A stretch of 32,000 nucleotides of DNA from Dickeya dadantii NCPPB 898 (GCF_000406145.1 NZ_CM001976.1:2233543-2265542), one strand, 5' to 3'. Counted from the first letter of the stretch, positions 1 to 32,000 are shown. The notes: generated by a model not told the origin, from the letters alone. A program made the numbers and translations.

Positions 1-125
1 CCGCCAGCCCGCAGGCCGACGCCGCCGACGCACTGGCGATTGCCATTACGCACTGCCATTTCAGCCAGAATTTCTCGCGTATCAGCGATGACAAACTGAC
101 GCTGGCGCGCGGGCGTATTCGCTGA
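1..125 (+). CDS. ruvC: Holliday junction resolvase RuvC, 3' end (5' part lies outside the window)
   Basis: Frame 3 reads ...[36 protein letters not shown], then TGA at 123-125. This matches the conserved RuvC C-terminus (E. coli ...[15 protein letters not shown]...LARGRLR). ruvA and ruvB lie downstream. Confidence 0.85.
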
Positions 126-340
126 CTGCTTGATATCCGTTGCATGACGTGATCGTTTAATTCCGGGCGGCTTGACCAAAACCTGTCGTCAGATCGCCGC
201 CCGATTCATCCTCTCGCTTTTCCTGAGCTACTCCTTTTCTGATGTGCATTGTTTGCTAATTCTGATTCTGGTGCTGTGGGAGATTTAGGCCTCTCAGCTG
301 TGCAACCGTTTCCTGTTTTGATCTGGGATAACGCAGCGCC

Positions 341-367
341 GTATGAACAATTCATAAAATCTCATAC
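341..367. promoter_or_regulatory. NikR-type operator candidate, GTATGA-N15-TCATAC
   Basis: Perfect 6-bp inverted half-sites GTATGA (341-346) and TCATAC (362-367), ~50 bp upstream of the NiCoT start and overlapping a TAAAAT -10-like hexamer (355-360). The half-sites equal those of the E. coli nikA operator (GTATGA-N16-TCATAC), but the spacer here is 15 nt, not 16. Confidence 0.5.
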
Positions 368-418
368 TCGCAATTTACCCGACGGTGATAGTCCGCCGGA
401 CTGATACAGAGGTATTGC

Positions 419-1450
419 ATGTTGTCGATTTTATTCAGGAACAATCCACGTGCGGTGGCGATAGTGGGCTGTTTGGTCATGTTTAATATATTGGTGTGGC
501 TGCTGGCATGGGGATTATTCCATGGACATGCCGCTCTGATGGCCACCAGTCTGCTGGCCTGGTGTTACGGCCTGCGCCATGCGGTGGATGCGGATCATAT
601 CGCCGCTATCGACAATGTCACCCGCAAAATGATGCAGGAGGGAAAGACGCCATTGGGGGTGGGTGCCTGGTTTTCGCTAGGGCATTCTTCCATTGTGATT
701 TTAGCGTCGCTGGCGCTGGCCGCAACGGCTGCCGCATTGCAGGATGATATGGCGTGGTTTCATGAAGTCGGCGGCGTTATCGGCACATCGGTTTCCGCTG
801 GGTTTCTGTTGCTGATGGCGCTGGTGAATCTGGTGATTCTGCGTGGTGTCTGGGTTCGTTTCCAACAGTTCAAGCAGGGAAGGCTGGAAGCGCTCAGACA
901 GACTGATGCTGTGCCGGCCGCTGGTGTGATGGGGTGGATATTTCGCGCCACGTTTCGGCTGGTGAACAAAAGCTGGCATATGTATCTGGTTGGCCTGCTG
1001 TTTGGTCTGGGGTTTGATACCGCCACTGAAATCGGCGTATTAGGCATCTCCGCCGCGGGCGCTTCGCAGGGCATGTCGATGTGGTCGATCATGATTTTTC
1101 CGGCGCTGTTCACCTGTGGTATGGCATTGGTGGACACACTGGATAATGTGCTGATGGTCGGGGCCTACGGCTGGGCGTTTCGTAAACCTCAGCGCAAGCT
1201 CTACTACAACCTGACTATTACCGCGACGTCGGTAGTGGTGGCGGTGTTCATCGGTGGTATGGAGGCGCTCGGATTGCTGGCGGATAAACTGGATCTGCAT
1301 ACCGGATGGTGGGGTATGGTTGGCGCGTTCAACGAGCAACTCGGCAATGCCGGATTTTATGTCGTGACGCTGTTTGTCGCCTGCTGGGTGATCTCATTGT
1401 GTAACTATCGCTGGAAAAATTACGATGCGTTGAATAGCCCGATAGCGTAG
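419..1450 (+). CDS. NiCoT (HoxN/HupN/NixA) family nickel/cobalt permease
   Basis: 343-aa ORF encoding a multi-pass membrane protein. It carries the NiCoT signature RHAVDADHIAAIDN and the second family motif LFGLGFDTATEI. Confidence 0.85.
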   Translation: MLSILFRNNPRAVAIVGCLVMFNILVWLLAWGLFHGHAALMATSLLAWCYGLRHAVDADHIAAIDNVTRKMMQEGKTPLGVGAWFSLGHSSIVILASLALAATAAALQDDMAWFHEVGGVIGTSVSAGFLLLMALVNLVILRGVWVRFQQFKQGRLEALRQTDAVPAAGVMGWIFRATFRLVNKSWHMYLVGLLFGLGFDTATEIGVLGISAAGASQGMSMWSIMIFPALFTCGMALVDTLDNVLMVGAYGWAFRKPQRKLYYNLTITATSVVVAVFIGGMEALGLLADKLDLHTGWWGMVGAFNEQLGNAGFYVVTLFVACWVISLCNYRWKNYDALNSPIA

Positions 1451-1458
1451 CCGCATTT

Positions 1459-1506
1459 CCCGGCCGGTTTCTCTGATGAGCCGGGAGACGGCCGGCATTT
1501 TTTCTC
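1459..1506 (+). terminator. Putative Rho-independent terminator of the NiCoT gene
   Basis: CCGGCCG (1460-1466) pairs with CGGCCGG (1489-1495), followed by CATTTTTTCT. It starts 9 nt after the stop codon. Confidence 0.5.
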
Positions 1507-1563
1507 CGGCGTTTCACGGCTTTCATGCCGGCGCCGGAGAGGGATTCCCGCTCTGCCTTATAT

Positions 1564-1579
1564 CTGGATATGCATCCAG
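1564..1579. promoter_or_regulatory. LexA (SOS) box upstream of ruvAB
   Basis: CTGGATATGCATCCAG fits CTG-N10-CAG. It is palindromic and nearly identical to the E. coli ruvAB SOS box (CTGGATATCTATCCAG). It lies 80 bp upstream of the ruvA start. Confidence 0.7.
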
Positions 1580-1658
1580 CTTTTCTGTATCCGCCTTCTT
1601 TTTTTGTGTTATAAGCTATACGCCACGTTTACGTCAGCCAGATTAAGGAAAACATCAC

Positions 1659-2276
1659 GTGATAGGTCGTCTCAGAGGCATCGTACTGGAAAAACAGCCG
1701 CCACTGGTTCTGATTGAAGCCAGCGGCGTCGGATATGAAGTTCATATGCCGATGACCTGCTTTTACGAGTTGCCGGATCTCGGCCAGGAAGCGGTGATTT
1801 TTACCCACTTTGTAGTGCGTGAAGATGCTCAATTACTGTTTGGCTTCAACAACAAACAAGAGCGTTCGCTGTTCCGTGAACTGATCAAAGTGAACGGCGT
1901 GGGGCCGAAACTGGCGTTGGCGATTTTGTCCGGCATGTCGGCCCAGCAGTTCGTCAGCGCGGTGGAGCGTCAGGAAATCAACGCGCTGGTAAAATTACCG
2001 GGCGTGGGCAAGAAAACGGCGGAGCGTTTGGTCGTAGAAATGAAAGACCGCTTTAAAGGGTTGAACGGCGATCTGTTCAACGCCGCCAGCGATATTGCCT
2101 TGCCGGAAGCGGCTGGCAAGACGGAACCGGAGGCGGATCCGCAGGCTGAAGCCGAAGCGGCGCTGGTCGCCCTCGGGTATAAACCGCAGGAGGCCGGCCG
2201 GATGGTGAGCAAAGTGGCGCGGCAGGGGGCCGACTGCGAAACCCTGATCAGGGAAGCGCTGCGCGCTGCGCTGTGA
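1659..2276 (+). CDS. ruvA: Holliday junction DNA helicase subunit RuvA
   Basis: 205-aa ORF with a GTG start preceded by [25 protein letters not shown]... is full-length colinear with E. coli RuvA, including the HhH motifs ([23 protein letters not shown]). Confidence 0.97.
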
Positions 2277-2283
2277 GGTATGT

Positions 2284-3288
2284 ATGATTGAAGCCGATCG
2301 TCTAATTTCACCCGGCGTCGTTGCCGACGAAGAATTGCAGGATCGCGCGATCCGGCCGAAGCTGTTGTCAGAGTACGTCGGGCAGCCGGTGGTGCGTGAG
2401 CAGATGGAGATCTTTATCGAGGCAGCCCGTAAGCGCGGCGATGCGCTCGATCATCTGCTGATTTTTGGTCCTCCGGGGTTAGGTAAAACCACGCTGGCTA
2501 ATATTGTCGCCAACGAAATGGGCGTGAATCTGCGCACGACCTCTGGGCCGGTGCTGGAGAAGGCGGGCGATCTGGCGGCGCTGCTTACCAACCTTGAACC
2601 GCACGACGTGCTGTTCATCGACGAGATTCATCGGCTGTCGCCAGTGGTGGAGGAAGTGCTCTACCCGGCGATGGAAGATTACCAGTTGGATATCATGATC
2701 GGCGAAGGGCCGGCGGCGCGCTCCATCAAGCTGGATTTGCCGCCGTTTACTCTGGTGGGGGCGACAACACGCGCCGGTTCGCTGACCTCGCCGCTGCGCG
2801 ACCGTTTCGGCATCGTGCAGCGGCTCGAATTCTATCAGGTCGCTGATTTGCAGCATATCGTAAAGCGTAGCGCCCAGTGCCTGGGGCTGGATATGACCGA
2901 TGACGGCGCGCTGGAAGTGGCTCGCCGTTCGCGCGGTACGCCGCGTATCGCCAACCGGTTGTTACGCCGGGTTCGGGATTTCTCCGAAGTGAAATCAGAC
3001 GGTGCGATTTCAGCCACGGTAGCGATTCAGGCATTGGATATGCTGGCGGTTGACTCCGAAGGGTTTGATTACATGGACCGCAAGTTACTGCTGGCGGTCA
3101 TCGACAAATTCATGGGCGGCCCGGTGGGGTTGGACAATCTGGCGGCGGCGATCGGCGAAGAGCGTGAAACCATTGAAGATGTGCTGGAACCTTATCTGAT
3201 TCAGCAGGGATTCTTGCAACGCACGCCGCGTGGCCGCATCGCTACACAGCACGCCTATCGCCATTTCGGTCTGACCCGCGAAGAATAG
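2284..3288 (+). CDS. ruvB: Holliday junction DNA helicase RuvB (AAA+)
   Basis: 334-aa ORF starting 8 nt after ruvA. It has Walker [10 protein letters not shown], Walker B VLFIDEIH and a C-terminal winged-helix region, and is colinear with E. coli RuvB. Confidence 0.97.
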
Positions 3289-3327
3289 AAAAGCGGAGTC
3301 GCAGGCCGTCTTCATCGTTATCCCTCG

Positions 3328-3355
3328 TTATCGCCAGCCGGTCGGCTGGCGATAA
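3328..3355. other. 12-bp perfect hairpin between convergent ruvB and znuB
   Basis: TTATCGCCAGCC-GGTC-GGCTGGCGATAA. There is no U-tract on either strand, so terminator function is unproven. Confidence 0.4.
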
Positions 3356-3427
3356 GTCCTGCAAGGTTAAAATACATTTGCAGGCAGGTGGCAGGTAAAA
3401 AAACCGACAGGCTGAGTGGCCTCTTCT

Positions 3428-4249
3428 CTATATAACAGCATATAACAGCCTAAATACGGCTGCGTCAGGCAGCTTGTTTTTCAGCAGACTAAACATAAAC
3501 AGCAGCGATGCGCATAGCACAACGGAAGGGCCGGCGGGCGTATTGGCGCCGGCTGAGAAAGCCAGTCCGCCGGTGACGGCCATAATGCCGACGCCCATCG
3601 CGTAAACGGCCATTTGCTCCGGCGTGCGGGCAAACCGACGTGCGGTGGCGGCAGGAATAATCAGCAGCGAGGTGATGATCAGCGCGCCGACAAACTTCAT
3701 CGCCAGACCGATGGTCAGGGCGGTGATCAGCATTAGCAACAGTTTAGTGCGGGCGATGGCGATGCCGTCGACGTGCGCCAGCTCCGGGCTGACGGTCATG
3801 GAAAGTAGGGCGCGCCATTGCCACCCCAATACGCCGAGCACCAGCACCACGCCGGGGCCGATCAGCAATAAGTCTTCACTGGTGACCGCGAGCAGGTCGC
3901 CAAACAGGTAAGCCATCAAATCGACGCGAACATTGTTCATCAGGCTGACTACTACCAGACCCAGCGACAGCGCACTGTGCGCCATGATGCCGAGTAGGGT
4001 ATCGATCGCCAGTCCGGGGCGGCGTTCCAGCCAGACCAACCCCACGGCCAATAGTAGGGTTATCGCAATCACCGCATAGAACAGGTTGATGTCCAGCAAC
4101 AGTCCCAGCGCAACGCCAAGTAATGAGGCATGAGCGAGGGTATCGCCAAAATAGGACATACGGCGCCACACGACGAAAGAACCGAGCGGCCCCGCCGCCA
4201 CCGCCAGACACACCCCTGCCAGCCAGCCGGGCAACAACAACTCAATCAT
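3428..4249 (-). CDS. znuB: Zinc ABC transporter permease ZnuB
   Basis: 273-aa [16 protein letters not shown]...[23 protein letters not shown]... is colinear with E. coli ZnuB. Its ATG overlaps the znuC stop (ATGA). Confidence 0.95.
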
Positions 4250-5004
4250 GCGTGATTACCATCCTGTCGCTTTAAAATGATTTTTCCGTTCAGATCGTGA
4301 CGGTGATTGTGATGGTGGCGGTAAATCGCCAGTTGTCCGGCGCCTCGGTGGCCGAACATAGCCAGAAATTCCGGGTGCAGCGACACCACTTCCGGGGTAC
4401 CGGAGCAGCAGATGTGCTGATTGAGACACAGGACTTCATCGGTTTTTGCCATTACCAGATGCAGGTCGTGGGAGACCATCAGCACGCCGCACTGATACTC
4501 CTGCCGTAACTGGTTAATCAACTCGTAAAGTGCTAGCTGACCGTTGACGTCCACCCCTTGGGTAGGCTCATCCAGCACCAGCAACTGCGGGCGGGCGAGA
4601 ATAGCTCGTGCCAGTAGAACACGCTGGGTTTCGCCGCCGGAAAGCTTTTGCATCGGTTGTTCAAGCAAATGACCCGCCTGCACGCGTTTCAATACCGGCA
4701 TGATGTCCTGCTTATTGACTCCGGGGCGCAACTGCATAAAACGTTTGACGGTCAGAGGCAGGGTTGGGTCCAGGTGCAATTTTTGCGGCACGTAGCCGAT
4801 GCGGATATTCGCAGCCCGAGTCAGCGTGCCGCGGGTTGGGGTCTGTAATCCCAGAACAACCCGGACCAGCGTGGATTTCCCCGCGCCGTTAGGTCCGAGC
4901 AGCGTCAGAATACGACCAGCCTGCAATGTGAGAGAAATATCATTGAGTACCGGTTTGTTGCCAAACTGCACGCCAATATTTTCCAGTGAAACCAGCGTTG
5001 ACAT
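4246..5004 (-). CDS. znuC: Zinc ABC transporter ATPase ZnuC
   Basis: 252-aa ORF with Walker [13 protein letters not shown] signature LSGGETQR, Walker B LLVLDEP and a His-rich C-terminus (HHHNHRH). Confidence 0.95.
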
Positions 5005-5027
5005 AGAATTCTGTTTGCAGAGGGTGT

Positions 5028-5050
5028 GTGACGTTATAATATAACGCGTT
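5028..5050. promoter_or_regulatory. Zur box in the divergent znuCB / znuA promoter region
   Basis: A perfect odd palindrome CGTTATAATATAACG (5032-5046) matches the enterobacterial Zur consensus core (TGTTATAWTATAACA). It lies between the znuC start (5004) and the znuA start (5080). Confidence 0.7.
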
Positions 5051-5079
5051 TTTATTGATAAATCGACGGATGATTGGGT

Positions 5080-6117
5080 ATGTTGCTAGTTACTCACTAT
5101 AAATGGCTAAACACCAAATGGCTGAACACCGTACTTGCTGCCGGTACATTACTGGCGTCGTTGTCTGCCACGTCGGTTGCCTCTGCCGCCGTGGTTACCT
5201 CGATTCGCCCGCTGGCGTTTATCGCCGCGGCGATCGCTGATGGCGTTACGCCCACGGAAGTGCTGTTGCCGGATGGCGCGTCGCCGCATGATTATGCACT
5301 ACGCCCGTCCGATGTACAGCGTCTTAAATCGGCAGAACTGGTGATTTGGGTTGGGCCGGAAATGGAAGCGTTTCTGCCCAAGGCGTTGCAACCGCTGCCG
5401 GCGGAACGTCAAATCGCCTTGAGCCTGCAACCGGCCGTCAAATCGCTATTGTTACGGGAGTCACATCCTGAACATGGCGCGGTGGAAAACGGTGCGCAGC
5501 ATGACTCCGATCATGATAACCATGCCGACAACGGGCATGATCACGCCAATGAGCCTGAAAATCATCAGGATAGCGATGATGACGGGCATCATCACGGTGA
5601 GTTCAATATGCATATCTGGCTATCGCCGGAGATGGCGCAGGCTTCTGCCGTCGCTATTCATGCAAAATTGTTGGAACTCATGCCGCAGAATAAAGACAAA
5701 CTGGATGCAAACCTGCGTAAATTCACTGAGAAACTTGCGCAGACAGATAAAAATGTTGTTAATATGCTGACGCCTGTGCGTGGCAAGGGTTACTTCGTGT
5801 TTCACGATGCCTACGGCTACTTCGAACAGCATTATGGGTTGACCCCACTGGGGCATTTTACTATCAACCCGGCTATTGCGCCCGGCGCACAGCGTTTAAA
5901 CCAGATACGAACACAGTTGGTTGAGCATAAAGCGGTTTGCGTTTTTGCTGAGCCACAATTCAGGCCAGCGGTCATCAATGCTGTCGCCAGGGGAACTGAC
6001 GTGCGCATCGGCGTGCTGGACCCGTTGGGAAGTGACATTGCACTGGATAAGGACAGCTATGCGCGGCTCCTGTTGCAACTGTCCGAACAGTATTTGAGCT
6101 GCCTGAAGGAAAAATAA
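5080..6117 (+). CDS. znuA: Periplasmic zinc-binding protein ZnuA
   Basis: The ORF opens at TTG 5074; ATG 5080 is preferred. It has a signal peptide (...SVASA|AVV) and a His/Asp-rich loop ([35 protein letters not shown]). The rest is colinear with E. coli ZnuA. Confidence 0.93.
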
Positions 6118-6132
6118 TGAGGATAGGAACAA

Positions 6133-7545
6133 GTGCAGCAGATAGTCCGAACTATCGCTCTGGCGTATAACAGCCTTCCCCGGCCTCACCGCGTGATGCT
6201 GGGGTCACTGACCGTCGTCACACTGGCCGCTGCGGTCTGGCGGCCGATGACATATCCCCCGGTCAATGACGCACCTGTTATCGTAAAAGACGCGGAAAGC
6301 GAAAAAAATCAAACTCAGAGCCAGGCTCTGAACCCTCCAGCCAGTGAACCCCTGGATAGCAACCCATTGCCGCCGGTAGCGGCGTCGCAGAACGCCGGAT
6401 CGGCACCGACGGCGGATGTGACCGAAGCCAACAGCGAACCGTTGGATCAGCCATCCACCACCAATGGCATCATTAAAGACGAGCTGGACGACAAAGACGC
6501 TGACGACACGCATGAGTATGTGGTGTCTACCGGCGATACGCTGAGCAGTATTCTGACGCAATACGGTATTGATATGTCGGATATTGCCGCTCTGGCGGAT
6601 CGTAATGCGGCGCTGCGGAATCTGAAGATCGGCCAGCAGCTGACCTGGACGCTGGATAGCGATGGCGCGCTGCAAACTCTGACCTGGCAGGTGTCGCGCC
6701 GGGAAACCCGTACCTATACCCGAAACGGCGATGCCTTCCGTGAAGAAATCGAGAACGTGGAAGGGGACTGGCAGAACAAGGTGCTGATCGGTCGTCTGGA
6801 CGGCAGCTTCGCCAGTAGCGCGCAGGCTGCCGGATTGACCAGCAGCGAAGTGCGGGAAGTGATTCGTGCGCTGCAATGGCAGTTGGATTTCCGCAAACTG
6901 CGTAAAGATGACAGTTTTGCCGTGCTGATTTCCCGTGAAATACTGGATGGCCGTAGCGAACAAAGCGAGCTGCAGGGCGTTCGGTTGCGTACCGGCGGGA
7001 AAAACTACTACGCGTTCCGCGCTGAAGACGGCAAATTCTATGACCGCGAAGCTTCCGGCCTGACCCGAGGTTTCCTGCGATTCCCGACCATGAAGCAGTT
7101 CAAGGTATCCTCCAACTTCAACCCACGTCGCCTTAATCCGGTAACCGGCCGTATCGCACCGCACCGTGGCGTTGATTTCTCCATGCCGGTGGGGACGCCG
7201 GTACTGGCCGTCGGTGATGGCGAGGTTGTGGTGGCTGAGCGGGACAGTGAAGCCGGTAACTTTGTCGCTGTGCGCCACGGGCGGCAATACACCACCCGTT
7301 ACATGCACATGAACCGTTTGCTGGTTAAACCGGGGCAGAAGATCAAGCGTGGCGATCGTATCGGCCTGTCCGGCAATACCGGGCGTTCCACCGGTCCGCA
7401 CCTGCATTATGAACTGTGGGTCAACCAACAAGCCGTCAATCCGCTAACGGCGAAACTGCCGCGCTCCGAAGGGCTGATGGGCAAAGAGCGCCGCGATTAT
7501 CTGGCGCATGTGCGAGAAGTCTTGCCTCAATTGCAACTGGACTGA
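6133..7545 (+). CDS. mepM: Murein DD-endopeptidase MepM (YebA), LysM + M23 peptidase
   Basis: 470-aa ORF with a GTG start. The N-terminus MQQIVRTIALAYNSLPRPHRVMLGSLTV matches YebA. It has a LysM segment (YVVSTGDTLSSILTQYGI...) and M23 metal ligands (HRGVDF ... GPHLHYE). Confidence 0.93.
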   Translation: MQQIVRTIALAYNSLPRPHRVMLGSLTVVTLAAAVWRPMTYPPVNDAPVIVKDAESEKNQTQSQALNPPASEPLDSNPLPPVAASQNAGSAPTADVTEANSEPLDQPSTTNGIIKDELDDKDADDTHEYVVSTGDTLSSILTQYGIDMSDIAALADRNAALRNLKIGQQLTWTLDSDGALQTLTWQVSRRETRTYTRNGDAFREEIENVEGDWQNKVLIGRLDGSFASSAQAAGLTSSEVREVIRALQWQLDFRKLRKDDSFAVLISREILDGRSEQSELQGVRLRTGGKNYYAFRAEDGKFYDREASGLTRGFLRFPTMKQFKVSSNFNPRRLNPVTGRIAPHRGVDFSMPVGTPVLAVGDGEVVVAERDSEAGNFVAVRHGRQYTTRYMHMNRLLVKPGQKIKRGDRIGLSGNTGRSTGPHLHYELWVNQQAVNPLTAKLPRSEGLMGKERRDYLAHVREVLPQLQLD

Positions 7546-7564
7546 GCACCGTTGCGGGTAAGTG

Positions 7565-7600
7565 ACAGCCGGCAGTTTGCGCTGCCGGCTGTTTTTTTAT
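7565..7600 (+). terminator. Rho-independent terminator of mepM
   Basis: 11-bp stem ACAGCCGGCAG / CTGCCGGCTGT with loop TTTGCG, followed by a T7 run. Confidence 0.8.
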
Positions 7601-7697
7601 TTATGTCGCACGGGCGATATCGGACCGGTGCGTGTTCAATTGCAAAACGTCGGGCAGCGATTATCATTAACCCGATTTTGTGATGAAGAGTGGTTGC

Positions 7698-8684
7698 ATG
7701 GAACAAGAGAAAAAAGAGAAGAAAACCAACGCTGAGTTTATCCCGCAATTTACGCCGGCCTTCTTTCATCCGCGCTATTGGGCGCTGTGGCTGGTTGTGT
7801 GTGTGACGGCGTTGATTGCCTGTATTCCGGCCCGCTTGCGTGACCCGGTACTGGGCGCGTTAGGCCGACTGGTTGGGCGGTTTTCCAAAGGCGCGAGACG
7901 GCGTGCCCGCATCAATTTGCTGTTGTGTATGCCGCAACTATCGGAAAACGAACGCGAGCATATCATCGACCAGATGTTTGCGACGGCGCCGCAGGCGATG
8001 CTGATGATGGTGGAGCTGGCGATATTACCCGCCAGCCGGGCTGAGCGTCGCGTCCGCTGGCATGGCATGGAGATTGTCGATGCGCTGCGTGAACAGCAGC
8101 GTAACGTTATTTTCATGGTGCCGCACGGTTGGGCGGTAGACGTGCCCGCTATGCTGATGAGCCTGCGCGGGCAGAAAATGGCCGCCATGATACACAATCA
8201 GAAAAACCCGCTGCAGGATTATCTGTGGAATACCCTGCGCCGCCGTTTTGGCGGACGTCTGCATACCCGTAACGATGGCATTAAGCCTTTTATCGGCTCA
8301 GTGCGTGAAGGTTACTGGGGCTACTATTTGCCGGATCAGGATCATGGAGCAGAGCACAGCGAGTTCGTCGATTTTTTTGCGACCTACAAAGCCACGTTGC
8401 CCGCTGTCGGCCGACTGATGAAGGTATGTCGCGCTGAAATCGTGCCGCTATTTCCGGTATATGACGGCAAAACCTCCCAGTTGGATGTCTATATTCGTCC
8501 GCCGATGAGCGATATTAATGGCGCTGATGATCACACGATTGCCCGCCGCATGAACGAAGAAGTTGAACTTTTGGTAACGCCTAACCCGGAACAGTACACC
8601 TGGATTTTGAAACTGTTGAAAACCCGTAAGCCGGGGGAAACCGAACCCTATCTGCGTAAAGACCTGTATCCGCGCAAGAAATAG
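7698..8684 (+). CDS. lpxM: Lipid A myristoyl (late) acyltransferase LpxM (MsbB)
   Basis: The ORF opens at 7680, but MEQEKKEKKTNAEFIPQF... from ATG 7698 aligns with the E. coli LpxM N-terminus. It has the acyltransferase HX4D motif (PHGWAVD) and a highly conserved block YWGYYLPDQDHGAEHSEFVDFFATYKATLPA. Confidence 0.92.
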   Translation: MEQEKKEKKTNAEFIPQFTPAFFHPRYWALWLVVCVTALIACIPARLRDPVLGALGRLVGRFSKGARRRARINLLLCMPQLSENEREHIIDQMFATAPQAMLMMVELAILPASRAERRVRWHGMEIVDALREQQRNVIFMVPHGWAVDVPAMLMSLRGQKMAAMIHNQKNPLQDYLWNTLRRRFGGRLHTRNDGIKPFIGSVREGYWGYYLPDQDHGAEHSEFVDFFATYKATLPAVGRLMKVCRAEIVPLFPVYDGKTSQLDVYIRPPMSDINGADDHTIARRMNEEVELLVTPNPEQYTWILKLLKTRKPGETEPYLRKDLYPRKK

Positions 8685-8719
8685 GGAACCGTAAGGCGGC
8701 CACATCAGTAAAAAAACGA

Positions 8720-8748
8720 AGGCGGAGCTGGAGCTCCGCTTTTTTTTG
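8720..8748 (+). terminator. Rho-independent terminator of lpxM
   Basis: GCGGAGC / GCTCCGC stem followed by a T8 run. Confidence 0.8.
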
Positions 8749-9116
8749 CCTGCCTCCGGCGTGGTATCGGCATAAACGCTATTCATGGCCTGCACGGCTT
8801 TTATGTGATTGAATAATCAATCCATTATTTATTCAAACATGATGAACTGCTGGCAAGAATACATAATCTGTAACAGTTAAACCTTATTTCATTTTATATC
8901 TTTCGGAACTTATAAGAATCTTTAAAAATAGTGTTGTTTAGCGATAATTCTTTCTCGGAATATTCCATATTCTTTTTGTCATTGCTTTTGATTTAATAGC
9001 CCCCGAGGTCACTGCATGTATGACTTCAACCGTTAGCCACCGTAAATACTGCGGAATAATTTATCCGCCTATTTAGTTCAGGCTAATAAAAGAATCTCTG
9101 CTAAAGGATTTTTATC

Positions 9117-9509
9117 ATGAATCTGAAACCACTGTTTTTAGGCGTTTTACTGGCAACAACCTATGCAACTGCCAACGCAGCGACCACCACGGTGGAAAAA
9201 AGCGCAACTGACGCCACGGCAACCAGTGCGGTACCGGCATCCGCCGAATCTGCGCTGGGCAAGGCGGTGGATAAAACGAATACTGATGCGGCAACCAAGG
9301 CTGAACGTGACGTTTCAGCGGTGAAAGCGAATGTTGACGTAGAGAATGTGGCGAAGACCGAAAAAGTCGCCGCGGAAACTCCTGTGAAAGGTGAAGAAAA
9401 ACCGGCGAAAAAAATGGTGAAAAAACATCATGCTGCCAGCACCAGTACAAAGGAAAAGACTAAAACCAGCACCGGGGAAAAAAAGGACGATACGACAAGT
9501 CAGCAATAG
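9117..9509 (+). CDS. Secreted low-complexity Ala/Thr/Lys-rich protein, no family assigned (loosely Asr-like tail)
   Basis: 130-aa ORF with AGGA 9 nt upstream. It has a signal peptide MNLKPLFLGVLLATTYATANA|A. The mature part is compositionally biased, with a basic tail ...KPAKKMVKKHHAAS.... It lies in an AT-rich insert absent from the E. coli lpxM-pykA junction. Confidence 0.6.
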   Translation: MNLKPLFLGVLLATTYATANAATTTVEKSATDATATSAVPASAESALGKAVDKTNTDAATKAERDVSAVKANVDVENVAKTEKVAAETPVKGEEKPAKKMVKKHHAASTSTKEKTKTSTGEKKDDTTSQQ

Positions 9510-9709
9510 CGGTACCCAGAAAACTCGTCTGCCAGTCAGCGTACAATAAGATGAACATCGCGCGATAATAAAAGGAATAGTAGTATTCGCGTAGATGGCA
9601 ATAATTAACCCGGTCGGGAATAACGAATGGATTATTGAAAAATAACCAAAGCGTTATTTCTGACCGGGAAATACGACGGCATATTCCTTTTGGAGAAAGG
9701 TTGGGTTTT

Positions 9710-10114
9710 ATGAATCGATCACTTTTATGTCTTGCATTACTGACTGCACACATCCCTTTTTCTCAGGCTGACAGCTGTCGGGCCAATTTATCCGGTGGTC
9801 AGGACTGCCGTTATAACGATGGCTCGACATCCACCAGCCGTACCAATTTATCGGGCGGGTTCGATACCCGCTACAGCGATGGGCGGACCAGCACCAGCCG
9901 GGCTAATCTGTCCGGCGGTTATGACACCCACTTTAGTGACGGCACCTACAGCACCAGCCGCTCGAACCTGTCAGGCGGGTTGGATACCCGTTATAGCGAC
10001 GGTAAAACGAGCTCCAGCCGTGCCAACCTCTCCGGCGGTTATGACGTTGATTATAGCAACGGCAAATCCAGTTCCAGCCGGGCTAATCTGTCTGGCGGGC
10101 TGGATAGTCAATAG
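9710..10114 (+). CDS. Secreted tandem-repeat protein (5.5 x 20-aa repeat), unknown function
   Basis: The track ORF opens at 9635. ATG 9710 (GGAGAAAGG upstream) gives the signal peptide MNRSLLCLALLTAHIPFSQA|D. The entire mature protein is then [AST]NLSGGxDxxYSDGxxSxSR repeated. Confidence 0.65.
   Translation: MNRSLLCLALLTAHIPFSQADSCRANLSGGQDCRYNDGSTSTSRTNLSGGFDTRYSDGRTSTSRANLSGGYDTHFSDGTYSTSRSNLSGGLDTRYSDGKTSSSRANLSGGYDVDYSNGKSSSSRANLSGGLDSQ
9782..10111 (+). repeat. In-frame 60-bp tandem repeat, 5.5 copies
   Basis: The copies start at 9782, 9842, 9902, 9962, 10022 and 10082. The protein repeats are well conserved but synonymous positions differ (AAT TTA TCC GGT GGT / AAT TTA TCG GGC GGG / AAT CTG TCC GGC GGT / AAC CTG TCA GGC GGG). 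Confidence 0.9.
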
Positions 10115-10169
10115 GCGGCTCAGGCGAGTGAAGTAGGGGGCTACGCCGCAGAACAAGATAGGCGATAAC

Positions 10170-10207
10170 AAAAAAAAGCGGGGCGCGATAACTGCGCCCC
10201 GCTTTTT
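10170..10207. terminator. Bidirectional Rho-independent terminator (repeat-protein gene / pykA)
   Basis: A8 - GCGGGGCGC - GATAACT - GCGCCCCGC - T5. The 9-bp GC stem is flanked by an A-run and a T-run, between convergent genes. Confidence 0.85.
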
Positions 10208-10257
10208 AACTGAATGAACGTTCGACGAACGTTGTGATATTGCTATTTGCTACGTGA

Positions 10258-11700
10258 TTATTCCACCCGCAGCACACGCACCGTATTGGTGGTGCCGACC
10301 GTGCCCATTACGTCACCCTGGGTCACGATAACCAGGTCGCCAGACACCAGGAAGCCCTTGTCGCGCAGCAGGATCACCGCGTCGTTAGCTGCGGCTACGC
10401 CGTCAGTGTAGCTGGTGAACTGCACCGGCGTGACGCCGCGATACAGCGCGGTCAGATTCAGCGTATGCTCGTGACGAGACATGGCGAAAATCGGCAGGCC
10501 GGAACTGATACGGGACATCATCAGCGCGGTGCGGCCGGATTCAGTCATGGCGATAATCGCAGTAACGCCGTTGAGGTGGTTAGCCGCATACATGGCGGAC
10601 ATGGCGATCGACTCTTCCACGTTGTCGAACTGCACGTCAAGGCGGTGTTTGGATACGTTGATGCTGGGGATCTTTTCCGCACCCAGGCAGACTTTCGCCA
10701 TGGCCGCGACGGTTTCCGCCGGGTACTGGCCGGCCGCGGTTTCCGCCGAGAGCATCACCGCATCGGTGCCGTCCAGCACGGCATTGGCGACGTCCATCAC
10801 TTCGGCACGGGTCGGCATCGGGTTGGTGATCATCGACTCCATCATCTGGGTCGCGGTAATTACCGCACGGTTCAGCTGGCGAGCGCGTCGAATCAGTTTT
10901 TTCTGGATACCAACCAGTTCCGGGTCGCCGATTTCCACGCCCAGATCGCCGCGAGCGACCATCACGATATCGGAGGCAAGAATGATGTCGTCCATGGCTT
11001 CATCGGTTGACACCGCTTCCGCACGCTCCACTTTGGAGACGATTTTGGCGTTGCTGCCGGCTTCGCGCGCCAGACGGCGGGCATAGTGCAGGTCTTCGCC
11101 GGTACGCGGGAATGACACCGCCAGAAAGTCCACGCCGATTTTGGCCGCGGTAATGATGTCGGCCTTGTCTTTTTCGGTCAGTGCTTCGGCAGACAGGCCA
11201 CCGCCCAGTTTGTTGATGCCTTTGTTGTTGGACAGCGGACCGCCGACGGTGACTTCGGTGAACACTTTCATGTCGTCCACGGCCAGGACTTTCAACTGCA
11301 CACGGCCATCATCCAGCAGCAGGATGTCGCCGGGAACCACATCGCGGGGCAGTCCTTTGTAGTCGATACCGACTTTTTCCTTGTCGCCTTCACCTTTACC
11401 AAGGCTGGCGTCCAGCAGAAACTTGTCGCCCACGTTGAGGAAAATTTTCCCTTCTTTGAAGGTGGAAACACGGATTTTGGGGCCCTGGAGGTCGCCCAGA
11501 ATAGCAACGTGACGGCCAAGTTTAGCCGCAATTTCGCGAACTTTGTTGGCACGCAGAAGATGATCTTCCGGCGAGCCGTGAGAAAAGTTCAGGCGGACTA
11601 CGTTTGCGCCTGCGGCAATGATCTTTTCCAGATTATTGTCGCGGTCTGTAGCCGGCCCCAGCGTGGTAACGATTTTGGTTCTTCTGAGCCGTCTGGACAT
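10258..11700 (-). CDS. pykA: Pyruvate kinase II (AMP-activated) PykA
   Basis: The track ORF extends to 11766, but [28 protein letters not shown] from ATG 11700 is identical in register to E. coli PykA. This gives 480 aa, as in E. coli. Confidence 0.96.
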
Positions 11701-11878
11701 GTATAACTCCGTTGACTGGTGAAACTTGTTGTAATGTGGTAACGCCGTCAGGAGAGGACATCGCATAGGAACCGTTTCTGCCGCTCTGCACTGCCGGATG
11801 CCGTGCCTGTAATTATGATTGAGTGACAGGATTTCTTCCCGTGGGCATCACCCCTTGCCACCCGATGTTATAACATAA

Positions 11879-12748
11879 TTAGTTAAACGGGTTGCTGAAT
11901 CGTTCTTCCTTATCAAATCTCGATTCGCGCAATGCTTCCTTGACCCGCTTCAAGTTATCGCGGAATTTTGCGCCGCGCCGCAGGGTAAAACCGGTGGCTA
12001 ACACATCAATCAGCGTTAGCTGGGCGATACGCGACACCATCGGCATATAAACATCGGTATCTTCCGGCACCTCGACCCGCAGCGTAAGCGAGGCTTCCCG
12101 CGAAAGGGGGGAGCCGTCCGACGTAATAGCGATAACGGTGGCGTCGTTTTCCCGCGCCAGCCGCGCCATATCCACCAGACTTTTGGTGCGCCCGGTGTGC
12201 GAAATCAGCACTACGACGTCGCCTTCGCCGGAATTCATGCAACTCATGCGCTGCATGACCAGGTCATCAAAGTAAACCACCGGAATATTGAAGCGAAAAA
12301 ATTTGTTCATCGCATCGTGGGCCACCGCCGCCGAGGCGCCGAAGCCGAAGAAGGAAATCTTGCGCGCCTGGGTGAGCAAATCCACCGCGCGGTTGATAGC
12401 CTGAATATCCAGGCAGGATTTCACATGTTCCAGCCCGGCCATGGTGGATTCGAAGATTTTGCTGGTGTAAGACTCCACCGAATCGTCTTCTTCCACGTTG
12501 CGATTCACATAAGGCGTGCCGTTGGCCAGACTCTGCGCCAGATGCAGTTTAAAATCGGGAAAGCCTTTGGTATCCAGCCGGCGGCAGAAGCGGTTAACCG
12601 TGGGTTCGCTGACCTCGGCCATGCCGGCGAGGGTGGCGATACTGGAGTGGATGGCTGTCTGAGGCGACGCGAGAATGACTTCCGCCACTTTTCGTTCCGA
12701 TTTGCTCAGCAGTTCCAGATGACCCTGGATTTTTTCCAGCATATTCAT
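11879..12748 (-). CDS. hexR: RpiR-family transcriptional regulator HexR (HTH_6 + SIS)
   Basis: The track ORF extends to 12853. MNMLEKIQGHLELLSKSERKVAEVILASP... from ATG 12748 aligns with E. coli HexR, giving 289 aa as in E. coli. Confidence 0.95.
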   Translation of the reverse strand: MNMLEKIQGHLELLSKSERKVAEVILASPQTAIHSSIATLAGMAEVSEPTVNRFCRRLDTKGFPDFKLHLAQSLANGTPYVNRNVEEDDSVESYTSKIFESTMAGLEHVKSCLDIQAINRAVDLLTQARKISFFGFGASAAVAHDAMNKFFRFNIPVVYFDDLVMQRMSCMNSGEGDVVVLISHTGRTKSLVDMARLARENDATVIAITSDGSPLSREASLTLRVEVPEDTDVYMPMVSRIAQLTLIDVLATGFTLRRGAKFRDNLKRVKEALRESRFDKEERFSNPFN

Positions 12749-13073
12749 ATGACAACGACCATCTATGGTATTTTGGATTTCAGCCAAAGGTGAAATCGAT
12801 GCGGATTTTGTGAAATATACTACGAGCCCGTAACGGTTGGCAGAGGTCGACACAACAAGTCATCAGCTTTTTTTGTCAGAATATGACGTGTGTCTAACTT
12901 TCAAAATAGTAACTGGCTGTCAGAAACGATGGGAAATTTCTCTTTTAGGCAGATGCCAGACCCGTTTTCTTCATCGGCACAATAGGTTCTGAGGCCTTGT
13001 AGTATCGGAATCAGCCGATAATGTGGTTTTATTACGGGTTTACTGGTTTGTGTCAAAAAGAGTACATTATTAA

Positions 13074-13088
13074 TGTAATAAAATTACA
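13074..13088. promoter_or_regulatory. HexR operator upstream of zwf
   Basis: TGTAAT-AAA-ATTACA is a perfect palindrome matching the gammaproteobacterial HexR motif (TGTAATwwwATTACA). It lies 26-40 bp upstream of the zwf ATG. Confidence 0.7.
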
Positions 13089-13113
13089 GCGTCCTGCAAT
13101 GAGGAGATTGAAA

Positions 13114-14589
13114 ATGGCGGTAACGTCAACAGCCCAGGCGTGTGACCTGGTTATTTTCGGTGCAAAGGGCGACCTTGCGCGCCGCAAATTGCTGCCTTCA
13201 CTGTATCAACTGGAAAAAGCAGGCCATATTCATCCGGAAACCCGCATTATCGGCGTGGGACGGGCGGAGTGGGACCGAGACGCCTATATCAAAGTGGTGC
13301 GCGAAGCGCTGGAAACCTTTCTCAAGGAGCCGCTCGACCCGGCATTGTGGACAACCCTGAGCAATCGGCTCGACTTTTGCAACCTTGATGTGGAAGACAC
13401 CGAGGGATTCAAACGGTTGGGTACGATGCTCGATCAGCAAAATCGCACCACCATCAATTATTTCGCCATGCCGCCGAGCACCTTCGGCGCTATCTGCCGC
13501 GGTCTGGGGCAGGCCGGCCTGAACAAGGAGCCGGCACGCGTGGTGATGGAAAAACCGCTGGGCACCAATCTGGCGTCGTCACGGGTGATCAACAATCAGG
13601 TAGCGGAGTTTTTCAACGAATGTCAGGTCTACCGCATCGACCACTATCTCGGCAAGGAAACCGTGCTGAACCTGCTGGCACTGCGTTTCGCCAACTCCCT
13701 GTTCGCCAACAACTGGGATAACCGCACTATCGATCACGTGCAGATTACCGTGGCGGAAGAGGTGGGTATTGAAGGGCGCTGGGGGTATTTCGATCAGGCC
13801 GGGCAAATGCGCGACATGATCCAGAACCACCTGTTGCAGATTCTGACCATGATTGCCATGTCGCCGCCGGCGGATCTGAGCACCGATCGCATTCGTGATG
13901 AAAAGGTGAAAGTCCTGCGTTCGCTGCGCCGTATCGATCGTTCCAATGTGCATGAAGTGACGGTCCGCGGGCAGTACACCAGCGGTTTTGTGCAGGGCAA
14001 AAAAGTGCCGGGCTACCTGGAAGAAGAAGGGGCCAACAAGACCAGTAATACCGAAACCTTCGTGGCCATTCGCGTCGATATCGACGACTGGCGCTGGTCC
14101 GGCGTGCCGTTTTATCTGCGCACCGGCAAGCGTCTGCCGTCAAAATGTTCGGAAGTGGTGGTCTACTTTAAAAACCCGGCGCTTAACCTGTTCCATGATT
14201 CCTATCAGCAGTTGCCGCAGAATAAGCTGATCATCCGCCTGCAGCCGGACGAAGGGGTAGAAATTCAGATTCTGAACAAGATTCCGGGGCTGGACCACAA
14301 ACATCGGTTGCAGACCACCAAGCTCGACCTGAGCTTCTCGGAAACCTTTAACCAGCAACATCTGGCGGACGCCTATGAGCGCCTGTTGCTGGAAACCATG
14401 CGTGGTATTCAGGCGCTGTTCGTGCGCCGCGACGAAGTGGAAGAAGCCTGGAAATGGGTGGATTCCATTATGGATGCCTGGGCAATGGACAATGATTCCC
14501 CCAAACCTTATCAGGCCGGGACCTGGGGGCCGGTCGCGTCCGTCGCCATGATTACCCGAGATGGGCGTTCCTGGAACGAAGTGGAATAA
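13114..14589 (+). CDS. zwf: Glucose-6-phosphate 1-dehydrogenase
   Basis: The track ORF opens at 13021. MAVTSTAQACDLVIFGAKGDLARRKLLPSLYQLEKAG from ATG 13114 (GAGGAG upstream) gives 491 aa as in E. coli. The active-site motif RIDHYLGKE is present. Confidence 0.97.
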   Translation: MAVTSTAQACDLVIFGAKGDLARRKLLPSLYQLEKAGHIHPETRIIGVGRAEWDRDAYIKVVREALETFLKEPLDPALWTTLSNRLDFCNLDVEDTEGFKRLGTMLDQQNRTTINYFAMPPSTFGAICRGLGQAGLNKEPARVVMEKPLGTNLASSRVINNQVAEFFNECQVYRIDHYLGKETVLNLLALRFANSLFANNWDNRTIDHVQITVAEEVGIEGRWGYFDQAGQMRDMIQNHLLQILTMIAMSPPADLSTDRIRDEKVKVLRSLRRIDRSNVHEVTVRGQYTSGFVQGKKVPGYLEEEGANKTSNTETFVAIRVDIDDWRWSGVPFYLRTGKRLPSKCSEVVVYFKNPALNLFHDSYQQLPQNKLIIRLQPDEGVEIQILNKIPGLDHKHRLQTTKLDLSFSETFNQQHLADAYERLLLETMRGIQALFVRRDEVEEAWKWVDSIMDAWAMDNDSPKPYQAGTWGPVASVAMITRDGRSWNEVE

Positions 14590-14742
14590 GCGGTTTTGCC
14601 CCGTCGGCAGGCGGGGCGAAGCCGTTAGCGTTTTTTAGCTGACGGTGCGGTCGGACGTCCGTGGGTAACCGCGGATCCCTGTGGCAGGGGCGCGCCAGAT
14701 CATTAATCGATGCCCGTTGGGCATGACTGGAGATTACCCTCG

Positions 14743-15384
14743 ATGAAAAACTGGAAAACCAGTGCGGAACAGATTCTGACAGCCGGTCCGGTTGTTCCTG
14801 TGATTGTGATTAACAAACTGGAACACGCGGTACCGATGGCGAAAGCCCTGGTAGCGGGTGGCGTGCGTGTGCTGGAGCTGACGCTGCGTACCGAGTGTGC
14901 GGTAGAGGCGATTCGCCTGATCGCGCAGGAAGTGCCGGATGCTATCGTCGGCGCCGGTACGGTCACCAACCCGCAACAGCTGGCGGAAGTGACCGCAGCC
15001 GGTGCGCAGTTTGCCATCAGCCCCGGCCTGACCGAGCCGCTGCTGAAAGCCGCAACGGAAGGCACTATTCCATTGATCCCAGGGATCAGCACCGTATCCG
15101 AACTGATGCTGGGGATGGATTACGGTTTGCGCGAGTTTAAATTTTTCCCGGCGGAAGCTAACGGCGGGGTAAAAGCGCTGCAGGCGATTGCCGGTCCGTT
15201 CGGCAAGATTCGTTTCTGCCCGACCGGTGGGATCTCACTGAAGAATTACCGCGGCTACCTGGCGCTGAAGAGCGTGCTGTGCGTCGGTGGCTCCTGGCTG
15301 GTGCCGGCCGATGCGCTGGAAAGCGGCGATTACGATCGCATCACGGCGTTGGCGCGTGAAGCTGTTGCCGGCGCGACAGCCTGA
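14743..15384 (+). CDS. eda: KDPG / KHG aldolase Eda (KdgA)
   Basis: [22 protein letters not shown]... from ATG 14743 (GGAG upstream) gives 213 aa as in E. coli Eda. The Schiff-base Lys context EFKFFPAE is present. Confidence 0.96.
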
Positions 15385-15409
15385 TCGATGTTTTCCCTTA
15401 TTCTTTCCC

Positions 15410-15435
15410 AAGCCCGCTTTCGCGGGCTTTTTTGT
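15410..15435 (+). terminator. Rho-independent terminator of eda
   Basis: AGCCCGC-TTTC-GCGGGCT followed by TTTTTTG. Confidence 0.85.
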
Positions 15436-15496
15436 GCTCGGTAGGCGAGCCGACAAACCGCGTTGAGCCTGTTTAAGCGACATCGGTCGTCACAAC

Positions 15497-15552
15497 AAAC
15501 CGCTGTCTGGAAACCGTTGTTTGGAAACCATTGTCTGGAAACCATTGTCTGG
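15497..15552. repeat. Intergenic 14-bp tandem repeat x4 (AAACCRYTGTYTGG)
   Basis: AAACCGCTGTCTGG AAACCGTTGTTTGG AAACCATTGTCTGG AAACCATTGTCTGG, head-to-tail with no spacers, between convergent eda and purT. Confidence 0.9.
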
Positions 15553-15582
15553 CGTACGATTCTGGCGTTATCGGGAGAGAAT

Positions 15583-15610
15583 TCAGGCTCATGCCGGCGC
15601 ATGAGCCTGA
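15583..15610 (-). terminator. Strong hairpin immediately 3' of purT (possible terminator)
   Basis: TCAGGCTCATGC-CGGC-GCATGAGCCTGA is a 12-bp perfect stem, 8 nt after the purT stop. Only a weak U-tract follows on the minus strand (AAUUCUCUCCC). Confidence 0.5.
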
Positions 15611-15617
15611 TAGGACC

Positions 15618-16796
15618 TCAGCCGCTCACCTTGACGGCTGACGCGGTGGTCTTCGCCAGTTGTACGGCGGCGTCCGTATTATCGGCGGTCGCCAGTGCGA
15701 CGCCCATACGGCGACGCCCGCCGATGTCCGGCTTGCCGAACAGGCGAATCTGGGTATACGGCCGCAATGCCTGCTCCAGCCCCTGATAGCGCACATCGCT
15801 GCTGGTCAATTCCGGCAGGATCACCGCGGAGGCTGACGGGCCGTACTGGCGAATCGCGCCGATCGGTAGACCGAGAAACGCGCGCACATGCAGCGCAAAC
15901 TCAGACAGATCCTGCGAAATGAGCGTCACCATGCCGGTATCGTGCGGGCGTGGCGAAACTTCACTGAAGATGACCTCGTCGCCGCAAATAAACAGTTCTA
16001 CGCCAAACAGGCCGAAACCGCCCAACGCTTTCACCACGTTACCGGCGATCTCTTTAGCTCGCGTCAGCGCCAGCTCGCTCATCTGCTGCGGCTGCCAGGA
16101 TTCGCGGTAGTCGCCATCTTCCTGACGATGGCCGATCGGCTCGCAGAAGTGCAGTCCGTCAACCGCATGGATGGTCAGTAGCGTGATTTCGAAATCGAAT
16201 TTTACCAACCCTTCCACAATCACTTTTCCGCCGCCGGCCCGGCCGCCTTCCTGCGCATAGCGCCAGGCGTGGTCCAGTTGTTCCGGCGATCGGATTAGGC
16301 TCTGGCCCTTCCCCGATGAGCTCATCACCGGTTTGACGATACAGGGAAAACCCAACTCATGGGCCGCCTGACGGAACGCGGCTTCGTCAGCGGCAAAACG
16401 GTAACTGGACGTCGGCAGGCCCAGCGTTTCCGCCGCCAGCCGACGGATGCCCTCGCGGTTCATGGTCAGACGGGTGGCTTCGGCGCACGGCACTACGCGC
16501 TGCCCTTGTTGTTCCAGCGCGACCAGCATATCCGTGGCGATAGCTTCGATTTCAGGCACGATGTAATCCGGACGTTCCTGCGCCACCAGTTGTTTCAGCG
16601 CTTCGCCATCCAGCATATTGATGACGTGGCTACGGTGGGCGACTTGCATGGCCGGCGCATCGGCGTAGCGATCGACCGCGATAACCTCAATACCCAGACG
16701 CTGACACTCAATCGCCACTTCTTTTCCCAGCTCGCCGGAGCCTAGCAGCATAACGCGAGTGGCTCCGGGACGCAGGGCTGTTCCCATTGTTAACAT
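15618..16796 (-). CDS. purT: Formate-dependent GAR transformylase PurT (ATP-grasp)
   Basis: The track ORF extends to 16976. [30 protein letters not shown]... from ATG 16796 gives 392 aa as in E. coli PurT. Confidence 0.96.
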
Positions 16797-16875
16797 AACC
16801 TGATACCTGATGGTGTTGTAAAAAGCTTGTAGTAAAAACGGGCAGACCGGGGGCCCGAACGTGGCCGCAGTATAA

Positions 16876-16891
16876 ACGAAAACGTTTGCGT
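16876..16891. promoter_or_regulatory. PurR box upstream of purT
   Basis: ACGAAAACGTTTGCGT (reverse complement ACGCAAACGTTTTCGT) matches the 16-bp PurR operator consensus. It lies 80 bp upstream of the purT start. Confidence 0.75.
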
Positions 16892-17075
16892 TTGGCATTA
16901 CTCGCGTACCGGTACGCAAAATCGAGTGAAAATTCATGCAGATCTCGGCACAAGCTGGATTCCCCCGATGATTCATGACAGGCTTTGGGCATTCGCCGTC
17001 TCACCACCGTTGGCTCGCCAGTGTGGTACGGATGAGAGGCAGAGCCTGATCAATGAATGGAAAGGAGTGACGTGG

Positions 17076-19127
17076 ATGAAAGCGCCGCAAGCCGAAAAAC
17101 GCCCGCATGCAATCACGATGCATGGCGATACCCGCATCGATAATTATTATTGGCTGCGAGATGACGAACGCAACAACCCGGATGTGCTGGCCTGGCTGCA
17201 GGAAGAGAATCGCTATTGCGATCGGGTCATGGCGCCCCATGCCGCACTGCGTCAGAGCTTGTATGAGGAAATGGTGGCGCGGATCCCCGGTGAAGACGTC
17301 TCCGTACCCTATGTGAAACGCGGTTATCGTTACCAGAGCCGCTATGAGCCCGGCAAAGATTACGCCATCTATCAGCGTCAGCCGGAGCAGGAGACGGGAA
17401 GCGACGCCTGGCAGGTATTGCTGGATGGCAATCAGCGGGCGGACGGCAGCGAGTTTTACAGTTTGGGCGCGCTGGGCGTCAGCCCTGATAATCGACTGAT
17501 GAGCGTGGCGGAAGATTTGCTGTCCCGTCGGCAGTATGTGGTGACGTTTCGCGACCTCGACACCGGCGAGTGGCTGGCGGATCGGCTGGAAAATGTCTCG
17601 GCCGGCAGTGAGTGGGCGGCGGACTCCCGGACTCTCTATTATGTGCGTAAAAATCCGCAGACCTTGCTGCCTTATCAGGTCTATCGCCACCGTCTGGGGG
17701 AAGATCCGCAGCAGGACGAACTGGTGTACGAAGAAACGGATGACGCGTTCTACCTTAGTCTGGATAAAACCACGTCCGAGCGTTATATCCTGATTTATCT
17801 CGACAGCACCACCAGCACGGAAATTCTGTTGCTGGACGCTGCCGATCCGCAAGCCAAACCACAGCTGTTTGTGCCGCGACGGCCGGATCACGAGTATGTG
17901 GTCGATCATTTCCGTGACGCATTCTATGTCCGGTCCAACAAAGACGGCAAAACCTTTGGTTTTTATCGTGCCCACGACGCCAGCGAGTCGACATGGGACG
18001 CGTTGATCGCCCCGCGTCAGGAACGGGTGCTGGAAGGGTTTTCGCTGTTTGACGACTGGTACGTGGTCGAAGAACGCGAACGCGGGTTGACCCACATCCG
18101 TTATATTCACTGGCAGACGGAGGCGTCCCGCCAGATTGCCTTTAGCGACCCGGCCTACGTGACCTGGCTGAGCTATAACCCGACGCCGGAGAGTACGCAA
18201 TTGCGTTACGGCTATTCCTCTATGACCACGCCGATGACTATCTATGAGTTGGATATGGCAACCGGTGTTCAGGTGGCGCTCAAACAATCAGAGGTGAAAA
18301 ACTTTGATGCCGGAAATTACCGGAGCGAGCGGTTGTGGGTAACGGCGCGCGATGGCGAGTCGGTGCCGGTTTCGCTGGTGTATCACAAAGACTGCGAACT
18401 GGCCCAAAGCCCGCTGCTGGTCTATGGCTACGGCGCTTATGGCAGCAGTATGGATCCGGAATTCAGCAGCAGTCGTCTTAGCCTGCTGGATCGCGGCTTC
18501 GTGTATGCGCTGGCGCATATTCGCGGCGGCGGCGAACTGGGGCAGCAATGGCATGACCAGGGGCGTCTGTCCAACAAGATGAATACCTTTACGGATTTCA
18601 TTGACGTCACGCAGGCCTTGCTGGCGCGCGGCTATGGCGATTCGACCAAAACCTTCGCGATGGGCGGCAGCGCGGGCGGGTTGCTGATGGGGGCCGTGAT
18701 TAATATGGCGCCGTCGCTGTTTAGCGGCGTGGTGGCGCAGGTACCGTTTGTCGACGTGCTCACCACCATGCTGGACGAGTCCATTCCGCTCACCACCGGT
18801 GAATACGACGAATGGGGTAATCCGAACCATGCGCGGGATTACCAGTACATCAAACAATACAGCCCTTATGACAGCGTGTCGGCGCAGGCGTATCCGCACC
18901 TGCTGGTGACCACTGGCTTGCATGATTCTCAGGTGCAGTACTGGGAACCGGCCAAATGGGTAGCGAAACTACGCGAACTGAAAACCGATGACCATTTGTT
19001 GCTGTTGCACACCGATATGGGGTCAGGGCATGGCGGGAAATCCGGCCGGCTGGCACAGTTTGAAGATATCGCACAGGAGTTCACCTTCCTGCTGATGGTG
19101 CTGAATCACCAGCCGGTGTTGAAATAG
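17076..19127 (+). CDS. ptrB: Oligopeptidase B (protease II), S9 prolyl-oligopeptidase family
   Basis: The track ORF opens at 16926. [30 protein letters not shown] from ATG 17076 (AAAGGAG upstream) aligns with E. coli PtrB. It has the catalytic Ser motif GGSAGG and a C-terminal ...GHGGKSGR. Confidence 0.95.
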
Positions 19128-19313
19128 CGCCCTGATACCAGGCGTGTAACCTTCGCAAGCATTCTCAGAATGGATGCAGTGCCGGAATAGGGGAACAAGA
19201 GAGGTCGGTCAGCGTTTGAAACTGCGATCACCGGGTGTCGGGAGGCAGAGGGTGATCGCAGAAATGTTGCCTTGATGACAAACCGTTCAGCGGAGCAGAA
19301 GAACGGCGGCAAC

Positions 19314-19430
19314 TCAGTTGGTTTCAGACTGTGGTTGAGCCCGTTTAGCCCGCTTTTCCGCCCGTTTCTGCGCGGCGGTTTTCAGCGGTTTTTTCTTGGC
19401 GTTTTTCTTGCTGTCCAGTCCTTTACTCAT
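19314..19430 (-). CDS. Small highly basic protein (38 aa), unassigned; below the ORF-track length cutoff
   Basis: The minus strand reads ATG AGT AAA GGA CTG... = MSKGLDSKKNAKKKPLKTAAQKRAEKRAKRAQPQSETN*. GAGG lies 6 nt upstream of the ATG, and a 10-bp inverted repeat (19223-19260) lies downstream. Confidence 0.4.
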   Translation of the reverse strand: MSKGLDSKKNAKKKPLKTAAQKRAEKRAKRAQPQSETN

Positions 19431-19644
19431 GTTGAGCCTCGCTTGGTAAAAGGTTGGTTTGCCTGTTTATTAACCTCCTGTTTGCGCAGGGATGCAAGAA
19501 AAAAAACGTTTTTTTGGCGGGCGGTCGTCGAGTTATGCATCCGGTTCAGGTAAGGCCGTATGAAACCGGAATCAGGCGGTAAACAGGCGCTACCCGGCCG
19601 TACCGGATAACGCCTCTCCGAAGCCATGTCGGAAAACAAAATTG

Positions 19645-19875
19645 TTATTTACTGTTGGGGTCGTAAGGCAGGGTGGAGAACTGGCGGGACATCTCCCGGT
19701 AATAGCTGACCCTTTCCCGGAAATAGGTGCGCAGGTGCGCGGGCTGCTGCTGTTCGATTTCATCCGGGATCACCGGCATGTTGTAGCGTTCGCGAAACGC
19801 CACGCCGGATGCCGCCAGATCCACATTGACCTTTTCCATTTCTTCATAAGGAAGTTCGGCCAGATTGTATCCCAT
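19645..19875 (-). CDS. holE: DNA polymerase III theta subunit
   Basis: The track ORF extends to 20010. ATG 19875 follows GAGGAGG and gives a 76-aa protein, [36 protein letters not shown]...LRTYFRER.... This aligns with E. coli HolE (76 aa, ...[24 protein letters not shown]...LRSWFRER...). It is divergent from copC, as in E. coli. Confidence 0.85.
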
Positions 19876-20036
19876 GATTGCCTCCTCTCTGTTGCGCCAC
19901 AAACTTAAAGCAGAAGTGTGCAATTGGCAAATTCTGTTACTGTCCTGTCCCTCGACAAGGCGGCAGGTGGCTCGTATCCTTGCCGCTGATTCTTGGTCTC
20001 CTGAACGCAATCAGGATCGTCAGAAAGGATAACATC

Positions 20037-20417
20037 ATGTTGAAACGTAAAATTTTTCCGGCCCTGAATGCAGCGGTGTTGGTGGGGAGCCTGGTTATTT
20101 CCCATGCGGCGCTGGCGCATGCGCACCTCAAAAGCCAGACGCCAGCGGCGGATAAGGATATTCCGGTGCAAAACGCGCCTGCTTCTCTGATGCTGTCGTT
20201 CTCCGAAGAGATCGAGCCGGCTTTTAGCGGCGTTGAATTGACGTTGGCGGGGCAGAACGTACCCGTGAGAAAGGCGACCGTGGAAATCGGTCATCGCAAC
20301 GTTCTGTTGGTACCGCTGGAGAAGCCGTTGGTCAGCGGCAGTTATCAGGTTAGCTGGCACGTGTTGTCCGTTGATGGTCACAAGACTGAAGGAAGCTATC
20401 GCTTCGGCGTTAAGTAA
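20037..20417 (+). CDS. yobA: Periplasmic copper-binding protein CopC/YobA
   Basis: The track ORF opens at 19878; ATG 20037 follows AAAGGA. It has a signal peptide ending ...HAALA|HAHLKSQTPAA (mature N-terminal His of the CopC Cu site) and the C-terminal W-HVLSVDGHKTEGSYRFGVK motif shared with E. coli YobA. Confidence 0.9.
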   Translation: MLKRKIFPALNAAVLVGSLVISHAALAHAHLKSQTPAADKDIPVQNAPASLMLSFSEEIEPAFSGVELTLAGQNVPVRKATVEIGHRNVLLVPLEKPLVSGSYQVSWHVLSVDGHKTEGSYRFGVK

Positions 20418-20420
20418 GCG

Positions 20421-21299
20421 ATGACGCTGGAATGGCTTTACACGTTATTGCGCCTCGGACATTTCTCCAGCCTTATGTTGCTGGTCGGTTCAGCTTGTTA
20501 CAGCACGTTGCTGGCTCCCCGAGCGTACCGGGTGCGACTAGCGTCGCAACTGCATGGTCTGATGGCAATCAGCTGTGTGGCGGCGTTATTGACCGCCGTA
20601 GCCATACTGGCGGCGCAAACCGGATTGATGAGTGGCGACTGGCGTAATATCGGTGATGCCGGCATCTGGCGCGCCGTGCTGGGCACTCGCTTCGGGGAAA
20701 TGTGGCTTTGGCAACCCGTACTGGCGCTGATGGCCTGCGCGGTGTTTTTCTGGCGTGGCCATTACCGGCAAGCAGGCGTGCTGATGCTGGGCATAGTGCA
20801 ACTATGCGGCATGGGATGGGTGGGGCACGCGGCGATGCTGGAAGGATGGCCTGGCGTACGGCATGGCATCAATCAGGTCGTGCATTTGCTGTCGGTGACG
20901 TTTTGGGTCGGAGGGCTGCCTCCACTGCTGTTTGTGTTGCAGGATGCGCGTCTGACGCAGACGCGAACGGACGCTATCCTGACGATGATGCGTTTTTCCC
21001 GTTATGGTCACCTGGCCGTTGCATTGGCGATCCTGACCGGGCTGGTGAATACTAGGCTGATTCTCGGCTGGCCGCTTGCGGGTACAGGGCTTTATGGCGT
21101 TCTGCTGGCAGTGAAAGTTCTGCTGGTGGCCGTGATGGCGCTGCTGGCGTTATTCAATCGGTATTGGGTGGTGCCGCGTTTTCAGCGGGCAAATGGCGCT
21201 GCGTATGGTTATTTTCTGCGACTCACCGCAGTGGAACTGGTGTTAGCCGTTCTGATCATCGCGCTGGTCAGCTTTTTTGCCACGCTGTCGCCGGTTTGA
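20421..21299 (+). CDS. yebZ: Inner-membrane copper resistance protein CopD/YebZ
   Basis: 292-aa polytopic membrane protein starting 3 nt after copC. Size and hydrophobic pattern fit the CopD family, and the pairing with copC is conserved. Confidence 0.9.
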   Translation: MTLEWLYTLLRLGHFSSLMLLVGSACYSTLLAPRAYRVRLASQLHGLMAISCVAALLTAVAILAAQTGLMSGDWRNIGDAGIWRAVLGTRFGEMWLWQPVLALMACAVFFWRGHYRQAGVLMLGIVQLCGMGWVGHAAMLEGWPGVRHGINQVVHLLSVTFWVGGLPPLLFVLQDARLTQTRTDAILTMMRFSRYGHLAVALAILTGLVNTRLILGWPLAGTGLYGVLLAVKVLLVAVMALLALFNRYWVVPRFQRANGAAYGYFLRLTAVELVLAVLIIALVSFFATLSPV

Positions 21300-21434
21300 A
21301 TTGTGCGAGAGCGTGAGCGGGAAATATCGTCTGTATTCGTGTTGCACGAGTGGGATAAATGCACCAGGTATATTCTCTAATAACAAACATTGGTAATGAA
21401 AATAATTATCAAATCTTAATTTCGAACATTTTCC

Positions 21435-21453
21435 CATAATGAAAATCATTATC
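21435..21453. promoter_or_regulatory. Fur box upstream of ftnA
   Basis: CATAATGAAAATCATTATC matches the 19-bp Fur consensus GATAATGATAATCATTATC at 17 of 19 positions. It lies ~135 bp upstream of ftnA inside a 280-bp AT-rich region. Confidence 0.65.
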
Positions 21454-21586
21454 ATGACTAAATGATAATACTTTGAATTTATAACAAAATTATTCATTTA
21501 ATGGTTAATGGAATGTTTTAAATTTTATTGTTTGCAGGCATAATGCGAATCCATCAGTCACCTGCCAGTAAAAATAAGGAATGGTC

Positions 21587-22096
21587 ATGTTAAAAAAAGA
21601 AATGATTCAGAAGCTGAATGAGCAGCTTAATCTTGAATTTTACTCCGCCAATTTATACCTGCAGATGAGCGCCTGGTGCGGCGACAAAGGTTTTGAAGGG
21701 GCGTCGACTTTCCTGAAATCGCATTCTCGTGAAGAAATGGAGCACATGCAGCGCCTGTTCGATTATCTGGACGATACCGGCAGCATGCCTGTGCTGGGCG
21801 CAATCGCCGCGCCGCCGGTTGATTTCAGCTCGTTGCAGGATGTGTTCAAGCTGACCTATGAACATGAGCAATTGATCACCAGTAAAATCAATGAGCTGGC
21901 TCATGCAGCCATGACGCTGCAGGATTACTCTACCTTCAACTTCCTGCAATGGTACGTAGCGGAACAGCATGAAGAAGAAAAACTGTTCAAGTCTATTCTC
22001 GACAAGATGGGCATGGTGAATGCTCAGGAAGGCGGACTGTTCTTTATTGATCAGGATCTGAAGAAAATGGCGGCATCCGCCACACCGTCTGCCTGA
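21587..22096 (+). CDS. ftnA: Non-haem ferritin FtnA
   Basis: [31 protein letters not shown]... from ATG 21587 aligns with E. coli FtnA. The ferroxidase ligands are present (E..EEMEH..., [11 protein letters not shown]). Confidence 0.93.
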
Positions 22097-22104
22097 TCAT
22101 TGCT

Positions 22105-22145
22105 GGGCGGCTGGATTATCTGGCTGCCCGGTTTATTGTTATTTT
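22105..22145 (+). terminator. Possible ftnA terminator
   Basis: GGGCGGC (22105-22111) pairs with GCTGCCC (22123-22129) with one G-U pair, followed by a T-rich tract. Confidence 0.45.
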
Positions 22146-22239
22146 CCGCCTGTTTCTCTCGAATATAGATATTATCGATATCGCACCGCATACGGTATAT
22201 TCCCGGTAATTTTCACCGTCATTCTATGTGCCCACAATT

Positions 22240-22315
22240 TCAACGCCATTTCATAATAATACCGTCATTTTATAACAATACCGTCATTTTATAACAACAC
22301 GGTCATTTTATAAAA
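22240..22315. repeat. 19-bp direct-repeat array (core CCGTCATTTTATAACA)
   Basis: Two identical copies ATACCGTCATTTTATAACA sit at 22259-22277 and 22278-22296. A 16/19 copy follows at 22297-22315 and a 13/19 copy precedes at 22240-22258. A further degenerate copy lies at 22213-22231. Confidence 0.85.
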
Positions 22316-22647
22316 ATACGCCAATACTTGTTCTGCCCCCAGGTATGAGTTTCTGTGTATAAACCTTGCCCTCCGTCAGCTTGTAATCATTTTTTCTTCA
22401 CCTGAATATTACTCAGGCATGGTGAGGTAGCCGTTAACCATATGCTCATGCGCCATCGCTGCGGACATTGTGGTTTGGTGAAAGCGGAACGAGCCGGATA
22501 CACGCGATTATTTCGACAGCCGGCGGAATAATCACAGTGTTTCCCGTTGGTCCAGTCTGGGAGTCGCCGATTAGCAATCGGTACGACAAGCCGATATCCG
22601 ACAGGATTAAACGCATTCACCGTATTTCCGCATGAGAGAGCAAACCG

Positions 22648-23388
22648 ATGGCATGGAAAAAAATGACGCGCTATTTATTGTCATTAATGCTGATGATGGC
22701 GTGTTTCCCGGTAATGGCAGGCCAGTCGTTATGCCCTGGTAAATTCCTCAATGACGAAACACCCAATATTCATTATGACGAAGAGATTTGTTTCACTGAA
22801 TTTGTCGTGCTTTATAGTTATGCGAATAAAGCGCCATTAATTTCCGCGCAGCGTTTAACCGCCGAACGGGTCAGAGCCGCGGAGACTATTTCCAGGCGTG
22901 ACTCATTCCATGTTGAGCCATTGATCCCTCGGGCTGTGCGTTCGGCGACTGACGATTACGAGTCCTCAGGGTACGATCAGGGGCATATGACGCCGGCGGG
23001 AGATATGCCAAATTCTCTGGCGCAGCATGAGTCTTTTTCCATGTCGAATATGACGCCGCAGTTGCCGAAACTGAACCGGATATCCTGGCGTAAAATCGAA
23101 GCATCGGTTCGCAAACTGGCGTTGCAGGATGGCGAAATATGGGTGGTGACGGGCGCCGTATTCGGCAGCAAGAGAATCGGCAACGGGGTATCGGTACCGA
23201 CCCTGATTTATAAAGCCATTATTAGCCAGTCAGTCCAACAGGTTTTTGTGGGCGATAACACCACCGGTGTTGTCACCAGCCTGTCGATCAGTGACTTTTC
23301 CACGCGGTATTCCATAGACCCATTTCCAACCCGGCGAATAAATGAAACAGCCCTGAATGGCGGTGAGGACTCCGACAAGCATCGCTAA
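22648..23388 (+). CDS. Secreted DNA/RNA non-specific endonuclease (Serratia NucA / His-Me finger family)
   Basis: 246-aa ORF with a signal peptide MAWKKMTRYLLSLMLMMACFPVMA|GQ. It has the catalytic block GYDQGHMTPAGD (family DRGH motif) and FSMSNMTPQLPKLNRISW (family SNxxPQ...N..W). Confidence 0.85.
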   Translation: MAWKKMTRYLLSLMLMMACFPVMAGQSLCPGKFLNDETPNIHYDEEICFTEFVVLYSYANKAPLISAQRLTAERVRAAETISRRDSFHVEPLIPRAVRSATDDYESSGYDQGHMTPAGDMPNSLAQHESFSMSNMTPQLPKLNRISWRKIEASVRKLALQDGEIWVVTGAVFGSKRIGNGVSVPTLIYKAIISQSVQQVFVGDNTTGVVTSLSISDFSTRYSIDPFPTRRINETALNGGEDSDKHR

Positions 23389-23527
23389 TTTATACGGAGG
23401 TGATGGTGAAACCGATCGGTAACAGCGATCAATTCTAAAAAATTGATCTGTAAAAACGTCTATAAAATAACCGCTTCTGATGCCATGATGTCAACGCTAA
23501 ACGCTAATTTGAACGCCAGGGAAACGG

Positions 23528-23552
23528 CCCACTGAGCAATCAGTGGGTTTTT
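23528..23552 (+). terminator. Rho-independent terminator ~140 nt downstream of the nuclease gene
   Basis: CCCACTGA-GCAA-TCAGTGGG followed by TTTTT. Confidence 0.6.
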
Positions 23553-23756
23553 AGCGAATATCAACCGGTCGATTACCGAACGGCCAATAATAATATTATT
23601 ATTCATTTTCATTGATTGTGATGCCAGACCCGGCGGTTTACTTCAAATGACACCGTACTTCTTGTTCGGCGCCTGTTCACCGGGCATTAGGCTATTCATT
23701 GTCGCCAGTTTCCGCTATTTCGGGTTTGGCACATTATGGCTGTATCCCCCATGACG

Positions 23757-24899
23757 TCACGAAGACGTTGCGGTATCCGGAATTCCACGCACCCTGATTG
23801 GCTCCTTAACGGCGTTTGCGGCGAGGAGGTGTTGAAGGGCGGAGATGGCGGTGTCGGTGAGTTCATGGCCCTTGGTGAGAACCATCAAATCGTTGGTGGT
23901 GCGGATGTCTTCATCCACCACCCAGCCGGGTTTTAATTCGCAAATGCGCACCGTGCGGGTGCCAGCCACGTTGGAGCGGAAATCAACCAACGCTTTGATG
24001 ATGTATTCAGGGATAGCAGGCCGCGCCACGCGCAGGATTTCCCTGGGATGTTCCAGACTTAACCCCCGGGCCGCATGGCGTTCCAGTTCCAGAGCGGCGC
24101 GCAAGAGGTGAGCGCCGCGGATAACTTCTGTTGGGGCGTTGGACGGGGCAGCCCCGGCCTGATGGCGGATGATCTCGGCTACCCGTTCGAGGCGGGGGAT
24201 ATTCTCCACCAGGCGACCGGCGACCTCCGGGTGCTCCTGAAGGAGTTTTTTCTCGTCCTCCGAGAGGTCGCGCTGGGCTGCATCGGCCTGGACGATATCG
24301 GCGGGAATACCCACACAGCCGATTTGGCTCAATGAGGCGGCGATGGTGTATATCCATCCATCGGGCCACTCCAGCTTGGTCAGCGCGTGGCGAACACAAG
24401 ACTGGGCGAAGGCCGCCCGCTGAAAAGCCCATGGAGCAACCATGGCGAGTACTTCAGTCAGTGTCTTGACCGAGGCGGTGAGGGTGGTTTCCAGTAATTC
24501 CTTTTCCGCACAGATGAGACGGTACTGACCAACGGCGTCGTTAAGCGCCGCAACCAGTTCCTCTTTGGGGCACGGTTTGCAGAGGTAGCGAAAGATGGCC
24601 CCTTTGTTGATGGCTGCGATGGAGGATTCCACATCGGCCTGCCCGGTGAGGAGGATACGCACGCTGCCGGGGGAGATTTCTCGCGCTTTGGCGAGGAAGG
24701 TGGCGCCGTCCATGCCAGGCATGCGCATGTCGGACATGATCACGGCAAAACGCTTGCCCCAGCGAACGGCGTCCAGGCCGGCTTCACCGCTGTGAGCCAC
24801 CACGACGTCGAATTCGCCAAAGAGGTTTCGTTCCATCGCAGCGAGTACATTGGGTTCGTCGTCTACGCACAATACCCGGGGTAAGGCAGTTTCAGTCAT
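23757..24899 (-). CDS. Response regulator: REC + degenerate HD-GYP-like (RpfG/HnoD-type) domain + C-terminal extension
   Basis: 380-aa ORF. The REC domain has DDEP...VIMSDMRMPGMDG...LCKP. The output region has the HD-GYP scaffold (..AASLSQIGCVGIPADI...LSEDEKKLLQEHPEVAGRLV...IIRHQ..), but SQ replaces HD, RHQ replaces HHE, and there is no GYP. Its ATG overlaps the upstream gene's stop (ATGACTGA). Confidence 0.85.
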   Translation of the reverse strand: MTETALPRVLCVDDEPNVLAAMERNLFGEFDVVVAHSGEAGLDAVRWGKRFAVIMSDMRMPGMDGATFLAKAREISPGSVRILLTGQADVESSIAAINKGAIFRYLCKPCPKEELVAALNDAVGQYRLICAEKELLETTLTASVKTLTEVLAMVAPWAFQRAAFAQSCVRHALTKLEWPDGWIYTIAASLSQIGCVGIPADIVQADAAQRDLSEDEKKLLQEHPEVAGRLVENIPRLERVAEIIRHQAGAAPSNAPTEVIRGAHLLRAALELERHAARGLSLEHPREILRVARPAIPEYIIKALVDFRSNVAGTRTVRICELKPGWVVDEDIRTTNDLMVLTKGHELTDTAISALQHLLAANAVKEPIRVRGIPDTATSS

Positions 24900-25989
24900 C
24901 GAGAGTTTCCTGAGTGTGGGCGAGCATATCCTGCCACTGTGGCAGTTTGTTCAGCACGCCGGTTTGTTCAAGATAGTTCAGGTCCGGGGCGCTGTTATTG
25001 GCCAGAGCGACCGCTACATGCACCGCACCAATCGCACCAAAGGTTTTATCCGCGGAACGGGAGGGATGTGTTTGACAGGCGACAACTTCCACGATGTCCA
25101 TAGGTAAACCCCACAGCGCCAGCAGATACGCGCCTACTGCGGCGTGTATTGGGGTGTTGTCGCGAGTCGTGGTTGCCTCGTTGTCAGACTCCCTCAGCTC
25201 GGGGATAAGCAGCGCAATGTTAGCGAGTAGGGCCGCGGTCGGCTCCAGTCCCTGATGGCCGGAGATGCTGGCGGCCAGGGTTGAGGCGAGCAGCGCGCGT
25301 TGTTGCAGCCGATCCACATAAGGGTCGAGCTTCGCGTCCGCAAAGACCTGAGACGCCAGAACAAGCAGTTGCACCTGATCCAGACCCAGATGGGTGATGG
25401 CGTTTCCGATGTCATTAATGCGACCGCCTCTGGCGAAATAGGCCGAATTAGCAAGCTGCATAATCTTGGCGCTCAGCGCAGGGTCACTGCCCAGCAGTTC
25501 GGCGATGTGTCGGATATCGCTGCCGGGGTTGGCAATGAGACGGCATACTTCGATGAACACTTTGGGGGACGCCGGCAGCCGGCTGGTGCGGCCTACTATC
25601 TCGACCACCGCTGGGTCCTGGAACATGTCGCGCAGGGCCAGAGCGCTTCCTACCATCTCCAGCAGCACCGTGCTGTCACAGGGTTTGGATACAAACCGGT
25701 GGGCGACGTCCACCATACGCACGGTGGCATCGGGTTCAGAATAGCCGGACAGGATGATGCGTATGGTGCCGGGCCAGCGGTCGCGTACTTGAGTAAGTAA
25801 TTCAGCGCCATCCATGAAGGGCATTCGCATGTCGGATACCACCACGTCGGCCGGCTTTTCCTCCAGCATCGCAAGTGCCTCCTGGCCGCTATTGGCGAAG
25901 CGGCATTCCCATTCGGTGTCTTGCATCATGAGGGCCCGCTCAATACCGGAGAGCACCCGACTTTCGTCATCGACGAACATCACTTGCAT
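24892..25989 (-). CDS. Response regulator: REC + HDOD domain
   Basis: The REC domain has FVDDES...VVVSDMRMPFMDG...VSKP. The HDOD features are LPASPKVFIEVCRLIANPGSDIRHIAELLGSDPALSAKIMQLANSAYFARGGRINDIGNAITHLGLDQV and ...HAAVGAYLLALWGLPMDIVEVVACQTHP. ATG 25989 is preferred over the track's TTG 25998. It overlaps the kinase gene by 10 nt. Confidence 0.85.
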   Translation of the reverse strand: MQVMFVDDESRVLSGIERALMMQDTEWECRFANSGQEALAMLEEKPADVVVSDMRMPFMDGAELLTQVRDRWPGTIRIILSGYSEPDATVRMVDVAHRFVSKPCDSTVLLEMVGSALALRDMFQDPAVVEIVGRTSRLPASPKVFIEVCRLIANPGSDIRHIAELLGSDPALSAKIMQLANSAYFARGGRINDIGNAITHLGLDQVQLLVLASQVFADAKLDPYVDRLQQRALLASTLAASISGHQGLEPTAALLANIALLIPELRESDNEATTTRDNTPIHAAVGAYLLALWGLPMDIVEVVACQTHPSRSADKTFGAIGAVHVAVALANNSAPDLNYLEQTGVLNKLPQWQDMLAHTQETLDD

Positions 25990-27095
25990 GCGGGGCAATC
26001 CTCTTTGTGGCAGTGAAGGGGCAGTTGCAGGATGAATGTCGTCCCCACGCCGTCTTCAGACTCGCAACGGATCAGCCCGTCATGTTTGTCCACCACGGTC
26101 GAATAGACAATCGCGAGCCCCTGACCCGTGCCTTTGCCTACTGCCTTGGTCGTGAAGAAGGGATCGAAAATGCGGTCGCGGATCCCCGCAGGAATGCCGC
26201 CTCCGTCGTCTTTGACTCGGATCTCCATATACTCGCCGTCCCGCGCCGCGGATATGATGATGCGCCCTTTCTCCCGGATGCCTTCCTGGATGGTATCAGC
26301 GATGGCATGGGCGGCGTTCACCACCAGATTGATAATGGCCTGGCCGATCATGTCGCGCAGACACGGCAGTTGCGGCAAGTCGTCCTCGAAGCTGGTTTCA
26401 AGTTCCGCTACGTATTTCCATTCGTTGCGGGCGACGGTCACCGTGGTGTTGATGACCTCGCGCACATCCACCAATTCCTTCTCGCTGTGAGAGGGGTGGG
26501 AGAATTCCTTCATGGCGGCCACGATCTTGGCGATATGACCAAGTCCTTCCAGCGATTCGTCTAAGGCGTTTGGGATCTGGCGGCGCAGAAAATCCAGTTT
26601 AGTGCGCTTGAGAACGGCGTCGAACTCCGCCATCACGGGCTCATCAGCCATTTTCCCGCGTGCGGCATCGGCCAACGCCAGCGCGGAGTCCAACAGGCTT
26701 AGCAGGGAAACGGTGGCCGTTTTAACGAAACCCACATTGTCGGAAACGTACTGGGTTGGCGTGTTGATCTCGTGGGCGATACCGGCGGCGAGCTGGCCGA
26801 TGGATTCCATCTTCTGAGCCTGTAGTAACTGAGCCTGGGTGAAGCGCAACTCGGTCAGCGTTTTTTCTAACTCCTGGCGCTCGTTCTCTAACTCCAGGGT
26901 CTTGCGGGCGACCACCTTCTCCAGACCCACGTTTTGCTCCAGGATGGCAAAAGGCGTAGCGTGGCTGTGTCTGGCTTCTTGTGCGATGCGGCGCTTGAGG
27001 ACTTCGATGGTCTTGTCCCGGGCGGTGAGCTTGCGCTGGTATTCGGCGGTGGACAAACCGCTGGCGGACGCTTCGGAAAATGTTCCTTCAGTCAA
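25980..27095 (-). CDS. Soluble histidine kinase (coiled coil + HisKA + HATPase_c) without its own sensor domain
   Basis: It has an H-box [11 protein letters not shown], an N-box [11 protein letters not shown]1 DDGGGIP and G2 GTGQGLAIV. There are no TM segments and no PAS or GAF domain, and the ~100 aa N-terminus is heptad-like. The preferred start is TTG 27095 (GGAGGA 7 nt upstream, TTGACTGA overlap with the FIST stop); the alternative is TTG 27110. Confidence 0.85.
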
Positions 27096-28212
27096 CGTTC
27101 GGTCCTCCAATGGCGATACCTGTGAAAGTTTGGTTCACGTGCAACCCGTTATATTGCTCGCCGTAGGTGGAAAAACCGATTACCCGGTTCTGCGCCATTA
27201 CGCTGCCGATCTGCTGTTCAAGCCCTTCCTGTTCGAACTGGAGTCGGCGCAGGATGCAATCACAGCCGATGATTACCGCCGGTTCAGGGATCGTCTCGCG
27301 GACTTTGTCAAAGGCCTGTCTGAGGGTTTGGACCGGGTCCTCCGCTTTGCCGATGGCGACGATCAGTCCCTCCTCGATGGCGCAGTAGCAAGTGAGAGAA
27401 AGATCGTCGTTCCACTTCTGTATGGAACGGACGTAGGGTTCATCGCCGAAGGAGAGCATCAGCGGATTACGGGAAAATACGGTCGGCGTCAATTCGTTCA
27501 CCGTAAGACCCAGAGCTTCAGCGTAAACCTGAGCGGCAGGTTCGCCGTTTATCTCCAGGATGAGCCGCTTCTCCGGATCGGCCTCGGTGATGACTAGCTC
27601 TATCTCGCTGGGTTCGAAGTGTTGGACCTTAAAGGTGGTGACGGGGGAATGCGTCTCGATAACGGCGAATACGGCGGCGTCGGAAATAAACCGCCCATTT
27701 CCATCATAGACATGCGTCTTTTCGAAACGCAGGTCATCGCCAGCGGAGCCGCCGATTATAGGAACGTTGCCGATCTGCTGGTAGAGGTTCGCTACCAGAC
27801 GTTCTTCGACCATAGAGAGGCCGTCGACCAGCAGCAGACCAAAGCGATGCAGGTTCGGTCTGGCCTCGCTATCGCGGCGAATGGCTTCGGCGATATCGGC
27901 CACGACCGCGGTATAGTTAACCAAAGGTTGAATCATAAAGGAGTGGATGCGAAAGCCGCCGCCTAATCCTAGACCCAACAGTCCGGAGTGCTGGAAGCCT
28001 TCGGTGCCAATCTGACCAGAGGACGTACAACCTATACAGGGACAGGAGAAGGTGTTCTTCAACTCCCGGCCCAGAACCTCCAGGTCGTAGTCTGGGGAGC
28101 AGAAGAAAATGACGGTATCGATGCCTTCATGACCAATCTGGTTGGCAAATTCGGCGACAGCCTGGACCGGATCCGGCGATTCGCTACTGGCATATTTGGG
28201 TTGGACATTCAT
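27088..28212 (-). CDS. FIST_N/FIST_C domain sensor protein (NosP-like)
   Basis: 374-aa cytoplasmic protein with ATG 28212 and GGGAGA upstream. Its FIST hallmarks are ...VIFFCSPDYD..., GCTSSGQIG, LLLVDGLS...IIGGSAGD, ...VIIGCDCILRRL... and GFSTYGEQ. Confidence 0.85.
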   Translation of the reverse strand: MNVQPKYASSESPDPVQAVAEFANQIGHEGIDTVIFFCSPDYDLEVLGRELKNTFSCPCIGCTSSGQIGTEGFQHSGLLGLGLGGGFRIHSFMIQPLVNYTAVVADIAEAIRRDSEARPNLHRFGLLLVDGLSMVEERLVANLYQQIGNVPIIGGSAGDDLRFEKTHVYDGNGRFISDAAVFAVIETHSPVTTFKVQHFEPSEIELVITEADPEKRLILEINGEPAAQVYAEALGLTVNELTPTVFSRNPLMLSFGDEPYVRSIQKWNDDLSLTCYCAIEEGLIVAIGKAEDPVQTLRQAFDKVRETIPEPAVIIGCDCILRRLQFEQEGLEQQIGSVMAQNRVIGFSTYGEQYNGLHVNQTFTGIAIGGPNVD

Positions 28213-28863
28213 GGCGAGTTCTCCCGATGCTAAGCAGAAACCTTCGCCTGCGCTCCTGCATTCTTCAGTTACCCTCTGTCAGTATCCTTCTGTCGGTTAT
28301 CCCTCTCCAGAGAGGTTAGGTGGCGGTGGTGCAAATAGCAAATATGCAGAATTTTATCTTATCTATAAGTACCCACAGGGCTGCCAGCTGTCGTCATCCT
28401 GCGGATGTACGCTGGCGGTAAAAAAGCTCAGCGCAGCCAGCCAGGAGAGAGCCCCCCATGCGACCAGACGGGGCACCCACGCGAATAGTCAGGCGCTCCG
28501 GCCCGTCGCTAATCCCACGCATTTATCCACCGTCACGAAAATAGCGAATGGTAATGTTCTCTAAACAGTACTCAACCGGTACACGTGATCAACGCTGAAC
28601 ACGCGGTGGCTACTGAGAGAGGCTGACGACGTTTATCCCGTCAGGTCGGCGAGCGCTGCGTTATCTGCATTGCGGGCACTGATTGAGGTGCTGATTGGGG
28701 ATAGGTTATTCGCGTCATTTGGCTTGAATTTTTTTGTTACATCCTTGTTATTGAAAAGCCATTAGCATCAAGGAATTGCAGGTTATATTTACATCGGGTA
28801 CGGAATGTCGGGTCAATTTCGGGTATTTTGGGGCTGAACAATATTTTTTAAAATCAATGATAT

Positions 28864-28969
28864 AAAAAAAGACCGAACACGATTCCTGTGCCCGGTCTAG
28901 GGAAATGGCTCTTGGGAGAGAGCCGTGCGCTAAAAGTTGGCATTTGTTGCAGGCTGCATCGCAGCCCGC
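28864..28969 (-). ncRNA. sdsR: RpoS-dependent small RNA SdsR (RyeB)
   Basis: The minus strand reads GCGGGCUGCGAUGCAGCCUGCAACAAAUGCCAACUUUUAGCGCACGGCUCUCUCCCAAGAGCCAUUUCCCUAGACCGGGCACAGGAAUCGUGUUCGGUCUUUUUUU. As I recall the E. coli/Salmonella SdsR sequence, the core AUGCCAACUUUUAGCGCACGGCUCUCUCCCAAGAGCCAUUUCCCU is identical to it. It has a terminator hairpin plus U7 and lies downstream of yebY, as in E. coli. Confidence 0.85.
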
Positions 28970-28972
28970 ACT

Positions 28973-28983
28973 TTAAGCGTAGA
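28973..28983 (-). promoter_or_regulatory. Sigma-S type extended -10 element of sdsR
   Basis: The minus strand reads TCTACGCTTAA, against the sigma-S consensus TCTATACTTAA with the -13 C. It is positioned so that transcription would start near G 28969. Confidence 0.55.
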
Positions 28984-29113
28984 CGACTCACTTTCGTTTT
29001 CCAGTCTGGCCCGGTTTTTGACAGCCAATACTGAAACAATCTGTACACTTTGTGACAACCAGCGCAAACCCGCGTATTCGTGATCCACTCTCTCTTCCGG
29101 AGTGCTATATGCG

Positions 29114-29452
29114 CTACTGACAGAGGTCTTTGGCCCGGTCGATAAAGGGTTGCAGACTCATTTTTTGTCCCGGATTCTGCGGGTCATCCAGAAGAAGGGT
29201 CTCCAGCGGACGAGCGTTCACCTTGCCGGTGTTGACCTGCTCACGCGCCACGTCATTGAGCGGGTATTGCACCAGCGTACTGGGATTGATCACGTACATT
29301 GTATGGCCAGGCCGACAGATCAACTGAACTTCTTCGCGGTTGAATGCCCAGCGCGGGCCATATTCCAGCTTGCTCAGGTTCGCCAGTTGTGGCGCGGCCA
29401 ACGCCTGAACCGACAGCACAGCGACAATAAGCGACAGCACTACTTTTTTCAT
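29114..29452 (-). CDS. yebY: Periplasmic protein YebY (DUF2511)
   Basis: 112-aa ORF with a signal peptide [19 protein letters not shown]|[37 protein letters not shown]...[15 protein letters not shown] is colinear with E. coli YebY. Confidence 0.9.
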
Positions 29453-29810
29453 TGTGATATTCCATGTAAAGCTCCCTGGCGGGAGATGACCTCAGGTCTA
29501 CCGTCGGGCGAGGCGATACACGTCACGAAGAGACGACGAGTCGCAGGCCCGCAAGAGCGATCATAACGGCCGGGTCTGATGAAGTCGAGTCGGCCAACGC
29601 GTTACATTGTTCAAAACGTGAGCGTTTTGTCCTGCGGCGCGAATTATTTTGGGTATATCTTCATCGTTATTGTCTATTGAACAAATAGATATATTCAAAA
29701 TGTGTATTTGTTTACCTGACAAATAATTCTCGTATAATTCACGGCGAAATTTTTAAAGAGATGACTAGTGGTCATTGGGACGTTAAATTAAACAGGATGT
29801 TGAGGCGGTA

Positions 29811-30254
29811 ATGCGTAAATTTAAAATATTTCTATTCATGGCAATAGTATCGTTGATGTCGTTGAAAGGCATCGCGGAAACGTCAACCACGCTTTCTCGT
29901 ATCCCGGCAATTAAGCTCATTACTACACCGGATAACCATTCGGCTTATCTGAAAGGCAGCATTCCTGCGCTGGAGAAAATACCCTCACAAAAATTCTGGG
30001 TTAATAATTCGGTTGAAGAGTGGGAAAAAAACACGCATCCGGCGCCGAGAAAGCAATATGTCATTACGTTGAAAGGTAAGCTGAAATTCAAAGTTAGTGA
30101 CGGTTCTACATTTATCCTGTCGCCGGGAACGGTTCTGCTGGCTGAGGATATCAACGGTGAAGGACATAGCTGGGAACTGATGGAAGGCGATGAGTGGGTC
30201 AGGGTCTATATTCCGATGACCGATGATCATGATTATTTTGTTGCCGATAAATAA
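29811..30254 (+). CDS. Secreted cupin-fold protein, function unknown
   Basis: 147-aa ORF with a signal peptide MRKFKIFLFMAIVSLMSLKGIA|E. The block HPAPRKQYVITLKGKLKFKVSDGSTFILSPGTVLLAEDINGEGHSW resembles a small cupin family (H-APRRQY-I-L-G-LE....DG......PG..LLAED..G.GH). The gene and its flanks are markedly AT-rich. Confidence 0.6.
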   Translation: MRKFKIFLFMAIVSLMSLKGIAETSTTLSRIPAIKLITTPDNHSAYLKGSIPALEKIPSQKFWVNNSVEEWEKNTHPAPRKQYVITLKGKLKFKVSDGSTFILSPGTVLLAEDINGEGHSWELMEGDEWVRVYIPMTDDHDYFVADK

Positions 30255-30593
30255 TCTTCTCTTACCTATTACAGGTAGATAAATATTGCCGCCATCCGTG
30301 CCGATACGGATAACAGAGGTGCTCTGAATGATTGTTCGGGCGCTTTTTTATTTCCGGTAAAAGAGCGTGGTTATTCTGCTGTTTGGCTCGACTGTCAAGT
30401 TGCTGTCACCCCCTCTTGATATTATTTATTTTACCGAGCTGCGGTGTTGAGTCATGAGCGCCAGAGGTGGCGTAAGACGTCGCGGCAAAGTAAGCGAGGT
30501 ATCTTATGCTACGCTTTTATAGGTATAGACCTTCGCGGTTACACATCATTATTGTGGAACACCGCCTAATGCGCGACTGACAGAGAGGACACA

Positions 30594-30842
30594 ATGGGAA
30601 TTGTTTCATGGGTTATTTTCGGTCTCATTGCCGGTATTTTGGCAAAGTGGATCATGCCGGGCAGAGATGGCGGTGGTTTTTTCATGACCGTATTACTGGG
30701 CGTGGTCGGTGCGGTGGTCGGCGGCTGGATCAGCACGTTCTTTGGTTTTGGCAAAGTCGATGGCTTTAATATCGGCAGCTTTGCAGTGGCGGTAGTCGGC
30801 GCCATTGTGGTGTTATGGGTTTATCGTAAAGTGCGTGACTGA
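30594..30842 (+). CDS. yeaQ: GlsB/YeaQ/YmgE family stress-response membrane protein
   Basis: 82 aa. MGIVSWVIFGLIAGILAKWIMPGRDGGGFFMTVLLGVVGAVVGGWISTFFGFGKVDGFN is nearly identical to E. coli YeaQ. Confidence 0.9.
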   Translation: MGIVSWVIFGLIAGILAKWIMPGRDGGGFFMTVLLGVVGAVVGGWISTFFGFGKVDGFNIGSFAVAVVGAIVVLWVYRKVRD

Positions 30843-30912
30843 GGTGACGCCCGACAGTCTCTTTCCATGACCGCGCTTTTGCCCGCCCTGACCGGGCCAG
30901 GCGCTATCCAAT

Positions 30913-30947
30913 AACATCAGGTTGTGCGGTATGCACAACCTGATGTT
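30913..30947. terminator. 15-bp perfect hairpin between convergent yeaQ and the ABC permease gene
   Basis: AACATCAGGTTGTGC-GGTAT-GCACAACCTGATGTT. The flanking U-tracts are weak on both strands. Confidence 0.55.
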
Positions 30948-30951
30948 GCCT

Positions 30952-32000
30952 TTAGCGTCGTGACCATTGGCTGAGCGAAACAGCCAGTACCGACAGCAGA
31001 ATCAATGCGAAAACCGGCGGCAATACCGTCCAGAAGGCGCGTTCGACATAGGGCATGCCTTCCGCCAGTACGCGTCCCCATTCCAGCGTCGGCGGTTGTT
31101 CGCCTAATCCCAGAAAGCCCAGCGATGCCAGCGCTAGCGCGATGCCGGGCAGGCGTAGCATCGCGTGGCGGGTGACCGGCCCAATCAGCGCCGGAATAAC
31201 ATAGCGTATCAGACAGCTAAAACGGCTCATGCCAAACAGCGGCGTGATGCGAATATAGGGTTGGGCGGTGATTTCGGTCACCAGTGACGCGGTATGCGCC
31301 GCCAGCGGCGCCCAGGCAACCAGCACAACGGCAAGTGCCGCGCCTGATGTTGAGGGGCCGTACAATGCAGCGACCACCATGCCGGCGATCACCGGCGGCA
31401 TGGCGTTGGCCACCTCGGCCGGGCCGCTGAGCAGGTGAGGACACAACCCGAGAAGCAGGCCGAGCAACAGGCAGCAGAGCGTCACCGCCAGCGCGGTGAA
31501 CAGGGTGGATAACGCGCCGTGCGCGACCCTGGCCAGCATGTCGCGGCCCGTGGCGTCGGCGCCGAACGGCAATGACCAATCAGGCGGCTGCAGACGGGCA
31601 AAGTCGGAAGCGAAGGGATCGCGCGACAGGCCGGTAAGTACTATCGCCGCCAGCAACAGCGTGATGAGCAACGGCAAGCGATAATGACGGCGCGTCACCT
31701 GAATGGCGCCGGCGGGCGTAGAGAGGAAGCCGTTTTTCAGCGCATGACCAAGCAGACAGCGGCGCAGCAGCGCCGAACCCATCCCCGCGATCGCCGCGAT
31801 AGCCAGCAGAATCAGCACGCCACATTGCAATGCCGGCAGATCCTGAGCCGCCGCCGCTCCTAACGTTGCCCGTCCCAGACCGGGAATGGCGAACACCTTT
31901 TCTACCGCGACCGCGCCTCCGGTTAGCCCGACCAGCACCAGACTGACCTGCGGCAGAATAGCGGGCAGAGCGCGACGAACGACGCCCAGCAGGCAGTCAC
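30952..32000 (-). CDS. Fused DppB-like/DppC-like ABC transporter permease (peptide/nickel/opine family), N-terminus outside the window
   Basis: The frame is open to the window edge (...RRALPAILPQVSLVLVGLTGGAVAVEKVFAIPGLGRATL...). The first part is a DppB-type C-terminus. Without an intervening stop, a DppC-type module follows (LPFGADATGRDMLARVAHGA..., EAA-loop region, C-terminal TMs). Confidence 0.85.
   Translation of the reverse strand, partial: DCLLGVVRRALPAILPQVSLVLVGLTGGAVAVEKVFAIPGLGRATLGAAAAQDLPALQCGVLILLAIAAIAGMGSALLRRCLLGHALKNGFLSTPAGAIQVTRRHYRLPLLITLLLAAIVLTGLSRDPFASDFARLQPPDWSLPFGADATGRDMLARVAHGALSTLFTALAVTLCCLLLGLLLGLCPHLLSGPAEVANAMPPVIAGMVVAALYGPSTSGAALAVVLVAWAPLAAHTASLVTEITAQPYIRITPLFGMSRFSCLIRYVIPALIGPVTRHAMLRLPGIALALASLGFLGLGEQPPTLEWGRVLAEGMPYVERAFWTVLPPVFALILLSVLAVSLSQWSRR

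Follow-up and report, generated by a model that had tools for sequence, protein, structure and literature searches.

The window analysed here, a 32,000-nt stretch of the Dickeya dadantii NCPPB 898 chromosome, carries four minus-strand open reading frames that run from 28212 to 23757 with an overlap at each junction, at the coordinates that a preliminary description of the locus had given, and we confirm this four-gene overlapping operon as real. The first gene, g1 (27088..28212, minus strand, like all operon features below; 374 aa), encodes a single-module protein with FIST_N and FIST_C domains, a putative NosP-like accessory sensor; g2 (25980..27095; 371 aa from a TTG at 27095) encodes a soluble, sensor-less histidine kinase resembling NosK and NahK; g3 (24892..25989; 365 aa from an ATG at 25989) encodes a REC-HDOD response regulator; and g4 (23757..24899; 380 aa) encodes a response regulator in which REC is followed by a pseudo-HD-GYP domain and a C-terminal domain, distantly similar to NosR and HnoD. 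None of the four proteins has a 19-residue segment of the hydrophobicity that crossing a membrane would require.

Two of the gene starts admit alternatives. The mechanical open reading frame of g2 begins at 27110, and the alternative TTG at 27095 is preceded by 7 nt by a GGAGGA Shine-Dalgarno sequence within the 3' end of g1 (27102..27107, read from the sequence); with this start, g1 and g2 overlap by 8 nt (TTGACTGA, 27088..27095). The start of g3 lies at 25998 or 25989, of which the ATG at 25989 yields the 365-aa length seen in all orthologues and a 10-nt overlap with g2 (ATGCAAGTGA, 25980..25989). The g3/g4 overlap spans 8 nt (ATGACTGA, 24892..24899).

Upstream, GGGAGA lies 7 nt ahead of the g1 ATG at 28212 (read from the sequence), and an ORF-poor leader/promoter region of about 650 nt (28213..28863) extends from g1 to the strong SdsR terminator at 28898-28870. 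Scanning by consensus gave no sigma-70-like site ahead of g1, and simple scans returned neither a promoter nor a terminator for the operon. SdsR/RyeA adjoin the operon (Rfam), and where E. coli K-12 has the order pphA(-), sdsR/ryeA, yebY(-), the window has operon(-), sdsR/ryeA, yebY(-).

Sensor, kinase and receivers

Pfam recovers both FIST (8.6e-46) and FIST_C (3.7e-23) in g1, which is 99% identical to D. dadantii P0241. The NCBIfam equivalog model for NosP (NF041558) matches g1 over its full length (residues 8-369 on positions 1-368 of 368) with 400.8 bits, below the curated cutoff of 450 bits, and g1 is best regarded as NosP-like, without certified equivalog status. Its genomic setting is that by which NosP is defined, a stand-alone FIST protein whose gene overlaps that of a sensor-less kinase by 8 nt, a layout kept in 7 other genomes. 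Cysteines C57, C62, C277 and C319 and histidines H198 and H358 are invariant in g1 and its relatives (n=20). The literature disputes whether FIST ligands are NO and/or haem, and NO or gas sensing by g1 is an extrapolation.

In g2, HATPase_c is clear (5.3e-22) and HisKA, at 13.4 bits, falls below its threshold of 26.9; the domain calls of the preliminary description hold for all four proteins. The H-box HEINTP is placed at His108, and g2 also carries N, G1, F and G2 boxes. Neither a domain nor a membrane span could be recognised in residues 1-107, which agrees with the proposal of a soluble kinase that takes its likely input from the upstream FIST protein; this segment, read as a coiled coil in the preliminary description, is 32% charged with weak heptad periodicity. 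Judged by motifs, g2 is of the NosK/NahK type, with complete DHp and CA motifs, an H-E-x-x-N/T signature and no sensory domain, and its H-E-x-x-T motif predicts a bifunctional kinase/phosphatase.

The receivers of g3 and g4 carry phospho-acceptors in the contexts VSDMRMPFMDG and MSDMRMPGMDG, respectively; the SDMRMP context and conserved Lys bear out the earlier claim of intact sites. In family alignments, D7, D8, D53, S81 and K102 of g3 and D13, D14, D57, T85 and K108 of g4 are invariant or nearly so, and the acidic pair, acceptor Asp, Ser/Thr and KPC Lys are kept across both receiver families. The two receivers are 35% identical (E 6e-22), a likeness that, with the intact acceptors, fits a single cognate kinase. 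We found no natural fusion of g3-type and g4-type proteins; the one two-unit protein that we looked at is a g4-g4 duplication.

Both output domains have lost catalytic and metal residues, as the preliminary description had noted, and are by this measure catalytically dead; the loss in g3 extends even to its own HD dyad. That protein matches Response_reg (1.5e-20) and HDOD (5.1e-29; PF08668, 101.6 bits against a gathering score of 22.9), and reads LLANIAL where the family consensus is LLHD[IV]GK and CQTHP where the family-typical motif is HH.P. Its orthologues include D. zeae W909_14520 and Dda3937_04330. The preliminary description had missed the published D. zeae mutant, whose deletion primers fall at 26140-26159 and 24946-24965 of the window: loss of the g3 orthologue lowered biofilm formation in LB, raised swarming and slightly lowered protease and cellulase. 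These phenotypes are mild, and polar effects on g4 could be an alternative cause.

In g4, Pfam finds Response_reg (7.6e-17) and a partial HD_5 (1.1e-16, profile positions 2-105 of 170), which also matches 24/24 family members. The pseudo-HD-GYP core (about aa 146-285; 24045..24464) shows HD replaced by SQ, Lys by Cys and HHE by HQA, with GYP lost and RPYR deleted. Column statistics for the family (n=60) give S and Q at the HD positions in 48/60 each, Cys at the c-di-GMP-contacting Lys in 36/60 and Lys in none, no Tyr of GYP in any member, and gaps at the RPYR columns in 58-60; the Dickeya clade has in addition lost the whole FDGSG.P block. The HD-GYP fold and homology are nevertheless retained without the RpfG-type catalytic set, as the family profile matches the HD-GYP structures 5Z7C (2.5e-15), 9RBZ (2.5e-12), 4R8Z (7.6e-5) and 4MCW (4.3e-4). 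The AF2 model of g4 has a pLDDT of 84.6. Against the NosR model NF053512, g4 scores 202 bits, far under the cutoff of 400, and its output region alone 58.4 bits (E 6e-16, profile positions 170-414 of 422), which makes it a homologue of the same architecture that lies outside the NosR family by the curated threshold. The C-terminal alpha/beta domain (about aa 288-380; 23760..24038) matches no known fold or family: Pfam gave no hit at E<=10, and the best Foldseek E-value against the PDB was 0.27. It has an AF2 pLDDT of 83.2 and the motif L.PGW/M..(D/E)ED....G..(L/V)L..G.E(L/V)T, and it occurs in 1225 representative clusters, in nearly every case as the C-terminal part of a protein of 360-405 aa.

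A conserved triad and a mobile cassette

Across more than 12 phyla, the HEINTP kinase, REC-HDOD and REC-pseudo-HD-GYP genes form a conserved triad with interchangeable kinase inputs. Among 80 sampled REC-HDOD loci, a kinase gene lies directly upstream in 61, and 56 of these 61 kinases, from other phyla, share the HEINTP H-box at positions that vary from residue 128 to residue 2068. A g4-type gene is present at 59/80 loci and directly downstream of REC-HDOD at 48 of the 79 that could be evaluated; all three genes are strictly adjacent at 39/80, and the window likewise has them adjacent and co-oriented. FIST is a rare input (4/80). The conserved unit is thus the kinase with its two receivers, not FIST with its kinase, a point that the preliminary description missed.

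All four genes together recur in unchanged order in at least 7 other genomes of three orders, so the arrangement is not due to chance. The hosts (Methyloversatilis, Tahibacter, Kosakonia, X. translucens, Nitrogeniibacter, Musicola and Sodalis) have unrelated flanks. A chromosomal site that differs by host around the same four genes means that the cassette moves horizontally between genomes and that the genes for its targets lie elsewhere. The operon does sit beside sdsR where K-12 has pphA, but its earlier assignment to an enterobacterial core region does not stand, with unrelated sites in five genera (Musicola, Kosakonia, Sodalis, Xanthomonas and Nitrogeniibacter). In none of the hosts checked does the cassette or its neighbourhood encode an EAL, GGDEF or HTH protein.

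Proposed pathway and its relation to known systems

The arrangement, domains and residue states of the genes are observed, as are the conservation, co-occurrence and mobility of the set; the reading that we favour further infers a ligand, contact between FIST and the kinase, phosphotransfer from g2 to g3 and g4 alike, and the kind of targets. The locus is probably a self-contained, horizontally mobile phosphorelay cassette that runs from FIST through the kinase to two non-enzymatic receivers. The cytoplasmic g1 protein would act as a detachable sensor, probably of haem-bound NO or of haem itself, and would bind g2 and tune its kinase/phosphatase balance; g2 would then phosphorylate both g3 and g4, which are encoded directly downstream and appear to be translationally coupled. 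With no nucleotide hydrolysis expected of either receiver and no canonical c-di-GMP contacts in g4, the output would have to be a protein-protein interaction controlled by phosphorylation. The partners, encoded elsewhere, may most plausibly be c-di-GMP-metabolising enzymes or regulators of motility and biofilm; as no partner gene lies near the cassette in any host, this target class is a guess, drawn from the analogy with HnoD and NosR and from the mild D. zeae phenotypes. In this Gamma/Betaproteobacterial lineage, as we envisage it, the kinase would have given up a sensor of its own and taken on FIST instead. Overall, it is reasonable to read the locus as a pathway with a NosP-type accessory sensor and outputs that are not enzymatic.

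The same pathway could respond to a signal other than NO, such as labile haem, redox or metals through the invariant cysteines, or a small metabolite, in which case NO would have no relevance for Dickeya. We consider this possible, if well short of probable: the sub-cutoff NosP score, the four Cys and two His invariant in the g1 family, the listing of V. cholerae CdpA as haem-inhibited through FIST and the opposite sign of the NO effect on NosP/NosK between species all point towards it, whereas a NosP-model match that spans all of g1 and the NO-responsiveness of all biochemically studied stand-alone FIST proteins beside sensor-less kinases argue for NO. NO is, moreover, a relevant host signal for Dickeya, which needs its flavohaemoglobin HmpX to withstand NO from the plant.

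Output through both receivers, as we propose, competes with a scheme in which one receiver is the true output and the other, as a competitor or sink for phosphate, sets the kinetics of the first, as in branched chemotaxis-like pathways. A single kinase feeding two paralogous REC domains, the phosphatase motif of g2 (Burkholderia NosK is argued to be mainly a phosphatase), a sink-like third gene, REC-only with a short tail, at about 12 triad loci, and FIST-kinase pairs with a single receiver type (REC-HD_5 alone in Mesoterricola, REC-HDOD alone in Polyangiaceae) would all accord with such a division. We find it doubtful, as strong purifying selection acts on the two output domains in all these phyla and keeps many positions outside REC invariant, which is more than a pure sink would need, and deletion of the g3 orthologue by itself yields phenotypes in D. 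zeae.

Less probable again is that g4, beyond acting as a protein-binding adaptor, is a phosphorylation-gated cyclic-dinucleotide receptor and c-di-GMP effector in the manner of Desulfovibrio vulgaris DvhD (PDB 9RBZ/9RC0), its best non-enzymatic structural relative. DvhD likewise has HD replaced by SQ within an HD-GYP fold devoid of a metal site; with HH replaced by MN as well, it shows no hydrolysis of c-di-GMP but binds it (Kd ~99 nM; PMC13090378), and it has the motif LSQ[IV]G in common with the g4 family. However, g4 is a response regulator and DvhD a dCache-PAS protein of the membrane, and DvhD retains the Lys of SQVGK, GYP and M..R.YR, a segment whose mutation weakens binding (PMC13090378); the g4 family lacks this Lys, the GYP Tyr and RPYR, and the Dickeya clade FDGSG.P too. 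It is highly improbable that the two output domains act enzymatically after all, on a non-canonical substrate or with a bound metal or ligand: HDODs of the wider triad mostly keep the dyad (H 72/83, D 67/83) and HH.P, and the D. vulgaris HDOD regulator DVU0330 is weakly active on bis-pNPP, but these residues are replaced in the Dickeya clade, every metal ligand is missing from g4, and GsmR of Xanthomonas campestris and DVU0330 are inactive on c-di-GMP.

Our preferred reading, a FIST-controlled kinase with two non-enzymatic receivers, combines elements of several known systems. GsmR, which has a motility-related phenotype comparable with the swarming and biofilm effects of the D. zeae g3 orthologue, and DVU0330 resemble g3 at the level of architecture (REC + HDOD), and their descriptions do not place them in a set with a HEINTP kinase and a pseudo-HD-GYP protein. 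FIST proteins control adjacent kinases in Legionella pneumophila (NosP-NahK-NarR) and in Pseudomonas aeruginosa and Vibrio cholerae (NosP-NahK, VpsS) as well. The L. pneumophila output, however, is an active GGDEF-EAL regulator where Dickeya has two pseudo-enzymes, and the partners of NosP in P. aeruginosa and V. cholerae are hybrid kinases that feed Hpt relays (HptB, LuxU), whereas g2 is non-hybrid. In the Shewanella oneidensis H-NOX/HnoK-HnoB/HnoC/HnoD network, with its NosP/NahK input, one kinase serves several receivers, as we propose for Dickeya. There HnoD, a REC protein with a degenerate HD-GYP domain (HD to SE, HHE to QLE), has no phosphodiesterase activity and inhibits the phosphodiesterase HnoB; the comparison with HnoD made in the preliminary description holds at the level of motifs (SQ/HQA in g4 against SE/QLE). 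The network also includes HnoB (REC-EAL) and the DNA-binding HnoC, for which the cassette and its surroundings have no counterparts, and it lacks REC-HDOD.

The closest precedent, overlooked when the exact four-gene composition was first described as having no known characterised example, is NosR-NosP-NosK of Burkholderia pseudomallei and B. thailandensis (BPSS1648-1646), where NosP binds and inhibits sensor-less NosK in an NO-dependent manner and NosK phosphorylates the REC-degenerate-HD-GYP protein NosR (PMC12570481). Both loci place a stand-alone FIST protein by a soluble sensor-less kinase with an H-E-I-N-x H-box, and the operon in each case also encodes a regulator that joins REC to a degenerate HD-GYP domain, with a non-enzymatic output presumed in both, and the output region of g4 matches the NosR model. 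They differ in gene order (R-P-K there, P-K-X-R here), in host (Enterobacterales here), in the motif HG...GTP of NosR against SQ with GYP lost in g4, and in the lack of a REC-HDOD gene in Burkholderia. The novelty first claimed was thus overstated, and the composition of the four-gene set is new solely through its additional REC-HDOD gene. With the sensor-kinase-NosR core already known from Burkholderia, what is new is the triad and its spread, in which a kinase and a pair of receivers form a module that is ancient, widespread and all but unstudied.

The four-gene cassette and its surroundings

All four minus-strand reading frames of the preliminary description were found exactly where it had placed them: g1, a NosP-like protein, at 27088..28212; g2, a histidine kinase, at 25980..27095; g3, a REC-HDOD regulator, at 24892..25989; and g4, a receiver joined to a pseudo-HD-GYP and a C-terminal domain, at 23757..24899. 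Read from the sequence, g1 and g2 share TTGACTGA and g3 and g4 share ATGACTGA; GGAGGA lies 7 nt before TTG 27095, most likely the start codon of g2, and g2 and g3 overlap by 10 nt given a g3 start at ATG 25989, which we adopted because it yields 365 aa, the length of every orthologue. The expected Pfam domains were recovered as FIST and FIST_C (g1), HATPase_c (g2), Response_reg and HDOD (g3), and Response_reg with a partial HD_5 (g4), except that the HisKA of g2 remained below threshold. The kinase is indeed sensor-less, with 107 charged, weakly heptad-periodic residues and no membrane span ahead of an H-box that reads HEINTP at His108, and its N, G1, F and G2 boxes are intact. All four products are predicted to be soluble, and Dickeya dadantii proteins match g1, g3 and g4 at 98-99% identity. 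In the FIST family of g1, C57, C62, C277, C319, His198 and His358 are invariant, and C38 and C317 nearly so.

The operon lies beside sdsR, where K-12 has pphA, as first described: the K-12 order is pphA - sdsR/ryeA - yebY, and the operon replaces pphA in the window. SdsR/RyeA (28860-29007, Rfam) ends in a minus-strand terminator at 28898-28870, and the ~650 nt between this terminator and the FIST start codon (28213-28863) contain no convincing ORF, compared with a distance of only ~135 nt between sdsR and pphA in K-12. A simple scan for a promoter 5' of g1 gave nothing convincing; the region could be a long leader, a regulatory region, or a zone of read-through from the sigma-S-dependent sdsR promoter. 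In E. coli MFDS1022581 (4863-5939), a prophage with integrase, excisionase, RecT and RecE sits beside the sdsR/yebY match, on the same side of sdsR as K-12 pphA and the Dickeya cassette, which suggests an insertion hotspot there. CopD (20421-21299) and YebY (29114-29452), adjacent in E. coli, are ~8 kb apart on opposite strands in the window. A stretch of low GC (21000-23500; 45-49% versus ~57% for the operon) holds a ferritin gene (21581-22096) and a DNA/RNA non-specific endonuclease with a signal peptide (22648-23388), convergent with g4. Elsewhere, a KDPG-aldolase RNA motif (14644-14733, plus strand, Rfam 92.7 bits) lies directly 5' of ORF 14710-15384, presumably eda, and overlaps its start.

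The cassette had been assigned to an enterobacterial core region, an assignment that does not hold. The four genes keep an identical order between unrelated flanks in every host compared: on the rpoD/mug side in Kosakonia, between dnaB and photolyase in X. translucens, between malic enzyme and PLA1 in Nitrogeniibacter, adjoining guaA/guaB in Musicola, and among MCP genes in Sodalis, where g3 is apparently split. These five loci have no conserved flanking neighbour in common, and an enzymatic or DNA-binding partner was never seen to travel with the cassette in the hosts compared; unrelated flanks around the same four genes indicate that the cassette is accessory and moves as a unit. In Sodalis sp. 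C49 (8209-9307) the REC-HDOD gene is called as 62 aa plus 312 aa with a weak REC match, and is probably a frameshifted pseudogene.

A proposed signalling pathway and the Dickeya zeae mutant

We consider it reasonably probable that the cassette encodes a single pathway, in which the NosP-like g1 would set the kinase/phosphatase balance of g2, g2 would phosphorylate both g3 and g4, and the phosphorylated pair would act by protein contacts on unlinked targets governing the biofilm/motility switch. Because plant-derived NO reaches Dickeya during infection, a pathway dedicated to linking NO or haem to behaviour could be relevant to soft-rot virulence. The match of g1 to the NCBIfam NosP equivalog is full-length and scores 400.8 bits against a cutoff of 450, and we think it doubtful that the FIST protein responds to a ligand other than NO. 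Both receivers retain the full phospho-acceptor residue set, invariant within each family, and their REC domains are 35% identical to one another; that one of them would serve as a phosphate sink strikes us as unlikely.

The only existing mutant, of the D. zeae g3 orthologue, already alters biofilm and swarming. In the D. zeae EC1 paper (PMC5113947) this gene, W909_14520, is mapped to Dda3937_04330 and taken to be the sole HD-GYP phosphodiesterase of the species. Biofilm formation by its mutant in LB was strongly reduced, swarming was increased, and protease and cellulase were lower by ~15% and ~11%; these phenotypes may include a polar effect on g4. The gene called 'HD-GYP' is in fact the REC-HDOD gene; the paper treats HDOD as equivalent to HD-GYP, hence the label. 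It passes over the adjoining g4 orthologue, truly HD-GYP-like but degenerate, and does not comment on the FIST and kinase genes nearby. The D. zeae annotation is thus corrected: the 'HD-GYP' gene encodes an HDOD protein and its real HD-GYP-like neighbour was overlooked. The deletion primers map to 26140-26159, within g2, and 24946-24965, at the 3' end of g3. A search for literature on locus tags Dda3937_04328-04332 found nothing.

Degenerate output domains

Full-length g4 matched PDB sequences, and structures in Foldseek, only through its REC domain, but a profile built from 24 g4-type output regions matches the solved HD-GYP domains of V-cGAP3 (5Z7C, 2.5e-15) and of DvhD from Desulfovibrio vulgaris (9RBZ, 2.5e-12), as well as the PA4781 and PmGH structures, making the HD-GYP fold assignment safe. 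Column statistics over 60 g4-family members bear out the earlier view that the catalytic residues are replaced: HD has become SQ in 48 of 60, HH has become xQ, the Lys of HDIGK is retained in none (Cys in 36), the Tyr of GYP is likewise absent throughout, and 58-60 members lack the RPYR segment. The Dickeya clade has also lost the FDGSG.P block (HQAGAAPSN).

DvhD, which also carries SQ, binds c-di-GMP at ~99 nM through Lys, GYP and M..R.YR (PMC13090378), and by analogy g4 might be a cyclic-dinucleotide receptor. The two share SQ, but the Lys, GYP and M..R.YR features kept in DvhD are missing from the g4 family, so the residue columns of the 60 members disfavour the analogy; judged on sequence, g4 is probably neither an enzyme nor a canonical c-di-GMP receptor, and we give a cyclic-dinucleotide receptor little chance. 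Cryptic enzymatic activity in outputs with replaced catalytic residues seems scarcely credible. PDB 3KCN, a structural-genomics REC fragment named as an 'adenylate cyclase homolog' of Rhodopirellula baltica, shares 43% identity with g4 residues 7-144, including the family-specific ELL..T linker; the name is misleading, and the fragment is probably the N-terminal half of a protein from the g4 family.

Every g4-family member ends in a domain of ~85 residues with the motif L.PGM/W..(D/E)D....G.LL..G.E.T...EP..V, which forms 1225 clusters at 50% identity, nearly all C-terminal in proteins of 360-405 aa. It has no Pfam match at E<=10, and its confident structure model (pLDDT 83) has no significant fold neighbour in the PDB (best E 0.27); Pfam and the fold comparison gave no support to a DUF3391-like or PilZ-like identity. 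Two metagenomic proteins carry extra copies: P0377 (966 aa) contains two units of REC plus SQ pseudo-HD-GYP and, after them, the C-terminal hairpin motif three times, and P0455 (597 aa) has one g4-type unit and three motifs, which indicates that the motif behaves as a repeatable unit. A Rosetta-stone search found no natural g3-g4 fusion; P0377, considered as one, was rejected, since its two REC and two HD_5 stretches mark a g4-g4 tandem duplication. The HDOD of most triads (kinase, REC-HDOD and REC-pseudo-HD-GYP) keeps LLHD[IV]GK and HH.P, whereas the Dickeya clade has LLANIAL and CQTHP; together with the FDGSG.P loss in g4, this makes both outputs of the cassette more degenerate than their family norms.

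The conserved unit and its relation to known systems

A contig scan with a REC-HDOD alignment returned at least 80 loci, mostly distant relatives, which we took as a cross-phylum sample, and close cassette contexts were recovered separately through contigs encoding the relatives. The listed loci span Acidobacteriota, Planctomycetota, Chloroflexota, Myxococcota, Desulfobacterota, Gemmatimonadota, Nitrospirota, Bacteroidota, Actinomycetota, Hydrogenedentota, Lentisphaerota, Kiritimatiellota and several proteobacterial classes. The four-gene set does recur, but the conserved unit is the kinase with its two receivers: among the matches listed, a kinase lies directly upstream of REC-HDOD in 61 of 80, a g4-type gene is present in 59 of 80 and, in 48 of the 79 evaluable, follows immediately on the same strand, and a FIST gene accompanies only 4 of 80. 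The H-box of these listed upstream kinases is exactly HEINTP in 56 of 61, at positions from residue 128 to 2068, pointing to a conserved transmitter core with interchangeable sensor regions. The kinase without its own sensor marks the FIST-linked lineage (Enterobacterales, Rhodocyclales, Xanthomonadales). FIST-kinase pairs occur in other company in Mesoterricola, with a REC-HD_5 of the same pseudo type in R-P-K order, and in a Polyangiaceae genome, with a convergent REC-HDOD plus REC-EAL. Across 44 loci there was no conserved extra output gene 3' of the triad and nothing enzymatic; in ~12 of the 44 (e.g. L005, L017, L024, L028, L029, L030, L035 and L036), a variable third gene directly 3' of the g4-type gene encodes ~190 aa, comprising a REC (DERMPGM...KPC) from the same subfamily and a tail, acidic or coiled, that matches no known domain. 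The Dickeya cassette lacks this gene, which may serve as a phosphate sink or adaptor.

We tentatively suggest that the triad could be a previously unrecognised pan-bacterial output module (>12 phyla; C-terminal domain in >1,200 clusters at 50% identity), whose pseudo-enzyme receivers would form an obligate pair with an effector surface of no known fold and a mechanism outside the characterised c-di-GMP and two-component paradigms; if so, the Dickeya FIST/NosP cassette is just one input variant, in a genetically tractable form. HDOD and degenerate HD-GYP domains are, to our knowledge, among the commonest response-regulator outputs without a known mechanism. A receiver pair that is inherited across phyla together with its own kinase core, and whose pseudo-HD-GYP partner has lost even its c-di-GMP contacts while gaining a conserved domain of unknown fold at the C-terminus, turns an annotation curiosity into a defined problem with a testable question, namely the binding partner of the pair, and the Dickeya cassette, compact, predicted to be fully soluble and in a tractable host, is a good place to test it.

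Work on NosP signalling covers Pseudomonas, Vibrio, Shewanella, Legionella and Burkholderia; in the literature searched, we found no account of the pathway from Enterobacterales. Against the NCBIfam 'NosR family' model, g4 scores 202 bits (cutoff 400), and its output region, taken by itself, covers model positions 170-414 of 422 (E 6e-16), so that g4 has the NosR architecture, C-terminal part included. The name comes from the Burkholderia nosRPK operon, in which the FIST protein NosP binds a soluble, sensor-less NosK (H-E-I-N-N) with NO-dependent control of autophosphorylation, and NosK rapidly phosphorylates NosR, a REC with a degenerate HD-GYP (HG...GTP) whose presumed targets are other c-di-GMP enzymes (PMC12570481). 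By its published description, Shewanella HnoD, a REC plus degenerate HD-GYP (HD->SE, HHE->QLE) that inhibits the phosphodiesterase HnoB, also resembles g4. The preliminary description was thus accurate in every observed particular and largely so in interpretation, but too strong on novelty, in knowing of no characterised example of this exact composition: three of the four genes have characterised counterparts in Burkholderia and Shewanella, and only the REC-HDOD gene is extra. The NosP/NosK/NosR type is already known, and the real interest lies in a widespread, unstudied pair of pseudo-enzyme receivers.
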